Below, in pieces: positions 1 to 64,000 of a stretch of 64,000 nt of DNA. Source of the DNA: Planctomycetota bacterium (lineage in GTDB: Bacteria > Planctomycetota > UBA1135 > UBA2386); assembly GCA_965223545.1 (NCBI GenBank), contig OZ245006.1, positions 2,016,001 through 2,080,000 on the forward strand, written 5' to 3'. The notes beneath the pieces were generated by a model. That model made no database searches, was not told where the DNA came from, and saw nothing but the letters and a program-made list of their open reading frames with translations. Position 1 is the first letter of the stretch. Each line of letters starts with the position of its first letter. The position numbers were made by a program, and so were the translations under genes.

Positions 1-1008
1 CCTCTGCTCGACCACTACCGCCAGCACCCACCGGTCGCCGCGGAGCTGGCGGCGGTGTGCGCCCGGCCGACGGTGTGCTTGATGCCCGGCAGTCGCCGCG
101 CCGAGATCGAGCAACACCTGGCCCCGTTCGTCGCGATCGCCCGCCGGCTGCATCGCGACGACCCCAACCTGCGCTTCGTCATCCCGCACGTCGACCCGCG
201 CCGCGCGCGCCAGATCGAGCAGCGACTGGCCGGCCTGGATGCACCGTTCATCGAGCTGCGCGTCGGCGCGATCGGTGCGTGGTTGGCGGGCGCGCGCGCG
301 GTCCTGGTCAAGTCGGGCACCGGATCGCTCGAGGCCTGCCTGCACGGCACCCCGAGCGTGGTGGTCTACAAGCTGAGCGGCCGCTCCTGGCAGTGGATGC
401 ACCGCAACGCGCTGATCGTGCCGTGGGTCGCGGCCGCCAACTTGGTCGCCAACGCGCCGGTCGTACCCGAGCACGTGTTCTTCGACGACGACGGCTGGGC
501 CGCGGTCGAGGAGTCGCTGCGCGCGCTGCTGCGCGACGGCGAGACCCGCGAGGCATGCGTGGCGGGCCTGGCGGCGGTCCGGCGACGCCTGGGCGGCGCC
601 GGCGCCAGCGAGCGCGTCGCGCGCTGGTTGGCGGCGACGCTGGCCTCCCCCGCGGAACTCGCCGACTCGGAGCTCGAGCCCTACCGCGACCTGGCTCCCG
701 AGGACGCCGACGCCGCACTGCGCACCGACCCCGAGCTCGCGGTACTGGACGTGCGCACACCGCCCGAGCACGCCCGGCACCGCCTGCCGGGCAGCCAGCT
801 GATTCCGGTGCACGAGCTGCCACGCCGCCTCGACGAGCTCGATCCCGCACGACGCTACCTGGTCGTCTGCGAGCACGGAGTGCGCAGCGTCGCGGCCTGC
901 GAGCTCCTCGTCGAGCACGGCTTCGCCGCGATCGCCAACCTCAACGGCGGCATGGCACACTGGCTCGCGCGCGGGCTGCCCGTCGAGCGTGGAACGACAG
1001 AGCATTAG
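1..1008 (+). CDS. lpxB: Lipid-A-disaccharide synthase (5'-truncated by window edge) fused to a C-terminal rhodanese domain
   Basis: Frame 1 is open from base 1 (PLLDHY..., cf. LpxB VGHPLLD). It has LpxB motifs LMPGSRRAEI, KSGTGSLEA, PSVVVYK and NLVANAPVVPE. The last ~110 aa are rhodanese-like (LDVRTPPEH, HRLPGS, VVCEHGVRS, NLNGGMAHW). Confidence 0.88.
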   Translation, partial: PLLDHYRQHPPVAAELAAVCARPTVCLMPGSRRAEIEQHLAPFVAIARRLHRDDPNLRFVIPHVDPRRARQIEQRLAGLDAPFIELRVGAIGAWLAGARAVLVKSGTGSLEACLHGTPSVVVYKLSGRSWQWMHRNALIVPWVAAANLVANAPVVPEHVFFDDDGWAAVEESLRALLRDGETREACVAGLAAVRRRLGGAGASERVARWLAATLASPAELADSELEPYRDLAPEDADAALRTDPELAVLDVRTPPEHARHRLPGSQLIPVHELPRRLDELDPARRYLVVCEHGVRSVAACELLVEHGFAAIANLNGGMAHWLARGLPVERGTTEH

Positions 1009-1199
1009 GCGGAGCGAGCCGGCGAAGCGCCAACTGATCATTGCTGAATCCCCTGACACCAACGCGTAAACGTTCGGTGAGGATCCGCGTGTAAGCGGTG
1101 GGGCCGGGGGGCCAAAACCGAGCGTGCAGGACTTCCTTGGTCTGCCCCGCTGGAGCGCTCAAGCCTGACCGTGATCCGCAAGGGGTTGCCGATGGAGGA

Positions 1200-1560
1200 T
1201 GGAGGTACACGAGGAAGTGTCTGCCTTCGTCACCAGATCGCGAAGTGCAAAGGAGCAGCGAAGCGGGCAGCGAGGGAGGGGTCGGTTTGTAGTCACCAGT
1301 CACCAGCTACCTCTACGCAAACAACCGAGGACGACGGGTGTCCGCGCGTCAGACGGGCAACGACTGCTGCGTCCGTTCCAACGCCTGTATTCTGTCCCTC
1401 GGGGCCGGCAATTCTGACTCTTCTTCTCGAAGGGTCCTTGCTCTGCTTGAACGCTTGAACGCCTTGACCTTGTGCGGAATAAGCCCATTCTGCTTCCACA
1501 CTCGATTCAATATCGACTGCGTGATCCCTGAATTCTCCGCGAGAGATTGCACTTCTGCAT
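1200..1560 (-). pseudogene. Degraded IS630-family transposase remnant
   Basis: Minus-strand fragments in shifting frames resemble successive IS630 motifs: SLAENSGITQSILNRVWKQNGLIPHKVKAFK (HTH), FKQSKDP, IQALERTQQSLP and TGDYK (cf. THDYK). A short tandem duplication, gcttgaac x2 at ~1446-1461, coincides with a frameshift. Confidence 0.7.
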
Positions 1561-2442
1561 CACACCACTGAACCAATCGTGCAAGGCATCGCATAATGCG
1601 CCATCGACCTTAGCGTCGAACACGGCAAACATCGGCGACGAGTTGACTTCGAGAAACATCAAGTCACCTGTGTCAGCGCAGGTCTTGAAGTCCGCTGCCG
1701 CGAAGTCTAGACCAACGCCGTCGCATAGAGTGAATAACTGCGTCGGCAGCGATGGCGGCAACACGTCCAGCTTCACTGGAACGACCTCGCATGCGCCCGT
1801 TCGCCGGTAGTCGAGTTCGCTCGAATCCATCCGAAATCCGAAGCACCGACTGCCAATCCGGTAGACGCGGTACTCCGGTGCAACCAGCCGTGGCTGCACG
1901 ATCGCTGGCGCAGCAGCAACGCCGCCCCTCTCTTCCGCCGCAGCGATCGCTGCATCCGCGGTCTCGCAGAATCCACCACCGTCAACAGGCTTCACCACGA
2001 GCCCCAACGCACCGGCCACACTCGCGATCCGGTCTACCTCATTCGAGACCAGAGTGAACGGAACACTGAATCCGACCTCGCGAGCAAGCGCCAACATCTG
2101 GGGCTTGTTAGTGACTCGGACTCCCGCGACTCGGTTGGGCATCGCCACATCCGTGTGTGCCATCAGCCATCCCTGGATCGTCGTGTACCAGGCGTGAGCG
2201 CGTCGCGCGACGACGGGCCGCGGATCGTCGAGCTCAGAAAACACGTCGTAGCGGACGAACCCAGCCGACGGCCGAACATGGCGCCCCTCGACAATCAGCC
2301 GATCCTCGACGACGTCCCAGGACAAGCGCGGGGCACGACCCGGACCTACCCAGAGTTCGAGTGTCTCGACGCCGCGCGTTCTGGCGCAAGCGGCAAGCCG
2401 CCTGAGATTCGGGTCGTCAGGGCCACCGGCGATCAGAAACAC
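1507..2442 (-). CDS. ATP-grasp peptide macrocyclase (graspetide synthetase, MvdC/MvdD/PsnB-like RimK superfamily)
   Basis: Motifs TNKPQMLALAREVGFSVPFTLVSN, VVKP, PAIVQ, EYRVY, LDYRR (DxR motif of graspetide ligases), AADFK and FLEVNSSP. The GTG start follows the tyrosinase TGA-TAG double stop directly. Confidence 0.88.
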   Translation of the reverse strand: MFLIAGGPDDPNLRRLAACARTRGVETLELWVGPGRAPRLSWDVVEDRLIVEGRHVRPSAGFVRYDVFSELDDPRPVVARRAHAWYTTIQGWLMAHTDVAMPNRVAGVRVTNKPQMLALAREVGFSVPFTLVSNEVDRIASVAGALGLVVKPVDGGGFCETADAAIAAAEERGGVAAAPAIVQPRLVAPEYRVYRIGSRCFGFRMDSSELDYRRTGACEVVPVKLDVLPPSLPTQLFTLCDGVGLDFAAADFKTCADTGDLMFLEVNSSPMFAVFDAKVDGALCDALHDWFSGVMQKCNLSRRIQGSRSRY

Positions 2443-2445
2443 CTA

Positions 2446-3624
2446 TCAGAACCCACCGAAAGGGCTCCGCGGATCGCCTCCGCGGAATGGCTCTGGATCG
2501 TCGATGCGCGGGTCGGTCGGGCCCTCGCCAATGAACCTCGTCGGCGAGCCTTCCTCGCCCAAACGCAGCGTTGTCGGACCGCCTTCCTCCCCGACACGAA
2601 GCGTTGTGAGGTCCTCTCCTTGGGGTAGGGTCGGCACGGCCTCTTCGCCAATCCACTGGGATATCGGCTCCTCCCAGCGGGGAAAGGTTGGACGAGCCGC
2701 GCGCTCGGGGCACGGGCAGCCCTCTTCGTCATCGTAACAGTAACCTACATCCCGGTGATCGAGGACCATTTCAGGTGTAACAACATCCGTGACGGGGTAG
2801 CTCGGCACCAACGCGGCCATACCGGCGGCGGTTGTCTCCGATGCGCTCGCATCCCACGGCCACATAGGGTCAGTCAGACGATGTCCCTGCCCCCCCGTGT
2901 TTAGGGGGTTGTAGTTTGCGGCACCTGGATGATCTCTTTGCCACTTGGCCCAGATCCGATCGACCTGGGCATGGTGCAACCAGAAGATCGGATCGTTGGG
3001 CGAAGTCATCTGGCTCATGTCACGCCCAAGCCGAACGTGAACAATCCCGTGTGGCGGCCATTCGAGTGCGGGCCGGAAAAGGTTGAAAGTTGGCAGCGCC
3101 AAGACAGCCGCAACCGAAGCTGCCGTTGGCCACGGTGCGCCCCGGTTGAGGGCAGTGTTCCGCTGCAACCCGTCGCCGAATCTCTGCAGTTCCGCGCGAA
3201 TCGGAAAGCCCAGCGGATTGAGCGCGTTGGGGTCGCGTGCGAAGTAGCCGGAGTCGACTGTGAACGTCCCGGCCGCGCCGAGCGGGCCGAGCCGATCGTC
3301 GGCGAACAGACCAATCTCGTCGTCGTCGTCGCCTAGGCCCCAATTCCAGTAAGGGAGCGTCACGCGGGCATCGACCGACTGAAGGGCCTGCTCGAACCGC
3401 TTCAAGTACTCGCGGTGCCACGGCAAGAACGCGGGGCCGCCGTGGGCACCGTCCGTGGTCTGCGCGCCATTTAGCTGAGTAACTCCAACGTGAAGGGCTA
3501 CGAACATGTCGTACACACTGATCCCCGATCCTGGCGGAAACGTGTGCTTGAGTGTGACAACCGCCGTGAGGAACCTGTGCCACTCCTCAGCGGAGAGACT
3601 GCTGGCGTTCTTGCGCACGTTCAT
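2446..3624 (-). CDS. Tyrosinase (type-3 dicopper, MelC2-like) with a C-terminal graspetide-core repeat tail
   Basis: N-terminus MNVRKNASSLS with RBS AGAGGAGG. All six Cu-ligand His are present: VALH, AHGGPAFLPWHR, PHGIVH and NDPIFWLHHAQVDRIW. The YxY end motif (GYCYD) is followed by a ~90-aa tail of T/S-xxxx-E/D repeats. Confidence 0.92.
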   Translation of the reverse strand: MNVRKNASSLSAEEWHRFLTAVVTLKHTFPPGSGISVYDMFVALHVGVTQLNGAQTTDGAHGGPAFLPWHREYLKRFEQALQSVDARVTLPYWNWGLGDDDDEIGLFADDRLGPLGAAGTFTVDSGYFARDPNALNPLGFPIRAELQRFGDGLQRNTALNRGAPWPTAASVAAVLALPTFNLFRPALEWPPHGIVHVRLGRDMSQMTSPNDPIFWLHHAQVDRIWAKWQRDHPGAANYNPLNTGGQGHRLTDPMWPWDASASETTAAGMAALVPSYPVTDVVTPEMVLDHRDVGYCYDDEEGCPCPERAARPTFPRWEEPISQWIGEEAVPTLPQGEDLTTLRVGEEGGPTTLRLGEEGSPTRFIGEGPTDPRIDDPEPFRGGDPRSPFGGF

Positions 3625-3665
3625 CTCGGTTTCCTCCTCTCTTGATCGCTGCGTGTGATCGCCTA

Positions 3666-3965
3666 TCACGCGCGACCGTCTACGATCGCGCGCGCGAGTT
3701 CATTGGCCGAACCGTACCTCTCGTATGGCTTTTCGGTCGAATTATACTGGCCAGTGTCGGCATCGCGCGCGAACAAGATGGGCTCGTCATCTATCTTGAC
3801 TTGTTCGTCGGCCCCATCTAGCTGCACGACAATACGACAATCTTTGTAGACTGTGTCCGATACGATCGACGGCTTCCCGGCCTTTTTGCTCTTCCCGGGC
3901 TTCTTGCTCTTCCCGGGCTTCTTGCTCTTCCCGGGCTTCTTGCTCTTCGATTTGTTGCTCATCAC
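3666..3965 (-). CDS. Tyrosinase cofactor/caddie protein (MelC1-like), no Tat signal, Lys-rich N-terminus
   Basis: DTVYKDCRI..VKIDDEPI..RDADTGQYNS..PYERYGSANELARAIVD parallels MelC1 (DEVYKGRRI..VFIDG..RNADGSWIS..HY..AARAAVD). It lies directly upstream of the tyrosinase on the same strand. Confidence 0.8.
   Translation of the reverse strand: MMSNKSKSKKPGKSKKPGKSKKPGKSKKAGKPSIVSDTVYKDCRIVVQLDGADEQVKIDDEPILFARDADTGQYNSTEKPYERYGSANELARAIVDGRA
3873..3948 (-). repeat. 18-bp tandem repeat (~4 copies) encoding SKKPGK
   Basis: ttcttgctcttcccgggc is repeated exactly at 3901-3918 and 3919-3936, with partial or degenerate flanking copies. Confidence 0.92.
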
Positions 3966-4423
3966 CCTTCTCTACTGTTGTCCCATCGAAAGATGAGCGC
4001 CATACCACTGCCGGACGGTAACTTTAAGCGTAACCAAAGTGGCGCCCCCGCGTCACGGAATATTTCCAACAGCTACCGCGAGAGCCAATCGAGGTAGCTT
4101 GGGCTTCTGTCTAGGTCCAGTGGCGCGTCGTCACCACCTCCACAACGCCTTACGTTCGTGCAAGTTCGTCGCAATACTGTTTGGCTGACGTGAGCTGGTT
4201 CTTCTGCGCACCGGAGTGCCTGCGTATTCGAGCTGGCGATTACCGTGCCGCCACGGCGTTTCGGGTGCCAAGGCCAAGCGTTCGGCCTCTTTCTCCTTGA
4301 GCGCTTAGTAGAGGGTCTTCTCCCCCGTCGGCATATTCAGCACACAAGACAACAGTGCAGGTCGGCATGCCGGCCTGGGTAACGGTTCACAGCGATGTCG
4401 GATGGGCCCGGCCGCGCCGCGCA

Positions 4424-6622
4424 TCAGCGAATCTCGAGCATCGCCACCGGCGAGGTCTCCTCGACCTCGGGAGAAGTCGTCTCGAGCGTGCACATCGCCG
4501 CGTACAGCTGCAGCCCGGACAAGCCGGGGTCATTGGGAATCGGCAACACGGTCTGCGCCTCGCCGTTGCCGTCCAACACCCCTTGGAACCCGGGCAGCTG
4601 GCCGGCCAACACCGCCGCGGTCAGCACATCGACCCCCATCGGCAGCACCCGCCCCGGCGCGACGCGCACGGTCTCCGGATAGCCGACCGTCGACAGCAAC
4701 GCGAAGAACGGCGCCCGCGGGTGGTAGCGGTCGGAGAACTCGACGCCGACGGTCGCACCGAGGCTGGCCGGCCCGCGAAACGACACGAGGTCGGTGGCGG
4801 TGTCCATCGCCGTCGTCCAAGCGATCGCCAACGGCTCTTGGTCGCCATCGAAGCGGTGCACGTGCAGCACGACGGTGTAGGTGCCACTCACCGGCGGACG
4901 AAACATCGCGATCTCGAACGGGTTGAACGGCGATGCCGACGCCGCCACCACGTTGCCGGCCGGATCCTCGATCGTCATGTCGAGGTCCATCTCGAGCACG
5001 TCGGTGCTGTACGAAGAGTCCGCCTGCGAGAACCACAACGCGACGACGCGGGCGGTGTCGTGGCGATCGAGGTAGAGGGTGTGCCGATACACACCGGCAG
5101 TAAACGAGCTCGGCGTCAGCGTCGCGGAGTGGTACTGGCCGTCCTCGACCGCGCTCTGCGCCGCCGCCGCGTCGACGCCGCCGGCGCCGTCGAAGTCGCT
5201 GAGTGGCTTGCCGCCGTGGATGTTGTTCCACGCGCCCGCCATCAACATCGCCTTGACCACTTCCGGCTTGGCGAGCAGGGCGTTGTCCGTCGACGCCAAC
5301 AAGGCGGCGGTGCCACACACCACCGGCGAAGCGAACGACGTGCCCGAGCCGGCGTTGCTGGTGATCCACGGGCTGCGGTTGGTCGTGGTGCTGATGCCGG
5401 TGCCATGCGCAGCGAGCTCGGGCTTCTCGTGATTGCTGGGCTGCGGGTTGCGCGTGCTCGAGCCGGTGTTCATCCGGTCGTCGTCCCAGTCGTGCGTGTT
5501 GCGCTCGTCGGCGTTGCCGGTGGCCGTTGTGTTGAAGCCGTTGCCCGGCGTCGTGGTCGGCTGGTTGTTGCCCTGGTTGCCGCAGGACTTGAACATCATC
5601 ACGCCGAAGTTGCGGATGATGTAGTCGAAATAGCGGTCGAGGAACACGATGCTGCCGCGGTTGCCGTTCCACCACGAGCAGTTGCCGAACGAGATGCCGT
5701 TCTGCATGCCAAACGCCCAAGCAGCCGGCGTCGCGACGTCGTCGTAGCCGGGCTGCACGAACAGCCGGTCGATGCCCGGCGCGGCGCCGGTCTGCTGCGG
5801 GTGCTTGGAGCAGACGATGCCGCTGACAGCCGCCGCGTGCGAGTCGTCGGCGGCGTTGTTGCCACGCGTCACCGGCGGCAGGTAGGGATTGGCGGTGGTG
5901 ACGTTGCCGACGTCGTTGACCAAGACGCGCACTCCCTGGCCGCGAATTCCCTTGAGATGTACGAAGTCGGTGCGCGCCGTCGGCGAGGCCCATTCGTTGA
6001 TCGGCGCCGGACACACCTCGGGCGCGGCGGTGGGAAAGCAGTAGTAGGCCTGGTCGACCTCGGCGCGCGCCGCCCACCCCGGCACCTGGTCGGACGCCAT
6101 CGTCGCGCAGACGAACGGCACGAAAGGGTCCACGTAGCGCACGGCAAAACCCGCCCGACCGAGAGCGGCAGCAAACGGACCCGTGACCGTCGCCGCCAGC
6201 CGCTGGGCCTCGTCCAACGCCGTGCGCCGCGCGTCTGCCGCCGCTTGGCCCGCGTCGATGGCCCGATCCAGCGTAGCCCGCAAGTCCGGGTGCCCCGCGG
6301 GCCGGTGCAGCCAGAACACGACGTCGAGGGCGGCGGCGACCGGCAGCTGCGATCGCAGCGCGTGCCACATCTTGCCGTTCTGCACATCGCGGGTGCTCGC
6401 TTCCCGCCGCAACAGCGCATCGGCGTCGATCGGCGCGCCGGTCCGCGCGTCGGTCGTCCGCCGCCGAATCCTCCGGCTGTCGGGATCGAGCCACCGCTGC
6501 TCGCGCACGGTGACACCGAGCGTGGGGAGCACTCGGTGCTCGTCGGCCAACACGCCTGGCGGCTCGCCTTGAACCAGGAGAAGGAGAAGCGAGAGAGCGG
6601 GCACGACGACCTCCTTGGGCAT
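4424..6622 (-). CDS. Secreted S8 subtilisin-like serine protease with shared C-terminal domain
   Basis: Signal peptide; catalytic Asp (VLVND), His (DSHAAAVSG), oxyanion Asn (SCGNQG) and Ser (GTSFASP); KPELAAHG. The C-terminus has LDGNGEA..LPIPNDPGLSGLQLYA. Confidence 0.88.
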   Translation of the reverse strand: MPKEVVVPALSLLLLLVQGEPPGVLADEHRVLPTLGVTVREQRWLDPDSRRIRRRTTDARTGAPIDADALLRREASTRDVQNGKMWHALRSQLPVAAALDVVFWLHRPAGHPDLRATLDRAIDAGQAAADARRTALDEAQRLAATVTGPFAAALGRAGFAVRYVDPFVPFVCATMASDQVPGWAARAEVDQAYYCFPTAAPEVCPAPINEWASPTARTDFVHLKGIRGQGVRVLVNDVGNVTTANPYLPPVTRGNNAADDSHAAAVSGIVCSKHPQQTGAAPGIDRLFVQPGYDDVATPAAWAFGMQNGISFGNCSWWNGNRGSIVFLDRYFDYIIRNFGVMMFKSCGNQGNNQPTTTPGNGFNTTATGNADERNTHDWDDDRMNTGSSTRNPQPSNHEKPELAAHGTGISTTTNRSPWITSNAGSGTSFASPVVCGTAALLASTDNALLAKPEVVKAMLMAGAWNNIHGGKPLSDFDGAGGVDAAAAQSAVEDGQYHSATLTPSSFTAGVYRHTLYLDRHDTARVVALWFSQADSSYSTDVLEMDLDMTIEDPAGNVVAASASPFNPFEIAMFRPPVSGTYTVVLHVHRFDGDQEPLAIAWTTAMDTATDLVSFRGPASLGATVGVEFSDRYHPRAPFFALLSTVGYPETVRVAPGRVLPMGVDVLTAAVLAGQLPGFQGVLDGNGEAQTVLPIPNDPGLSGLQLYAAMCTLETTSPEVEETSPVAMLEIR

Positions 6623-6694
6623 CGAGGGTGGGGGCTTGGACCCCGCAAGATACCAAGTGGACGACTCCAGCGCGCGCGGCGTCGCCCCGGCTCG

Positions 6695-7828
6695 CTATCG
6701 CGGCCAGCGCGCCGCCGCCGCCCGACAGTCCGCGACGCTCGGCACCAGCGCCAGGCGCACGTAGCGCTCTTGTCGCGGACCGAAGAACGAGCCCGGCGAC
6801 ACCACGATGCCGCGCTCCAGCAGGCGGTCCGCATAGTCGACGTCGGTCGCTCCCTGCGGCACCTCCACCCACAAGAACAAGCCGGCGGTGCCCGGGTACA
6901 CCTCGAGGCCGATCTCGGTGAACAGCGCCAGCAGAACCGCCCGCTTGGCGGCGAAGCACGCCCGACGCTCCTCGACGTGAGCGCTGTCGGACCACGCCGC
7001 CTCGGCGGCGGCTTGCACCGGCAGCGTCGGCGCCTCGCCCATGCCGGCGCGGAACCGGCGGTAGTGCGCGATCGTTTCGTGGTCGCCGGCGACGAAACCG
7101 GAGCGGTACCCGGTCATGCCCGAGCGCTTGGACAGCGAGTGCACCGCGAGGCATCCGGCGCGACCGAACTCGAGCACGCTGCGCGGCGCCTCACCGTAGT
7201 AGAGGTCGACGTAGCACTCGTCGGACACGAGCAGGAAGTCGTGCCGCGCCCGCGCATCCACCCACTCGGCGAACAGCGACGGCGGCATCAGCTGGCCGGT
7301 CGGATTGTGCGGGTAGTTCAGGAACACCAGGGCGGTGCGGTCCAGCACATCGCCGCCCACCTCGTCGGGCGTCAGCAGGTAGTCGTTGCCTCGATGGAGG
7401 ACGACCTCGTGGGTACGCGCCTGCGCGAACAGCGCGCCAATCTCGAACACCGGATAGGCCGGCACGCCGTACACCACCGTGTCGACCGGCGTCGATGGGT
7501 CGAGAACCACCATGGGCAGGTGGAAGATCGCCTCCTTGCTGCCCTGCGTCGGCAACAGCTCGCGGTCGGGGTCGAGGGTGACGTCGAAGCGCTGCCGCAG
7601 GTACTCGGCGGCAGCTCGCCGCATGCCGGCAGTGCCGGCCACCGGCGGGTACTGGCTGATCTCTGGCACGCCATCTCGCATCGCCGCCCTGATCACCGGC
7701 GGGGTCGGCTCGATCGGGTCACCGGTGCCGAAATCGAAGATCTCCACGCCGCGAGCGCGCAGCTCGTCCTTGCGCTGTTCGAGCCGCACCATGGGATAGG
7801 TGGGCAGCGCCCGCAGCCGGTCGTTCAT
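6695..7828 (-). CDS. dapC: PLP-dependent class I/II aminotransferase (succinyldiaminopimelate transaminase-like)
   Basis: TQGSKEAIF, LNYPHNPTG, SDECY, HSLSKRSGMTGYRSGF (PLP lysine), VSPGSFFG, VRLALVP. Confidence 0.78.
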   Translation of the reverse strand: MNDRLRALPTYPMVRLEQRKDELRARGVEIFDFGTGDPIEPTPPVIRAAMRDGVPEISQYPPVAGTAGMRRAAAEYLRQRFDVTLDPDRELLPTQGSKEAIFHLPMVVLDPSTPVDTVVYGVPAYPVFEIGALFAQARTHEVVLHRGNDYLLTPDEVGGDVLDRTALVFLNYPHNPTGQLMPPSLFAEWVDARARHDFLLVSDECYVDLYYGEAPRSVLEFGRAGCLAVHSLSKRSGMTGYRSGFVAGDHETIAHYRRFRAGMGEAPTLPVQAAAEAAWSDSAHVEERRACFAAKRAVLLALFTEIGLEVYPGTAGLFLWVEVPQGATDVDYADRLLERGIVVSPGSFFGPRQERYVRLALVPSVADCRAAAARWPR

Positions 7829-7959
7829 GCCGGCACCATCGCCGGCGGGCCGGATCGCGGCAAGGCCAGCCGTGCGCAGGTTCGTCCTTTCCTGCCACCT
7901 CCGGGAGATTTACAACCGCGCTCCTGAATTCCACCGAGCCCCCGTGTTATCGCAGGCCG

Positions 7960-8535
7960 TTGAACCCCGCTGAGGAGATTCGCTTGATCGCCGGCGCGAA
8001 GCACGGCGACCACACCGCGTTCGAGTCCCTGGTCGAGCGCTACATGGCCAGCGCGGTCGCGGTCGCCCGCAATTACACCGCCAATCGCGAGGACGCGCTG
8101 GAGCTGGCACAAGAGGCCTTCTACCGGGTCTACAAGAACCTCGACCGATTCCGCGAAGGCGAGCGCTTCGCGCCCTGGTTCTACAAGATCCTGCGCAACG
8201 CCTGCCTCAACTTCATCGAGAAGCGCCGGCGCATCCGTCGCTTCTCGATCCACGCCACCGATGCCAACAGTGAGGACTACCCGCTCCCCGACGGCTCGCT
8301 GTCGCCGCCCGAGCGCGCCGAGCTGGCCGAGTCCCAACGCGTCTTTTGGCGAGCCCTCGAGGCGCTCAGTCGCAACCACCGCGAGATCATCCTGCTGCGC
8401 CACTTCGAGGAGCTCGACTACGCCAGCATCGCGGAGGTGCTCGAGATCCCGATCGGCACCGTCATGTCCCGCCTGTTTCACGCGCGCCAAAACCTGAAGA
8501 GCGCGCTCGAGTCCTACGTGGAGTGCACGACGTGA
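7960..8535 (+). CDS. ECF RNA polymerase sigma factor (RpoE/SigW-like)
   Basis: AFESLVERY, DALELAQEAFYRVY, FAPWFYKILRNAC, YASIAEVLEIPIGTVMSRLFHAR; TTG start. Confidence 0.92.
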   Translation: MNPAEEIRLIAGAKHGDHTAFESLVERYMASAVAVARNYTANREDALELAQEAFYRVYKNLDRFREGERFAPWFYKILRNACLNFIEKRRRIRRFSIHATDANSEDYPLPDGSLSPPERAELAESQRVFWRALEALSRNHREIILLRHFEELDYASIAEVLEIPIGTVMSRLFHARQNLKSALESYVECTT

Positions 8536-8984
8536 GCGACGTCAACGACGACGCACCGCTGACCGAGCAGCAGCAGATGATGATGGCCTACATCGACGGC
8601 GAGCTGTCGCCGTCGGAACGCACCAGCTTCGAGCAAGCGATGCAGGAGGATCCGGAGCTGTCGTTGGAGACCGTCAAGTTCAAGAACCTGATGGACCTGT
8701 CGCGTTCGATGGCGCTGTCCGAGCCGACCGACCACGAGATCCGCCGCTTCTGGGGTCGGTTCTACAACCGCACCGAGTGGCAGGTCGGCTGGATCATGCT
8801 GCTGTCCGGCCTCGTCGTGCTGGCCTGCGAAGGTCTCTACCTGCTGGTCGTCTGCGATTGGAGCTGGTGGCTCAAGGGGGCGGTGCTCTTCACCGTCGCC
8901 GGTGGCCTGATCCTGATCTGGAACGCGGTGCGCCTCAAGCTCCGCACCAGCCACTTCGACCGGTATCGGGGGGTAATGCGCTGA
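8532..8984 (+). CDS. Membrane-bound anti-sigma factor
   Basis: GTGA overlap with the sigma gene; AYIDGELSPSERTSFE anti-sigma N-terminal motif; two C-terminal TM helices. Confidence 0.8.
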   Translation: MSDVNDDAPLTEQQQMMMAYIDGELSPSERTSFEQAMQEDPELSLETVKFKNLMDLSRSMALSEPTDHEIRRFWGRFYNRTEWQVGWIMLLSGLVVLACEGLYLLVVCDWSWWLKGAVLFTVAGGLILIWNAVRLKLRTSHFDRYRGVMR

Positions 8985-9304
8985 TGTTGATTTCCAGCAG
9001 CGACGCGCTGCACGGCTACGAGGTCATCGAGACCCTTGGCTTGGTGCGCGGCTCGGCCATCCGCTCGCGCGACGTCTTCAAGGACTTCAGCGAATGGGTG
9101 CGCAACCTGGTGGGAGCCGAGCTGCGGCACTACACCAAGATGATGGCGGAGACGCGGGAGCAAGCCCTGGACCGCATGTGCGACCAAGCGCGCACGCTGG
9201 GCGCGAACGCGGTGGTCGCGGTGCACTTCGCCACCACCAGCATCACCCGCGGCGCCGCCGAGCTGTGCGCCTACGGCACCGCGGTGCGCATCAAGGATCA
9301 ATGA
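8984..9304 (+). CDS. YbjQ/UPF0145 family protein
   Basis: TGATG coupling; LGLVRGS, LVGAELRHYTKMMAETREQALDRM, GANAVVAV, ELCAYGTAV. Confidence 0.9.
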   Translation: MLISSSDALHGYEVIETLGLVRGSAIRSRDVFKDFSEWVRNLVGAELRHYTKMMAETREQALDRMCDQARTLGANAVVAVHFATTSITRGAAELCAYGTAVRIKDQ

Positions 9305-9323
9305 CCTAGCGCCGGGGCGCCGC

Positions 9324-9977
9324 TCACGCCTCTCGAGGTCCCGGCCGCCGGCGCCACAGCGCCAACAGATCCTCGAAGGTGTCGACATCGGGCGCCGGCG
9401 CCAGCAGCTCGACGCGCAGACCCTGCGCGCGGGCACGCGCCGCGGTCTGCGCCAGGACGTCCGGGCCGCCCTCGCCGTGCCCGGAAAACAGGCCGGGGCA
9501 GCGCCCGCCCAACGCCACCAAGTAGTAGCCGCCGCCCTGATCGGGTCCGAGCACGACCGAGGCCGGAGCGCAGCGGACAATCGCTTCTTCGACGCGCTCC
9601 ACCGGCAGGTCGGGCGAGTCGGTGTTGCGCACCACCACCGGTGCGTGACCCTCGGCGAAGAGCTCGTCGAAGCACGCCTCCACCCGGGCGAACAGGTCGT
9701 CTCCCCGCTGCGGCCGCACCTCGATCGAGGCGGGGACACAACCGCGCAGCACGGCCAGCTCGGCCGCAGGCCAGCCGTAGACCAAGGTGCGGGCACCGGA
9801 GATCGGCACCACGGCGTCGATCAAGAACGCCCGGTACAATCCGGCCGCTTCGGCCGGCGTGAGCGGCGGGGTGAGCCGCGTCTTCACCCGCCCGGGCACC
9901 GGCGCCTTGGCGAAGTACACCACCGCCGGGCCGCGGCGTCGTGAACCGCCGCCGGCCGAATCCGTTTGAGGCGCCAC
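9324..9977 (-). CDS. DUF2064 / GT-A-like nucleotidyl/glycosyltransferase (TIGR04282-like); start uncertain
   Basis: FAKAPVPGRVKTRL, QRGDDL, TDSPDLP, VLGPDQGGGYYLV, DVDTFEDL. Confidence 0.82.
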   Translation of the reverse strand: MAPQTDSAGGGSRRRGPAVVYFAKAPVPGRVKTRLTPPLTPAEAAGLYRAFLIDAVVPISGARTLVYGWPAAELAVLRGCVPASIEVRPQRGDDLFARVEACFDELFAEGHAPVVVRNTDSPDLPVERVEEAIVRCAPASVVLGPDQGGGYYLVALGGRCPGLFSGHGEGGPDVLAQTAARARAQGLRVELLAPAPDVDTFEDLLALWRRRPGPREA

Positions 9978-10017
9978 TGGCGCCTTCCTACCATCGCGCC
10001 CAGCCCCCATCCACCCC

Positions 10018-11760
10018 ATGGATTCGCGCATGAACCCCGTCCGCGCCCACTGCGTGCTTCTCGCCGTCGCCGCCACCGCGGTGGCCCTCCCGAGCGTCGC
10101 CGCCCAGCGCGGTCCCACGATCCTCAAGACCGAGGTCGACGGCTTGGTGCGCATGCTGCGCCACAACGCCCAACCGCACGGCGGCCTCGGCGACGGCAGC
10201 ATCGAGCACACCGCGATGGCGCTGACCGCCGCGGGCCACTGCCACCGCACCTACTACGCCGGCGACGGCCCGTGGATTCGCGCCGCGCTGCAGTCGCTGT
10301 TTCGGCAGCGCGCCGCCAGTGGCTCGTTCGGAGAGGCCAGCGCCTGGGTCAAGGACGCCCTGCGCGTGATGGACCCCGAGGGCTATGCCACCGAGCTCGC
10401 CCGACTCGGCGAGGACGGCGAGGTGCCGTCGCCGTTCGGCAAGGTCGTGCAGGCCGTGTACGCCGAAGTCGGCGATCAGCCCAAGCCGCTGGCGGTGGTC
10501 CAGGCGCGCGCCGATCGGCTGTTGGCGAACACCGCGCGCGGCATCCCGATGCAGGACGGCAAGCCCGACATCAAAGCGATCCCCGCGCTGCTGGTCGAGC
10601 TGGTCGCGTGCCAAGTCGCCGCCCGCGCCGGCGGCCGGCCACCGCAGGCCGCAGCCGCGACCGCCGACGCCCCGCCCGCGTGGCTCGACAGCCAGCAGCG
10701 CGGCTTCGACTTCCTGCTGACCCAGCAGGACGGGGGCGCGTTCTTCGTCGAACACGGCGGCCAGCGGTTTCCGGATGCCGGCCTGACGGCGATCGGCCTG
10801 TCGGCGCTGCAGACCAAGCCCTCGGCGCTGCGCACCGAGGCGGAGAGCGCGGTGATCGAGCAGGGGCTCACCTGGCTGTTGGCCCAGCAGAACGAGCAGG
10901 GCGGCTTCGGCCAGTCCAACATCAACTACACCACTTGCGCCGCCATCATGGCGCTGGCCGCCGCCGACGATGCGCGCTTCGCCGAAGCGCTCGCCAGCGC
11001 GCAGAAGTTCGTCCTGTTCCTGCAGAACATCGAGGAGCGCGGCTACGGCCGGCAGGACCGCGACTACGGCTCGATCGGCTACGGCGGCGACGAGCGCGGC
11101 GATCTCAGCAACCTGCAGTTCTCGATCGACGCGCTGCGCCGCACCGAGCTCGACGCGCAGCACGAGGCCTTCCAAAAGGCGCTCGTCTTTCTGCAGCGCG
11201 TGCAAAACCTCAAGTCGGTCAACGACTTCCGCGACCGCGTCCCGGGCGACGACGGCTGGTACGAGGTGGCGAGCGGCGACGACGGCGGCGCCGCGTACTA
11301 CCCGGGCAACTCCCCGGCCGGCTACCTCGAGCTCGCCGATGGGACCCGCGTGCCGCGCAGCTACGGCTCGATGACCTATGCGCTGCTCAAGGCCTACATC
11401 CTGTGCGGCCTGCCCGCGGACGACCCGCGCGTGCGCGCCGCCGCCGGCTGGATCACCCGCCACTGGACCCTCGAGGTCAACCCCGGAGCCGACCCGGCCC
11501 TGGGTGAAAAGACAGCCTACCAGGGCCTGTACTACTACTACATGGTGATGGCGCAGGCGCTGAGCCTCGCCGGCATCGACGAGGTCGCGCCCGACGAGGC
11601 CGCCCCGGTGCAGTGGCGCGACGCGCTCGCCGAGCACCTCGCCGCGCTCCAGCGCGGCGACGGCTCCTGGCTCAACGAGCGCAACGGCCGCTGGTGGGAA
11701 GACCAGCCGATGGTCTGCACCGCCTACGCGATGCTGGCGCTCGAGCACTGCGCCCGCTGA
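10018..11760 (+). CDS. Secreted prenyltransferase/squalene-oxidase repeat protein (alpha/alpha toroid)
   Basis: Signal peptide; QW-like repeats (FLLTQQDGG, WLLAQQNEQGGFG, LAALQRGDGSW); GDLSNLQF, SYGSMTYA, GLYYYY. Confidence 0.8.
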   Translation: MDSRMNPVRAHCVLLAVAATAVALPSVAAQRGPTILKTEVDGLVRMLRHNAQPHGGLGDGSIEHTAMALTAAGHCHRTYYAGDGPWIRAALQSLFRQRAASGSFGEASAWVKDALRVMDPEGYATELARLGEDGEVPSPFGKVVQAVYAEVGDQPKPLAVVQARADRLLANTARGIPMQDGKPDIKAIPALLVELVACQVAARAGGRPPQAAAATADAPPAWLDSQQRGFDFLLTQQDGGAFFVEHGGQRFPDAGLTAIGLSALQTKPSALRTEAESAVIEQGLTWLLAQQNEQGGFGQSNINYTTCAAIMALAAADDARFAEALASAQKFVLFLQNIEERGYGRQDRDYGSIGYGGDERGDLSNLQFSIDALRRTELDAQHEAFQKALVFLQRVQNLKSVNDFRDRVPGDDGWYEVASGDDGGAAYYPGNSPAGYLELADGTRVPRSYGSMTYALLKAYILCGLPADDPRVRAAAGWITRHWTLEVNPGADPALGEKTAYQGLYYYYMVMAQALSLAGIDEVAPDEAAPVQWRDALAEHLAALQRGDGSWLNERNGRWWEDQPMVCTAYAMLALEHCAR

Positions 11761-11791
11761 CGGACGCGTGCTCGCCGGTGCGCGGCTCCGA

Positions 11792-12121
11792 TCACGGACC
11801 GATCGCGACGGTGTAGTCTCGGCTCGTCGAGTGCTCCAGCCGCAGCACCTCCCAGGAGCTCGGCGGCGTGAAGTCGGCGGTGCCCTTTCCGTTCGCATCG
11901 AGAGTGATCTGAACGGTGGTGTTCTGGTCGGGATACTGCAGACTGACGACGTCGACGGTGACGTTCTCTCCAGCCAACGCGGAGTTCTCGTAGTGGATGG
12001 TCAGGGTCTGCCCCTGACTGATGGTGCTCTCCGTTCCCTCGAACCGCTGCGGCGGGTTCATCACCATCGCACTGGTCAGCAGCAGCAAGAGCGGCACAAA
12101 CATGACTCCCATTCGGTGCAT
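11792..12121 (-). CDS. Small secreted beta-rich hypothetical protein
   Basis: RBS GAGGAG upstream; hydrophobic signal peptide followed by alternating beta-strand pattern (TLTIHYE, VTVDVV, TLDANGKGTADF). Confidence 0.65.
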   Translation of the reverse strand: MHRMGVMFVPLLLLLTSAMVMNPPQRFEGTESTISQGQTLTIHYENSALAGENVTVDVVSLQYPDQNTTVQITLDANGKGTADFTPPSSWEVLRLEHSTSRDYTVAIGP

Positions 12122-12492
12122 TTCGATCTCCTCGTAGGTGGCAAGCCGGTACCGCGGCCGTCAGGGAGGTCCACACGGACCCGGTTGGATTGAGAAAGAG
12201 CCTGAAGCGGCGGGTGCACGGCACCCGGCATCGGCACGGCAAAACTCCGCGACGATCGACTGCCAGTATGCCCCACCGAACGTGGGTCGGCTGGCATCCC
12301 GTGCGGCGACCGGGGCGCTGGGCGCGGCCGCCGCCGAAACCGCGCGTCTCAACCCCCGACGTCAAGGCGCGGAACGCGCCGACCATCCGTTCGGATGGCA
12401 GATCGCAAAGTCGGTCTCGTTTTGCGACCCGCGAGCTCACTCGGGAGAATCGTGCCGAGGCACCGACCGCGAGCCCGAAGCGGCCCGCGCGC

Positions 12493-12882
12493 TCAGGGCT
12501 TTTCGAGCTTGCGCCCCAGCATCTCGACGAAGAGCTCGGCTTGCCGCCGCAGCTCCTCGTCATCGCCGCGCGCCGCCTCCACGATCGCCGCGATCCCCTG
12601 CGACGATTGCGCAAAGATGGTGCCCAGCGCGTTGCGGCGCCGGTCGCTCGACACGTCCGGATTCCGCAGAATCTCGATCGCGTCATCGAACCGCAGATCA
12701 TCGGTCTGCTGGCCCGACCAGAACTTCACCGAGCCGAATCCCGAGCCCAGGGTGACCCAGACCAACGCGAGCACGACGAAACCCAGAACGGGCTTCGTCC
12801 ACCGCGAACGACCTTCCAGCGGGGCACTCGGCGCCGCGTCGCCGACCCCGCCGTGACCGACGCGGGCGGCGCGTTCGCTCAG
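12493..12882 (-). CDS. Hypothetical bitopic membrane protein (start uncertain)
   Basis: TM segment PVLGFVVLALVWVTLG followed by a helical HEAT-like region. It overlaps the stop of the upstream HTH gene. Confidence 0.5.
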   Translation of the reverse strand: MSERAARVGHGGVGDAAPSAPLEGRSRWTKPVLGFVVLALVWVTLGSGFGSVKFWSGQQTDDLRFDDAIEILRNPDVSSDRRRNALGTIFAQSSQGIAAIVEAARGDDEELRRQAELFVEMLGRKLEKP

Positions 12883-13463
12883 AGCTGATCGCTGGTTTCG
12901 TTGCTGATGCGCGTCCACGAGCGTTGTTTGAGAGTGGTCAGCGTACGCCGCGCTTGCTCGAACTCCAACCAGAGCTGGGGAGCGATCTTGCGGACGTGAT
13001 CCACCAGCCGGGACACCCACGCCTCGACCTCTGGCTGGCTGCCGACGCGGGTACCGCGGCGGACGACGTGCCAGAAGGTGATCATGTGGGGATCCCACTC
13101 GACCAATCGCGCGATGTCGACCTCGTTGCGGCAGCGCAGAATGCGCTCCGCCAGGTCGATGTCGATCAACAGGTCGCCGACCGGCAGCTCGCTCGGCGAC
13201 TCACAGACGCCGACCAAGTAATCGGCGGTGCAGCGGTACAGCTTGGCCAGGTGGTACAGCTCGGGGGCGCGCGGACTGCGCGTCCCCGACTCCCAGCCAC
13301 TCACGGTGTTCGACGCGATGCTGAGGCGCTGTGCCACCTCGGTCTGCGTCAGGCCGGCGCGCAACCGCGCCAACCGGAGGCGCTCGGCCACCACCTCGGT
13401 GAGGGCGTGCTGCTGCGGGACCACCACGAGAGCAATGGTAGCCTTCGCAACGGCACTTTGCAT
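12879..13463 (-). CDS. XRE-family helix-turn-helix transcriptional regulator
   Basis: RLRLARLRAGLTQTEVAQRLSIASNTVSGWESGTRSP..LAKLYRCTADYLVG. Confidence 0.88.
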   Translation of the reverse strand: MQSAVAKATIALVVVPQQHALTEVVAERLRLARLRAGLTQTEVAQRLSIASNTVSGWESGTRSPRAPELYHLAKLYRCTADYLVGVCESPSELPVGDLLIDIDLAERILRCRNEVDIARLVEWDPHMITFWHVVRRGTRVGSQPEVEAWVSRLVDHVRKIAPQLWLEFEQARRTLTTLKQRSWTRISNETSDQL

Positions 13464-13509
13464 GCGCGTTCGGCGCGCGCGCCGGAGCCCCGCCGTTTCC
13501 GGCAGACCG

Positions 13510-14187
13510 TCAAAACACCGCGACGCGATTCAGCGGCCAGAAACACACCCGGACACGCCCCTTGAGCAGCTCGCGCCCGACGACGCCGAACTCGCGCGAG
13601 TCGCAGCTGATCGGGCGATTGTCACCGAGCACGAAGTAGCTGTTCGCCGGAACGACGCATTCGCGCATCACTGCCCAATCGGCGACGTGCGCGAACGCCT
13701 CGGCGATCGGCACGTCGTTGACGTAAATCGTGCCGCGGTCGATGCGTACGCGGTCGCCGGGCAACCCGATCACCCGTTTGACGAAGTCGATCGTCGGATC
13801 GGCGGGGTAGCGCAGCACGACAACGTCGAAGCGATCGACGTCGGCGAGCTCGTACGCCAGCCGGTCGACGACCAGCCGATCGCCGTCACACAGCGACGGC
13901 CGCATCGAGTGTCCACGCACGACCGAAATCTGCACCACGTAGAGGTGCAGCACCAGGATCATGGCGGCGCCGCAGAACAGGTCCCGGGCAAACCGGCGGC
14001 GCGGGCTGCGCGACGGCTCCGGACGGCGGCCGACGCGGACCGCGACGCGGTCGCCCACCGGCGCGCGGTGCGGGCCCGCATCCGCCATCATCTCGGCCAG
14101 CGACGACCGACCAACGTCCTCCACCAGTGCGCTGCCGAGCCGTTCCAACAGCCCGGCCTCGTCTCCCCCCAGGCGCGTCATCGCCAT
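13510..14187 (-). CDS. lepB: Signal peptidase I
   Basis: VRGHSMRPSL (catalytic Ser), RFDVVV, FVKRVIGLPGD (catalytic Lys), YFVLGDNRPISCDSREFG. Confidence 0.93.
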   Translation of the reverse strand: MAMTRLGGDEAGLLERLGSALVEDVGRSSLAEMMADAGPHRAPVGDRVAVRVGRRPEPSRSPRRRFARDLFCGAAMILVLHLYVVQISVVRGHSMRPSLCDGDRLVVDRLAYELADVDRFDVVVLRYPADPTIDFVKRVIGLPGDRVRIDRGTIYVNDVPIAEAFAHVADWAVMRECVVPANSYFVLGDNRPISCDSREFGVVGRELLKGRVRVCFWPLNRVAVF

Positions 14188-14395
14188 TGTTCATCGGGTT
14201 TTACGGCGGACCTCTTGCGCGCCTCTCGGCTCCGGCCGAGCCCCCGGCGAACGCGCCTTGCCGCGTCTTGCCGGTGCCGCCGATGCCAGGGCGCCGCGGC
14301 CTGCCGAAGTTTCTCAAGCGCTTTGACGGGCGTTTCCGACAAGACGACAGCGCCGGGTCGCTCCGCGACCCGCCAGGACCGGCACTCAGCGAACC

Positions 14396-15274
14396 ATGAC
14401 ACAGTCCCCGCTCGCCCGGCTCGCCACGCACGAACGCGCCCGACGCGAGATCCTGCTGCGCTGCGACCGCCTGCCCCCGCTGCCCGAAGTCGTGGTCGAG
14501 GTCATCCAGCTGCTCGAGGCGCCCGATACCGAGCCAGAGGACCTCGCGCGGCATCTCCAGCGGGACCCGGCGCTGGTGGCGCGCATGCTCGGCACGGTCA
14601 ACTCCCCGCTCTACGGCCTCAACCGGACGATCTCGTCGATCGTCGAGGCGGTCGTGGTGCTGGGCTTCCGCGGCCTGCGCAGCCTCGTGCTGGCATCGGG
14701 GACCTCGAAGTACCTGCAGAGCGACTTCCAGTGCTACGGCCACGACCGCGCCGGCTTGTGGCGACACTCGCTGGCGGTGGCCGCCGGCTGCCGCGGGCTG
14801 GCGGCGTCGCTGCCGGCCGCCGACCGCGAGGAGCTGTTCGTCGCCGGTCTGCTGCACGACATCGGCAAGCTGGTCTTGGCACCGTATCTGCGCGAGAACG
14901 AGCTCCAGCTCGACCTCGGCTCGCCGCTGACCGAAGCCGAGCAGCGCACCCTGGGCATCGACCACACCGAGGCCGGGGCTCTCGTCGCGGCGCGCTGGAA
15001 CCTCAGCCCCCGCGTGCAGGACATCCTGCGACACCACCACGCCGAGAGCCCGCCAGCGGCGCTGCGCCAGGCGATCGCCGCGGTCCGCGTCGCCGACGCA
15101 CTCGCCAAGCGCGCCGGGATCGGCCTCACCCAACCGGCGTTGCACACCGAGCTCGACGGCGAGGATCTCGACCATTTGTGCACCGACCGCGACGCGTGGA
15201 GTCAGCGCGAGCCGCAGCTGCTCGAAGCGATGCGGGCGACCGCCGACCAGATCGCCGTCGACGTGCCGCGATGA
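14396..15274 (+). CDS. HDOD domain protein
   Basis: LPPLPEVV, DPALVARML..NSPLYG, AVVVLG, LWRHSLAVA, FVAGLLHDIGKLVL, GIDHTEAGA..RWNL. Confidence 0.92.
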   Translation: MTQSPLARLATHERARREILLRCDRLPPLPEVVVEVIQLLEAPDTEPEDLARHLQRDPALVARMLGTVNSPLYGLNRTISSIVEAVVVLGFRGLRSLVLASGTSKYLQSDFQCYGHDRAGLWRHSLAVAAGCRGLAASLPAADREELFVAGLLHDIGKLVLAPYLRENELQLDLGSPLTEAEQRTLGIDHTEAGALVAARWNLSPRVQDILRHHHAESPPAALRQAIAAVRVADALAKRAGIGLTQPALHTELDGEDLDHLCTDRDAWSQREPQLLEAMRATADQIAVDVPR

Positions 15275-16950
15275 TCGCCGCCGCGCCGGACACCGAACAC
15301 CTACAGCTGCACCAGGCGCGCACGCTCGCCGACCTGCAGGCGCAGATGCGTGTCGCGCTCGCCCGGCACCTCGGTCCGATCGCGGCAGCGCTGCTGCTGC
15401 ACGACGGACACGACACGCCGGCGCGGGTCGAGATCGCGCACGGCGACGCCACGGTCCCCGAGGGCAGTGCGCTCGACGCGCCGCCGTGGGACCCGGCACA
15501 CACCGTGCACGTGCCAGTCACCTACCGCGGCGAACCGCTGGGCTCGCTGCTGCTGGCCCGGGCACCCTCGGCGCTGCCGCCGTTGGCGGAGCTGCTGCAG
15601 CACTACGCGGTCGCGCGCGTCAACCTGCAGCTCGGCGCCGACACGGCACAGAGCTCGGAGGTCTACTTCGCCAGCCTGCACGCGTTCGAAGAAGGCGTCG
15701 GCCTGTTTCAGGAGGCGGACCGCGCGACCGTCGGCGCCCGCCTGCTGAGCTTGCTGACGTCGATCTTCAGCACCCATCCCGGCGCCCTGTTCACCTGGGC
15801 GACACCGAGCGCCGGCCCCACCGGCCGCCGGCTGCAACTCGATCAAGTGCTCGCGATCCCCGAACCGCTGCTCGAGCCCCTGCGCCGGACGGACGGCGTG
15901 TGGTGCCTCGAGGACGTCGACACCGTGACCCCGGTGATCGCCCGACGCGGCGCGCACGGCGAGTTCGAGGTCACCGGCACCGACCCCGGCGGCGTGGACT
16001 GCTCGGCATTCGCCGGCCTGCCGCCGGCGATCGACAACCTGGTGCTGTGCCCGCTCTCCTTCCACGGCCTGCAGATCGGACTGGCGCTGGTGGTCAACGC
16101 GTCTCTGGACTCGCCGGAGCTGACCTTCAAGCTCGAGAGCGTGCGCCGGCTCGGCGAGCTCGGCGCGGCGCTGTTCCACCGCATCCACCTGGAGGACCTC
16201 GCGGTGCGCAGTCGCGAGGTCGAGACGCAGATCGCGATCGCCGCGCGCATCCAGGCGCGCCTGTTGCCGACCGAGACGCCGGAGCTGGAGGGCATCGAGT
16301 GCGCGTTCTCGTCGCAGGCGGCCGCCCACGTCGGCGGCGACTACCTCGACCTGCTCACCGATGCCGAGGGCCGCTTCTACGCCGTCGTCGCCGACGTCTC
16401 GGGCCACGGCATCAACTCGGCGCTGCTGATGACCTCCTACCGCTCGACCTGCCGCGCCGAGTACTTCCGGCGTTCGCCGGCCGATCTGCTCGCCAAGCTC
16501 AACCGCGAGGTGCACCACGAGAGCGGCGACACCGGGATGTTCGTCACCGGCGCGGTGCTGCGCGTCGACGCCGATCGGCGGCGCGCGACCTTCGCCGGCG
16601 CCGGGCACACCCCCGTCCTGCTCTATCGGTGCGGCAGCGGCACCCTGCAGGAGCTCGACTCGACCGGCCCGCCGAACGGCTTCGTCCGCCACACCGACTA
16701 CGAGACCCGCGGGCTGACGCTGGCAGCGGGCGACGTGCTCCTGCTCTACACCGACGGCATCGTCGAAGCCAAGCGCGACGGCAACGACCTCGACATGTTC
16801 GGCGAGGAGCGGCTGCGCGACACCTTGATCGGCGTCGCACCCGGGTCGGCCGCCGAGATCCTCGGCGCGCTCACGTCCGCGGTCAGCGAGTTCGCTGGCC
16901 CCGGCGGCTGCGACGACGACGTCTCACTGCTGGTGCTCAAGATCCGCTGA
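15271..16950 (+). CDS. SpoIIE/RsbU-type PP2C phosphatase with N-terminal GAF-like region
   Basis: ATGA overlap with the HDOD gene; AARIQARLLP, VGGDYLD, VADVSGHG, MFVT, AGAGH, LLYTDGIVEA, FGEERL, DDDVS. Confidence 0.9.
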   Translation: MIAAAPDTEHLQLHQARTLADLQAQMRVALARHLGPIAAALLLHDGHDTPARVEIAHGDATVPEGSALDAPPWDPAHTVHVPVTYRGEPLGSLLLARAPSALPPLAELLQHYAVARVNLQLGADTAQSSEVYFASLHAFEEGVGLFQEADRATVGARLLSLLTSIFSTHPGALFTWATPSAGPTGRRLQLDQVLAIPEPLLEPLRRTDGVWCLEDVDTVTPVIARRGAHGEFEVTGTDPGGVDCSAFAGLPPAIDNLVLCPLSFHGLQIGLALVVNASLDSPELTFKLESVRRLGELGAALFHRIHLEDLAVRSREVETQIAIAARIQARLLPTETPELEGIECAFSSQAAAHVGGDYLDLLTDAEGRFYAVVADVSGHGINSALLMTSYRSTCRAEYFRRSPADLLAKLNREVHHESGDTGMFVTGAVLRVDADRRRATFAGAGHTPVLLYRCGSGTLQELDSTGPPNGFVRHTDYETRGLTLAAGDVLLLYTDGIVEAKRDGNDLDMFGEERLRDTLIGVAPGSAAEILGALTSAVSEFAGPGGCDDDVSLLVLKIR

Positions 16951-17332
16951 CGGCGACCGGGGTCGAGCCCAGGTACGCCCACACGCCAGTGACCGTCGCG
17001 GCCACTGCCGCCACCGAGAACGCCACTACGAGGACGCGGTGCAGCCGCCGTGCACTGTCCGATCGCCAGAGGGCGACGCCCGAGGCGGCCACCCCGACCC
17101 CGAACGCACCCGCGGCGTAGGCCAGCGGCCGGTGGATGCGCATGACCTCGACCGGGAACGCCCGCTCGCGCCCCATGGCGACCGCGAAGGCGATCGCCAC
17201 GCACAGCGCGACCAGCGTGGCCGGCCCGAGCAGGAGGTGCCAACGGCGCACGCCGCGAAACCCCGACCACAGGGCCGCGGCGAGCAGCGCCAGCGTCACG
17301 CCGAACGCGATCCAGAAGCCGATGGTCATCAT
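16937..17332 (-). CDS. Hypothetical 4-TM membrane protein
   Basis: Four hydrophobic segments, three with a His near the start (WHLL, IHRP, LHRV). Confidence 0.65.
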   Translation of the reverse strand: MMTIGFWIAFGVTLALLAAALWSGFRGVRRWHLLLGPATLVALCVAIAFAVAMGRERAFPVEVMRIHRPLAYAAGAFGVGVAASGVALWRSDSARRLHRVLVVAFSVAAVAATVTGVWAYLGSTPVAVSGS

Positions 17333-17398
17333 GGCGTGGAGCTCGCGGGCGCGGTCACACTCGTTGCGCGCCCGGGGCTTTGCAGTACCGTGGCGGCC

Positions 17399-17878
17399 AT
17401 GGTGCACCAGATCAAGAGCGAGATCCGAGGCGCCGGCCGACGCATCGCCATCGCCGTCGGCCGCTTCAACGAGCTGATCGGCAACCGCTTGCTGGACGGT
17501 GCGATCGACGCTCTGCTGCGGCACGGCACCGATGCCGATTCGATCAGCGTGGTCTGGGTGCCGGGCGCATTCGAGCTGCCGCTGACCTGCCGGTGGCTCG
17601 CGGAGAGCGGTCGCCACGACGGCGTCATCGCGCTGGGCACGGTGATCCGCGGGGCGACCACCCACTACGACTACGTCTGCCAGCAGGCGGCGCGCGGCGT
17701 CCTCGACGCGGGGGTCAACAGCGGCGTGCCGGTCGCCTTCGGCGTGCTCACGACCGAGAACACCGACCAGGCGCTCGAACGGGCCGGCGGAAAGGCGGGC
17801 AACAAGGGGGCGGACGCCGCCCTCACCGTGCTCGAGATGATCGGCCTGCGCCAGCAGCTCACCGCCGACGGGCGCTGA
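17399..17878 (+). CDS. ribH: 6,7-dimethyl-8-ribityllumazine synthase
   Basis: GRFNELI, WVPGAFELP, ALGTVIRGATTHYDYV, FGVLTTEN..QALERAGGKAGNKG. Confidence 0.97.
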   Translation: MVHQIKSEIRGAGRRIAIAVGRFNELIGNRLLDGAIDALLRHGTDADSISVVWVPGAFELPLTCRWLAESGRHDGVIALGTVIRGATTHYDYVCQQAARGVLDAGVNSGVPVAFGVLTTENTDQALERAGGKAGNKGADAALTVLEMIGLRQQLTADGR

Positions 17879-17994
17879 CCGGCACCGGCGTCTCGGAGGG
17901 CAGAACGGGGGGACTGTTCTTTGCCCGGGCGGCTGCCCGGCGCTACGCTCTCCGCCTCTCCGCTCTTTGCCGGCCCGCTCTCGGGCCGACTCCC

Positions 17995-18426
17995 ATGCGC
18001 CGCCGGACCAAAGCCCGCGAAATCGCAGTCCAGTTCCTCTACCAGCTCGACATGAGGGGCGACGAGATCGCCTCGTCGTTGGACGAGTTCTTGGCGCAGG
18101 AAACCGAAGACGAGCAGACGCGGCGTTTTGCTCGCCGCCTGATCGAGGGCACGCGCACGGACATCACGCGCACCGACGAGCTGCTGCGGTCGGTGACCCG
18201 CAACTGGGACCTCAAGCGCATGGCGATCGTCGACCGCAACGTGCTCCGGATGGCGATCTACGAGCTGCTCCACTGCGACGACATCCCGCCCAAGGTGACG
18301 ATCAACGAGGCCATCGAGATCGGCAAGAAGTTCTCCACCGGCAACTCCGGCGCGTTCATCAACGGCATCCTCGACCGCGTGCGCATCGACTTGCTGGCGG
18401 GCGACGCGCAGGCGGCCGCCGAGTGA
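17995..18426 (+). CDS. nusB: Transcription antitermination factor NusB
   Basis: RRTKAREIAVQFLYQ, NWDLKRMAIVDRNVLRMAIYEL, PPKVTINEAIEIGKKFS, FINGILD; follows ribH. Confidence 0.97.
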   Translation: MRRRTKAREIAVQFLYQLDMRGDEIASSLDEFLAQETEDEQTRRFARRLIEGTRTDITRTDELLRSVTRNWDLKRMAIVDRNVLRMAIYELLHCDDIPPKVTINEAIEIGKKFSTGNSGAFINGILDRVRIDLLAGDAQAAAE

Positions 18427-18731
18427 GCGTCTGGGCCCGAGGATCGTTGCGCGGCCGCAACGTTGCCGCAGGCCGGTTGTCGTCAGGACTTCGATACCGC
18501 AACTCCCAGACGCTCAGAAGCAACACTGGCGTCTGCGCTCAGCGTGGCCGTCCGGCACCGCTGGATTCCCGGGCTCCGCTACTGTCGCGGTGCGCTCGGT
18601 TTTTGGTTGCGGCCCCGGCCGCGCTGAGCGTCTGGGCCCGCGGATCTTTTTGCGGCGGCAACGTTGCCGCAGGCCGGCTGTCGTCAGGACTTCGATACCG
18701 CAACTCCCAGACGCTCAGAAGCAACACTGGC
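18424..18731. repeat. Two ~107-bp direct repeats (18424-18530, 18625-18731), each containing a 93-bp element bounded by inverted repeats (REP/MITE-like)
   Basis: TGAGCGTCTGGG...CCCAGACGCTCA are perfect 12-bp terminal inverted repeats in both copies, each followed by GAAGCAACACTGGC. The period is 201 bp. Confidence 0.9.
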
Positions 18732-18748
18732 CTCCGGGCGAGCTCGGC

Positions 18749-19678
18749 ATGGTGATCGGCAAGCTGTTCGCCAGCCTGCGCAAGACGCGCGATCGCTTGA
18801 GCTCCGGCCTCTCGCGACTGCTGACGCTCGGCCGCGCGCTCGACGAGGATCTGCTCGAGGAGCTGGAGGAGGTGCTGTACTCGGCCGACCTCGGCCCGGT
18901 CACCGCCGAATTGGTCGACTCGCTCAAGGCCGCGTACCGCAACAAGACGCTGCGCGAAACCAGCGAGGTCGTCCCGCATCTCCGGCGCTTGCTGCTCGAG
19001 CGGCTGGAGGGCTGTGGCGGTGAGCTGCGCCGGGCGGCGAGCGGCCCCACCGTGATCCTGGTGGTCGGCGTCAACGGCTCGGGCAAGACCACGTCGATCG
19101 CCAAGCTCGCGCACCATCTCAGCAGCCGAGGCCACAAGGTGCTGCTCGGCGCCGGCGACACGTTCCGCGCCGCGGCCGTCGAGCAGCTCACCCTGTGGGC
19201 CGACCGCCTCGGGATCGGCATCGTCAAGCAATCGACCGGGGCGGATCCGGCCGCGGTCGCCTTCGACGCGTGCGCGGCCGCCGTGGCGCGCGGCGTCGAC
19301 TTCTTGATTCTCGACACCGCGGGCCGCTTGCACACGCAGAAGAACCTGATGGAGGAGCTGCGCAAGATCGTGCGGGTGGTGACCAAGCAGATCCCCGACG
19401 CACCGCACGAGACCCTGCTCGTGCTCGACGCGACGACGGGCCAGAACGCGATCCGCCAGGCCCGCGAGTTCAGCGCGGTCGCCGAGGTCAGCGGCTTGCT
19501 GTTGGCCAAGATGGACGGCACCGCCAAGGGTGGCGCCGTGTTCGGCATCCGCGACGCCGTGCCGCTGCCGGTGGTGTTCGTCGGCGTCGGCGAGAAGCTC
19601 GACGATCTCTTGCGCTTCGACCCCGAGGCGTTCGTCGACGCGGTGCTCACCCTGCAGCCCACCGGCGAGACCGCCTGA
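18749..19678 (+). CDS. ftsY: Signal recognition particle receptor FtsY
   Basis: GVNGSGKTTSIAKLA, DTFRAAAVEQL, DTAGRLH, LDATTGQNA, KMDGTAKGG, GVGEKLDDL. Confidence 0.97.
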   Translation: MVIGKLFASLRKTRDRLSSGLSRLLTLGRALDEDLLEELEEVLYSADLGPVTAELVDSLKAAYRNKTLRETSEVVPHLRRLLLERLEGCGGELRRAASGPTVILVVGVNGSGKTTSIAKLAHHLSSRGHKVLLGAGDTFRAAAVEQLTLWADRLGIGIVKQSTGADPAAVAFDACAAAVARGVDFLILDTAGRLHTQKNLMEELRKIVRVVTKQIPDAPHETLLVLDATTGQNAIRQAREFSAVAEVSGLLLAKMDGTAKGGAVFGIRDAVPLPVVFVGVGEKLDDLLRFDPEAFVDAVLTLQPTGETA

Positions 19679-21849
19679 TGCGCTGGTTGCCTGCGGCGCT
19701 GCTCTGCGCCGTCGCGCTGCCGTTCCACGCACACTGGATCGATTTCGAGGCGAGCCGGCGCGCCACCCTGCTGCTGGCGATGTTACCACTGGCGCTGACC
19801 GCGCGGCGCTGGCTGCGGCCACCACCGGCGGCGTTGTGGTGGACCGGCGCCCTCGTCGTGTGGGCCGCGGTGCGCACGTTCGACGCAACCAATCCCGGCT
19901 TCGGCCTCGACCGCACAGCGCACTTGACCGCGTTGTTCGCGCTGGCCTGCTGGAGCGCGGGCGTCCCGTTGCAGCGCTGGCTGTGGGCGGCGTTGCCGGT
20001 CACCCTGGCGGTGAGTGCGTGGGGGCTGCTGCAAGCGGCCGGCGTCACCCAAGGGGTGCACACGCTGCTGCTGCCCCTGCACCGCGCCGCCGGCGAAGGC
20101 AGCTGGACGCTCGCGCTGCGCGGACTGCTGGAGAGCGGCTCGCCAAGGGACCCGGTGAGCACGCTCGGCAACCTCAACGTCGCCGCCGAGGTCGTCGCGG
20201 TCGGCGGAGCCGCGGCGATCACCCTGCTGACCACCGGCGACGCGCACCGCCGCACCGCGTGGACCACGCTGGCGCTCGCCGCCGCCTACCTCGTCGTCAA
20301 CGGTTCGCGTTCGGGCTGGGTCGCCCTCCCGCTGGCCGCGGTCGCCGGGCTGGCTGCCCGGGGCGTCGGCCGCCAACGCCGCGCCCTGGTGCTCGCCGCG
20401 CTGCTGGCCGGCGCCGGCTGCGGCGGGCTCGCGGCGGTCCTCGCCACCCCCGCGCCCGAGCCAACCACGGGCGGCACGGCCACCGACGCGCCGGGCGACG
20501 CCCCCCGCCCATCGACCGTGCGGGTGCGCATCGAGCTGTGGCGCGGCACGGCACAGATGATCGCCGAGCACCCCCTCGCCGGAGTCGGCTGCGGCCAGTG
20601 GCCGGTGCACTACCCGCGCTACCGCTCGCAGCAGGAGATCGAGCTGTCCACGTTCGAACGCGCGTTTGCCTCGCGGCCGCAGACCGCACACAACGACTAC
20701 CTCGAGCTCACCGCCGAGACCGGGGCCGTGGGTGCCGTTCTCGGTCTGGCTTCGATCATCGCTCTCGGCTTGGCCATTCGGCGGCGCGGCTTGGCCGCCG
20801 GCGCGGTCCTGATCGCGTTCGGAGCCCTGATGGCAGTGCGCTCCCCCTTGGGCAATGCACCGGCGGCCGCGCTGGCGGCCGGCTGCGCGGGCGCCCTGTG
20901 CGGCGCGGGCATCCGACCGCGCGCGGGCACGCCCCCAGGGGGCTGGCTGTGGCTGCCGGCGGCCGTGCTGGGGGTGGGGCTCGCCATCTTCGGCGCGTGG
21001 CGACTGGCCGCCCACTGCCCAGCGGCGACCTCCATCCGCGACCGCGCCGTCGACCCGGCCGCGGCGGCCGCGCAGCTCGACGCGGCGATCGCCCGCCATC
21101 CCGATGACCCGAGCTTGCGCGCCCTGCGCACACCGTGGCCGCCGCGGCCGTCCGCCGGCGACGCCCGGACCAGCGCCGCCGTCACCGACGATCTCGAGGC
21201 GATGGCCCGCCTCGATCCCTACGCGCCAACGACCCTGCGCACCCGCGCGCTCTACGCCAACCTGCGCGGCGACGCCGAGACCGGGCTCGCACTCCTGCGG
21301 CAAGCGCTCGCCGCCGATCCCGGCGATCCCGAATCGCGCGTGGCGCTGGCCGCGCTGCAGCTGGTCACCGGCCGCACCGCGGCGGTGGTGGACACGCTGT
21401 TCGAGGACCCGCATCCCCGCTTGCGCGCGTCGCTGGCCACGCGCTTCGCCGAGCTGGCACAGACCGCGGAAGACCTCGCGGCGGCGCGGGCGGACGCCGC
21501 CGATCGAGAGGGCGCCCAAGGCTACCGCGCGGCGGCATTGCTGTACGCGGAGGAAGCGCTGCGCATCCGCGGCGCCGATGCGTTGCCGGACGATCCATCG
21601 ACCGCCGACCGCTACGCCAAGGAGCTGCAGGAGCTGCAGAACCGGCTCGTTGCCCCGGACATGTCGCCCTTGATCCTGTACGCCGCCGCCGCACTGCAGC
21701 GCGGTGCCCCCGCCGAGGCCGCGGTGTACGGCCGGCGCGCGGCCGGCCTGCCGCTGGCGGAGCGCCACCGCCGGCTGCTCGCCCCATTGCTGCGCTCGCT
21801 GGCCGAGGTCGAAGGCTGGCGCGACCTGCAGCTTCAGCCGACGCGGTAG
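19678..21849 (+). CDS. O-antigen ligase (Wzy_C) family membrane protein with C-terminal TPR-like region
   Basis: Multiple TM helices; STLGNLN, SRSGWVAL, RIELW..MIAEHPLAGVGCG, AHNDYLELTAETG; helical repeats at the C-terminus. Confidence 0.85.
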   Translation: MRWLPAALLCAVALPFHAHWIDFEASRRATLLLAMLPLALTARRWLRPPPAALWWTGALVVWAAVRTFDATNPGFGLDRTAHLTALFALACWSAGVPLQRWLWAALPVTLAVSAWGLLQAAGVTQGVHTLLLPLHRAAGEGSWTLALRGLLESGSPRDPVSTLGNLNVAAEVVAVGGAAAITLLTTGDAHRRTAWTTLALAAAYLVVNGSRSGWVALPLAAVAGLAARGVGRQRRALVLAALLAGAGCGGLAAVLATPAPEPTTGGTATDAPGDAPRPSTVRVRIELWRGTAQMIAEHPLAGVGCGQWPVHYPRYRSQQEIELSTFERAFASRPQTAHNDYLELTAETGAVGAVLGLASIIALGLAIRRRGLAAGAVLIAFGALMAVRSPLGNAPAAALAAGCAGALCGAGIRPRAGTPPGGWLWLPAAVLGVGLAIFGAWRLAAHCPAATSIRDRAVDPAAAAAQLDAAIARHPDDPSLRALRTPWPPRPSAGDARTSAAVTDDLEAMARLDPYAPTTLRTRALYANLRGDAETGLALLRQALAADPGDPESRVALAALQLVTGRTAAVVDTLFEDPHPRLRASLATRFAELAQTAEDLAAARADAADREGAQGYRAAALLYAEEALRIRGADALPDDPSTADRYAKELQELQNRLVAPDMSPLILYAAAALQRGAPAEAAVYGRRAAGLPLAERHRRLLAPLLRSLAEVEGWRDLQLQPTR

Positions 21850-21865
21850 GGCCGGGCGCCGACCG

Positions 21866-22987
21866 TCAGCCGTCGCCGGTCAGCTGCTGTAGCGTCGCGC
21901 CGATGCGCGCCGGATCGAGGAGCACATTGCCGCGCAGCCGGGTCCCCGCCTCGAGGTCGGCGATGCATACACCGTCGACCACGCGCACCTCGTCGGTCCA
22001 GAACACGATGCGATCACCGAACGGGTTGCGCAGCCGCAATCGCATCGGCTCGGGAGCGATCACCGCCACGCTCTCCACCACGCCGCCGATCCGGCGCGCC
22101 GAGACCAGGTGGCGCCCGCTGGTGCGTAGATGCGTGAACGCGACGTCGCCGAACGGCGCGGACGTCTGCGGAAACACCTCGAGCACGCCGTCGACTTCGC
22201 GCAACAGCGCCGCCTCGACCGCGTCCGCATCCACCACCTTCGCCTCACCACCGACGACCGCCTCGACGGCGTCGGCCGCGCCGACGGCGCGCAGATAGCG
22301 CGCGCGGTCGTAGCCCACCTGCTGGTCGGGGTCGGCGAAGTCGATCCGCGACCGGCCCCAATAGCGGGCCCATTGCGCGCGCTGGCGCTCGGCCAAGACC
22401 TCGTGCTCCTCTGCCAGAGCGCGTTCCGCCGCCGCCCGCGCCGCGGTGACCGCGGCCGCGCGGTCACTGGCTTCGAAACCGACCGCGACGCGGAGCCCGT
22501 CCGCGGTGGTCGCCCAAACAGCGGCCGCGGTGACCGCACGTTCGCCGTCGGTGATCGACAGCACGCAGCGCTCGTCTTCCGCCACCGCCTCGCGCGAACC
22601 GGCGCGCAGCCCGACCGCCGGTGCGCAGTCCGCGGCGCGCACCACCAGCACCGGCGCGTCCAGGGCGGCGAAGACTTCGATCGAGCCGCTCGCGGTGTGC
22701 ACGCGGGCGATCGCAGACGCCAACTCCAGCCGCAGCCCACCCGTCGATTGCAGCGCGCCGAGCCGGACGTCGACCGGCGCACCGCCGTCGGGCTGCCATC
22801 GCACGGTGACCCCATCGCGCTCACAGCGCAACACGCCGTGGCCCCACGGGCTGCCCAGCACGACCCCGTCGTCCGGGCCGGGCTCCTCGAACTCGACGTC
22901 CGAGCTCGGCGAAGGCGGAGCGACCAGGGGCAGAGCCTGCCGGCAAGAAGCCGCCATGGCTGCCAACAACGCGAGGACGATCGGCAT
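21866..22987 (-). CDS. Lipoprotein resembling a GH95/GH65-like glycosidase with the catalytic barrel largely missing
   Basis: Lipobox-like LAAMAASC. WARYWGRSRIDFADP and LEVFP..DVAFTHLRTSGRHLVSARR..LRLRNPF resemble GH95 linker and C-terminal beta-domain motifs. Confidence 0.6.
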   Translation of the reverse strand: MPIVLALLAAMAASCRQALPLVAPPSPSSDVEFEEPGPDDGVVLGSPWGHGVLRCERDGVTVRWQPDGGAPVDVRLGALQSTGGLRLELASAIARVHTASGSIEVFAALDAPVLVVRAADCAPAVGLRAGSREAVAEDERCVLSITDGERAVTAAAVWATTADGLRVAVGFEASDRAAAVTAARAAAERALAEEHEVLAERQRAQWARYWGRSRIDFADPDQQVGYDRARYLRAVGAADAVEAVVGGEAKVVDADAVEAALLREVDGVLEVFPQTSAPFGDVAFTHLRTSGRHLVSARRIGGVVESVAVIAPEPMRLRLRNPFGDRIVFWTDEVRVVDGVCIADLEAGTRLRGNVLLDPARIGATLQQLTGDG

Positions 22988-23019
22988 GCGGCTTCGCACT
23001 CGCCCAGATTGGCCGTGCC

Positions 23020-23964
23020 TCACCGCCCACCCCCCACGCTCTCCGGCAGCTCGACGCGGCATTCTTCGAGCACGGTCTCGAGGGCGGGTCGACCGGCGAC
23101 CAGGGCGTGGTCTGCCGGCAGCAGCGCGTCGACGGTCTCGGTCAGCCGGTGCGCGCACAGCGCCACGCCCAGCTTGGTCGCGTGCAGCCCATCCGACTGC
23201 AGGAGCATCTCCTCCTCCAGCTGCAGCTGCTCCCCGGCCACCTCGACGGGGTAGCCCTCGGCCTTGACCTGCGCCACCCAACGGGCCAGCGAAAACACGG
23301 AGACCCGGGGGCGCTCTGCCGCCCACTCGGCGAGCTGCGCGTTGAGCGCGGCCAGCGCATCGGGGGAGGGAATCTGCGCCCGCGATAACATCCGCGCGTC
23401 GGCGCCGGTCATGTCGGGGTAGTCGCCGACGACGATCGGACACTCGAACTCGTCCAGCATCGCCAGCCCCTGACGCTGCAGCGCCAGGCGCTCCCGCTGT
23501 CGATCCTGGGGCGTCGCACCCCGCACCGCCCCGTAGCCGAACCAGAACAGGAAATCGACCGCCATGACCAGCTCGGGAGTCCGCCGCGCGGCGCGCTTGA
23601 CGGCGACCCGGGCGTGCTTCAGCGGGTTCATGAACAACAGACTGCTGCTGCAGTCGCGCAACTTTGCCGCCGGCCAAAACGCGGCCAACGCCACGCCCAA
23701 GCGCATGGTCCGGTTGCGATCGGCGTCGCCAAAGGGCGTGGTGAAGCCGTTGCTCAGACTCGCCCCCAGGATGGCCACCTCCGACGGCACGGGCGGTTCG
23801 GCGCCCGGCGCCTCCGACCGCTGGGCGACTCCCGCGCCCGCACAAGCCAAGATCGCGACGAAGCCGGCGGCCGCCCGCAGCGAAACTGCAGCCCGACGGC
23901 CCGGATGCCGATGCTTCCTCTGGTGCGCAACCGGCGCTTTTCCGTCACGGCAGCCCTCGAGCAT
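23020..23964 (-). CDS. Secreted SGNH/GDSL hydrolase-like protein (start uncertain)
   Basis: ILGASLSNG (block I-like), AVDFLFWFGYG, DGLH (block V DxxH); signal-like segment. Confidence 0.72.
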   Translation of the reverse strand: MLEGCRDGKAPVAHQRKHRHPGRRAAVSLRAAAGFVAILACAGAGVAQRSEAPGAEPPVPSEVAILGASLSNGFTTPFGDADRNRTMRLGVALAAFWPAAKLRDCSSSLLFMNPLKHARVAVKRAARRTPELVMAVDFLFWFGYGAVRGATPQDRQRERLALQRQGLAMLDEFECPIVVGDYPDMTGADARMLSRAQIPSPDALAALNAQLAEWAAERPRVSVFSLARWVAQVKAEGYPVEVAGEQLQLEEEMLLQSDGLHATKLGVALCAHRLTETVDALLPADHALVAGRPALETVLEECRVELPESVGGGR

Positions 23965-24080
23965 CGTCGGCAGACCGCCGATCGGGCGGCGGGTGGGCAC
24001 CGCGTCGGACCCCGCGAGGGCACCGGCGGGCGGCCTCGTGGAGAGCCCTGATGCGGCTCCTCGAATCGTCCGTAACTTCA

Positions 24081-24111
24081 TTGACAAGAGCAGTTTAACA
24101 AAACAACGAAT
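24081..24111 (+). promoter_or_regulatory. Possible sigma70-type promoter for the 24259 operon
   Basis: Perfect TTGACA in an AT-rich patch of a divergent intergenic region; the -10 match is weak. Confidence 0.3.
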
Positions 24112-24258
24112 GGCCGGTGTCCGGGCTTCCGCGGGCGGTAGACTCTTCCACACACCTCGTTCCCTGGGCGACGGTTCCGTTCTTGCACGGCGCACTCGTG
24201 CAAGCCACCCCGCCTCAGTGAAATTGCACCGGGGCCCTGCAACCTGGACGGAATCAGC

Positions 24259-25677
24259 ATGAGCAAACACGTCGTCATCCTCGGGGGGGGACTCGCCGGG
24301 CTGTCGTGCGGCTACGAGCTCGCGACGCGCGGTCACCGAGTCACCATCCTCGAACGCGAACCGCACGTCGGCGGTATGGCGTCGTCCTTCATCGAGGACG
24401 GGGACGAGTACTGGTGCTACGACTTCGGACCGCACCGCTTCCACAGCCGCGACGAGAATCTGATCGCACACGTGCGTGAGATTCTCGGCGACAACATCGT
24501 CAACGCCAAGCGGCTGTCCCGCATCGTGCTGTTCAACAAGTTCTTCGACTACCCGCTGGTGGCGAAGAACGTCGTGCGGGAGATGCCGCGCGGCCTGCTG
24601 CTGCGCGCCTTCTACGACTACGCCAAGGTGCGGACTCAGGAGACGCTGGGCATCTCCAAGCACTCCGACGACAACTTCGAGGGCTGGGTCACGCGCCGGT
24701 TCGGCAAGACGTTGTACGAGGTGTTCTTCGGCCAGTACACCGAAAAGGCGTGGGGCATGCCGCCGAAGGAGATCTCCTCCGACTGGGCCAGCCAGCGGAT
24801 CTCGCTGCTCAGCCTCTGGGACACGGTGAAGAAAACGCTGTTCCCCAACAAGAAGAACACGCCGCGCACCCTGGTCACCGACTTCATCTACCCCAAGTAC
24901 GGCGGCATCGGCGAGCTGGCGCGCGGCTACGCGCGGCGTATCGAGGAGCTCGGCGGTGAGATCCTGGTCAACGCGCCGGCGATCAAGGTCTATCGCGACG
25001 GGATGCGGGTCACCGGCATCCAGTACGGCAAGCACAAGCGCATCGACATCGAGGCGGACGAGTACGTCACCACGATCCCGATCACCTCGCTGGCCAGGGC
25101 AGTCGCCCCGGCCGCGCCGCAGGAAGTGCTGACCGCAGTCAACGCCCTGCAGTACATCTCGATCGTGTTCGTCTACCTCAAGCTCGACCGGCCCAGCGTC
25201 AGCCCCGACTCGTGGGTCTACCTGCCGGAGAAGCACTTGACGGTGCACCGGATCTCGGAGTTCCGCAACTTCAGTCCGCACTGCGCGCCCGAGGGCAAGA
25301 CCATGGTCTGCGCCGAGATCACCTGCCGGCGCGGCGACGCGATCTGGCGGGCCAGCACCGAAGAGCTGACCGCCACCGCCGAGCGCGACCTGGTGGACAT
25401 CGGCCTGATCGAGCCGGGCCAGGTGATCGGCACCGTGATCAAGAAGATTCCGTACGCCTACCCGGTGTACGATCTGCAGTACAAGCAGCACCTGGCGCCG
25501 ATCATGGACTTCGTCAACGGCCTGCAGGACATCCACACCACCGGCCGTCAGGGCAACTTCCGCTACAACAACATGGACCAGTCCGTCGAGATGGGCCGCA
25601 AGGTCGGCATCGAGCTGGCGACGGGCGACGCCACCGGTCACGAGGCCGTGGCGACTGGATCGGAGTACTTCGGGTGA
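24259..25677 (+). CDS. FAD-dependent oxidoreductase (protoporphyrinogen oxidase / UDP-galactopyranose mutase-like, glycan-locus type)
   Basis: VILGGGLAGL Rossmann motif, EREPHVGG, DFGPHRFH, YTEKAWG, YPKYGG, AYPVY, GRQGNFRYNNMD. Confidence 0.85.
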   Translation: MSKHVVILGGGLAGLSCGYELATRGHRVTILEREPHVGGMASSFIEDGDEYWCYDFGPHRFHSRDENLIAHVREILGDNIVNAKRLSRIVLFNKFFDYPLVAKNVVREMPRGLLLRAFYDYAKVRTQETLGISKHSDDNFEGWVTRRFGKTLYEVFFGQYTEKAWGMPPKEISSDWASQRISLLSLWDTVKKTLFPNKKNTPRTLVTDFIYPKYGGIGELARGYARRIEELGGEILVNAPAIKVYRDGMRVTGIQYGKHKRIDIEADEYVTTIPITSLARAVAPAAPQEVLTAVNALQYISIVFVYLKLDRPSVSPDSWVYLPEKHLTVHRISEFRNFSPHCAPEGKTMVCAEITCRRGDAIWRASTEELTATAERDLVDIGLIEPGQVIGTVIKKIPYAYPVYDLQYKQHLAPIMDFVNGLQDIHTTGRQGNFRYNNMDQSVEMGRKVGIELATGDATGHEAVATGSEYFG

Positions 25678-26615
25678 ACCCCGCGGACCTGGTCGAGGTC
25701 TCCACCTGCCAGGTTTGTGGTTCGGGTCGGAGCGAGCTCAAGTTCGAGGAGGCTCCGTTCTCGGTGCGGCGCTGTGTGGATTGCGGCTTGGTCTTCGTCT
25801 CGCCGCGGCTGACCGCCGAGGCCCTGCACCGCGACGTCTACAGCGAGCAGTACTGGCGCAGCGACCGGCCGCGCGAGCACGGCTACGCCGACTACGCCAA
25901 GGATGAGCCGCTCTACCTCAAGACGTTTCGGCGGCGGCGCGGGTTGGTCGCGCGCCACTGCCCCGAGCCGGGGCGCGTGCTCGACATCGGCTGCGCCGCG
26001 GGCTACTTCCTGCGGGTGATGCAGGCAGAGGGATGGGACGTGCTCGGCGTCGAGCCGTCGCCGATCGCCGAGCGCGCCGCGTCGCATCTCGGCCAGGATC
26101 GGGTTTGGCACGGAACGCTCGACAGCGCCCCCGCCGACCGCTGCCCGCCGGGCAGCTTCGACCTGGTCACCATGTGGGACGTGATCGAGCACGTGCCCGA
26201 CCCACAACAGCTGCTGCGCGAGGCCAAGTCGATGCTCGCGCCGGGCGGCACGCTGATCCTGGAGACGCAGAACGTCGACAGCCGGTTCGCGAGCATGCTC
26301 GGCAAGCGCTGGCACCACTACAAGCACCGCGAGCACCTGTACCACTTCAACCCGGACACCGTGCAGCGACTGCTCGGGCAAAGCGGCTTCGAGGTCGTCG
26401 ACAACAGCGCGGCCTTCGGCGGCAAGTACGTGTCCTTCGCCTTCATCGCCGAACGCGCCGCGCGCCTGCACGGCGCGGTCAGCTTCTTGTTGAAGCCCCT
26501 GGCCTTGCTCAAGAGCGCCAACGTCTACGTCAACCTTCGCGACGAGATGGTGGTCGTGGCCCGCCCCGTAGCCGAGCGCACGCCCGACCCCGCCCCCGTC
26601 GCCATCCCCACCTAG
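25674..26615 (+). CDS. Class I SAM-dependent methyltransferase with N-terminal zinc ribbon
   Basis: GTGA overlap; CQVC..CVDC; VLDIGCAAG; FDLVTMWDVIEHVPDP. Confidence 0.9.
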   Translation: MNPADLVEVSTCQVCGSGRSELKFEEAPFSVRRCVDCGLVFVSPRLTAEALHRDVYSEQYWRSDRPREHGYADYAKDEPLYLKTFRRRRGLVARHCPEPGRVLDIGCAAGYFLRVMQAEGWDVLGVEPSPIAERAASHLGQDRVWHGTLDSAPADRCPPGSFDLVTMWDVIEHVPDPQQLLREAKSMLAPGGTLILETQNVDSRFASMLGKRWHHYKHREHLYHFNPDTVQRLLGQSGFEVVDNSAAFGGKYVSFAFIAERAARLHGAVSFLLKPLALLKSANVYVNLRDEMVVVARPVAERTPDPAPVAIPT

Positions 26616-26623
26616 CACGACAC

Positions 26624-27388
26624 TTGGAAGCCCACGTCTACGACCAGTTCGCGGAGCTGGAGAAGTCCCACTTCTGGTTCCACGGCCGCCGCCAGATCTT
26701 CTTCGACCTCTTGCGCCGCAGCCTGCGGCGCGCCGGCTACCGGCCTGGCCAGGACCTGCAGGTCCTGGAGATCGGCTGTGGCGCCGGCGGAATGCTCGAG
26801 CCGCTGAGCGAGTTCGGCACGGTGACGGCAATGGACTTCTCGCCCGAGGCGATGGCGTACTGTCGCTCGCGCGGCTTCCCGCGCGTCGCCGCCGGCTCCG
26901 GCACCGATCTTCCGTTCCCCGACAACAGCTTCGACATCGTCGCGCTGTTCGACGTGATCGAGCACATCGAGGACGACCAACGCGTGCTGAGCGAAGCGAA
27001 CCGCGTGCTCAAGCCCGGCGGCAAGGTGTTCGTCTCGGTGCCGGCGTACCAGGCGCTCTACTCGCAAAACGACCGCGTCGTGCATCACCTGCGCCGCTAC
27101 ACCGCCACCGGCCTACGGCGCGTCGTCGACGGCGCCGGCCTGCGCACCGAGAAGCTGACCTACTTCAACACGCTGCTGTTTCCACTGATCCTGGCCGCGG
27201 TCTGCATGCTGAAGCTCAAGGAGCGCCTCTTCGGCCTGGACGAGGGCCAGACCAACCTGCACCACCAGTTCAGCAAGCCGGTCAACGGCCTGTTCGGCTG
27301 GATCATGGGCGGCGAGCGCTGGATGCTGCGCCACATCGAGTTCCCCTTCGGCCACTCACTCATCGCGCTGGCCGGCGCACGCGACTGA
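26624..27388 (+). CDS. Class I SAM-dependent methyltransferase
   Basis: TTG start; HFWFHGRR, VLEIGCGAG, LPFPDNSFD..DVIEHIEDD, HLRRYT. Confidence 0.9.
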   Translation: MEAHVYDQFAELEKSHFWFHGRRQIFFDLLRRSLRRAGYRPGQDLQVLEIGCGAGGMLEPLSEFGTVTAMDFSPEAMAYCRSRGFPRVAAGSGTDLPFPDNSFDIVALFDVIEHIEDDQRVLSEANRVLKPGGKVFVSVPAYQALYSQNDRVVHHLRRYTATGLRRVVDGAGLRTEKLTYFNTLLFPLILAAVCMLKLKERLFGLDEGQTNLHHQFSKPVNGLFGWIMGGERWMLRHIEFPFGHSLIALAGARD

Positions 27389-27392
27389 CCCG

Positions 27393-28022
27393 TCAGATCT
27401 TCCGCTCGCCGGAGTCTTCCGGGTCGCCCTCGAGGCGCTCGAGCTCCAAGCCGAGCTGAGCACGCGCCCGCATGAGGAGCATGCGGGTCGCGCCTTCGCT
27501 GCGTCCCATCCGCGCGGCGACCTCCGCATGCGGCAGCTCCTGCACCACGGCCAGCTCGATCACGGTGCTGTATGCCTCCGGCAGCTGCGCCAGCGCGGTG
27601 GCGAGCAACGCCCCCTCCTCGCGCGCCTGCGCCAGCCGAGACGGCGTGGTCACGTCGGGCTGGAGCTCTCGTGCCAGCCGGTTCCGCTCCGAAGTACGCT
27701 CGGGCTGAGCGCGCCGCGCCGCGGAGAACCAGCGGTGCTGGCGCAGGACTTCGCTGCGCACGATGGTGTTCGCCCAGGCGACCAGCTGGTTCACGTGTTC
27801 GCCCTCGAAGCTGGGCAACAACCGCACGACCTCGAGGTAGACGTTCTGGAGGATGTCCGAAGGTCGAACTTTGCCGCGCAACCATGGACCGAGCTGACGC
27901 TCGATCTCCAGCGTGAGCGGCTCCTCGATGCGGCCCAGGAGCCGGCCCAGCGCCTCCCGGTCTCCATCGCGTACCGCGACCAGCTCTGCCGCGATGTTCG
28001 GGGATTCTCCTGAGCTCGCCAT
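27393..28022 (-). CDS. ECF sigma factor, planctomycete-type
   Basis: GDREALGRLL, LRGKVRPSDILQ, TPSRLA, EVAARMGRSEGATRML. Confidence 0.88.
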   Translation of the reverse strand: MASSGESPNIAAELVAVRDGDREALGRLLGRIEEPLTLEIERQLGPWLRGKVRPSDILQNVYLEVVRLLPSFEGEHVNQLVAWANTIVRSEVLRQHRWFSAARRAQPERTSERNRLARELQPDVTTPSRLAQAREEGALLATALAQLPEAYSTVIELAVVQELPHAEVAARMGRSEGATRMLLMRARAQLGLELERLEGDPEDSGERKI

Positions 28023-28135
28023 GAAATCGGTGGCCACTCGAGAACCGAGCGATGCCGGCGTGACAACACCACGCGTCCCGAACCTACCAGGCCACAGCCC
28101 AGTCCGTCGACCACGGTCGTTACCTTAACCCCGAG

Positions 28136-29368
28136 ATGATCATGCCCGATCAGCCGTCCCTCTCTACGTACCTCACATCTGCGATCCTTGCCGCTCTCTG
28201 CGTCGCGCCGCTCCACGCGCAGCCCCCCCTGCGTTCCGTCGAGTCACAGGCCTACTCCGAACAACTGGCGACGACCGCTTTGTTCAGCCGTGCCAAGAAG
28301 GAAGATCCGGCATGGATCGCTCTGAGGGTCAACCCCCAGGCAGGAGAGTGGATCGTGCTGCACACTCACGTCCAGCTCCGCGCCAACGACCAGACCCGAG
28401 ACATGGTGAACCTGATCGAGCTGCACCATCCGTGGTCGCGACCCGCGAACGACGGGAACTTCGGAGCGCTGATGTCGAACTTCAGCTCCAGCGACTGCGA
28501 TCACGACACCTCGCAGGACTCGATTCCGGTTCGCGTTCCATTCGCCGATCTCATTCGCGACATCAACGCCATCGTCGCCGATCCCACTTCGGTCGCCAGT
28601 GAGTGGATTTCCTACGCCAATGCGACTGGTGGCTTCGCCCATGTGACGGGTCTGTTCTGCTCTCCGCCACCCCCAAACTCCAGCGACCGAACCGTCGTCT
28701 GCAATGCAACGACGACGCAGCAAGCGGGCCTAACGCTCTACGACTCGCACTCCTGGGCCCGTGAGACGATCAAGTCGCAAGTCCAAGCTCACTCGTCGAC
28801 TTCGGACCAGGAAGCGAGCAACTGGGCCGACTACCTCGTCACCCATTTCCATTACGACATCCTCGTTCAGGCACTGCTCGTCTCGACGGAGTTCTCCCGG
28901 GAACCCAACGCACTCTCTGCGGGGCTGGGCGGGGATATCGGTACCACCGACAAGATCCGGATCGTCATCACCCCTCCGATCAAGATCTCGATGGGCGTCA
29001 AGTCGCAACATCCGCCCTGCGACTACCCACCCAGATCGCTACCGGTGCCCCCTGGCGCATCATCGACGCACCTCTGGGCCGCTTTTCGCAATGAGTACCT
29101 GGTTCTCGATTTCGAGTCCGACGTCAGCCAACTGACCCTCACGGCCTGGCTGCCCGACGATCAGGGGGTTTACTCCCCGGTACCCAGCGTCGTCGGCTAC
29201 CCAGGCCCGTGCAATCCGTATCGCGCCACGTTCGCCACTCCGCCCAACTTGGGCGCCGGAGTCGCGTTCATCACTGACCTGCAGAACAACGTGGTCTGGC
29301 CCCAGCATGCAATCGTCGACGGGCCGTACGTGGGCGGCGTATTGTTCGCGACCTACGACATTCCATAG
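28136..29368 (+). CDS. Hypothetical secreted protein
   Basis: 410-aa ORF with signal peptide (AILAALCVAPLHA); visibly lower GC than flanks; no recognisable domain. Confidence 0.7.
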   Translation: MIMPDQPSLSTYLTSAILAALCVAPLHAQPPLRSVESQAYSEQLATTALFSRAKKEDPAWIALRVNPQAGEWIVLHTHVQLRANDQTRDMVNLIELHHPWSRPANDGNFGALMSNFSSSDCDHDTSQDSIPVRVPFADLIRDINAIVADPTSVASEWISYANATGGFAHVTGLFCSPPPPNSSDRTVVCNATTTQQAGLTLYDSHSWARETIKSQVQAHSSTSDQEASNWADYLVTHFHYDILVQALLVSTEFSREPNALSAGLGGDIGTTDKIRIVITPPIKISMGVKSQHPPCDYPPRSLPVPPGASSTHLWAAFRNEYLVLDFESDVSQLTLTAWLPDDQGVYSPVPSVVGYPGPCNPYRATFATPPNLGAGVAFITDLQNNVVWPQHAIVDGPYVGGVLFATYDIP

Positions 29369-29420
29369 TGAACGGTAGGATGAGCGCAGCGCGCGCATCG
29401 CGGCGCGAGCCCTCGCCTCC

Positions 29421-32400
29421 GTGACCGCGTCCATGCCCCCCGACGCCCATCTCGAGCGCATTCTCGAACAGTGCTACAGCGAGATCATCGCCGGCCGCAC
29501 ACCCGACATCGGCCGCCTGTGCAGTTCGGACGCCGACCTGGAACGGCGCGTGCGGCAGATCCTCGCGCGCGAGCAAGCTGCATGGGACGGGGCCGCTGAC
29601 ACTCCTCCCAGCGGCTCGGCGACGCTGCGGATCCCCCCACGCGCCATCGGCGACTACGACATCATCGCCCCGTTGGGCTCGGGGGGGATGGGCGACGTCT
29701 ACGTCGCCGAACAGCGCTCGCTGAAACGCCGAGTCGCCCTCAAGCTGCTGCGTTTCGGCACCGAACGGCGCGCCAGCGTTCTTCGCTTTCGCCGGGAAGC
29801 CGAAATCACGGGCGCCCTCGATCATCCGAACATCGTGCCGGTCTACGACACCGGCGAAGAGAACGGCGTGGTCTACCTCGCGATGAAGCTCCTGCGCGGC
29901 GACTCGCTGGCGCAGGGAACGTCACTGCCCCCCCGCCGCGTCGCCGAGATCGGAGCCCGCGTCGGCACAGCCCTGGAGGCCACCCACCGAGTCGGCGTCC
30001 TGCACCGCGACGTCAAGCCGGGCAACATCGTGCTCGCGGACGACACCCCCTATCTGCTCGACTTCGGCCTGGCGCGCCTCCGAGACCCAGCGTCCGCTCT
30101 CACCCAATCGCGCGAGGCGCCGGGAACGTTGGCCTACATGGCGCCCGAGACGCTGCGCTCGTCATCGCCGGTGTGGGACCCGAGAATCGATGTCTACGGT
30201 CTGGGCGCGACTCTGTGGGAGGCCGTGCGGGGCAAGCCGCCCTTTGACGCGTCGCTTGAGCCAGCACTGATCCGGCAGATCCTGACGGAAGAGCCACCGC
30301 GCCTCGGTCTCACCGGCGACGATCGCGACTTGGAGGTCGTGCTCCGACGCGCCCTCGAAAAAGAGCCGGCACGACGCTACCCGACGGCTGCAGCCCTCGC
30401 CGACGACTTGCAGCGCTTCGCCGATGGCAGGCCGATCCTCGCCCGCCCGCCCGGCCCGGTCGAACGGCTGCGCCGGCGCGCGCGACGCAACCCCGCCGCC
30501 GCCGCCCTCCTCGGGCTCGTCGCCATCGCGAGCTGCATCGCGCTCGGCTTCGCCGTGGATGCACGTCGCAGTCGAGCCGCCGCGATCCGCGAGGGGAGTG
30601 CGCAGGTCCAAGACAACCTGCGGCGAGGGTTTCTCAACGCCGCCACCAGCCAGCTCCAGCGCCTGCGCACGACGCACGGCGAAACGCCCGTCCTCCGTGG
30701 CCTCGACCGCGAACTGAGGTCCGCACAGTCGGTCTTCGCACTCCACGCACACCTCGCACGCGCCCCCGGGGATTATGCCAGCAACACGCTGCAGGACCTG
30801 TCGGCGCAGCTCGCAGCGAATCCACCCGCCGACAACCCGAGCCTCGCCGCCCTGACGCTAGCAGCGGCCGACCTGCGCCTGGCTCGACCAGAGCGCGCAC
30901 GCGAGCGCCTAGCCTCGGTCGAACCCTCGAAGTATCCACGCGCGACCGCGGTGTTGTCCGCGATCGCAAGCGGCGGGGATGCGGGTGTGATCTCATCGAT
31001 TCGCACGGACCTGCCGACGGCGGAAGACGAAGATCACGACCGCTTTCTGGCGACGGTCGGCCTGTGGGTCGCCGGTCGACCATGGCAGGAGCTCTGGCAG
31101 CAAGTCGAGCGCTCCCCAACCCAATCCAACTCGAGCCTCACGTTACTCCGAACCACGCTGCTGGTCCGCGCCGGCCGGTTTCCGACTGCCTACGAGGCTC
31201 TTGCGCAAGTCGCGAAGCAAGCCGCCACCCGCCCGCTCGCGGTCGCGAGTCAAGCCAGGATCGCCGCAACGCTCGGAAGAGGAGCCGCGGCTCGCCGCCA
31301 CCTGACCGAGCTCGCCGCAGTGCTCGACTCCGCGACCACGCAAGGCGTGCAGTCCATCCTTACGATGTCCACGCTGGAGGCCTTGCGCAGCCTGCGCGAA
31401 TACGAGGACTTCTGGGCCACGTGGGACGGCGCCTCATCCCTGACGACGGTCGCGCGTTACTGGCTCGAAGGGGCGTACGTTTCGCTTGGCCAAGGCAACA
31501 CCGCCCGGGGGCTCGAGTTGCTCCACCGCGCGCTCGCCTGTCCTGAGATCGACGACGACACGCGTCGCCTCGTGGACCTGGCAATCGTGCAGGCGGAACT
31601 CACCGAGACCGTGGCCAGCTTGGGGCAAACCGTGTCCGCCCTCGACCCCGATGCCCGGCTGACACAACGCGACGCGCTGCGGAGCATCTCGATCCGGGCC
31701 GCGGACGTCGCCGCTCGCTTCGTCGGCCACGGCAGCCATTCCCTGCGCGCGGACGCGCAGCTGACCGCCGCGCGCGCCCACTTTGCTCTGGAGGAAGACG
31801 CCGCTGGTTGGCGCATGCTGCGAGAGGCATGCCGCGCTCCCGACCACGCCAACGCCTACAGCGTGTTTGCAAGCGAGATCGTCCGCAGGCTCCACGAGCC
31901 CGATCGCGTCCTCTTGCACAATCCCGATCTGACGACCGCGGATCTGACCGACGCGGCAATCCGCTACTCACGTGCCGTCCTCGCCGAGCACGACGAAAGC
32001 GGCGCCCATGCAGCGCTGCTACCGTCCTGTAGCTGGGCGCTGTTTTGCTGCGCTCGCGATCGGCGTGACTACTCCAACGCGGCGGACGGAGCGATCCGCG
32101 TGGTCACCCTCGAGATCCCTCAGGCGGCGGACATCTGCCTGGCGTATCTGCGAGACCTGGGCGGCGTGCCGGCCGAGCTGCTACCGCAAGGCGTGGGGTC
32201 GTCGGCAGAAGAACGGCTCGCGGCCCTCGACCATCTGCACCGCATCTCGACCCGCCTGTCCGGGGCATGTGCCGACCAGGAGGCGATCGAAACGACCTGG
32301 CAGACGCTGCGCGAGCGGTGGCGCACCTCTGAGGCACTCGCTTTCGTCTGGGACGACGACCAGCTGGCGCCGCTGGCGTCGCACGAGCGAGAGTCGTGGC

Positions 32401-32429
32401 GCGCCCTGCGCGCCGCGATCGGACGCTGA
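29421..32429 (+). CDS. Ser/Thr protein kinase (Hanks type) with TM and TPR-like C-terminus
   Basis: LGSGGMGDVY, VALKLL, HPNIV, HRDVKPGN, LDFGLA, GTLAYMAPE, DVYGLG. Confidence 0.93.
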   Translation: MTASMPPDAHLERILEQCYSEIIAGRTPDIGRLCSSDADLERRVRQILAREQAAWDGAADTPPSGSATLRIPPRAIGDYDIIAPLGSGGMGDVYVAEQRSLKRRVALKLLRFGTERRASVLRFRREAEITGALDHPNIVPVYDTGEENGVVYLAMKLLRGDSLAQGTSLPPRRVAEIGARVGTALEATHRVGVLHRDVKPGNIVLADDTPYLLDFGLARLRDPASALTQSREAPGTLAYMAPETLRSSSPVWDPRIDVYGLGATLWEAVRGKPPFDASLEPALIRQILTEEPPRLGLTGDDRDLEVVLRRALEKEPARRYPTAAALADDLQRFADGRPILARPPGPVERLRRRARRNPAAAALLGLVAIASCIALGFAVDARRSRAAAIREGSAQVQDNLRRGFLNAATSQLQRLRTTHGETPVLRGLDRELRSAQSVFALHAHLARAPGDYASNTLQDLSAQLAANPPADNPSLAALTLAAADLRLARPERARERLASVEPSKYPRATAVLSAIASGGDAGVISSIRTDLPTAEDEDHDRFLATVGLWVAGRPWQELWQQVERSPTQSNSSLTLLRTTLLVRAGRFPTAYEALAQVAKQAATRPLAVASQARIAATLGRGAAARRHLTELAAVLDSATTQGVQSILTMSTLEALRSLREYEDFWATWDGASSLTTVARYWLEGAYVSLGQGNTARGLELLHRALACPEIDDDTRRLVDLAIVQAELTETVASLGQTVSALDPDARLTQRDALRSISIRAADVAARFVGHGSHSLRADAQLTAARAHFALEEDAAGWRMLREACRAPDHANAYSVFASEIVRRLHEPDRVLLHNPDLTTADLTDAAIRYSRAVLAEHDESGAHAALLPSCSWALFCCARDRRDYSNAADGAIRVVTLEIPQAADICLAYLRDLGGVPAELLPQGVGSSAEERLAALDHLHRISTRLSGACADQEAIETTWQTLRERWRTSEALAFVWDDDQLAPLASHERESWRALRAAIGR

Positions 32430-32449
32430 CGAGAGCGCGCCTGGTCGCG

Positions 32450-34969
32450 TCAGCTGCCCTCAGTCTCGGCGGGCTGGGCCGCGCTGGCGCTGGGCTCCTC
32501 GACCGCGGTCGGGCTGTCGTAGTTCCAGCGGGCCTTCAGGGCCTCCAGCGTGAACGACTGCGGCAGCACGCTGCCGTAGCGCTCGCGCTCGAACTGTTCG
32601 CGCGCCTGTAGCAGCTGGCGCCGGGTGATGTCCTTGACCGTGGCCGGATCCTTGGCGATGCAATGCGCCAAGTAGTAGGCCCGCCCGGTCGCGTCGTCCA
32701 AGACCTCGGTGACCTCGCCGGGGTCCATCGAAGTGACGTCGGGGTTGCCGAACAGGTAGCGCACGTCGTCGCCGAAGCGGTCGGCAAAGCGCGGTTGCCG
32801 CGACAGGCTCGCGGGCAGCGGACCGATGGTGCGGAGCTCGAAGTTGACCTGTGCGGCCGCCTCCTCGAACACCTCGTGGTACACCTCGGCCGCGGCCTCG
32901 GCGACTTGCTCCTCGATCGCCTCGTCGGCGGCTTCCTCGAGCTCCTTGCGCTTGTCGTCGGCCTTGGCGAGCTCCGCCTCCAGCCGATCGCGCTCGGCCT
33001 GCCACTTGCGGGCGATCGCCGACTGCGGTGGCCTGCCGGCCACCATTTCGCTGGCCTTGGCGATGCCCGCATCCAGCTCCTCTTTCCACGCATCGAAGTC
33101 GGTGTCGATCGAGCCGCGGACCTCCTCCTCGATCTCGGCGATCTTGTCGCCGATCTTCGCCTTCGCCAGCTCCAGCAGCAGCTCGGTCAGCTTCTCCGAG
33201 TCGGCCTTCGACTGCTCGTCAGCCTTCTTGGCGAAGTAGTCGCTGCGCGCCTTGTCCCGGATCTCGTCGAAGGGCTTCAGCGGCCGCACGACGACGTCCG
33301 GCACCTGAAAGTGAAAGCACGCGGTGTCGGTGCGCTGCACCTGGGTCGACAGATCTCCGTCGGCGGTCATCGAAGTCGCCACCCAGGCGTTGTCCCAGGT
33401 GCCGAGCTCGCCGAGCTCCTTGAGCCCGTCCTGGTTGACCGGCTCCTCGACCCGGTGCGTCCGCACGCCGGCGCGGTCCTCGATGACCTTCAGCATCTCG
33501 CCGACGAAGTCGAACTCCGCGCGGCGCGCGTTCATGGCCTCGACCGCGGCCTCGAGCTCTTCCTCAGCGGCCTCGAGATCGGCCTTCGCCGACTCCACGG
33601 CCGCCTCGCGCTCGTCGCTCTCGCCCTCGTCCGCCAGCGCGGTCTCCGCTTCAGCCAACGCTTCCCGCGCCTTGCTGACGCCAAGGGAAGCGTTGTTGCG
33701 TGTGCCGACGACCGCCCGCATGTGCTCGGCCATGCGATCTTGCACCACGCCGGTGCGGACCGCGTCGAGCGCCGCCTCCGCGCGGAGCATCCGCTCCAGC
33801 TGTTCGCGCACCTCTGCCAGTGGGAAGTACGGGTCCGGAGCCGGCGGCGGTGCCGGCGGCCCTTGCGTCTCGCCCTCGGCGGCGACTTCACCTTCGGGGT
33901 CCTGGCCCTCGGTGGCCGCGGGGCTCTGCTCCGTTTCGGGGTTCTGGGTCTCGGGGCTTTGGGGCACCGCAGGGGCAGGCTCCTCGGATTCCGCGGGATC
34001 CTGGCGGCCCGCCCCGGCACCACCATCGGCACCATTGCCACCACCACCGCTTCCCTCGGTCTGACCGCTCTCCTCGGGGGTCCCGTCCTCGTCGCCTTCC
34101 TCTTCGTCGCCCTCTTCCTGCTCGGGCTCCGGCCGCCGGAACCAGCGCTCCTTGCGCTGCGCGTACTCCTGCTCGATCTTCTGCTGGTCGACCGCGAAGC
34201 CAGCGAGCTCGTTGGCCCATTCGGCCGCATCGAACTCGTCGAACAACACACCGACCGCGCCCATCGCGACGTGGTTGGTGTCGGCGTACGCCACGCGATC
34301 GGTCTCGCTCAGCTCTTCGAGCCACGCGCGCAGATCGTCGTCCGAGACATCGACCTCCTCGAGAGCCTCCTGGCGCGCCTTCTTGTCGAGCACGGCCACG
34401 GAGTAGGTCAGCACCTTCTCGTCCTTGAGTACCGAAGCCGCCAGTGCGGCATCGAGGACGTCGACGCCCAGCGCCTGCAGCCGCAAGAACGTGCCGATCC
34501 GCATCGCCTCGCGCACCACGCGGCGGTAGTGGGCCAGCGACGAGTAGCCCATCTGCAGCGCCAGCCGGGTCGGACTCTCGATGCGGCCCTCGTACAGCTG
34601 CACCGCTTGGTCGATCGCGCGGTCGACCTCCTCGTCGGCCGCATCGATGCCGTACTCGATCGCCAACCGCCGCACGGCGGCATACCGTTCGGCCAGCGAC
34701 TCCCGATCGTCGCCATCGGCGATGCTCGGCAACACCACGGCGGGCTGGTTCTGCGCCGCCACCATCGAGCGTCCGACTGTCCAGTCCTCGTAGGTGACGT
34801 CGACCAACCGACCGTCGGGCAGGGTCAGCCGTGGGGGTTGGTACTGCGCCTGCGCCCCCGGCGCGAAGAACGCCATGATCGCGCCGGTAATCGAGAAGCT
34901 CACCAGGGCGAAGATGCCGGCAGTGAACAGAATCAGCTTCTGGTGCTTGCGGAAGAACTGGAAAGCCAT
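32450..34969 (-). CDS. SurA-N/PpiD-like membrane-anchored periplasmic chaperone
   Basis: MAFQFFRKHQK plus N-terminal TM anchor typical of PpiD; KPFDEIRDK motif; long acidic linker. Confidence 0.55.
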   Translation of the reverse strand: MAFQFFRKHQKLILFTAGIFALVSFSITGAIMAFFAPGAQAQYQPPRLTLPDGRLVDVTYEDWTVGRSMVAAQNQPAVVLPSIADGDDRESLAERYAAVRRLAIEYGIDAADEEVDRAIDQAVQLYEGRIESPTRLALQMGYSSLAHYRRVVREAMRIGTFLRLQALGVDVLDAALAASVLKDEKVLTYSVAVLDKKARQEALEEVDVSDDDLRAWLEELSETDRVAYADTNHVAMGAVGVLFDEFDAAEWANELAGFAVDQQKIEQEYAQRKERWFRRPEPEQEEGDEEEGDEDGTPEESGQTEGSGGGGNGADGGAGAGRQDPAESEEPAPAVPQSPETQNPETEQSPAATEGQDPEGEVAAEGETQGPPAPPPAPDPYFPLAEVREQLERMLRAEAALDAVRTGVVQDRMAEHMRAVVGTRNNASLGVSKAREALAEAETALADEGESDEREAAVESAKADLEAAEEELEAAVEAMNARRAEFDFVGEMLKVIEDRAGVRTHRVEEPVNQDGLKELGELGTWDNAWVATSMTADGDLSTQVQRTDTACFHFQVPDVVVRPLKPFDEIRDKARSDYFAKKADEQSKADSEKLTELLLELAKAKIGDKIAEIEEEVRGSIDTDFDAWKEELDAGIAKASEMVAGRPPQSAIARKWQAERDRLEAELAKADDKRKELEEAADEAIEEQVAEAAAEVYHEVFEEAAAQVNFELRTIGPLPASLSRQPRFADRFGDDVRYLFGNPDVTSMDPGEVTEVLDDATGRAYYLAHCIAKDPATVKDITRRQLLQAREQFERERYGSVLPQSFTLEALKARWNYDSPTAVEEPSASAAQPAETEGS

Positions 34970-35074
34970 CGTTGGAACGCGCCTGACGGGCGCCTCGCGG
35001 CAGCCCGGCTCGGGCCGCCTCGCTCAGTGTTGACTACTGACGAAAACCGGTTGCAAAAACTCTCCGCGGCGCGG

Positions 35075-35380
35075 TCACCCAGCCCCCCCCGAATCCGACG
35101 GAACATCCAGCTCCGCCGAGCCATCCAGTGAAACCGCCTCGTGGCGGAGCAAGATCGGAATCCCGTCGCGCACTGGATAGAGGACTGGGCCGTCGCCTGC
35201 GACCAGACCGGCGTCGAGCGGCTCGGCGACCGGCTCGCCACCGCGGTTGCGCAGCTCCCCCGCCCGAATCCGCCCGTTGACCCGCTCCAGCTCGCCGGCG
35301 GACGCCGGGCGCAGCGGCTGCCGGGTCACCGGGCAGACCAGGGTGGCGAGGAAGTCCGGGTCGATCGACACGGCGGTCAT
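35075..35380 (-). CDS. Trm112-like family protein
   Basis: IDPDFLATLVCPVTRQPL...LYPVRDGIPILL. Confidence 0.88.
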   Translation of the reverse strand: MTAVSIDPDFLATLVCPVTRQPLRPASAGELERVNGRIRAGELRNRGGEPVAEPLDAGLVAGDGPVLYPVRDGIPILLRHEAVSLDGSAELDVPSDSGGAG

Positions 35381-35529
35381 CCTAACCCGCAGCCGGCGCC
35401 GGGATCGACTCCCATCGCGCCCAATCCGCGCCGCCCGAGGCGGCCCGACCCACCGCCCGGGGTGCCAGATTCGTAACTCGGGAAACACGGCCCGGCACAC
35501 CCGGTGTCCCCTGCCGTAACCTGCTAGCC

Positions 35530-37092
35530 ATGGCACACCTCGCCCTCGCGACTGCCAGCCGGGCCGCACTCGGCCCGCTCAGTGCAGCGCTCGTTCTGTC
35601 CACCGCCGTCGCCCAGCCCGCCCTGACCAGCGTGCGCGTGGCGACCGGCTTTGCCCGACCGATCTACGTCGGCGCCCCCAACGGCGACGAGGACCGGCTC
35701 TTCGTCGCCGAGCAGCACAGCGGCCTGGTCCGCATCGTGCTGCGCGGGGACGTGCTGGCGACGCCCTTCTTGGACGTCAAGTCACGCATCCTCACCGGCA
35801 GCGAACGCGGCTTGCTCGGCGTCGCATTCCACCCCGACTTCGTCAACAACGGGCTGGTCTACGTCAACTACACGCGCACGGGCGACGGCGCCACCATCGT
35901 CGAGCGCTTCACGGTGTCGAGCTCCAACCCCCACGTCGTCGACCCCAACAGCGGCACGATCATCTTCGGACCGGTGAACCAGCCGCAATCCAACCACAAC
36001 GCGGGCTGCATCGCATTCGGGCCCGGCGGCTACCTGTACATCGCCTTCGGCGACGGCGGCGGCGCGGGTGATCGCCAGTGCAACGCGCAGAACGGCCAGC
36101 TCTTCCTCGGCAAGGTCGTCCGCATCGACGTGGACGGTGGCACGCCATACGCAGTGCCGCCGACCAACCCGTTCGTCGGCAACCCCGCTTTCAGGGACGA
36201 GATCTGGACCTACGGCTGGCGCAACCCGTGGCGGTTCAGCTTCGACCGCGGCACCGGCGACATGTACGTCGGCGACGTCGGCCAGGGCGCGCGGGAGGAA
36301 GTGTCGTTCCAGGCGGGCAGCAGCACCGGCGGCGAGAACTTCGGTTGGAAGATCATGGAGGGGACCAACTGCTTCTCGACCGCCAACTGCGTCAACCCTC
36401 CCCCGTGCAATAGCCCGGCGCTGGAGCTGCCGATCCACGATTACGCGAGCACCGGCGCCAACTGCACGGTGATCGGCGGCTACGTCTACCGCGGCTGCGG
36501 GATCCCCGGGCTCGAGGGCACGTACTTCTTCGCCGACTACTGCGCCCGCTCGGTGTGGAGCCTGCGCTACGACGGCCAGAGCGTGACCCAGCTGACCAAC
36601 CGCACCACCGAGCTGGTGCCCAACGCGGGCTCGATCGGACAGGTGACGTCGTTTGGCGAGGACTCGTGCGGCGAGATCTATCTGTGCGACCTCGACGGCG
36701 ACGTCTTCAAGATCGTCCCCGCCGGCCCACCGGCCGCGGTCAACCTCGGCTTCGCCACTCCCGGCAGCAACGGCCGCCCGACCTTCGAGCTCTGCGGCAT
36801 GCTGGGCGCGGGACAAACCGCGGAGCTGATCCTGCGCAACGCGCCGCCCGCGACCGCCGCCGCCCTGGTGCTGTCCACCGCCAACCAACCGACGCCGCTC
36901 GCCTTCGGCACCGTCGTGCCGGTGCCCCCGCAGATCGTCCAACCCTTCATCACCGACGGCGGTGGTCGCGTGCAGTTCACGGTGACGGGCGGTTTGGGCC
37001 CAGCGGTCATCTACGGGCAGTGGGGCATCCTCGACAGCGGAGTCCCCACCGGCATCACGCTGTCCAACGCGCTGCAGGTGACGTTCCCGTAG
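35530..37092 (+). CDS. Secreted glucose/sorbosone (PQQ-dependent) dehydrogenase-family protein with shared C-terminal domain
   Basis: RLFVAEQ, ERGLLGVAFHPDF, NHNAG..FGPGGYLYIAFGDGG, YGWRNPWRFSFD, GDVGQGAREEV, SFGED. Confidence 0.9.
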   Translation: MAHLALATASRAALGPLSAALVLSTAVAQPALTSVRVATGFARPIYVGAPNGDEDRLFVAEQHSGLVRIVLRGDVLATPFLDVKSRILTGSERGLLGVAFHPDFVNNGLVYVNYTRTGDGATIVERFTVSSSNPHVVDPNSGTIIFGPVNQPQSNHNAGCIAFGPGGYLYIAFGDGGGAGDRQCNAQNGQLFLGKVVRIDVDGGTPYAVPPTNPFVGNPAFRDEIWTYGWRNPWRFSFDRGTGDMYVGDVGQGAREEVSFQAGSSTGGENFGWKIMEGTNCFSTANCVNPPPCNSPALELPIHDYASTGANCTVIGGYVYRGCGIPGLEGTYFFADYCARSVWSLRYDGQSVTQLTNRTTELVPNAGSIGQVTSFGEDSCGEIYLCDLDGDVFKIVPAGPPAAVNLGFATPGSNGRPTFELCGMLGAGQTAELILRNAPPATAAALVLSTANQPTPLAFGTVVPVPPQIVQPFITDGGGRVQFTVTGGLGPAVIYGQWGILDSGVPTGITLSNALQVTFP

Positions 37093-37119
37093 TGTCGTCT
37101 AGGGGAGGGGCAACCGCGC

Positions 37120-38481
37120 TCACCGCGCGCCTACGATCACGGCCAACCCGTTCGAGACGGTGGCCGCCCCCGGAATGAGCCCTTGCAGGTAGAGGGTCGT
37201 GCCCAGCAGTGCAGGGTCGTCGGGGATCAACACCGAGAATTGTGCGGCCCCGGCAACACTCGCCATCGGTACCGCGGCCTCGGCGCTGGTCAGCAGCCAG
37301 CAGCCCGGCATCCCCGCGAAGCCGAGCTCGAGGGGCAGCGAGCGAGAGCCAATGCGCGTGTTGAACCTTCCAAGCGCGAGCACGGCAGGCACGGTGGTCG
37401 ACAAGCCCGCGAGGTCGACGGCGAGCAGGTCGCCGATCCAAGCCAGACTCGACGACAGGACCGGCGTGCGATCGAAGCCGGGGCATACCGGACCGAATGG
37501 CGTGGAGACGGATGGGTTGACGGGTGCGAGCGTCCAGGTCTCGTCGCTCGGCGCCGGCCCGAAGTCCCCGCCGAACAGGACGCAGCGGCGCCGCGCCGTG
37601 TCGTAGACCAAGCCCGCCACCACCGCCGCGGAACCCTGCCCCACGAGCCGTTCGTTCCAAGATATCCCGTCGAAATCCCACGTATCGCGCCGCAAGCCCG
37701 CCGGAGTGCAGGTTCCCCCACCAAAAAGGACAACGCGTTGGCGAGCGCGGTCGTAGGTCATCGAGAAGTCGGCCCGCGGCGACGGGACCGTCGAGGCCAA
37801 TCGCGTCCAAGTCGCGCCGTCCCACGTCCAGGTGTCCGCCAAGCAGGGTCCACCAACGGTGAGGCCACCGAACACCACGGTCTCAGCCCGCGCTTCGTCG
37901 AACGCCATCGCGAACTGCTGTCGCGGGGGTGGCGCCGCGGCCGGCGCGCGCCGCCGCCAATCGATGCCGTCGTACTCCCAAGTGTCGCCGAGCGAGGGAC
38001 CGCTGGTGCCGCCGAACAGAACCACACAGCGGCGGGCTCGGTCGTAGACCATGCCATGCGCTGAGCGCGCCGGAGGACTGGTCGGCGTCTGCACGCGGGT
38101 CCATTGGTTGCCGTCCCATTCCCAAGTGTCCGAGAAGTATCCGAAGCGATCGCCGCCGAACATCACGGTTCGCCCGCGGTGGGAGTCGTACGCCATCGCC
38201 GCCCAGACGCGACCCGGCGGCGCGTTGGCCGGCGTTCGGTCGCGCCAGCTCTGGCCATCGAACTCCCAGGTGTCCGCGACAAAGCCCGACAAGCCGACGC
38301 CGCCGAATAGGACGACGCGGTCGCGGGCCTCGTCGTAGGCCATTGCGTGGCCAGCGCGGCTGGACGGCGAGGCCCCCGGCGAGAGCCTTGTCCACGCCAG
38401 CTGTGCGTCCGCCGGTCGCGCGAGGCCAAGTGAAAGCGCAATCGCGCAGAAAGAGCTGTAGAAGGGCGGCTGGGATCTCAT
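37120..38481 (-). CDS. Secreted Kelch-like beta-propeller protein with shared C-terminal domain
   Basis: Signal peptide; six repeats of R..HAMAYD..R..VVLFGG..DTWE(W/F)DG..W. Confidence 0.88.
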   Translation of the reverse strand: MRSQPPFYSSFCAIALSLGLARPADAQLAWTRLSPGASPSSRAGHAMAYDEARDRVVLFGGVGLSGFVADTWEFDGQSWRDRTPANAPPGRVWAAMAYDSHRGRTVMFGGDRFGYFSDTWEWDGNQWTRVQTPTSPPARSAHGMVYDRARRCVVLFGGTSGPSLGDTWEYDGIDWRRRAPAAAPPPRQQFAMAFDEARAETVVFGGLTVGGPCLADTWTWDGATWTRLASTVPSPRADFSMTYDRARQRVVLFGGGTCTPAGLRRDTWDFDGISWNERLVGQGSAAVVAGLVYDTARRRCVLFGGDFGPAPSDETWTLAPVNPSVSTPFGPVCPGFDRTPVLSSSLAWIGDLLAVDLAGLSTTVPAVLALGRFNTRIGSRSLPLELGFAGMPGCWLLTSAEAAVPMASVAGAAQFSVLIPDDPALLGTTLYLQGLIPGAATVSNGLAVIVGAR

Positions 38482-38564
38482 GTGGGCTTCCGTCCGGGTG
38501 ACCGAGCGACCTTCCGGCACGGACTAGGACAACATTTCTTGCCCGCCGAGTCGGCTCCGACGGG

Positions 38565-41342
38565 TCAGTGGCGGTCGTTGCCGTTCGCGAGAGCCTTCAG
38601 CGCGGCGCGCCAGACCGCGGCGTCGTCCGGCTTCTCCCAGGCATCGTACAGCGCAATCGCCGCCTCGATCGCCGCCCGCCGACCGCGCGCGCCGGGGGGC
38701 AACAGCTCACACGCCTCGAGCAGAGCTGGCTCGGCCGCGGCGAACTCCCGCCGGCGGAACAGCACGCGCCCCAGCAGCGCTGCCCGTCGCGCGAGAACGT
38801 GGGGCCGCTTCTCGTGCAGGCGCGCTACCGCCAGCGCGCGCCGCGCGGCGGCCTCGGCGTCGGACAGCAGGCCCTGCTCCACCAAGGCCTCGGCCAACGC
38901 CGCGGCCGTGGCCGCAATGGTGCGGTTGTCGGCACCCAGCACCCGCTCTCGCATGGCCAGCGCCTCGCGCGACCGCGATGCGGCGCGGTCGAACTCGCCT
39001 TTCAATCGATAGACAAAGGCCGTGTTGTCGAGACTGAGGGCGACAAAGATGTCGTCGGGTCCAAGCGCGTCCCGCCGAATCGAGAGCGCTTCTTCAGCCA
39101 TCGGCACGGCCTCATCGAGTTTGCCGCGGCGCGCAAGCAGGATGCTGAGGTCATCGAGACACGTGGCGACGTCTTCATGGCGGTCGCCGAACAGGCGTCG
39201 CCGCATCGACAGGCTCTCGCGCACCAGCTGCTCGGCCTCGTCGTGGGCGCCGAGACTAGAGCGCACGGCCGCGAGACCGTCCAACGTGGTCGCCTCCGGC
39301 TGGTTTGGGCCCGCATAGATGCACCGCAACGCGGCAAGTACTTGTCGGTACGCGACCTCCGCTTCGACCAACCGACCGTGCTTGTGCAGCAGCTGGGCCA
39401 CACCGGCCAGCGCTGCGCACGTGTCGGGGTGCTGCTCGCCGCGAATTCCGCGGGCGGCTGCGTGCGCCTGCCGAAACGTGCGCTCCGCCTCGTCGATGTC
39501 GCCACGCGTTTCCAGCACGTGACCCAGCGCGAGCAGGCCGGTCACCCGAGCGGGGTCGTCGCCACCCCGCCGTTCGAGCAGAACAACGGCCTCGCGCGCC
39601 CATGACTCTGCACGCTCGAGGTCGTTCTGGTGGCGAGCGACCTCGGCACGGTGAGAGAGCAGCCGCGCGAACAACACATCCGGCGCGCGGTCGGGCCGCC
39701 GCCAGGTCTCTTCCGCCCGCGTCAGGAACGCGGTGGCCGCCGCGTAGTCGCCGCGAATCGTGTCAATGCGTGCGCGGTCGAGCAGAGCCGTGACGACCAG
39801 ATCGCTGTCGCCGTTGATCGCCTCGGCAGCGGCCAGTGCGGCATCCGCGTGGTGCTCTGCGCGTTCGAACGCAGCAAGGTTGGTGTACGCACGCGCCATG
39901 ATTTGGTGCACCGTTGCCTGTACCTCGCGTTGATCCGAGAGGCGGTCGCCCAGCCCGGCGTCGAAGTCGTCGAGCAGCTGGCGCACGGTGTAGTGCGGGC
40001 CCTCGATCCGGCTCGGGTCTGCGGCGCTCAACATGTCGGTCAACAGCTGCACGACGGTCTCGGCGCGCACCGCGGAAGCCTTGGCTTCGGCCGCTCGTTC
40101 GCTGGCACTCCAGAGCCCCAAGGTGGAAACGACGGTGCCGATCAGCAATGCTGCACCAACAAGCGACCCGGTGAGCACTGCGACGCGATGCCGCCGCACG
40201 TACTTTCGCAGGCGGTAGGCCGCAGTCGGCGGACCCGCGACGAGCGGCTCGTCGCGCAGGTGACGGCGCACGTCGGCGGCGAACGCGCCGGCGCTGTCGT
40301 AGCGCTGCCGGCGGTCCTTCTCGATCGCCTTCATCACGATCCAGTCGAGCTCACCTTCGACCAGCTTGCCGAGTCGCTTGGCGTTGCTGCCACGCTGTTT
40401 CGCGATCGCGCCGAGCTCTTCACCAAGGGCACCGATGCGGGTCGATGGCTTTGGCGGATCCTCTTCGCGAATGACCCGGATCAGCTCGGAGTAGCCGCGC
40501 GGGAGCACGGCGCGCAGTTCGAACGGCTTGGTGCCGGTAACCAGCTCGTAGAGCAGGACTCCCAGTGAATACACGTCGGCGCGCGTGTCGACGTCGAGAT
40601 CGGAGATCTCGGTCTGCTCCGGCGCCATGTACTCCGGGGTTCCCAGAAACACACCGAACTGCGTGAACACGGTCTTCTCGGTCAGCCGTCGCGTGGTGGC
40701 TTTGGCAATGCCGAAGTCGATGACCTTGGGCAGGGGCTCGCCGTCCTGCTGCGTGACCATCACGTTGGACGGTTTGAGGTCACGGTGGATGATGCCCTTC
40801 TGGTGCGCGTGATGGACCGCCTGGCAAACCTGGCAGAACAGCTCGAGACGGCGGCGCGTGGCGAGGTTCTGCTCGTCGCAGTAGCGCGTCATGGGAACGC
40901 CGCGCACCAGCTCCATGGCGAAGTAAGGACGACCCCGATCGGTCGCGCCGGCGTCGAGCACGCGGGCGATGCTGGGGTGATCCATCAGCGCCAGTGCTTG
41001 TCGCTCGACCTCGAAGCGGGCAAGCACCTCGTCGGTGTCCATGCCGAGCTTGACGACCTTGAGTGCGACCTGTCGCCGGATCGGTTCAATCTGCTGCGCC
41101 ATCCACACGGTTCCGAAGCCGCCCTCCCCAATGCGCTGCTGCAACCGATAGTGGCCGATGCGCTCTCCGGGTTGTTCGGCGCGGCGCTCGGACGGAGCGC
41201 GGTCGAGGGCGGCGAGCAGGCTCTCGACCTCGGCACGCTCGGCGGCGGGCTGCTCTGCTAGGAACCGCTCGCGGTCAGCCACGGGTCGCTCGAGCGCCTG
41301 GTAGAAGAGCTGCTTGGCCCGATCCCAAGAGTCCGTCATCAC
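38565..41342 (-). CDS. Ser/Thr protein kinase with TM and TPR repeats
   Basis: IGEGGFGTVW, VALKVVK, HRDLKPSN, IDFGIAKA, GTPEYMAPEQ, DVYSLG; TPR repeats (ALSIRRDALG). Confidence 0.95.
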   Translation of the reverse strand: MMTDSWDRAKQLFYQALERPVADRERFLAEQPAAERAEVESLLAALDRAPSERRAEQPGERIGHYRLQQRIGEGGFGTVWMAQQIEPIRRQVALKVVKLGMDTDEVLARFEVERQALALMDHPSIARVLDAGATDRGRPYFAMELVRGVPMTRYCDEQNLATRRRLELFCQVCQAVHHAHQKGIIHRDLKPSNVMVTQQDGEPLPKVIDFGIAKATTRRLTEKTVFTQFGVFLGTPEYMAPEQTEISDLDVDTRADVYSLGVLLYELVTGTKPFELRAVLPRGYSELIRVIREEDPPKPSTRIGALGEELGAIAKQRGSNAKRLGKLVEGELDWIVMKAIEKDRRQRYDSAGAFAADVRRHLRDEPLVAGPPTAAYRLRKYVRRHRVAVLTGSLVGAALLIGTVVSTLGLWSASERAAEAKASAVRAETVVQLLTDMLSAADPSRIEGPHYTVRQLLDDFDAGLGDRLSDQREVQATVHQIMARAYTNLAAFERAEHHADAALAAAEAINGDSDLVVTALLDRARIDTIRGDYAAATAFLTRAEETWRRPDRAPDVLFARLLSHRAEVARHQNDLERAESWAREAVVLLERRGGDDPARVTGLLALGHVLETRGDIDEAERTFRQAHAAARGIRGEQHPDTCAALAGVAQLLHKHGRLVEAEVAYRQVLAALRCIYAGPNQPEATTLDGLAAVRSSLGAHDEAEQLVRESLSMRRRLFGDRHEDVATCLDDLSILLARRGKLDEAVPMAEEALSIRRDALGPDDIFVALSLDNTAFVYRLKGEFDRAASRSREALAMRERVLGADNRTIAATAAALAEALVEQGLLSDAEAAARRALAVARLHEKRPHVLARRAALLGRVLFRRREFAAAEPALLEACELLPPGARGRRAAIEAAIALYDAWEKPDDAAVWRAALKALANGNDRH

Positions 41343-41343
41343 G

Positions 41344-41907
41344 CTAGCCCAAGGCTCGTTGCAAGAACGCGCGCGCCAGCACCCAGTCGCGGCGCACGGT
41401 GCGGTCGGTGACCCCCAGCGTGGCAGCGATCTCTTGGTCGGAAAGGCCGGCGTAGAAGCGCAGCTTCGCCACCTCCGCCAAGCGGGGGTCTCGCTCTTCT
41501 AGCAACTGCACAGCCTCGTCCACCGCGACGATCTCTTCGAGATCGTCGCGCTGAGCAAGGTCGATGACATCGAGGGGAAGTTGCAACCACTGGCGGCCAC
41601 GCTTCTGCCGGCCCTTCCCGCGGGCGTGGTCGACCAGAATCCGCCGCATCGCCTCGGCCGCCGCGGCAAAGAAGTGGCCCTTGCTGACCAAGTCGCCGTT
41701 GTCTCGGCCGACCAACTTCACGAACGCCTCGTTGACCAGTGCCGTCGGCTGCAGCGTGTGGCCGCCGCGCTCGCCCACCATCTGGTGCTGCGCGATCTGC
41801 CTCAACTGCTCGTACACGAGGGGCAACAACTTGCCAAAGTCCACGTCGTCGCTCTGGAGGATGCGCGAGACCTCGCGCGACGCGCTGTCATCGGGCATGG
41901 GTGACAT
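41344..41907 (-). CDS. ECF sigma factor (TIGR02999-like, kinase-associated)
   Basis: LLPLVYEQLRQIA, HTLQPTALVNEA, HFFAAAAEAMRRILVDHAR, LRFYAGL..RTVRRDW. Confidence 0.93.
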   Translation of the reverse strand: MSPMPDDSASREVSRILQSDDVDFGKLLPLVYEQLRQIAQHQMVGERGGHTLQPTALVNEAFVKLVGRDNGDLVSKGHFFAAAAEAMRRILVDHARGKGRQKRGRQWLQLPLDVIDLAQRDDLEEIVAVDEAVQLLEERDPRLAEVAKLRFYAGLSDQEIAATLGVTDRTVRRDWVLARAFLQRALG

Positions 41908-41965
41908 AGTAGCTCAGCGAACCGCCCGGAGGGGGGCCCTCACGCACTTGTCTTCGGACCTCTGT

Positions 41966-42270
41966 TCACAGCACCGCCCGAATCGGCGGCACGCCGGTCT
42001 TGCCATCGCGTCGCCCCGCCTCGCCGAACCCCCGGGCGCCGCAGTGCGCCTGATGCGCGCGACCGGTGAAGCTACCGCCGCGAACAACGCGCTCGGTGCC
42101 GGTCTCGACCAGCCGCTCGCCGTCGCCATCGCGCACTTCGCCAAAACGCGGCCACAGGTTGGCCGTGCCTCGCAGCGCGGCAGCCGAGGCCCCTGTGGAC
42201 CAGGGAGTGCTGGTTCCCGCCCGGCACGCGCGCCCCCCCACTGGGACTCGCTGGGCAGCTCGAGGCTCGG
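41966..42270 (-). pseudogene. Formylglycine-generating enzyme (FGE-sulfatase) domain remnant
   Basis: LELPSESQW, then a frameshift in a G-run (~42233-42239), then RACRAGTSTPWSTG and RVVRGGSF..CGAR. The internal part is deleted and there is no start. Confidence 0.68.
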
Positions 42271-42395
42271 CGAATGGTGCGATCTACAGCTTCGGCGGCC
42301 AACGGCCACTGCGCAGCCACGCCATAGGCCTCGGTGGAACCGGCGACGTCACCGCCACGCACATCCAATGGAGGCCCCCTCCTGCCGTTACGTGA
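42270..42395 (+). pseudogene. PQQ-like beta-propeller gene fragment
   Basis: NGAIYSFGG..AIGLGGTGDVTATHIQW resembles the planctomycete PQQ-propeller motif AIR.GG.GDVT.TH..W; isolated fragment. Confidence 0.5.
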
Positions 42396-42417
42396 CGACG
42401 CTGCTTTCGAGACGCAG

Positions 42418-43821
42418 TCAGCGATCGCCGTCCAGCCGCCGCACCCGGATCGTGCGGTAGCGCACTTCGTCGCCGTGGTCCTGCAGCGCGATGTGTCCGC
42501 GCTCCGCGGCCGCGAAGCCGGGCATGGTGGCGAACTTGCTCGCCGCGAGCCGGCGTTCCCAGTCCTCGCCCGCCATGCGGGTCTCGATCACGCGCACACC
42601 GTTCAACCAGTGCTCCACGGCGCGGCCGCGCACGACGATGCGCGCGGTGTTGAACTGGCCGGGCGGCCGCAGGACGACGCCCTGCGGCGCGACCAGGCCG
42701 TAGAGCGCGCCCGCCGAGATCGGCTGCTGCCGCGGCGCCTTGCCATCGTCGAGCACCTGGAACTCGGGACCGGTCTTCCAACACGCGTCCTCTGCCTCGG
42801 TGCAGCGGTAGATCACGCCGCTGTTGGCACCCTCGGCGACCGCCCACTCGAACCGCAGCTCGAAGTCGCCGAACTGCTCGCGGGTCACCAGGTCACCGCC
42901 GCCGCCGCCAGCGGCATGGCGCAGACAGCCGTCCTCGACTTGCCAACCCGATGCCGGAAACGCGTCGCGCCGATAGCCGCGCCAAGCCGCGGGGTCGCGA
43001 CCGTCGAACAGCAGCTCGAAGCCCGCCTGCTGCTCCTCGGCGGACAGCCGGTTGGGCACCGTCGCCGGCAGGGTGACGGCGCCGGTGGCCGCCCATTCGG
43101 TCCCGCGGGCGACCAACAGGCGAAACTGCGGATCCAAGAAGGACGCGCGGGTCGCCTCTTGGTTGCGCCAGACATGCCCCAAGGGAGTGTGGAACACGCG
43201 TCCCTCGCCGTGCTGCCGAACCAAGACCATCGGCTCGTACTCGCCCGTGCCGCCGGATTCGCGGGACGACAGCGCGTGTGCCAGCAATCGGTATTCACTG
43301 TCGTGCATGGGCACCAGCCGGTGGTAGAGCTCGTCCGGATGCGCGCGCAGGTCGTCCATGGCGCGGGTGATCGGGTGCTGCCGGTCGATGATCTCGACGT
43401 CGAAGGCGTGGAAGCGGCCGTGACCGGTGCCGCGACGCCAACAGAGCGCGACCATCTCCTCGTACTCCGCCCAACCGGGGAACGGGTTGTTGGCAGCGTG
43501 GATCACGGCCACGCCGAGCCCACTGCGCACCGCCTGCATGAATGCCTGCTCCGCGGCGTCGCCCCAGCGGGGGCCGTTGTAGTCCAGCACGACGGCGGCA
43601 TAGCGCTGCAGGGCGGCCGCATCGGCCAGCGCCTCCGCCGGCTCCGTGGTCACCTCGGCCCGAAACCGGCCGGTCTCCTGGAGCAGCTCCGCCAGCTGCG
43701 GCGCAGTCCACTCGCAATCGTGGTTGTTCTGGCCGGAGACGATGAGGACGTCGAGCACCGCGGCGTCCGATGGCGCTTGGACACCGGCGAGCAAGGTACT
43801 GAAGGCGAGTGCGAGCAACAT
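42418..43821 (-). CDS. Secreted ThuA-like domain + DUF1080 protein
   Basis: Signal peptide; VLIVSGQNNHD, HPIT..DELY, GRVFHTPLGH (ThuA); LLFDG, DFELRFEW, NSGV, GPEFQVLD, GHIALQDHG (DUF1080). Confidence 0.9.
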   Translation of the reverse strand: MLLALAFSTLLAGVQAPSDAAVLDVLIVSGQNNHDCEWTAPQLAELLQETGRFRAEVTTEPAEALADAAALQRYAAVVLDYNGPRWGDAAEQAFMQAVRSGLGVAVIHAANNPFPGWAEYEEMVALCWRRGTGHGRFHAFDVEIIDRQHPITRAMDDLRAHPDELYHRLVPMHDSEYRLLAHALSSRESGGTGEYEPMVLVRQHGEGRVFHTPLGHVWRNQEATRASFLDPQFRLLVARGTEWAATGAVTLPATVPNRLSAEEQQAGFELLFDGRDPAAWRGYRRDAFPASGWQVEDGCLRHAAGGGGGDLVTREQFGDFELRFEWAVAEGANSGVIYRCTEAEDACWKTGPEFQVLDDGKAPRQQPISAGALYGLVAPQGVVLRPPGQFNTARIVVRGRAVEHWLNGVRVIETRMAGEDWERRLAASKFATMPGFAAAERGHIALQDHGDEVRYRTIRVRRLDGDR

Positions 43822-43889
43822 GGGAGACCTCGGAGCGGGTTCTGGCTTTGGCGCACCGCCGGCGCGCGCGACGCACACACCCTAATCGG

Positions 43890-46223
43890 TCACCGCCCCG
43901 ACAGCACGAGCGTGACGGCACCGGTGGCGCCGGCCACCGCGGTCAGCTGCGCCGAGCCCTGCCGCCAGCGGCCGAATCGATCGCGGTGCGCGGCGGTGAT
44001 CCGATACTCGCCCGGCGACAGGTCCGCGACCGCCGCGATGCCGTCTGGTCCGGTGATCCGCACGCGATCGCGGTCGCCACCTGCCAGCGCACGGACGACG
44101 ACCGGGCAGCCCGCCAGCGACGTGCCGAGGTCACCGATCACCGACACCTCGATTCCCGCGCGGGCCTCGAGGACGACGACCGCGCGCGCCGTCTCCGCAT
44201 CCGGCGCGACCACCAATTCGCGCACTCCGACCGGCCCGTCGGGCTGCGAGACTTCGACCGAATAGCGCCCGGCCGGCACGCCGACGAACCGGACATCCCC
44301 GTTCGCGTCCGCGTGCCCGACCGCGTCGACCCCCGGCATGCCGGCGCCCGGCGGCACGCCCCAGAGCTCACCATCGCCGGCGACGACCAGCGGCACGAGC
44401 CGCACCTTTGCCCCGGCCAACGGCGCCGCCGGGCTGCGCCGCACCGCCACCTCGACTGCCGCGACCCGGACCACCGACAGCTCCGCCGGAGTCGCCTCCG
44501 CAGCCACAGCCACCACACGCAGGGCACACACCGGTGCGCCGGGGATGCGGACCGCCGCCACGTAGTCGCCACCGGCCAGCCCACGGAACTCGAAGGCACC
44601 GCCGGCGTCGGTCTGCGCTGAGGGAGCCGGAGCCAACGGACGCAGCGCCTGGACACCGGCGGTGTCGCGCGGCGGCAGCGCCTGCAGTCGCACCGCGGCG
44701 CCGGCGACCGCCACTCCGTCGCTCCGGACCACTCCCGACAGAGTCACCCCCCGCCACGCGCCGACCGGCGGCGAGACCGTGTCGCCCGCCGCCACCGACA
44801 GCCGGTGCACTTCCGCACCCGCGACCCGCCAGCCGCCGTCGGCCGCCGCCAGCACCGCGCCGGGCCGCGCCCGAGCGAAGTCGTATTCCCCGCTGATCAG
44901 CTCCACCGGCCCGTCGCGCCCCACGTCCGCAGTCACCCGCCGCAATGCGCGCCACGGTGCGGCGTCCGCCGGCCCGAGCAACAGCACCTCCGCCGGCGCT
45001 TCCGCGTCGTCGAAGACGGCCGAAAGCGCCACCGAGCCGGTCGCCCGCAGCACCAGTCGCTGCGGACCGACCGGCGAAGTGAGATCCACCGAGCGGACCA
45101 CGGACCGCTCGTCTCCAAGCATGGCGTGCAGGCGCACCCTGGTCTCCGGCAACGCACCGAACACGGCCCGCCCCGCCCCGTCGGTGCGCCTCGCGCGCGG
45201 GCGCTCGTCGGCGGCCGCGGACCCGGCGTCGCCGGGCGGCTGCACGACGACCTCGGCTCCCGACACCGGCACTCCGTTGCGGTCGACCACCTCGATCTCG
45301 AGCCGGGCACCGCGCGCGGCAACCAACCGAACACCGTCGACGACTCCGCCCGCGGCCAGCTCGAACAGCTCTCCGATGACGACGCGATGGTCCTCGCCGC
45401 GCGCCTGCAACCGGATCGCACCGGCAGCAACGGCCGGCAAGACGAAGCCGCCGTCGGCGCCCGTCGACACCTCCTGCACCACCGAGTGAGGAGCGCGATC
45501 AGCGGAGGCGCGCACCACGACCACCTCGCTGCCGGCGAGCGGCGTCCCGTCGCGGCCGACCAACACCCCTTCGATGCGACCGGCCGGCCGCAACTCGATC
45601 TCCAGGCCCGCCACCCGACCCGCGACGTCGCGCAGCTCCACCGACTCGTACCCGGCGCAGCGCACCTCGATCGTGACCGGCACTCCAGCGGGCAGCGGCC
45701 CGACGGAATAGCCGCCCTCGGCATCGGTGAAGGCCACCGCGTCGCGCACCGCCCCGGTCAGCGCGTCGAGCACCGCGATGACCTGCGCACCGGCGATCGG
45801 TGCCCCATTGGGCGTGCGCACCCGGCCGGCGACGTTGCCACCGCGCGGCAGCGTCAGCGACGCCGTGGCGCGCCGCCGCTGCGGCTCGATGTGCACCGTC
45901 GTCTCCGCCGGCAGGTGCCCCTCGGCCTCGCCGTAGACGACGTAGTCGCCCGCCGGCACGCCATCGACGCGGTACGCCCCCTGCGCGTCGGCACGCACCG
46001 AGGCAAACGCCTTGCGGTCTTCGTGGCTGCCGACGCGCAGCACCGCGACCAACTCGATCAGGCCGCCCACGACCGGCTCGCCGCGGTCGTCGAGCAGCTC
46101 GCCGGTGAGCCGCGCGCCCGGCAGCAGACCACGCGCCGCCCCCGGCGCGGGTTCGCCGCCGACCAGCGCGAACAGCAGCGCGCCGACTGCCAACAGCGAG
46201 ACCGCGAGCAGGCCGTTGCGCAT
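43890..46223 (-). CDS. Carboxypeptidase-regulatory-like domain repeat protein
   Basis: N-terminal anchor; repeated G.V....G.P..GA.V...TD..G.F...L..G.Y units. Confidence 0.85.
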   Translation of the reverse strand: MRNGLLAVSLLAVGALLFALVGGEPAPGAARGLLPGARLTGELLDDRGEPVVGGLIELVAVLRVGSHEDRKAFASVRADAQGAYRVDGVPAGDYVVYGEAEGHLPAETTVHIEPQRRRATASLTLPRGGNVAGRVRTPNGAPIAGAQVIAVLDALTGAVRDAVAFTDAEGGYSVGPLPAGVPVTIEVRCAGYESVELRDVAGRVAGLEIELRPAGRIEGVLVGRDGTPLAGSEVVVVRASADRAPHSVVQEVSTGADGGFVLPAVAAGAIRLQARGEDHRVVIGELFELAAGGVVDGVRLVAARGARLEIEVVDRNGVPVSGAEVVVQPPGDAGSAAADERPRARRTDGAGRAVFGALPETRVRLHAMLGDERSVVRSVDLTSPVGPQRLVLRATGSVALSAVFDDAEAPAEVLLLGPADAAPWRALRRVTADVGRDGPVELISGEYDFARARPGAVLAAADGGWRVAGAEVHRLSVAAGDTVSPPVGAWRGVTLSGVVRSDGVAVAGAAVRLQALPPRDTAGVQALRPLAPAPSAQTDAGGAFEFRGLAGGDYVAAVRIPGAPVCALRVVAVAAEATPAELSVVRVAAVEVAVRRSPAAPLAGAKVRLVPLVVAGDGELWGVPPGAGMPGVDAVGHADANGDVRFVGVPAGRYSVEVSQPDGPVGVRELVVAPDAETARAVVVLEARAGIEVSVIGDLGTSLAGCPVVVRALAGGDRDRVRITGPDGIAAVADLSPGEYRITAAHRDRFGRWRQGSAQLTAVAGATGAVTLVLSGR

Positions 46224-46419
46224 CAGGGCAAACGCGGCGAAGAGTCGGACATCCGCCCATCGTGGCGGCTGGGCCCGGGCCGGCGCAAGCGCCGGACGCG
46301 GAGAGCACGCATACGGCCCGCCGTCGGTGCCCGCGGGCTACTGCAGGGCCACCGCGCACCTGCTATCGTCTGCCCCCCATCCGACCCGGAGGACTCCTCC
46401 AGAATCCGAACCTCCCGCC

Positions 46420-47823
46420 ATGCCCCACGGACGCCACCTCTTCCTCGTCGCTCTTCTCGCCAGCACCGCCGCCCCCGGCCAAGTCACCTGGACCCAGCAG
46501 GGCCCCGCGACGCAGCCTTCGGCGCGGTCGATGCACGCGGTCGAGACCATGTCTCGCCACGGCCAAGTCCTCCTGTTCGGCGGCGAGACGACGAACGGTA
46601 GCGGCTATCTCAACGACACGTGGACCTACGCCAACGGCGCCTGGACCCATCTGGTTTCGGCGAGCAGCACCGCCGCGTCGCGGCGCGGTGGCCACGCCAT
46701 GTGCTACGACCTGATCCGCGACCGCGTGGTCCTGTTCTCGGGCTGGGACGGCGCGCGCTACCCGAACGACACCTGGGAGTTCGATCCCGGCACCACCACC
46801 TGGAACAGTCCGGCATCGTCGACCTCGACCGCTCCGCAGGGCCGCGACTGGGGGACGCTCACCTACGACACCGCGCGCCAGGTGAGCGTGCTGTTCGGCG
46901 GCCACGACTGGACCCTGCCGATCAACAAGCTCGACGACACCTGGCTCTGGGACGGCACCACCTGGACGCTCACGACTCCGGCGACGTCTCCGGGCAAGCG
47001 CTTCGGCCACGCCGCCGCCTACGACCCGGGCACCCGCCGCGTCATCATGTTCGGTGGCGCGGTGGACGGCATCGGCATCGCCAACGACACCTGGGCGTGG
47101 GACGGCACCAACTGGCAGCAGCTGGCGCCGGCGCAGTCGCCCCCGGCGCGCGTGTTCCACGCCATGGACTACGACCTGCAGCGCAACCGCATCGTGATGT
47201 TCGGCGGCAACACCAACGGCACGCTGGCCAACGACGTGTGGGAATGGGACGGCTCCAACTGGCTGCCGCGCACGCCGGTCACGCCGTCGCCGACCGCCCG
47301 CTACTTCACCGACATCGCCTTCGATCTGACGTCGATGGAGACCATGCTGTTCGGCGGCTCGACGCAGATCGGCCGCGTCGGCAACGTCAATGACACCTGG
47401 CTGTACGGACCACAGTTTCCGGCCGCGGTGCAACCGTTCGGCAGCGCGTGCGGCGCGCCGGCGCTGAGCTGCGGCCCGCCCGCCTGGCTCGGCTCGGTGT
47501 TCGGTGTCACGGTCAGCGGCGCACCGGCCGGCGCGCCCATCGGCCTGGTCGCCGGGCTGTCCAACACCACCACCTCGGGCGGAGTTCCACTGCCGCTCTC
47601 CCTGCTCTTCTTGGGCATCCCCTGCAACCTTCTGGTGGACCCGGTGCTGAACCTACCACCGGTGGTCGCCCCCACCGGCACCGCCAGCATCAGCTTCCCG
47701 CTGCCGACCTTGCCGACACTCGCCGGCGTCTCGCTCTATACGCAAGCGCTGGTCGTCGACTTCAGCGCCCCCGGCAGCGTCGTGCTGACCGCAGGGTGCG
47801 ATCACTCGCTGGGCGGCCTGTAG
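46420..47823 (+). CDS. Secreted Kelch-like beta-propeller protein with shared C-terminal domain
   Basis: Signal peptide; six repeats with LFGG..NDTW.W motifs. Confidence 0.88.
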   Translation: MPHGRHLFLVALLASTAAPGQVTWTQQGPATQPSARSMHAVETMSRHGQVLLFGGETTNGSGYLNDTWTYANGAWTHLVSASSTAASRRGGHAMCYDLIRDRVVLFSGWDGARYPNDTWEFDPGTTTWNSPASSTSTAPQGRDWGTLTYDTARQVSVLFGGHDWTLPINKLDDTWLWDGTTWTLTTPATSPGKRFGHAAAYDPGTRRVIMFGGAVDGIGIANDTWAWDGTNWQQLAPAQSPPARVFHAMDYDLQRNRIVMFGGNTNGTLANDVWEWDGSNWLPRTPVTPSPTARYFTDIAFDLTSMETMLFGGSTQIGRVGNVNDTWLYGPQFPAAVQPFGSACGAPALSCGPPAWLGSVFGVTVSGAPAGAPIGLVAGLSNTTTSGGVPLPLSLLFLGIPCNLLVDPVLNLPPVVAPTGTASISFPLPTLPTLAGVSLYTQALVVDFSAPGSVVLTAGCDHSLGGL

Positions 47824-47835
47824 TCTTAGCTCGCA

Positions 47836-48225
47836 GTGCCGTACGACCCCGAGCGCCACGGCCCCAAACGCGTCGTCGGCGACGGGTTCCACCGCCAAGT
47901 GCGCGCCGTCGTCGGCCGCGTTCCCGCCGGGCGGGTCACCACCTACGGTGACGTCGCGGCGGCGCTCGGCCTGCGCGGCGCTGCCCGCCACGTCGGCTTC
48001 GCCCTGGCGGCACTGCCCGCCGGCGACGATACGGTGCCCTGGCACCGGGTCGTCAATGCCAGCGGGCGGCTGGCACTGCGCGCCGACGGGGGACCGAGCG
48101 TCGAGCAGGCACGCCGCCTCCGCAAAGAGGGAATCGAGGTGACCGCCCGCGGGCACGTCGTCGGGTTTGCCGCCCTGCGCCACACTCTGCGGGACGCCGA
48201 AGGCACCGGCGGGGCGGGTTCGTGA
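47836..48225 (+). CDS. Alkyltransferase-like protein (ATL, MGMT family)
   Basis: VPAGRVTTYGDVA, ARHVG, VPWHRVVN (Trp in place of the Cys of PCHRV), QARRLRKEG. Confidence 0.9.
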   Translation: MPYDPERHGPKRVVGDGFHRQVRAVVGRVPAGRVTTYGDVAAALGLRGAARHVGFALAALPAGDDTVPWHRVVNASGRLALRADGGPSVEQARRLRKEGIEVTARGHVVGFAALRHTLRDAEGTGGAGS

Positions 48226-48325
48226 TCGCCCGTTGGCGCACGATTTGCATGGTTGCCCAGTGCCCGGGTGTGCTGTCGCCCGGGCGCGACACCCCGCCCC
48301 GCTCTACTTGCCGCCGAGCCGACGC

Positions 48326-50362
48326 ATGCTCCGACGCCTCCAGCCCAACACGGACGACCCCAGCCGATACGCCGCACTCGGCGCGCTGCTCCTGATCGCC
48401 TTCGCCTGCGGCGGCTCCGGTGGGGACTCCGTCGGCACCGGCAGGCCGCGCACCTCGCCGGTGCTGCGCACCTTCGCTTCGGAGCAAGAGCTGCTGGCGA
48501 CGCTGCGCGACAATGTGCGCGAGCGCACGGAGGCCTTTCTCGAGCGCGCGCTGCAGCCGCCCAGCTCGCACACGATGCCGATCGCCGCCGGCGCCGGCCA
48601 GGGCACGCCAACGTTCTCCCGCACCAATACACAGGAGCCCGACGTCGACGAGCCCGACATCGTGAAGACCGACGGGCAGCGCATCCACCTGCTCAACGGT
48701 GACCGACTCGAGATCCTCGAGGTGCCGGCCGTCGGCCAGCTCACGCACCGGGGAACCCTGGCCCTCGAGGGCGAACCGATCGAGCTCCTGCTGCGCGGCG
48801 ACCAAGCGGTGGTCTTCACCATCCTGTCCCTGACCGCGCTCCCGCCGGGGCACGCGTTGCTGCCGCTGGCGCCGAAAGTCCCGGTCGGGCCCGCGCCGGC
48901 ATTGCGCAGCCCGCTGTGGACCAAGGTCACGGTCGTCGACACGTCCGACCCCACTGCGCCAGCGGTGGATCACGAGATCTTCGTCGAGGCCAGCTACAAG
49001 ACCGCACGCCAGATCGGCGACGCGGTGCGGATGATCACGCACGCCGAGTTGCACATCAGCGGTTTGGCCTACTTCCCGTTCTTGCCGGCCAACTACCCCG
49101 CACTCACCCCGGCCGAACAAGAACGCGCGCGCATCGCCGGCGCCGCAGCCGCGAGCCGCGCCAACGAGCAGCGCCTCGCCGCAACGACGTTGGCCGACTT
49201 CGTCCCGCTGATCTACCACCGCACACCCGGCACCGCCCTCACCGCGTGGGACCTGAACCGCAACGGCGCCCGCGACTTCTCGGTCGCGGCCGACGCGTTC
49301 GCCACCGGTGTCACCTCCGTGCTGACGCTCGGCCTGACTCCGGCGCGACCGATTCTGGACACCGACCACGTGATCGCCAACGAGCCGCGGGTCTACGCCT
49401 CGCCGACGACCTTGCTGCTGGCCGAGCCCGCCGAGGGCCAATGGTGGCACAGCGTGCTGCCCCGGCCGATCCAACCGGCGAGCAACATCCACCGGTTCGA
49501 CATCTCGGACCCGCATGCTACGCACTACACCGGCAGCGGCCGCGTGGACGGCACGATCCCGAGCTCGTTCGCGCTGTCCGAACACCAGGGCCGCATCCGC
49601 GCGGCGGCGACGACCCAGCAGCCGGTGCTCGAGAGTCACGTCTACGTGCTCGAGGGAGGCCGCGAGATGAGCGTCGTCGGCCACGTCGGCGGACTGGGGA
49701 TCGACGAGACCCTGTGGTCGTGCCGGTTTGGCGACGACGAGTGCTACGTCGTGACGTTCGAGACCATCGACCCGCTGTTCGTCATCGATCTCAGCGACCC
49801 GCGCCGGCCGCGACTGCGCGGCGAGTTGGAGGTCGAAGGGGTCTCGACCTACATCCACCAGCGCAACAGCGCCGGACAGCTGCTCACCATCGGTCTGAAC
49901 ACCAACTCCGAACCGACGATCTCGCTGTTCGACGTCCGCAACCCGGAGTCACCGACCCTCGCCGCCCGCCGCGACCTGCCGGTGCCGAGCCAGACCGGCG
50001 GTTGGCGCCGCATCTGGAGCCAGGCGTTGTTCGACCCGCGGGCGTTCAACTACTGGGAGCGGCTGGGCCTGCTGGCCGTTCCCGTCGACAGCGGCCGCTG
50101 GCGGCCGCTGACCAACACCTACGAGAACTTCAGCCAGCTGCAGCTGCTGGCGGTCGGCACCAACGGCACGCTGCAGCCGTACGGCGCGATCGACCACGCC
50201 GAGTTCTTCAACAGCGCGCCGGGGCGGGTCTGGAACGACACCGCCATCCGCCGGGCGATCTTCTTCGACGACCACGTGTACGCGATCAGCAACCGCGCGA
50301 TCACCGCCCACGACACCGCGACGCTGCAGCGCACCGCGGTGGTCAAGCTGCCGGGCGAGTGA
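48326..50362 (+). CDS. Beta-propeller domain lipoprotein (Beta_propel family)
   Basis: Lipobox AFAC; FSRTNTQEPDVDEPDIVKTDG, FALSEH, YVVTFETIDPLFVIDL, GELEVEGVSTYIH. Confidence 0.88.
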   Translation: MLRRLQPNTDDPSRYAALGALLLIAFACGGSGGDSVGTGRPRTSPVLRTFASEQELLATLRDNVRERTEAFLERALQPPSSHTMPIAAGAGQGTPTFSRTNTQEPDVDEPDIVKTDGQRIHLLNGDRLEILEVPAVGQLTHRGTLALEGEPIELLLRGDQAVVFTILSLTALPPGHALLPLAPKVPVGPAPALRSPLWTKVTVVDTSDPTAPAVDHEIFVEASYKTARQIGDAVRMITHAELHISGLAYFPFLPANYPALTPAEQERARIAGAAAASRANEQRLAATTLADFVPLIYHRTPGTALTAWDLNRNGARDFSVAADAFATGVTSVLTLGLTPARPILDTDHVIANEPRVYASPTTLLLAEPAEGQWWHSVLPRPIQPASNIHRFDISDPHATHYTGSGRVDGTIPSSFALSEHQGRIRAAATTQQPVLESHVYVLEGGREMSVVGHVGGLGIDETLWSCRFGDDECYVVTFETIDPLFVIDLSDPRRPRLRGELEVEGVSTYIHQRNSAGQLLTIGLNTNSEPTISLFDVRNPESPTLAARRDLPVPSQTGGWRRIWSQALFDPRAFNYWERLGLLAVPVDSGRWRPLTNTYENFSQLQLLAVGTNGTLQPYGAIDHAEFFNSAPGRVWNDTAIRRAIFFDDHVYAISNRAITAHDTATLQRTAVVKLPGE

Positions 50363-50369
50363 CCCGACG

Positions 50370-51113
50370 TCAGTTGACGACCACCCAGAAGTTGCCGTCG
50401 ACGCCGGTGGCGTTGGCGGCCACGGAGTGCACCATCAGCGTGTTGTTGCTGGCGACCGCGCTGAGGGCGGCGTTGTCCGCCGGCACGTTGGTGCCGCCGT
50501 AGCGCGTGGTCTGGTTGTTGGCGGACAGGACCTCGCCGTTCTGACTGGCGAAGAACGCGCGCACCCCGCTCATGCCGTACACCGACGGCCAGGCATAGCA
50601 TGCCCAATAGCCGCTCGCCAGCGTCGCCTCGACCGCCGGATACGACGCCGACGTCGCCTCCTCGTCCAACCAGGCGCCGCCGCCGCCGGGCAGGAACAGC
50701 TCGAAGTAGTAGCCCGAGTGCAGCATCCGCCCATCGGCGTCGAGCAACGCGTGTGACTGCGGCAGGATCGAAGGTGAGACGCGGAAGGCACTGGTTCCGC
50801 TCGCCGGGGATCCCTCGCGCACGCCGCGCGTGCCGGTGAGCTCCTGGAAGTAGCCGTACTCACCCGCCCCGTTGCCGTCGGTGTCGATGAACGCGGTCGA
50901 CGAGATCTGCGCCTGCGCCGACATCAGGTTCTTGAGGGTGGCGATCGCGGTCTTCTCGTTCGCGTTGATCCGCGCCGAGATCATGTTGGGGATCGCGATG
51001 GACGCCAGGATGGCGATGATCGCGACCACGATCATCAGCTCGATCAGCGTGAACCCCCGGGCGGCGCGCAGCGCGCCGGCTTCTCTCGGTCGCGTAGCCG
51101 GAATCATCGACAC
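50370..51113 (-). CDS. Type IV pilin-like protein (prepilin cleavage/methylation motif, DUF2950-like)
   Basis: RG/FTLIELMIVVAIIAILASIAIP; ANEKTAIATL; SGYYF; YAWP..YG.SG.RAF. Confidence 0.88.
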   Translation of the reverse strand: MSMIPATRPREAGALRAARGFTLIELMIVVAIIAILASIAIPNMISARINANEKTAIATLKNLMSAQAQISSTAFIDTDGNGAGEYGYFQELTGTRGVREGSPASGTSAFRVSPSILPQSHALLDADGRMLHSGYYFELFLPGGGGAWLDEEATSASYPAVEATLASGYWACYAWPSVYGMSGVRAFFASQNGEVLSANNQTTRYGGTNVPADNAALSAVASNNTLMVHSVAANATGVDGNFWVVVN

Positions 51114-51170
51114 TCGACCATCGACCGTCCGACGCCAGCGACTGTAGAACTACGGGCCCCGGACGGCCCT

Positions 51171-51193
51171 CGGCGTCTCGAACCGAGACGCCG
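51171..51193. terminator. GC-rich hairpin, possible terminator downstream of the HEAT-repeat gene
   Basis: cggcgtctcg-aac-cgagacgccg is a perfect 10-bp stem; there is no U-tract. Confidence 0.35.
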
Positions 51194-51208
51194 GCCTCGT
51201 GCAGAGGG

Positions 51209-51940
51209 CTACTGCTTGTCCTCGCGCGGCCGGCCGACCAGGCTGGTCTTGATCGCGCCGATCGCCTCCCGGGCCGCCATCGAGGTGAGCACGTCGCCGG
51301 GACGCTGCATCACCTGCTCGAGGGCGTCGATCGCGACCTCTGCCGCTGGTCCCATGGTGCCCAGCGCGCGCGCGGCGTCGCGCTGCAACGGGGCGAGCTC
51401 CTGAAAGCGCGAAGGGTGCGGCGGCGGCGGACGGCGCAGCACCTCGATCAGCACGGGCACCGCGTCGGCGGCGCTGGTGCCGAGCGCGCCCAGGGCTCGC
51501 AGCGCAGCCCGCGCCGATTCGTGACCGAGCTGGCTCAAGTCGTGCTGGCGCCGCGCCGTCGCCGCCAAGCCGTCGACGACGCCGGGGCCGACGACGCCGA
51601 TGGCACCCAGCGCTTCGGCGGCCGCCTGCGCATTGGAACGGACGGGAACCAGCTCACGAGTGGTCTCCGCCGCCGCCAGCATGCGCACCAGCGCCGGCAC
51701 CGCATCGCGGGCGCGGCCGCCGAAGCGTTGCATGGCGAACGCCGCCGTGTGCTGCACGTCGGGATCCAAGTCCGACAGACGGGGGAGCCAGGCCGCCAGC
51801 GGCTCGCCGCGGAACTGCGGCTCGGCGGCCTCCTGCCGTGGACCGAACCCAGCGGTCGCCGCCACGGCGACCACCCCCGCCAGTGCCAGCAACGCCCGTC
51901 CACCGCGGGGAGAGAATCGCGCTCGGTCAGCTTGTCGCAT
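51209..51940 (-). CDS. Secreted HEAT-repeat protein
   Basis: RBS AAAGGAG; signal peptide; repeats AAEALGAIG, ALRALGALG..AADAVPVL, AARALGTMGPAA. Confidence 0.8.
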   Translation of the reverse strand: MRQADRARFSPRGGRALLALAGVVAVAATAGFGPRQEAAEPQFRGEPLAAWLPRLSDLDPDVQHTAAFAMQRFGGRARDAVPALVRMLAAAETTRELVPVRSNAQAAAEALGAIGVVGPGVVDGLAATARRQHDLSQLGHESARAALRALGALGTSAADAVPVLIEVLRRPPPPHPSRFQELAPLQRDAARALGTMGPAAEVAIDALEQVMQRPGDVLTSMAAREAIGAIKTSLVGRPREDKQ

Positions 51941-52063
51941 GAAGGCTCCTTTCGGCCATCGGTTGTCGTCGATGATAGGAGCGAGGGCCGCGCCGGGTCG
52001 ACGGCGCGGCCCACCCCCGTCACTCGTCACCCGCAAAGATCTCTTCCCCAACGGACGCAAACG

Positions 52064-53407
52064 ATGCGAACCGCGTGGATCACCGCTCTTCTCCTGCTTG
52101 CCACCTCGATGCCGGCGCCCCGCGCCCAGGACCCGACCGCGCCGCCGCCGACCGGCGGGAGCACTCCGCAAGAGCCGGCGGCGGCGCCCGAGGCCGGCGA
52201 GGATCCCGCGGCGGGCGAGGACCCAGCGGCGGCGGTCGACGTCGACCCCGACGTCGACGCCACCACTCTCGCCTACTCGCTGCTGCCGCTGACCACCGAC
52301 GAACTCGTGCAGCACGCCGACGCCTGGCGCGACGCCCTGAGTGCGGCCGTCGCGCGCGTCGCCGAGCGCGAGCTCGCCACCACGCGCAGCGGCGCCGGTG
52401 ACGATGCGGAGCTGCGGCAGCGGCGCGCGGCGCGCGACGCGACCGTGCAGCGCCTGCGCACCGTGGTCACCGCGCTGGAGCAGAAGGGCGGAGACGGCAG
52501 CGCCTACCGCGCCTACATCAAGGGCGCGACCAACGTACTGCCGCTGCTCGACATCTCCGATGCCGGCAGCGTGCTGGCAATGGCGAAGAGCTGGCTGCTC
52601 TCGCCCGACGGCGGCATGCGGTGGGCGATCAACATCGGCAAGGTGCTGCTCATTCTGGCCGTGTTCAAGCTGCTCGCCGCGGCCGCCGCGCGCCTGCTGC
52701 GCCGCGGTCTCGGGCGGTTCGGCAACACCTCGCAGCTGCTGCGCGACTTCTTCGTCAACACCGCGCGGCGGCTGATCTTGTTCCTCGGCGCCGTCCTGGC
52801 GCTGTCGACGCTGGGCGTGGACATCGGCCCGTTCCTCGCGGCGATCGGTGCCGCCGGCTTCGTCATCGGCTTCGCCCTGCAGGGGACGCTGTCGAACTTC
52901 GCCAGCGGCATCATGATCCTGCTGTACCGGCCCTACGATCTCGGCCACTTCGTCACCGTCGCCGGAGTGTCGGGGACCGTGCGGGAGATGTCGCTGGTGT
53001 CGACCACGATCACAACGGGCGACAACCAGCGGGTCGTGGTCCCCAACAGCTCCATCTGGGGTGACGTCATCACCAATGTCACCGGCAGCGAGACGCGCCG
53101 CGTCGACCTCATGTTCGGGGTGGGCTACGACGACGATCTCGGCGTGGCGCAGGCGACGCTGGAGCGCGTCCTCGCCGACCACCCGCTGGTGCTGGACGAG
53201 CCTGAGCCGACGATCAAGGTGCACGAGCTGGCGGACTCCAGCGTCAATTTCGTGGTCCGGCCGTGGGTCGAGAGCGGCGATTACTGGACCGTCTACTGGG
53301 ATCTCACGCGCACGGTCAAGGAGCGCTTCGACGCCGAGGGGATCAGCATTCCCTACCCGCAGCGCGACATCCACGTGCACCAGACGGCGGTCCCGGCCAA
53401 CGCCTGA
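52064..53407 (+). CDS. Small-conductance mechanosensitive channel (MscS family) with periplasmic N-terminal extension
   Basis: GAAGFVIGFALQGTLSNFASG, RPYDLG, VVPNS, RRVDL..GVGYDDD, LADSSVN, FDAEGISIPYPQRD. Confidence 0.93.
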   Translation: MRTAWITALLLLATSMPAPRAQDPTAPPPTGGSTPQEPAAAPEAGEDPAAGEDPAAAVDVDPDVDATTLAYSLLPLTTDELVQHADAWRDALSAAVARVAERELATTRSGAGDDAELRQRRAARDATVQRLRTVVTALEQKGGDGSAYRAYIKGATNVLPLLDISDAGSVLAMAKSWLLSPDGGMRWAINIGKVLLILAVFKLLAAAAARLLRRGLGRFGNTSQLLRDFFVNTARRLILFLGAVLALSTLGVDIGPFLAAIGAAGFVIGFALQGTLSNFASGIMILLYRPYDLGHFVTVAGVSGTVREMSLVSTTITTGDNQRVVVPNSSIWGDVITNVTGSETRRVDLMFGVGYDDDLGVAQATLERVLADHPLVLDEPEPTIKVHELADSSVNFVVRPWVESGDYWTVYWDLTRTVKERFDAEGISIPYPQRDIHVHQTAVPANA

Positions 53408-53483
53408 CCTCCAGCCGGTGGGCGGTGGGCGCGGTCGCCTCTTTCCCCGCCCGGGCTCTGGCCGCACGATGGGGGGTCGCACC

Positions 53484-55574
53484 ATGACCGAGCTCGACAA
53501 TCAGCCCCCCCCGGCGGCGGACCCCACCGCCGACTCCGCGACCACCGACCCGGGTACTTCGACCGCGGCGCGCGCGCTCGCCGCCGCCGGGGACGCCCAG
53601 TCGGCGCAGGACGTCGGCGCCCTCGACGACGCCGCGCTGGCGGCGCAACGCAAGCTCGGCCGCAGCACGACCGGCTTGGTCGAGCGCTTGATCTACGGTC
53701 CCGTACCAACCACCGACGAGCTCGCCTCGGGGACGCGCATCGCGACGGCGCCGAGCGCGGCAGTGGACACGCTGGTCGACACCGCGATCGATTGTCTGCG
53801 GCGCGGTGAGGCGTTCACCGCCGACGGCCGGCTGTCGGCCGCGCTGCGGCGCGAAGTCGCCGGCGCGGGCGGCTACGGCTTCACCGTCCCGGCCGAGTTC
53901 GGCGGCAAAGGCGCCGGCTACGGCGACTTGGCGCTGGCCGAAGAACGACTGGCCGCCAACGGACTCGGCGCGCTCGCGGTCGAGATCTCGGGCGAGCTCA
54001 CCATTGGCGCGGGATCGCTGCTGGGCTACGGCACCGAAGCGCAGCGCAAGACGTTCTTGCCGCTGATCGCCGAGGGCCAGATGATGGCGTTCGGTCTGAC
54101 CGAGGTCGGCGTCGGCGTCAACGCGAAGAAGGTGCGCGCCTACGTCGAGCGCGACGAGGACGCCGGTTGTTGGCGGTTGTACGCCCACGGCAACCGCAAC
54201 AAGCTGTGGATCACCAACGCGACGCATGGCGGCCTCGTCGGGCTGGTCGCTCGCATCGGCGAGAACGGCAAGAAGGTCGGCCTTTTCGTGCTGCGGCTAC
54301 CGGACCAGGACCTCGACGGCGACGGCGACCAGCCCGCGTTCTGGTGCCGGCCGTCGGGCGTCGACGCGTTCGGCGCGAACTACAACTCGCGGCTGCACTT
54401 CTACGGCTACCCGATCCCGTTCGACCAGCAGATCCAAGCGGATGGCGTCGAGGTGCTGTTCTACTGCCTGCGCATGGGACGCTGCATGCTGGCGGCCATG
54501 TCGGCCGGCTACCAGCGCATGTTCGCCGCCGACGCCGCCGACTACGCCCGGCAGCGCGACGGCGTCGGCGGGCGCGTGATCAAGCACGAGCTGCCGCGCC
54601 TCAACTTGGCGCGGATGCTGGGCGGCGCCCTGCAGGCGCGCGCGCTGTCGCACCTGTCGCTGCAGCAGGACGCCGATGGCGTCGACCTGGCCGGTCTTCG
54701 CGATCTGACCAAGTCCGCCGCCGCGGGTACCGCGCTCGAGTCGCTGATCGCGTGCGAGCGGGTGCTGGGCGGGCGTAGCTTCGACGCCAGCTCGCGGGTC
54801 AACGACGCGCGCGCCAACATGCACGTGTTCGGCGTCGTCGAAGGCGAGGACGACCTGATCCTGATGGGCATGGTGAAGGACGTCACCGGCAGCTTCACCG
54901 ACCGCTACATGGCCGGCATGCTCGGCGTGCTGCAGTCGCTCAACGTCGACAAGAGCGGCGCGCCACTGCCGCGCGAACGACGGCTGCTGCGGATCACGCC
55001 CGCAACCCTGCTGCGCGAGCCCGGTCGCTGCATGACCGCCACCGCGCGGCTGCTCGGCAAGGGCAGCTTCTGGGGACTGGTCGGTTGGACCGCGACGAAC
55101 GCCATGGCCGACCTGTTGCGCGCACCGCTGCGCTTGCTGCCCGCCGCCTGGCTGCCGCGCTACCGCGGCCTGCCGGCGGCGCTGCGCGGCCACGCCCGCT
55201 ACGCCGAGCGCCAGCTGCGCGCGCGGCGGTGGACCTACTTCGGCATCAACCTGTTCTTCCAGCTGGAGCTGACGCGCGCGCAGATTCCGCTGCAACGCTT
55301 CGGCAAGTCGATCGAGCACCTGGTGTCGATGCTGGTGCTGTGCCACCACGCGGCGGGCGCGCCGGCCAGCGTGCAGCGCCTCGCCGCGCTGCAGTGCGGA
55401 ATGCTCAAGGACAAGGTCCGCGGGATCCGCGTGCTGGGCGGTCTCGGCGAGATGCAGAGTACGCGCGGCTTGCTCGACGCCTTCGGCAAGGACGTCGAAG
55501 GTGGCGACGAGGCGCTGTGCGGCGGGACGCAACCGCAGCCCTGCGCGCATCCGTTCGAAGACGACGCGAGTTGA
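53484..55574 (+). CDS. Acyl-CoA dehydrogenase family protein
   Basis: VPAEFGGKG, YGTEAQRKTFLP, AFGLTE, NKLWITN, YARQR, VLGGRSF, VEGEDDL. Confidence 0.85.
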   Translation: MTELDNQPPPAADPTADSATTDPGTSTAARALAAAGDAQSAQDVGALDDAALAAQRKLGRSTTGLVERLIYGPVPTTDELASGTRIATAPSAAVDTLVDTAIDCLRRGEAFTADGRLSAALRREVAGAGGYGFTVPAEFGGKGAGYGDLALAEERLAANGLGALAVEISGELTIGAGSLLGYGTEAQRKTFLPLIAEGQMMAFGLTEVGVGVNAKKVRAYVERDEDAGCWRLYAHGNRNKLWITNATHGGLVGLVARIGENGKKVGLFVLRLPDQDLDGDGDQPAFWCRPSGVDAFGANYNSRLHFYGYPIPFDQQIQADGVEVLFYCLRMGRCMLAAMSAGYQRMFAADAADYARQRDGVGGRVIKHELPRLNLARMLGGALQARALSHLSLQQDADGVDLAGLRDLTKSAAAGTALESLIACERVLGGRSFDASSRVNDARANMHVFGVVEGEDDLILMGMVKDVTGSFTDRYMAGMLGVLQSLNVDKSGAPLPRERRLLRITPATLLREPGRCMTATARLLGKGSFWGLVGWTATNAMADLLRAPLRLLPAAWLPRYRGLPAALRGHARYAERQLRARRWTYFGINLFFQLELTRAQIPLQRFGKSIEHLVSMLVLCHHAAGAPASVQRLAALQCGMLKDKVRGIRVLGGLGEMQSTRGLLDAFGKDVEGGDEALCGGTQPQPCAHPFEDDAS

Positions 55575-55762
55575 GACCCCGCGCATCCGGTTCACCGCAT
55601 CCGCTTTCGGGCGCGGGGCCTGCGCGCGTGGATGCCCTGCAGAGAAATGCGCGCGGCCTCCGGGTCCACCCGGATGGAACCGGGCGCCGCGCGTTCATAC
55701 GGTTCTGCAATCGGCGCTCCGCGCTGTCTCGTCTCCCTGTCTGCCACAAGGACACTCAACCG

Positions 55763-56191
55763 ATGAAAGCACTCCTCGCCCCCGCCCTCCTGCTCGCCGG
55801 CCTCCTCGCCGCACCCACCACGGCTCAGAGCTGCTCCGACCTGACCATCTCTGGCTCGGGCGCCCCCGGCGGCACCCTGACGTTCGATCTGACCGGTGCC
55901 GATGCCAACGCGCTGGCGCTGATGGCGGTCGGCGACACCACCGGCTCCACCACCGTCTCCAACCCGCTGTTGACGGTGACCATCGGCCTGGCCTCGCCGT
56001 TCGGCATCGTGCCGCTGGGCATGACCGACGGCAACGGCGACGCGAGCCTGAGCGTCACCATGCCGACCGCGCCGATTCCGCTGACCACCCTGCACGCGCA
56101 GGCGATGACCGTCGCCTTCTCGTTCGGCAGCGGTCGTCCGAGCCTGGACGCCTGCACCTCCGACGTCGAGCAGTTCCAAATCGGCAGCTGA
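55763..56191 (+). CDS. Small secreted protein consisting of a stand-alone copy of the shared C-terminal domain
   Basis: RBS AAGGA; signal peptide; GGTLTFDLTGA, TDGNGDASLSVTMP, LHAQA. Confidence 0.75.
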   Translation: MKALLAPALLLAGLLAAPTTAQSCSDLTISGSGAPGGTLTFDLTGADANALALMAVGDTTGSTTVSNPLLTVTIGLASPFGIVPLGMTDGNGDASLSVTMPTAPIPLTTLHAQAMTVAFSFGSGRPSLDACTSDVEQFQIGS

Positions 56192-56249
56192 ACGATCCAC
56201 CGGCGACACAGCCGGTTATGATCCGCGGGTCTCGACCCGAGTCTCTCCG

Positions 56250-56903
56250 ATTTCCGACCCAGGCCCGCATTCGCCCATCCCGACCCGCCAGCAGGTCATC
56301 GATGCCCTGCTGGCGACCGCCGCGCACCTCGAGCGCCGCGGTCTGAGTCCCGCGGGTGCAGCGAGCCTGAGCGCGCGGGTCGAGGAAGATCCGCCGCGCT
56401 GGGTGTTTTGCCGCGCCACGGCCGGGCCAACCCCGCCGACCACCGACGACCTGGTCGAGATCGGCCCCGACGGCGCCAGCACCCTGGGCCCCCCCCTACC
56501 GAAGCAAGCGGTCGTGCACGCCCGGCTCGCCGAGCTGACCGGTTCTGCCGCGGTGATCCACGTCACCAGCGTGTCCTGCATCGTCCTCGCCAGCAGACAG
56601 CGCCCCAAGGGTGGCGTCACCGCCACCGGGCTGGAGATCCTGCGCGGCTTGCGCGGCATCGACAGCGCCCGGGCCGAGGTCTTCGTGCCCATCGTGCCCT
56701 TGGCGGACAACCCGACGAATCTGGCGACCGCGATCGTCGAGATGCTGGCCGAGTGGCCGAGCGCCGATGGTCTGCTGGTCGACGGCGGCGGCCTCTACAC
56801 CTGGGGCGCGAGCATCGCCGAAGCGGCACGCCGCACCGAGATCCTCGAGTTCGTCTTCGAGTGCATGGCGCGGCAGCATCCCGCCGGCGCGCACGCGCCG
56901 TAG
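56250..56903 (+). CDS. Degenerate class II aldolase / MtnB-like protein (no canonical start; possible ATT at 56250)
   Basis: The frame is open upstream of the GTG at 56403 (HLERRGLSPAGAASLSAR); AVIHVTS, TGLEILRGL.G, VPIV, GLYTWG..IAEAARRTEILEFVFE. Confidence 0.6.
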   Translation: MSDPGPHSPIPTRQQVIDALLATAAHLERRGLSPAGAASLSARVEEDPPRWVFCRATAGPTPPTTDDLVEIGPDGASTLGPPLPKQAVVHARLAELTGSAAVIHVTSVSCIVLASRQRPKGGVTATGLEILRGLRGIDSARAEVFVPIVPLADNPTNLATAIVEMLAEWPSADGLLVDGGGLYTWGASIAEAARRTEILEFVFECMARQHPAGAHAP

Positions 56904-56921
56904 ACGGGCGGTCGCCGGGGA

Positions 56922-57914
56922 TCAGCGACCAGCCGGTCGGTACTCTGCCAGCGCCGCTGCGAGCAGCCAACCACTCCGCTCGCCGCGCAGCGCACGGACC
57001 TCGAACCACCCCGAGTCCTCGCGCACCGCCTGCACCAGCGCGCCGGCCGCCAGCGCCGGCCCCGCGGCCTCGCCGCCGCGCGTGTCGGCGAGCCGAGCCG
57101 CGGCCTGCACCACGCGCCAACCACCCAGGCGCGGCGGCGCCGCGTTGAGCTGCCACGAGTACTCGACGTAGCGCACGGAGTAGCGCGCCAGCTCGGGACG
57201 CCCCGCCACCCCCGCGACGTAGGCGGCGACGCCGTCGGGACCGCCGAAGTCCTCGGCGTACCACTCGAAGATCTTCGACAAGCGCAGCACGCGCGCGTCG
57301 TCGTCGATCTGATTGCGCCACCCGCCGGTGACGAAGCTGCGCATCTTGGCGGCCAGCACGGTCGCCAGGTCATCGCCGCGGTAGGCCCGCGGCAGCAGCG
57401 GCGGGCACGAGCGTGCACCGCAGACCAAGGCGACGTGGATGCGCGGCTCGTCGAACCGTTTGCGGATGATCTCGTGCTCGAGATGGTTGAGGGAGACGCG
57501 CTCGCCAGCCAAGCGCACGAGCGGGGCGTCGAACACCGCGAAGTCGTCGTCGGCCGGCGAGTACGTCGCCGACAGCCGCTCGACCACCGCCTCGATCATC
57601 GTCGCGTTGTAGAGGTTGATGTAGAACGCGAGCCGCGCGTCGGCGTCGAGGCCGGCCGGCTCGACGGCTGCCATCGACTGCAAGGACTGCGCCAGCGCTT
57701 GGCGGTGCTCGGTCGCGACCGCGACGTAGTCGACGCGCTCGTCGCGGACCACCGCCGCGAGCAGGCGATCGAATCCCGCGTGCGGGTCGTCCGACTCCGG
57801 AGTCGGCACTGGCTGCGAGGTGGGCTGCGCGGCACATGCGTGCACCGAGATCACGGCGGGGGCCGTGGCGAGGACCGCGAGAGCAGTGACGCGAGAGAGG
57901 CGTAGGTCGAGCAA
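56922..57914 (-). CDS. Secreted DUF547 domain protein
   Basis: VDY, LAFYINLYNA, SLNHLEHEIIR, EPRIHVALVCGARSCPPL, LSKIFEWYAEDF, YSWQLN. Confidence 0.9.
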   Translation of the reverse strand: MLDLRLSRVTALAVLATAPAVISVHACAAQPTSQPVPTPESDDPHAGFDRLLAAVVRDERVDYVAVATEHRQALAQSLQSMAAVEPAGLDADARLAFYINLYNATMIEAVVERLSATYSPADDDFAVFDAPLVRLAGERVSLNHLEHEIIRKRFDEPRIHVALVCGARSCPPLLPRAYRGDDLATVLAAKMRSFVTGGWRNQIDDDARVLRLSKIFEWYAEDFGGPDGVAAYVAGVAGRPELARYSVRYVEYSWQLNAAPPRLGGWRVVQAAARLADTRGGEAAGPALAAGALVQAVREDSGWFEVRALRGERSGWLLAAALAEYRPAGR

Positions 57915-58013
57915 GGCCAGCTCCTATTCGGGGCAACGGTGGATGGCAGCAATACGACGCCGCGGCCTCGGCGTGACCGAGAGCCGCGACAAATCGTCAA
58001 GCTGCACTCAAGT

Positions 58014-58039
58014 GTCCTACCGTACCAGAGCGATAGAAC
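58014..58039. promoter_or_regulatory. Possible YtrA-type GntR operator
   Basis: Imperfect inverted repeat gtcctaccg-N8-cgatagaac just upstream of the gntR start. Confidence 0.3.
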
Positions 58040-58044
58040 GGTTC

Positions 58045-58473
58045 GTGGACGGCTTTTGGGTCAACCCCAGCTCGCACGTACCGCCATCGGTGCAGATCGT
58101 CGAGGCGATCCTCGACGCACTGGCGGCCAACCGGTTCGCTGCGGGCGCGAAGCTGCCCAGCGTGCGGGCGCTCGCGGTGCAGGTGCTGGTCAACCCGAAC
58201 ACCGTCAGCAAGGCCTACGCCGAGCTCGAGCGGCTGGGCGTCGTGGCGGGGCGCAACGGCTCGGGGGTGTACGTCACCGATGGCGGGCCGGAAACGGCAC
58301 ACGCCCTGCGCCACGCCGCGACCTTGGCGACGTTCGTCGACGCGGCCCGGGCCGCGCGGCGCGCGGGTCACGAAGCGGGCGCCTTGGCAGTGGCACTGGA
58401 GGAGGTGGCACTGGAGGAGTTGGGGGAACAGAGCGCGGTAAGCGCGGGGGACAGAGATGAAGCATCGAAGTGA
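58045..58473 (+). CDS. GntR (YtrA subfamily) transcriptional regulator
   Basis: QIVEAI, KLPSVRALA..VNPNTVSKAYAELE..G.GVYV; short C-terminus; precedes an ABC ATPase. Confidence 0.9.
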   Translation: MDGFWVNPSSHVPPSVQIVEAILDALAANRFAAGAKLPSVRALAVQVLVNPNTVSKAYAELERLGVVAGRNGSGVYVTDGGPETAHALRHAATLATFVDAARAARRAGHEAGALAVALEEVALEELGEQSAVSAGDRDEASK

Positions 58474-59233
58474 CGGCGCGCTGTGCGCCGATCGGGTGGT
58501 CATGCGCTTCGGCCGCACGGTCGCCCTGGACGGACTCGACCTGCAGGTCGAGCCCGGCAAGGTGACCGTGCTGCTCGGGCCGAACGGCGCCGGCAAGAGC
58601 ACCCTGATGCGACTGGCGATCGGCGTCCTGCGGCCACGGTCCGGGACGCTGTCGGTCCTGGGCCGGGATCCGGTCCGCGAGCCCGACGCCGTGCGCCGCC
58701 GCGTGGGCTACGTGCCGGATCGGCCGGACGCGCCGGCCTGGATGCGGCTGAACGAGCTGCTGCGGTTTGCGGCCGCGCACTGGCCTGGCGTCGACCTCGA
58801 CACGGCGCGCGCGCTCGCCGATCGCCTGGCGGTGCCGGTCGACACGAGGCTGGGCGCGATGTCGAAGGGCCAAGCGATGAAGACGATGCTCGTGCTCGCC
58901 CTGGCGCACGATCCCGAGCTCCTGATGCTCGACGAGCCGTTCGGCGGCCTCGACCCGCTGGTGCGCGAGGACGTGCTGCGCGGCGTCCTCGGCGCGCTGC
59001 GCGACGACCGGCGCACGGTGTTGTGCGCCACGCACGAGCTCGACGTCGCGGCGCGCATCGCCGACCGCGTCGCGGTGGTGACTGCTGGCGTGCTGCGGGC
59101 GCACGGCACCGTCGACGAAGTGCTCGGCGACGGCGCGGCGGAGGTCGCCGACGTGCCGCGTCGGCTGCACGAGGCCCTCGAGCGCGCGACCGGACGGCGC
59201 ATCGGGACGATCGCGGGAGCGGCGACATGCTGA
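58457..59233 (+). CDS. ABC transporter ATP-binding protein
   Basis: GPNGAGKST (Walker A), MSKGQ signature, LMLDEPFGGLDP, ATH. Confidence 0.94.
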   Translation: MKHRSDGALCADRVVMRFGRTVALDGLDLQVEPGKVTVLLGPNGAGKSTLMRLAIGVLRPRSGTLSVLGRDPVREPDAVRRRVGYVPDRPDAPAWMRLNELLRFAAAHWPGVDLDTARALADRLAVPVDTRLGAMSKGQAMKTMLVLALAHDPELLMLDEPFGGLDPLVREDVLRGVLGALRDDRRTVLCATHELDVAARIADRVAVVTAGVLRAHGTVDEVLGDGAAEVADVPRRLHEALERATGRRIGTIAGAATC

Positions 59234-61215
59234 CGATCAGCGCGCATCTCGGCAAAGAATGGCGCGAGCAGCGTCTGGTGTTGGGCAGCGCCGCACTCGT
59301 GTTGCTGGCGCTCGCGCTCGCCGTCGGCTGGAGCGTGCCGGGGCGACTGATCCCCGCCGAGGTCGAGGTCTGGTTCACCATCGTCGCCGTCGCGGCGGGC
59401 CTGGTGATCCTCGCGGGTGACCTCGTGCCGGGCGAGGCCCGGCGCGGGCAGCTCGCCTTTCTGATCCGGGCGCCGGGCGCGTTGCGCGCCGCCTTCGTCG
59501 CCAAGGGCGTGGTGCTGTGCGCAGGGCTGATCGGTCTGTGGCTCGTCGGCTGGGCCTCGGGCGCACTGTGCTCGTCGCTGGCCGGCGAGGTCGGCGAGCG
59601 CACCGCGCGCTGGGGAGGACCCGGCGTCGTCACGACCGCAATCGCCGGCATCGCGTGCGGCGTCGCGGTGGCGGCGCCGTGGGGGTTCGCGGTGTCGTGC
59701 TGGCTGCCCCGCGGCGCCAGCGTCGTGCCGGCGACGGCGCTGGTCTTGCTCGTCGTCTGCGCACCGCCGGTGGTCGTCGCCGTTTCCTATCGGCCACCTC
59801 TAAGCGACGCGACGATCGCACTGAGCATCGTGCTGCTGTTCGCCGGCGGCATCGTTGCGGCGTGGACCTCGTTCGTGCGGGGATTGCGCTGTGGCCGGCG
59901 GCGCGACGCTTTCGCGCGCGGGGCACTGGCGTCGCTGGTGTTCGTCGTGCCCACCGTTGGCTGGTCGTTCGAACGCGCGTGGTCGTGGCACCACGTCGAC
60001 CTGGACAACCCCGAGGTCGTGATCAGCGGCGGACTGATCGGCGACGGCGGGCTGGTCTTCTTGAACGCCAACCGCTGCTGGTCCAGGAGCGGGCCCATCT
60101 ACGGGGTGGCGTGCGAGCCCGAGTCGGGTCGCTGGTGGCAAATCGGGCCACCGCAGGGATGGTTCCGAGAGTGGACCGGTGCGTCGGGCTCCTCCGCGCA
60201 GGTCTCCCGATTGCTGCCGCAGCGCTGGCTCGGGCGCGCGCAGCTGAACAAGTCCGGCTACACGGTCCGGACCGCCAACGCGGTCGACGGAACCACCGGC
60301 GCAGTCCTGGCACTCCCCGAAACCGCCCGGCACCTGACCGGCGTGACGAAACCACTGCAGGCCGCTGCCGCGACGCTGCCCATCGAGGGACGTCGCACAT
60401 TCGCGCGCAATGCCACACCGTTCGTGCTGCCAGATGGAACGCGGGCCTGGTTCGAGGGCCGGACAACGGTGATCGAGAGTCCGGCGGGCACGCGCGAGCA
60501 GTTCGCTTGGCCGGACGGCTGCTGGCCGTCGAGCTCGACGAACGGCTTCGGCTTTCGCTGGGGGCGCGGCGGCAGCTTGACGAACCGGTTCTTCGATCTC
60601 GCCCGGCGGCGCGACGTGCAGCCGCCCCCGGCAAAGAGATGGAACGGATGGCCCCTGGCGCGCCCCGGCAGCTGGGTGGTGACCGACGATCCCAAGACGC
60701 CCGGAGCAATCCGCGGCCCCTACCTCTTCGACCCGGACACCGGCGCACAGCGCGCGCTGCCGGTCGACACCGAGGCCGACTTCGTCATGCTGTGCGGCGA
60801 CGGGCGCCTGATCCTGCGACGAGAGGCTTCGCCGAGCGGCTACGCCCTCTTCGACCCCGAAGCAAACGAGCAGATCGCACTCACCCTCGACGGTCCAGCC
60901 GTCGAGGAGTGCCAACTCCGATACGTCTTGCCGTCGGGCGTCAAGCGCGCGGCCCGCACGCCGTCCGGTTACGACGTGTGCCTGGCCATCAAGGGCGAGC
61001 CACAGAGCAGACTGTCGTCCGTCGGCAGGCGCGACGGAAACTCGCTGTCACTCTGCCCTTGGGTGAAACAGCTGGAGCTCGTCGGGTTCCCCGACGACGA
61101 TCACGTGCTGGTGATTGTCGACGGGCGGACCCTCGAGCGGTGGACGTTCGGCAGCGCCGCGCGGGAGGTGTTGTTGCGGGCCGGGGGAGGCGGGGCGACT
61201 CGCCACAGTCCGTAA
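59227..61215 (+). CDS. ABC-2-type permease-like protein with a large C-terminal soluble domain
   Basis: KEWREQR N-terminus; GEARRGQLAFL..P...FVAK motif; ~7 TM segments followed by a beta-rich domain. Confidence 0.78.
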   Translation: MLTISAHLGKEWREQRLVLGSAALVLLALALAVGWSVPGRLIPAEVEVWFTIVAVAAGLVILAGDLVPGEARRGQLAFLIRAPGALRAAFVAKGVVLCAGLIGLWLVGWASGALCSSLAGEVGERTARWGGPGVVTTAIAGIACGVAVAAPWGFAVSCWLPRGASVVPATALVLLVVCAPPVVVAVSYRPPLSDATIALSIVLLFAGGIVAAWTSFVRGLRCGRRRDAFARGALASLVFVVPTVGWSFERAWSWHHVDLDNPEVVISGGLIGDGGLVFLNANRCWSRSGPIYGVACEPESGRWWQIGPPQGWFREWTGASGSSAQVSRLLPQRWLGRAQLNKSGYTVRTANAVDGTTGAVLALPETARHLTGVTKPLQAAAATLPIEGRRTFARNATPFVLPDGTRAWFEGRTTVIESPAGTREQFAWPDGCWPSSSTNGFGFRWGRGGSLTNRFFDLARRRDVQPPPAKRWNGWPLARPGSWVVTDDPKTPGAIRGPYLFDPDTGAQRALPVDTEADFVMLCGDGRLILRREASPSGYALFDPEANEQIALTLDGPAVEECQLRYVLPSGVKRAARTPSGYDVCLAIKGEPQSRLSSVGRRDGNSLSLCPWVKQLELVGFPDDDHVLVIVDGRTLERWTFGSAAREVLLRAGGGGATRHSP

Positions 61216-61310
61216 GAGCGATCGAGCCGCTATAATGCGCAGGCCGTGTGCCCGCCGCGTGCCCCCCGGTCTTGTCGCGCACGGTCGGCGTCATTGAGAG
61301 GAGCTCCGTC

Positions 61311-63869
61311 ATGCTGTCCTTCCGGAGTCTCAGGGTCGGGTGGCGCGGCCCTTTCGCTGTGGGCATCGTGGCGATGACCGCGGCAGCCGTGATTCTCGGC
61401 AATGCCCAGAGCCCCGCTGGCGGCGAGCGCGCGCCCACCGCACCCGATTCCGGGCCCCTTCCACGCTCGCCTACCGGCGGCCTGTTCCTCGAGAACCGCG
61501 GGCAATGGCCGGACGACGTCCGCTTCGCGGCGCGCAGCGATGGCCTGACCCTCTGCGCGACTCCGGCGGGCCTGCGGCTGCACCTGCGGGCGGAGTCGGG
61601 GTCCGAGACGCTGGAGCTGCGGTTCGAGCGAGCCGCGCCGACGGCGCGCGTGCACGGCGAGGGGCGCGCGACTGCTGCGTTCAACTTCTTCCGTGGCCGG
61701 GACGCGACCCGTTGGCGCAGCGGCGTCTCCGGCTTCCGCGAGGTCGTGTACTCCGAGATCTATCCGGGCATTGGCTTGCGCTTGCGTCCGAATGCCGCCG
61801 GTGCACTCCAATACGATTTCGAGCTGCGCCCCGGAACGGATCTCAGCCAGGTCGTGATCCACTGCCGCGGCGCGCGTGGTCTGTCGCGCGACGCGACGGG
61901 AGGGCTGTGCGCCGAGACCGACCACGGTGTCCTGCGGCAAACCCGCCCCGTGGCGTGGTACGCCGGCGAGGACGGGCAGCGCGAGCCGGTCGACTGCGAC
62001 TTCACTCTGCTCGACGAAGAGCGCTTCGGCTTCTCGGTGGACCGGCACCGAGCCGACCTTTCCCTGGTCGTCGATCCCGCGCTGACGTGGGCGACGTATG
62101 CTGGCGGCACGGGTTCGGAGATGGCGTCGGCCACCGCGTTGGCCCCGGATGGCTCGGTGATCGTCGTCGGCGGCACCGACTCGGCGGACCTTCCGGTCAC
62201 GGCTGGCGCAGTGGGGCCCTCCTACCAAGGGTCGTCCGTGCCCTATGCGGGTGACGCGTTCGTGCTGCACTTGAGTGCGGACGGCAGCCAACTCCTGTCG
62301 GCGACCTACCTCGGTGGCGCGGACGCCGACAGCGCGACCGCGGTCGCAGTCGACGCAACCGGGGCGATCACCGTGGCCGGATTCACATCCTCCGCGGACT
62401 TTCCCGCGACACCGACGGCCTACCTGCCGACAGCGCAAGGACGGACGGATGGCTTTGTCACGCGACTGGCCCCCGGGGCGCGCGCGCTGCAGTGGTCGAC
62501 GTATCTCGGAGGCAGCTTTGATGACACCCTCCACGCGATGCGCTTGAGCCCGCGCGGTTCGGTCTGGGTGACGGGAATCACCAACTCCGACGACCTGCCG
62601 ACGACAACCGGTGCGGTCTCGCGCTCTTGGACGGCGTCCGAGGACGTCTTTCTCGCCGAGATCGCCCCCAGCGGCGCGGCACTCCTGGCCGCCACCTATT
62701 TCGGCGGGTCCAGGTTCGATCGGGGATACGCCTTGGCACTCGATGCCGCCGGACGACCGACGATTGCGGGCAACACCAACTCTCTCGACCTTCCGCTCAC
62801 TGCAGGTGTCGTCGGGCCGGCCCACCAGGGTCTGGGCGATGCCTTCGTCGCGCGGTTCGACCGACAGCTGACCACGATTCTGTTCGCCACCTACCTCGGC
62901 GGCAGCGACGTCGACCGCGCCACGGGGGTGGCTGTCGACCTGCGCAACGGGGAGACCGTGGTCACCGGCTACACGGACTCGCGCGACTTCCCGACGACTC
63001 CCGGCGCGATCCTGCCCGTGCGGGCGCGCGCGACCGACGCGTTCGTGACACGCCTCGATCCAACCGGCACCGCGATGCGCTTCTCGACCTACTTCGGCGG
63101 CTCCGGCATCGACAGCGCAGCTGCCGTGGCGATCGATCCCAGTGGCGATGCGACGATCGTCGGCGACACGACCTCGGCAAATCTGCCGATCACACGCGGT
63201 GCCTTTCAACCGCTCCGCAGCAGCTCGTCCGTGGAGAGTTTCTTCGCCCGCCTGGAGCCCACCGGCGGGCTCCGCTACTCGAGCTTCCTGGGCGGCTTCG
63301 ACCTCGACATCGCGAGGGGCGTGGCCCTCGACGAGACCACGGCAGCGGTCATCGTCGGCGGCACGGCATCCCTCAACTTCCCGACCACTACCGGCGCTTG
63401 GATGACCCAGCCGCCCGGTGTCGGCACCGACGCGTTCATCGCCCGCGTCGAACTCCTCCCCGACGGAGTCCGAACGTTCGGCCGCTCCAGTCCGGGCTGC
63501 ACTGGGCCCCTGGCAGCCGGAGTGTCCGGCATCCCCTCCCTCGGCAGCACGACGTTCGCCCTGACCTGCAGCAACGCCGGCGCCCACTTCCCCGGCATCG
63601 CCTGGCTGTCGCGGGCAGGCCTGCGCTTTCCGGTGTCGACGCTCGGCGTCGAGCTCTGGCTCGATCCGCGCAGGACGATCGCCACACCAACCCTGCGCGC
63701 CGACGCCGGCGGCGTCGGCAACCTCCCCCTGCCGATCCCCGCCAACAGCGCCCTGCTCGGCTTTCGATTCAGCGCCCAGTTCGTCTGGCTGACGCCGTTC
63801 TTTCCCCCGCCGTGCCCGCCTCTCGCCGTGTCCACGTCGAACGCGATCGAATGCACGATTCAGCCATAG
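61311..63869 (+). CDS. Secreted SBBP beta-propeller repeat protein with shared C-terminal domain
   Basis: RBS GAGGAG; FLENRGQW, NFFRG, VVYSEIYPGI, LVVDP; repeats STYLGGS.D...VAG.T.S.DFP.T.GA..DAFV. Confidence 0.9.
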   Translation: MLSFRSLRVGWRGPFAVGIVAMTAAAVILGNAQSPAGGERAPTAPDSGPLPRSPTGGLFLENRGQWPDDVRFAARSDGLTLCATPAGLRLHLRAESGSETLELRFERAAPTARVHGEGRATAAFNFFRGRDATRWRSGVSGFREVVYSEIYPGIGLRLRPNAAGALQYDFELRPGTDLSQVVIHCRGARGLSRDATGGLCAETDHGVLRQTRPVAWYAGEDGQREPVDCDFTLLDEERFGFSVDRHRADLSLVVDPALTWATYAGGTGSEMASATALAPDGSVIVVGGTDSADLPVTAGAVGPSYQGSSVPYAGDAFVLHLSADGSQLLSATYLGGADADSATAVAVDATGAITVAGFTSSADFPATPTAYLPTAQGRTDGFVTRLAPGARALQWSTYLGGSFDDTLHAMRLSPRGSVWVTGITNSDDLPTTTGAVSRSWTASEDVFLAEIAPSGAALLAATYFGGSRFDRGYALALDAAGRPTIAGNTNSLDLPLTAGVVGPAHQGLGDAFVARFDRQLTTILFATYLGGSDVDRATGVAVDLRNGETVVTGYTDSRDFPTTPGAILPVRARATDAFVTRLDPTGTAMRFSTYFGGSGIDSAAAVAIDPSGDATIVGDTTSANLPITRGAFQPLRSSSSVESFFARLEPTGGLRYSSFLGGFDLDIARGVALDETTAAVIVGGTASLNFPTTTGAWMTQPPGVGTDAFIARVELLPDGVRTFGRSSPGCTGPLAAGVSGIPSLGSTTFALTCSNAGAHFPGIAWLSRAGLRFPVSTLGVELWLDPRRTIATPTLRADAGGVGNLPLPIPANSALLGFRFSAQFVWLTPFFPPPCPPLAVSTSNAIECTIQP

Positions 63870-63899
63870 AGAGCCGCAATGCCGGCCGACGCGCCCCCC

Positions 63900-64000
63900 T
63901 CAATCACGTTCGAAGTAGGTGCGGAGATTCGCGATCGCGCGACTCCAACGGTGCCTCGCCGTCGACGGCGCGCAACCGAGCTGCTTGGCCACGACGCTCG
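63900..64000 (-). CDS. 3' end of a probable ECF sigma factor (region 4), truncated by window edge
   Basis: The minus strand reads SVVAKQLGCAPSTARHRWSRAIANLRTYFERD*, matching sigma region 4.2 HTH; not in the ORF track. Confidence 0.6.
   Translation of the reverse strand, partial: SVVAKQLGCAPSTARHRWSRAIANLRTYFERD

What the first reader, a model, noticed from the sequence alone, without database searches (positions are those of the whole stretch)
1507..3965. Caddie - tyrosinase::graspetide-core fusion - ATP-grasp ligase operon: a RiPP precursor built onto a full enzyme
Seen: three co-oriented genes with gaps of 41 bp and 3 bp. The tyrosinase has all six Cu-His and ends, after its YxY motif, in a tail containing TTLRVGEE and TTLRLGEE. 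The next gene, starting right after TGA-TAG, is an ATP-grasp ligase with a DYR motif. Established: TTxxxxEE (e.g. TTLAIGEE) is the repeated core of plesiocin (PsnA2, group 2 graspetide), whose Thr-Glu omega-esters are installed by the ATP-grasp PsnB; such precursors are normally short leader+core peptides. Inference: here the ~300-aa tyrosinase occupies the leader position, so the ligase would macrocyclise the tail of an active copper oxidase. The product could be a protease-inhibitor-armoured or latent enzyme, or co-released graspetides. No separate short precursor is visible in the island. I am not aware of this architecture being described, but I cannot check the literature.
Basis: partly seen in the sequence, partly recalled or inferred. 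Interest (0 to 1): 0.95.

Follow-up and report, generated by a model that had tools for sequence, protein, structure and literature searches.

The report
Tyrosinase carrying a graspetide tail
A bacterial copper oxidase ends in peptide repeats that the enzyme encoded next door most likely ties into small rings, apparently gripping the protein by a motif at its very end rather than by the usual front-end leader, which would make a whole enzyme the precursor of a modified peptide.

Summary
Observation confirmed. A low-GC island encodes a caddie-like protein, a six-His tyrosinase with a disordered 87-aa tail (two full TTxxxxEE cores, five half cores) and an ATP-grasp ligase closest to PsnB by sequence and fold. 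The fusion is conserved: 27 of 120 listed homologues carry such tails, and all 5 tailed tyrosinases with downstream DNA are followed by the ligase (3 found through the ligase). The tail ends in PFGGF. A terminal FG motif closes 66 of 82 upstream partners of this ligase clade, none has the LFIEDL leader, and some have only two residues before the first core. Conversely, 12 LFIEDL precursors lack FG. Best reading: a natural follower-directed branch of group 2 graspetides, whose free N-terminus takes passengers: tyrosinase (twice independently, once CuA-degenerate), vanadium haloperoxidase, PrcB_C and DUF6174. Modification and follower binding are inferred, not shown; 14 partners lack FG. No description turned up in nine literature searches, but Lee 2020 and Ramesh 2021 could not be read.

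The parts
3666..3965 (-). MelC1-like caddie (copper chaperone) homologue with a Lys-rich KKPGKS N-terminal repeat and no Tat twin-arginine motif
   Evidence: NF047833 E 0.016; homologues lie upstream of the tyrosinase in L044-L048; L044 homologue E 1e-4; 18-bp repeat at 3873-3962
2710..3624 (-). Tyrosinase (type-3 copper) domain, residues 1-305, with six Cu His and the YxY motif
   Evidence: PF00264 E 3.6e-38; invariant His; AF2 model confident to about residue 305, best fold matches Bacillus/Streptomyces tyrosinases
2449..2709 (-). Disordered acidic C-terminal tail, residues 306-392: graspetide core region plus terminal motif; no Tyr, no Lys
   Evidence: pLDDT below 50 for 310-392; composition and shuffles
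2584..2607 (-). Full group 2 core TTLRVGEE (T340-E347)
   Evidence: core definition from the PsnB preprint
2551..2574 (-). Full group 2 core TTLRLGEE (T351-E358)
2611..2688 (-). Three half cores with the inner-ring spacing T/S-xxxx-E (T313, S322, T332)
2497..2541 (-). Two half cores, T362-E367 and T370-D375 (TDPRIDD, recurrent in homologues)
2449..2463 (-). Terminal PFGGF: proposed follower (C-terminal recognition motif) for the ligase
   Evidence: FG end in 25 of 27 tailed against 2 of 93 other tyrosinases; 66 of 82 partners of the ligase clade; the only PFGx[FY]-stop in the genome's six frames
1507..2442 (-). ATP-grasp graspetide synthetase of a distinct PsnB-related clade (R64, K113, K151, R192, D211-Y212-R213, E265, N267)
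   Evidence: TIGR04187 E 1.3e-20, below its cut-off; PDB best hit PsnB 7DRM E 1.7e-14; Foldseek ranks 1-11 PsnB; trees
1009..4400 (.). Low-GC island holding the operon, inserted between an lpxB/rhodanese ORF and an S8 peptidase gene
   Evidence: GC 0.61 against 0.697 +/- 0.026 (17 of 2372 windows as low); GC3 0.69-0.73 against about 0.90 in the flanks; ligase found at E<=1e-15 in G000 and in one other (distant, non-clade hit) of 401 genomes of the phylum

Best explanation
The operon makes a tyrosinase that is also a graspetide precursor. Step 1 (inferred): the ligase binds the tail through the terminal PFGGF, a natural follower that does the job of the N-terminal leader of known graspetides. 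Step 2 (inferred from PsnB chemistry): it phosphorylates tail Glu/Asp with ATP and closes Thr-Glu omega-esters, two per full core (4 rings) and up to five more single rings, on the full-length protein. Step 3 (inferred): the caddie loads copper, and the enzyme stays in the cytoplasm or leaves without a dedicated exporter, as there is no signal peptide, GG cleavage site or C39 transporter. The ringed hairpins most likely act as serine-protease-inhibiting, proteolysis-resistant modules carried by the enzyme or released by unspecific proteolysis. Because recognition is C-terminal, the core-plus-follower cassette is portable and has been attached to several proteins. Shown here: anatomy, conservation, co-occurrence and family placement. 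Not shown: dehydration, binding or function. Own odds: about 0.8 that the tail is esterified, about 0.65 that FG is the recognition element, about 0.45 for a protease-inhibitor role.
For: The ligase is closest to PsnB in sequence and fold, ahead of PruB, CdnC and MdnB/C, with RimK/LysX last. It keeps the equivalents of PsnB R72 and R213 and the DFR loop. 82 of 87 non-redundant clade ligases have a core-bearing ORF within 600 bp upstream (3 of the other 5 are cut by contig ends); 66 of 82 end in FG and 0 of 82 carry LFIEDL, while 12 LFIEDL precursors beside other ligases have no FG end (L120 moved by hand to the LFIEDL group, being at the score boundary). One genome (G433) holds both systems (L010, L086). 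Bare precursors start 2 residues before the first core (L001) and keep FG even where the cores change to K-T-xxxx-EE (L067, L068, L116, L117). In L023 and L026 a PFG end lies in another frame behind a frameshift. In engineered fuscimiditide precursors a follower works, and RPFG is the proposed recognition tetrapeptide (PMC13003496). Tailed tyrosinase followed by ligase: window, L044, L010, L110/L164, L111 (5 of 5). Nine untailed tyrosinase loci with over 500 bp downstream show no clade ligase. 72 of 82 cores in tyrosinase tails have L, F or M after TT, the position recalled as P1 of plesiocin. A group 2 graspetide inhibits elastase at 0.31 uM (PMC11626197).
Against: There is no biochemical data. 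16 of 82 clade partners lack the FG end; 14 remain after the two frameshifts (7 Thiotrichaceae, L020, L037, L041 and 4 haloperoxidase fusions), so FG is not required by the whole clade. Two of 27 tailed tyrosinases end in FDRF/FNRF rather than FGxF. Three of the five co-occurrence loci were found through the ligase; only L044 is an independent test. Only two of the nine controls (L045, L047) are close relatives. The loci cluster in a few families (Pyrinomonadaceae, the Gemmatimonadales family of G436, the order of G433), so the counts are not independent. This tail has only two full cores. The 2a-specific R101 cannot be matched exactly. The two trees disagree on whether the clade sits nearer to 2a or to microviridin-type ligases. 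The same tyrosinase clade swaps many unrelated tails, and L046 has lost the tail by a stop codon, so the tail is not needed for the enzyme to persist.
Confidence: 0.6

Rival explanations
1. One reading: the folded tyrosinase (or a linker next to it) acts as the leader that activates the ligase, and PFGGF has another role.
For: The tyrosinase sits where a leader sits. The ligases of the two closest tyrosinase fusions, P0002 and L044, are sisters, which fits co-adaptation. Haloperoxidase and DUF6174 fusions lack FG, so some partners must be recognised otherwise.
Against: Close ligases serve precursors with no N-terminal extension at all and precursors with unrelated domains, mostly ending in FG. 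The tail has no LFIEDL or GG motif before the cores.
Confidence: 0.07
2. The ligase is leader-independent (constitutive) and reads the cores alone. FGxF is a separate signal (export, turnover, docking) or a by-product of coupling to the ligase start.
For: 14 intact partners lack FG. PsnB's leader contacts R181 and R192 are not kept. In the window the GGTGGG of the FGGF codons lies just upstream of the ligase GTG.
Against: FG is kept where the gap to the ligase ranges from -5 to 260 bp and in second and third precursor genes further upstream (L138, L147, L161), which rules out a ribosome-binding-site effect. The motif matches the RPFG / Phhx(1,2)h recognition motifs of other graspetide leaders.
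Confidence: 0.17
3. The tail is a latency device: ring closure positions the terminal Phe or the hairpins over the dicopper site until proteolysis, as the C-terminal extension does in Verrucomicrobium spinosum tyrosinase.
For: Precedent for an inactivating C-terminal extension with a gatekeeper Phe (PMC10526336 abstract). F389 is invariant in 25 aligned tailed tyrosinases.
Against: The same end closes precursors that have no enzyme. A caddie is present. The AF2 model leaves the tail unplaced (the model lacks the rings). CuA-degenerate fusions keep up to 25 cores.
Confidence: 0.08
4. The ligase links cores between chains, anchoring oxidative enzymes (tyrosinase, haloperoxidase) and long repeat proteins in a cross-linked matrix, or the tail is a metal-binding or charge-switch tag with no inhibitor role.
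For: Both enzyme passengers oxidise phenols (established knowledge). Repeat numbers reach 25. There is no conserved protease or exporter downstream in L001-L041. ThfB can cross-link engineered protein dimers (PMC13003496 passage).
Against: The TTxxxxEE spacing is exactly that of intramolecular plesiocin hairpins. The residue after TT is hydrophobic in 72 of 82 cores.
Confidence: 0.06
5. A recent accidental read-through or assembly error joined a tyrosinase gene to a short precursor gene.
For: The island is foreign in composition and rare in the phylum.
Against: 27 of 120 homologues at 47-61% identity carry in-frame tails, and a separate assembly gives the same letters.
Confidence: 0.02

Closest known systems
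Plesiocin system PsnA2/PsnB (group 2a graspetide; PDB 7DRM-7DRP; bioRxiv 2021.03.09.434688)
   Same: Repeated TTxxxxEE cores; single ATP-grasp ligase; best sequence and fold match; DFR loop (DYR here), R72 and R213 equivalents.
   Different: No LFIEDL leader or GG site; the cores sit on the C-terminus of a 305-aa enzyme; conserved C-terminal PFGxF; the ligase has only about 25% identity in the structural alignment and lies in its own clade, apart from LFIEDL-type ligases; no peptidase-ABC transporter.
Group 2 catalogue entry from Moorea producens 3L (cluster10071 in Makarova et al. 2022, PMC8939145, supplementary files, marked as from Lee 2020, gr_02)
   Same: An N-terminal folded domain of about 110 aa, many TTxAxGEE cores and a terminal SPFGWY.
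   Different: The passenger is not an enzyme. In the sections read and the word search of that paper, 'follower' and 'tyrosinase' occur 0 times and the architecture is not discussed.
Engineered leader-to-follower fuscimiditide ThfA/ThfB (PMC13003496, JACS 2026)
   Same: A graspetide synthetase working from a C-terminal recognition sequence; RPFG as the key tetrapeptide; a free N-terminus for fusions.
   Different: Artificial, different core and enzyme group. The sections read name no natural follower-directed graspetide.
Streptomyces MelC1/MelC2 caddie-tyrosinase pair
   Same: Caddie gene directly upstream; same fold and six His.
   Different: Scores far below the MelC1/MelC2 cut-offs; the caddie lacks a Tat motif; C-terminal core tail and ligase gene.
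Borosins and fused BURP-domain precursors (recalled, no call)
   Same: A folded enzyme domain and core peptides in one polypeptide.
   Different: There the fused enzyme modifies its own core. Here the tail has no Tyr and a separate ligase is the likely modifier; self-modification is conceivable only for the Tyr-rich haloperoxidase tails.

Membership tests
Graspetides (any group) | Adjacent ATP-grasp ligase of the graspetide synthetase radiation, not RimK/LysX | tested here: met
   NCBIfam hits only TIGR04187/04184/04185; PDB hits are all graspetide synthetases; Foldseek ranks PsnB, PruB, CdnC and MdnB/C above ArgX, RimK and LysX; tree rooted on one RimK-family row
Graspetides (any group) | Side-chain omega-ester or amide cross-links actually formed | not testable with these tools
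   Needs co-expression and MS
Group 2 graspetides | Core motif TTxxxxEE, repeated | tested here: met
   Two full and five half cores; 1 of 20000 shuffles gives two full cores
Group 2 graspetides | Catalytic and core-binding residues (DFR loop, R213, R72 of PsnB) | tested here: met
   D211-Y212-R213, R192 and R64, all invariant in 64 clade ligases
Group 2a (plesiocin type) | N-terminal LFIEDL leader and GG cleavage site | tested here: not met
   Absent here and in 0 of 82 clade partners; present beside 12 other ligases
Group 2a (plesiocin type) | 2a-specific ligase residues (leader contacts Y171, R181, R192, F203; core contact R101) | tested here: not met
   They align to V, E, E and V in the local alignment; R101 inconclusive (nearly invariant R81 lies two columns away)
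Group 2a (plesiocin type) | Ligase within the LFIEDL-type clade | tested here: not met
   Separate clade with SH-aLRT 99 in both quick trees; deeper branching unresolved
Other group 2 subgroups of Lee et al. 2020 | Subgroup definitions in that paper | not testable with these tools
   Paper not held; Moorea and Thiothrix disciformis precursors are listed as its gr_02, so this clade may already be a named subgroup
Type-3 copper tyrosinase | Six copper His in CuA/CuB motifs and the tyrosinase fold | tested here: met
Type-3 copper tyrosinase | Phenol oxidase activity | not testable with these tools
   Assay needed
MelC1 caddie | Profile match and Tat export signal | tested here: inconclusive
   E 0.016, 15 bits against a cut-off of 120; no twin-arginine motif in the sequence; position and homologues fit
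Self-modifying fused RiPP (borosin-like) | Core holds the substrate residue of the fused enzyme | tested here: not met
   0 Tyr in this tail; 0.3% Tyr in the last 85 residues of 27 tails

The most novel reading that the evidence does not exclude
A widespread clade of graspetide synthetases (288 cluster representatives at E<=1e-30, an upper bound that may include neighbours) uses a natural C-terminal PFGxF follower. This turns core repeats into a portable macrocyclisation tag that evolution has fixed on full-length enzymes (tyrosinase twice, vanadium haloperoxidase) and on other domains: omega-ester cross-linking as a native protein modification of working enzymes, with possible self-halogenation of the Tyr-rich cores on the haloperoxidase.
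Probability: 0.45. Interest if true: 0.9.

Novelty: new variant of a known kind. Interest (0 to 1): 0.8.

Why it matters
Graspetide synthetases are held to need an N-terminal leader on a short precursor, and a follower arrangement was only built by engineering in 2026. A natural follower-directed clade would show that nature got there first and would explain how cores become fused to whole proteins. It blurs the line between RiPP biosynthesis and protein modification. In practice it offers a short C-terminal tag plus one enzyme for putting protease-resistant or inhibitory macrocycles on any protein in the cell. The test is one co-expression experiment with a five-residue deletion. Cultured hosts with the ligase clade exist (Thiothrix strains, Nitrosospira lacus), though the Thiothrix partners lack FG.

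Tried and rejected
No RNA holder was listed for the locus. The ligase had no relative in viral contigs or plasmids. It has no Pfam hit. The tail-only protein search was weak: 4 hits among 142 candidates, three of them non-tyrosinase domain fusions. The ESM Atlas gave only unnamed clusters for the Pyrinomonadaceae passenger domain. Among 40 relatives of the host, P0001 found one weak match (E 1e-5). Among 401 genomes of the phylum of G433 it found 4, only G433's being tailed. The promoter scan found 0 sites and the terminator count was at chance level; no tRNA gene in the window. Runs X5 and X6 gave only scattered short pieces and were not used. Rejected: self-modification by the tyrosinase (no Tyr); FG as a ribosome-binding-site by-product (variable gaps); assembly artefact. 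The link to the neighbouring S8 peptidase was set aside (host-like GC3 0.90, outside the island). The careful tree did not finish; both ligase trees are quick trees (82 and 46 rows) and the tyrosinase tree is FastTree on 98 rows, in which long branches meet. L094/L095, first taken for RimK, scored as graspetide-type, so a RimK-family row was added. Literature searches; none listed a paper on a tyrosinase- or haloperoxidase-graspetide fusion or on a natural graspetide follower (most hits seen only as listings). Lee 2020 and Ramesh 2021 are not held, and they or their supplements may bear on novelty; the PsnB preprint's supplements were not seen.
Full report
Observation. The three genes, their gaps (41 and 3 bp) and the motifs are as described. 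The tyrosinase starts at the ATG at 3624, is 392 aa long and matches PF00264 at E 3.6e-38. Its six copper His are invariant in 40 aligned homologues. AlphaFold folds residues 1-305 confidently, leaves 310-392 below pLDDT 50, and the model matches Bacillus and Streptomyces tyrosinases. The tail holds two full TTxxxxEE cores and five further T/S-xxxx-E/D spacings, the inner-ring spacing of plesiocin (T32-E37 forms first). 1 and 9 of 20000 shuffles reach these counts. It ends in PFGGF, the only PFGx[FY]-stop in six frames of the 8.1-Mb genome, which has no second multi-core gene. The operon lies in a low-GC island (0.61 against 0.697; GC3 about 0.7 against 0.9). The ligase was found at E<=1e-15 in G000 and in one other of 401 genomes of the phylum, that one a distant non-clade hit. 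A separately assembled contig covers 1000-3915 without a difference; it may come from the source sample, so it checks the frame, not the spread.

The ligase. It has no Pfam hit, and its NCBIfam hits are three graspetide-maturase models, all below cut-off. Its best PDB match by sequence is 7DRM (E 1.7e-14), which Foldseek titles as PsnB. By fold, PsnB chains take ranks 1-11, then PruB, CdnC and MdnB/C, with ArgX, RimK and LysX from rank 32. DYR aligns with the DFR loop and R192 with R213, both essential in PsnB (passages); R64 aligns with the R72 position of an LFIEDL-type ligase. The 2a leader contacts are not kept. In two quick trees the ligase and its relatives form one clade (SH-aLRT 99), apart from the LFIEDL-type ligases L070/L086 and from microviridin-type ligases; the deeper order differs between the trees. 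A profile of 64 members finds 288 cluster representatives at E<=1e-30 among 1.84 billion.

What stands upstream of this ligase elsewhere. I pooled all loci fetched and removed duplicates by ligase sequence. Of 87 clade ligases, 82 have a core-bearing ORF within 600 bp upstream; 3 of the other 5 are cut by contig ends. 66 of 82 end in FG within the last 12 residues, and none has LFIEDL. Of the 16 without FG, two have PFG in another frame behind a frameshift, seven are Thiotrichaceae, three are L020, L037 and L041, and four are haloperoxidase fusions. Twelve precursors with LFIEDL, beside non-clade ligases, never end in FG (L120 lay at the score boundary and was counted here). Genome G433 holds one system of each type. 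Many clade precursors have almost nothing before the first core (2 residues in L001), and FG persists where the cores change to K-T-xxxx-EE. These loci come from a few well-sampled families and are not independent draws.

Reading of the motif. Makarova et al. (PMC8939145; section 5 and two of three parts of section 6 read, word search, supplementary files 1 and 2 searched) give Phhxh as the common leader signature. Johnson et al. (PMC13003496; abstract, introduction, conclusion and passages read) show that a graspetide leader still works when moved behind the core, and name RPFG as the key recognition sequence. A leaderless precursor class that ends in PFGxF is thus most simply read as a natural follower. 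This is inference.

Passengers. A C-terminal handle frees the N-terminus, and the loci show it used: PrcB_C (L007, L012), DUF6174 (Thiothrix, no FG), a weak Nif11 match (L041, no FG) and unnamed domains. Among tyrosinases, 27 of the 120 listed homologues (the best of 1421 hits among 8000 scored) carry two or more core-like motifs; 25 of 27 end in FG, against 2 of 93 others. On a FastTree tree these tails are interspersed with P-proprotein, Ig-like, lectin-like and KE-repeat tails (tail labels are mine, from motifs and the Pfam column). All five tailed tyrosinases with downstream DNA are followed by the ligase within 1-10 bp: the window, L044, L010, L110/L164 and L111. Only L044 was found through the tyrosinase. 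Nine untailed tyrosinase loci with more than 500 bp downstream show no clade ligase; only two of them are close relatives. The three fusions in the order of G433 (Myxococcota) use a different, more MelC2-like tyrosinase (E 8.7e-83 against 4.2e-48), far away on the tree, which points to an independent fusion. They have lost two or three CuA His while keeping CuB and 11-25 cores, so there the domain is probably not an oxidase. In four genomes of the family of G436 (Gemmatimonadales) a vanadium bromoperoxidase homologue (E 2e-88) carries Tyr-containing T-xxx-GEE repeats and is followed by a clade ligase. L046 shows the reverse event: a stop right after the domain, with a decayed tail behind it.

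Mechanism. Most likely the ligase binds PFGGF and closes four to nine ester rings on the tail of the intact protein. There is no GG site, signal peptide or C39 transporter, and no conserved downstream gene in L001-L041, so no dedicated release route is visible. The residue after TT is L, F or M in 72 of 82 cores. I recall this as the P1 position of plesiocin (no call), and a group 2 graspetide inhibits elastase (PMC11626197 passages), so protease inhibition or protection is the leading function, at under even odds. Latency (precedent in PMC10526336, abstract only), a constitutive ligase, and inter-chain cross-linking are the rivals. Self-modification by the tyrosinase is unlikely, as the tail has no Tyr.

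Novelty. It works like plesiocin biosynthesis and passes the group 2 tests that could be run, but fails those for 2a. Nine searches listed no paper on enzyme-borne graspetide cores or on a natural graspetide follower. I also read passages of PMC12848669 (there the follower is dispensable) and PMC10849128. However, a domain-fused, PFG-ended Moorea precursor already stands in the group 2 catalogue, and Lee 2020 and Ramesh 2021 could not be read, so the clade may have a subgroup name there. The scan's own notes held no look-alike by sequence or place, and one other domain-fused plesiocin-type precursor, which I did not test. Verdict: a real and conserved system, a new variant of group 2 graspetides. 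Interest 0.8.

Noticed in passing
L108:6726-8645 (-) with ligase 5707-6630; also L160/L166, L163/L167, L169: Vanadium bromoperoxidase homologue fused to Tyr-containing T-xxx-GEE repeats, followed by a clade ligase; in L108 two further haloperoxidase-like genes follow. No FG end; a PY motif follows the last core. Possible self-halogenation of the cores.
   Followed up: partly
L010:2912-4993, L164, L111: Myxococcota MelC2-like tyrosinases with 11-25 cores have lost two or three CuA His but keep CuB and (L010, L164) a caddie: pseudo-tyrosinase carriers.
   Followed up: partly
L046:1713-1991; P0042, P0044: Stop codon right after the CPC motif with a decayed core tail in frame behind it (L046); P0042 and P0044 also end at CPC. 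A tail-loss lineage.
   Followed up: partly
P0016, P0018, P0040, P0078, P0092, P0095: Other tyrosinases of the clade end in KE-rich or KxxDD repeats, which could be substrates of other cross-linking enzymes; context unknown.
   Followed up: no
L007, L012, L004/L009/L014 etc., P0203, P0204: The small passenger domains (PrcB_C, the Pyrinomonadaceae domain, the Moorea-type domain) share a G-x-x-x-T-x-G-[WY] ... LTP pattern by eye; they may be one fold, reminiscent of the chagasin motif (recalled).
   Followed up: partly
L149-L158, L161, L162: Short bare precursors with two conserved Cys (KTLACGEE ... CEE ... NPFGSF): a disulfide- or lactam-bearing variant of the core.
   Followed up: no
L067, L068, L116, L117: Precursors with K-T-MAIP-EE cores (possible lactam outer ring) ending in FGEK/FGEG/FGDK; the L067 and L068 ligases lack the DYR motif.
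   Followed up: no
window 3873-3962; L044, L045, L019, L024, L099: Lys-rich N-termini in caddies (KKPGKS x4, an 18-bp repeat) and in several bare precursors; role unexplained.
   Followed up: no
window 1-1008: LpxB-like domain in one open frame with a rhodanese domain.
   Followed up: no
window 1158-1198: A short stretch that also lies on other contigs of the same runs, near the left edge of the island; possibly a repeat or insertion scar.
   Followed up: no
L078: TTxxxxGEE-like precursor with a different N-terminus beside a non-clade ATP-grasp ligase in a Myxococcota genome.
   Followed up: no

Follow-up and report, generated by a model that had tools for sequence, protein, structure and literature searches.

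In the Streptomyces melC operon, the gene for a caddie protein (MelC1), which carries a twin-arginine signal, lies directly upstream of that for a type-3 copper tyrosinase (MelC2). A tyrosinase with an inactivating C-terminal extension has also reportedly been found. Plesiocin, a graspetide of Group 2a, is made from an array of TTxxxxEE cores in the precursor PsnA2 by one ATP-grasp ligase, PsnB (PDB 7drm-7drp). In the part of the PsnB preprint covered here, which cites Lee 2020 for Group 2a, TTxxxxEE is defined as the core motif, PsnB is reported to form the T2-E7 ester first and the T1-E8 ester after it, and R101 of PsnB binds the Glu of the second ring (10.1101/2021.03.09.434688). A single ring is made by RcpB on the VTxxxxED sequence of RcpA, according to the available text of PMC11626197. 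For the fuscimiditide pair ThfA1/ThfB, the available part of PMC13003496 describes an engineered construct in which ThfB still functions, at roughly half the rate, after transfer of the leader to the C-terminus, and gives RPFG as the recognition motif of graspimiditides.

We analysed a window of 64,000 nucleotides from a Planctomycetota bacterium (contig OZ245006.1), the minus strand of which carries a three-gene island encoding a MelC1-like caddie, or copper chaperone (99 aa; 3666..3965), a tyrosinase with a C-terminal tail (2446-3624) and a PsnB-like graspetide synthetase of the ATP-grasp ligase type (311 aa; 1507..2442). The tyrosinase frame encodes 392 aa from an ATG at 3624, 8 nt behind an AGGAGG ribosome-binding site recognizable in the sequence (3633..3638, minus strand), to a stop at 2446, and the GTG start codon of the ligase lies 3 nt past that stop (TGA TAG GTG). 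The order caddie, tailed tyrosinase, ligase recurs at L005, where the ligase lies 10 nt downstream; L005 is the only other tailed tyrosinase locus with DNA, and ligase adjacency thus holds at two of two loci. Among the 84 tyrosinase loci L001-L084, ligase-profile matches were confined to L005, L021 and L058, and none occurred at the eight close non-tailed tyrosinase loci with at least 3 kb of downstream sequence. Caddie-type genes were detected by tblastn upstream of related tyrosinases in L005, L006 and L014. Promoter and terminator scans gave results at chance level only.

The island has a GC content of 0.55-0.67; the first kb of the window stands at 0.73-0.77 and the sequence beyond position 4,400 at about 0.65-0.73. 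No close tyrosinase was found in the 60 relatives searched, five of which gave distant partial matches, and no ligase of the window's clade in 400 genomes of the same phylum, where 11 distant ligases were present. From this GC content and these two absences, we infer that the island is an acquired cassette. A scan of genome contigs returned four distant tyrosinases, none of them tailed; relatives of the ligase were found in no viral contigs and no plasmids, and three cyanobacterial genomes gave no ligase match. A sequencing artefact joining two genes was ruled out by 26 other fused homologues and by agreeing contigs: positions 1450-3915 are spanned by one contig of run X1 and covered by two contigs of X4 (X1 and X4 being two samples of one study), in each case with zero differing letters. 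Run X1 may be where the window itself comes from. Elsewhere in the window, a single open frame at 1-1008 (plus strand) holds an LpxB domain and a rhodanese domain, and a subtilase gene of host-like GC (PF00082; 4424-6622, minus strand) lies upstream of the caddie on the same strand. At L005 no subtilase lies directly upstream of the caddie, and the subtilase was dropped as a candidate fixed part of the system.

The caddie and tyrosinase work like the MelC1/MelC2 pair and are not equivalogs of it, the NCBIfam cut-offs for the Streptomyces MelC1/MelC2 equivalogs being missed (163.9 bits where 450 are required, and 15.3 where 120 are). The caddie matches NF047833 weakly (E 0.016), and unlike that of the melC operon it shows no twin-arginine signal in its sequence; its Lys-rich N-terminus is encoded by an 18-nt tandem repeat (3873-3944) that codes for KKPGKS. 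The tyrosinase domain (residues 1-305; 2710..3624, minus strand) matches PF00264 (E 3.8e-38) and retains two copper sites with six His residues that are conserved in the alignment (H45, H61, H70, H192, H196 and H218). Its fold matches are Bacillus and Streptomyces tyrosinases, with that of Bacillus megaterium (4j6t) the best at E 1e-18; the six copper ligands and this fold identify a MelC2-like type-3 copper tyrosinase. In the predicted model, confidence is high over residues 1-309, and residues 310-392 are disordered. Signal peptides are absent from the tyrosinase sequence, and neither it nor the caddie bears an export signal. At the end of the tyrosinase domain lies the sequence YCYDDExxCPC (2710-2740, minus strand), a possible metal site or disulfide that is also present in tailed and many non-tailed relatives. 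The core array and the ligase gene are additions relative to melC.

The cores lie within the final 85 codons of the tyrosinase ORF, a stretch whose fusion to a complete tyrosinase domain is not part of the first-pass observation. The first-pass annotation had parsed this tail into seven x[TS]xxxx[ED]x units with T/S at position 2 and E/D at position 7, and all seven were recovered in frame within ORF 2446-3624 on the minus strand: PTFPRWEE (2668-2691), ISQWIGEE (2641-2664), PTLPQGED (2611-2634), TTLRVGEE (2584-2607), TTLRLGEE (2551-2574), PTRFIGEG (2521-2544) and PTDPRIDD (2497-2520). The divergence of their DNA, which it had also described, was borne out by copies that are just 64-79% alike. 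When the 88-residue tail was shuffled 20,000 times, the mean was 1.75 units, seven units were never reached, and two TTxxxxEE cores arose in 11 shuffles. Only two of the seven, TTLRVGEE and TTLRLGEE (block 2551..2607), are canonical plesiocin-type, bicyclic cores, for each of which two esters would be expected. The three degenerate units PTFPRWEE, ISQWIGEE and PTLPQGED (2611..2691) could form the inner T/S2-E7 ring, the outer ring being impossible, and the last block (2497..2544) joins the degenerate PTRFIGEG to the TDPRIDD unit, which is conserved in homologous tails as TDPR[ILV]DD. The tail thus presents the TTxxxxEE signature of Group 2 (plesiocin-type) as two canonical cores plus five degenerate units; unlike in PsnA2/PsnB, five of the seven units are limited to one ring.

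Since PsnB closes T2-E7 before T1-E8 and RcpB makes a single ring on VTxxxxED, four Thr-Glu esters are expected by analogy, two per canonical core; the figure of up to about nine esters proposed at first is a ceiling. Units with a Ser donor, as in ISQWIGEE, or an Asp acceptor are the least sure ring formers. The tail had also been read as a natural library of diversified loops with the potential to inhibit serine proteases. PTDPRIDD proved instead to be a fixed motif, with TDPR[ILV]DD present in 9 of the 27 tails found among the best 120 of 1,421 homologues and TDPR[ILVA]DD in 15 of 120 other tail-profile matches. Canonical loops in homologues lean towards LALG-like sequences (LALG itself in 19 of 85), and this tendency together with the fixed TDPRIDD weakens the library reading.

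Tailed tyrosinases number 27, including the query, among the best 120 of 1,421 homologues. In sister tyrosinases, the same C-terminal slot is filled by P-domains, lectin domains or other tails, or by nothing. On a FastTree phylogeny of 57 rows, which left out two partial proteins and all those shorter than 300 aa, the tail label needs 10 changes, and at least seven of these changes are forced by starred branches. Given these repeated changes and the varied domains in the slot, the core-array tail is an exchangeable C-terminal module. No conserved GG or other cleavage site was found at the domain-tail junction of the 27 tails. A distant Myxococcales tyrosinase (P0331 / P0212; 35% identity in the best alignment) carries about 20 TTxxxxEE cores and ends in PFGRY; its tail is probably a separate fusion.

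Tyrosine is absent from all 2,507 residues of the 27 tails, which are kin, whereas it makes up 40 of 5,406 residues across 49 other precursors that end in PFG-type motifs; 19 of those 49 contain Tyr. The enzyme and its core share one chain beside the ligase at both loci, an arrangement that would suit a tyrosinase acting as a tailoring enzyme on its own core peptide. We rejected this as barely credible: its tails offer no Tyr, and unrelated domains fill the same slot in sister tyrosinases. The Tyr-free composition hints at a tail that may stay near an active tyrosinase.

The ligase finds its best of six PDB matches in 7drm (E 1.7e-14 with the single sequence, E 1.4e-31 with a profile), which we take to be PsnB, since the residues that the PsnB preprint names correspond to its own once an offset of 20 is applied; TIGR04187 also matches (E 1.3e-20), below that family's cut-off. 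PsnB residues R72, K172 and R213 and its DFR loop correspond to R64, K151, R192 and DYR211-213 of the window ligase, and these, together with E265 and N267, are invariant in 32 aligned rows (the query plus 31 of 82 homologue matches). In these rows, invariant equivalents exist for the PsnB residues that bind the core and catalyse the reaction. The enzyme is thus a single adjoining synthetase that is nearest PsnB and has its catalytic residues in place, as in Group 2, and six of its homologues are filed under that group in the RODEO survey table (PMC13097080, table as covered).

The leader-reading side of PsnB is different. The Group 2a pocket (Y171, R181, R192, I193, L196, V201 and F203, plus R101) is not kept in this ligase clade: with PsnB numbering mapped by hand at the offset of 20, the 77 of 82 matches that fit the pattern have V or I in place of F203 in 74 cases and A in place of V201 in 71, and in the ligase homologues L196 is mostly replaced by R, A, V or I. 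The position of R101 lies within an insertion that the profile of this ligase family lacks. Ligases associated with LFIEEL leaders retain both L196 and F203. A quick tree with midpoint rooting, built from 39 rows (26 drawn from the 82 matches and 13 ligases from the loci, PsnB not being included), places the window ligase in a clade of 26 rows with an SH-aLRT of 100, which stands apart from the ligases whose neighbouring precursors bear HPF or LFIEEL leaders. The terminal motif described below is missing from those precursors.

The branch of the window ligase is long (0.81), and five of the seven core units are degenerate, as would be seen if the tail were decaying in this genome and little modified or functionless. 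We hold this to be very improbable, given that degenerate units are usual in the family, where 84 of 153 units are bicyclic-capable, that positions 2 and 7 are held despite the divergence of the DNA, and that the catalytic residues of the ligase are intact. Modification of the tail by the adjoining ligase is very likely.

The tail terminates in PFRGGDPRSPFGGF (2449-2490, minus strand), of which PFGGF (2449..2463, minus strand) is the putative follower, a tag for recognition by the ligase. In the 27-row alignment, F389 is invariant and G390 and F392 are kept in at least 90% of rows. The first-pass annotation had proposed SPFGGF as a follower; a conserved terminal motif is indeed present, and its extent is smaller, conservation being limited to the final five positions, [PAVI]FGx[FYR], so that SPFGGF and the 14-mer were rejected as motifs. 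The annotation had further noted the lack of a leader motif, and LFIEDL-like, HPF and PFF motifs, including the N-terminal LFIEDL leader of Group 2a, are absent from all 27 tails. PFGxF itself is conserved as it had asked, in 24 of the 27 tailed tyrosinases, in 11 short leaderless precursors and in the partners of all six survey-listed ligases. Within the best 120 of 1,421 homologues, 24 of the 27 tails, and none of the 93 other tyrosinases, have [PAVI]FGx[FYR] within their final 15 residues, and the motif is found in none of the 82 ligases. The motif stands at the exact end in 19 of the 24 motif-bearing tails and 2-9 residues from it in the other five; one of the three tails without the strict motif ends in PFGG, and two end in FDRF or FNRF variants.

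A two-sequence profile of the tail searched against 1.84 billion representatives gave 122 matches, 120 of them new, and removal of one with fewer than two cores left 119 precursors. With the N-leader scored as HPF or L[FY]I[EK]DL, 50 precursors have the C-terminal motif only, 32 the leader only, none both and 37 neither; these are counts without a p-value, as the patterns were fixed after the results had been viewed, the search profile contained PFGxF and kin are not independent. The motif is at the exact C-terminus in 48 of the 50. Fifteen precursors have a first core that begins no later than residue 16, and 11 of them terminate in PFGxF. A word-based search with the tail alone returned one weak match, without PFGxF.

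An approach from the ligase side gave the same association of this clade with the motif. Among nine ligase homologues with NCBI accessions, found via the ligase sequence alone, six are in the RODEO table (PMC13097080, table as covered) and the three missing from it are partial proteins; the partners of all six end in PFGx[FY] and are without an LFIEDL leader in that table. Five of the six ligases come from Pyrinomonadaceae and one from Nitrosospira lacus, so they are not independent. When 100 Group 2 rows of the survey were inspected by eye, nine ended in the motif and all nine were free of HPF- or LFIEDL-like leaders; rows that did have a leader of either kind never ended in the motif, and a few leaderless-looking rows among the 100 were without it. 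Leaderless or beta-domain-fused precursors that end in PFGx[FY] and go with ligases of this clade are thus already catalogued, as Group 2 rows in the covered part of PMC13097080 and, in one case (cluster10071), in that of PMC8939145.

A conserved post-core sequence and no leader, the features of a follower-guided RiPP, are therefore present at the sequence level, and unlike PsnA2/PsnB the window system combines this post-core tag with the fusion of its cores to a 305-residue enzyme. PFGxF is probably the recognition element of the ligase, as its conservation across precursors suggests; against this count the 37 of 119 precursors that carry neither leader nor terminal motif and the three tails without the strict motif. 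It fits both the leader signature Phhx(1,2)h, given in the covered part of PMC8939145, and the RPFG motif of graspimiditides, and PF-type motifs of this sort are known to mediate the recognition of leaders. In a complex prediction of ligase residues 1-296 with the last 34 residues of the tail, the scores were 0.12 and 0.02, against a mark of 0.32. The likeness to engineered ThfA1/ThfB lies in a synthetase guided from the C-terminal side and in RPFG; the differences are that the latter is a laboratory construct, with what its authors call an 'unnatural C-terminal leader', that it belongs to another graspetide group, and that its recognition motif is not at the chain end, unlike PFGGF in the window (PMC13003496, as far as its text was available).

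The word 'follower' had no matches in the main texts of PMC13097080 and PMC8939145 or in the RODEO supplements, within the portions covered, and a natural follower-guided graspetide was not found in the titles and abstracts searched. Where the word does appear in the text available, it denotes the engineered ThfA1/ThfB case, a dispensable tail (PMC12848669) or the residue after the aspartimide (10.1101/2023.06.21.545981). A tyrosinase term or sequence motif was likewise not found in the covered supplements of PMC13097080 and PMC8939145; no description of the follower or of the fusion to tyrosinase was found in the literature covered.

The ligase could instead read the Glu-rich cores directly, with PFGxF serving some other partner, for instance a protease, exporter or sorting factor. 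The core of PsnB's precursor raises its affinity about sixfold in the covered part of the preprint (10.1101/2021.03.09.434688). The motif almost always closes the chain, a position that sorting tags often occupy. We regard this alternative as unlikely, since the terminal motif and the N-leader are mutually exclusive (0 of 119 with both), the motif tracks a single ligase clade across several phyla, and the window island and L005 have no second gene in common that might encode another partner. A further possibility is that an internal acidic mimic of LFIEDL is recognized, namely TDPRIDD behind the cores or the PR[FLW]E[DN] units that precede them: TDPR[ILV]DD is fixed in a third of the tails (9/27), and PRxE[DN]-type units recur across several. 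Neither element is universal, the short leaderless precursors consist of cores and PFGxF only, and the leader-reading Arg residues of PsnB (R181, R192) are not conserved in this clade, which makes it quite unlikely.

Further endings and fusion partners were seen among Group 2 precursors. About 14 (counted by eye), including P0235, P0236, P0239, P0242, P0247, P0255, P0256, P0275, P0280, P0306 and P0309, end in W[KN]xF[RG]RW-like sequences, mostly with RRDFL near the N-terminus, and this ending is possibly a second type of follower. The commonest fusion partner of PFG-ending core arrays is a beta-sandwich domain of about 105 residues (P0213 and relatives, 28-row alignment), for which 30 Atlas matches had no common Pfam family and Foldseek gave no match at E 0.001 or better; VIA gave middling matches to NigD-like proteins (Z 6.8, rmsd 3.3, 99 aligned). 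PrcB_C domains are another partner.

We propose that a mobile three-gene island yields a cytoplasmic tyrosinase that would be loaded with copper by the caddie, and that its disordered C-terminal tail would serve as the substrate of a Group 2 graspetide system. The ATP-grasp ligase encoded downstream would dock on the terminal PFGxF, a follower in place of the N-terminal leader, and phosphorylate Glu7 and then Glu8 of each TTxxxxEE to close Thr-Glu esters. The product would have two bicyclic hairpins, to which the degenerate units would add at most five single rings. The stapled tail would most likely remain attached to the enzyme, as an exchangeable accessory module that is resistant or inhibitory to proteases. 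Taken as a whole, we consider this proposal fairly probable.

For the last step, the main rival is a classical RiPP, compatible with the follower, in which a host protease would free the tail as a multi-ring serine-protease inhibitor with varied loops and the tyrosinase would be only a carrier. Plesiocin inhibits serine proteases and becomes more potent as rings are added (PMC13097080, part covered), the same module is found as free short precursors and on PrcB_C and Inhibitor_I9 domains, and the subtilase gene lies just upstream of the island. By contrast, the island encodes neither a peptidase nor an exporter and its proteins lack signal peptides; a GG or any other cut site is not conserved at the junction. 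The GC of the subtilase is host-like and the gene has no counterpart directly upstream of the L005 caddie, and the loops are not hypervariable across homologues. Release is accordingly a rather doubtful reading. A retained appendage is favoured because of the missing peptidase, exporter, export signal and junction cut site, with further support from the variable domains in the same slot and the at least seven forced tail changes; we give retention of the tail on the tyrosinase a little better than an even chance.

Other graspetide-type tails also occur on tyrosinases. At L021:5001-7913, a tyrosinase with a Lys/Glu repeat tail and an HFISPALRPDL motif is followed immediately by an ATP-grasp-like gene pair, of which the second matches TIGR04187 (E 8.9e-39) and the first has no NCBIfam match; P0014 and P0016 have the same tail type, which resembles Group 32 rows of the survey table (PMC13097080, table as covered). 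Such Group 32-type enzymes share with the window a folded enzyme, a repeat tail, a conserved post-core motif and adjoining ATP-grasp genes, and differ in their Lys/Glu cores, their HFIxxxxRPDL motif, their pair of ligases and a ligase of another clade. At L018:500-2307 and L058:721-2584, a small upstream gene (with a weak MelC1 match in L058 only) precedes a tyrosinase with (PTLKFxDD)-type repeats, followed by APFVL[AS]TPHH, a probable coiled coil and an MvdD-type ligase (PF21068, TIGR04187); the L058 tyrosinase gene has one N and a frame break. These represent a third kind of graspetide-like tail on a tyrosinase. P0076, P0090 and P0091 are tyrosinases with K/E repeat tails ending in a FIKxxERP motif, and two of the three are named from Thaumarchaeota or Nitrosopumilus-type sources.

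In conclusion, the locus represents a conserved Group 2 variant in which the enzyme-borne core array is real and the ligase clade very probably reads a terminal PFGxF. Graspetides described in the literature covered are leader-guided, and a March 2026 paper, in its available part, presents a C-terminal leader as an engineering first, so a natural clade guided by a terminal tag would revise this scheme. It would also explain dozens of leaderless precursors already in survey tables, while surveys that score short ORFs only are likely to miss enzyme-fused substrates. A C-terminal tag would free the N-terminus, so that the core array could become a portable 'staple tag' on folded proteins, and, together with its enzyme, would offer a minimal tool with which the C-terminus of any protein could be given stapled rings.

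We think it somewhat more probable than its opposite that graspetide synthetases are also protein-modifying enzymes, that a widespread Group 2 clade reads the terminal PFGxF and the core array is thereby a portable staple tag, and that tyrosinases have acquired tags of three unrelated graspetide types, each with its own ligase: TTxxxxEE with PFGxF, K/E repeats with HFIxxxxRPDL, and TLKFxDD with PFVL[AS]TPHH. If so, natural follower-guided graspetides and the stapling of enzyme tails would form a recurring post-translational system, and an enzyme that bears its own macrolactone array raises the question of what use stapled tails are to proteins.
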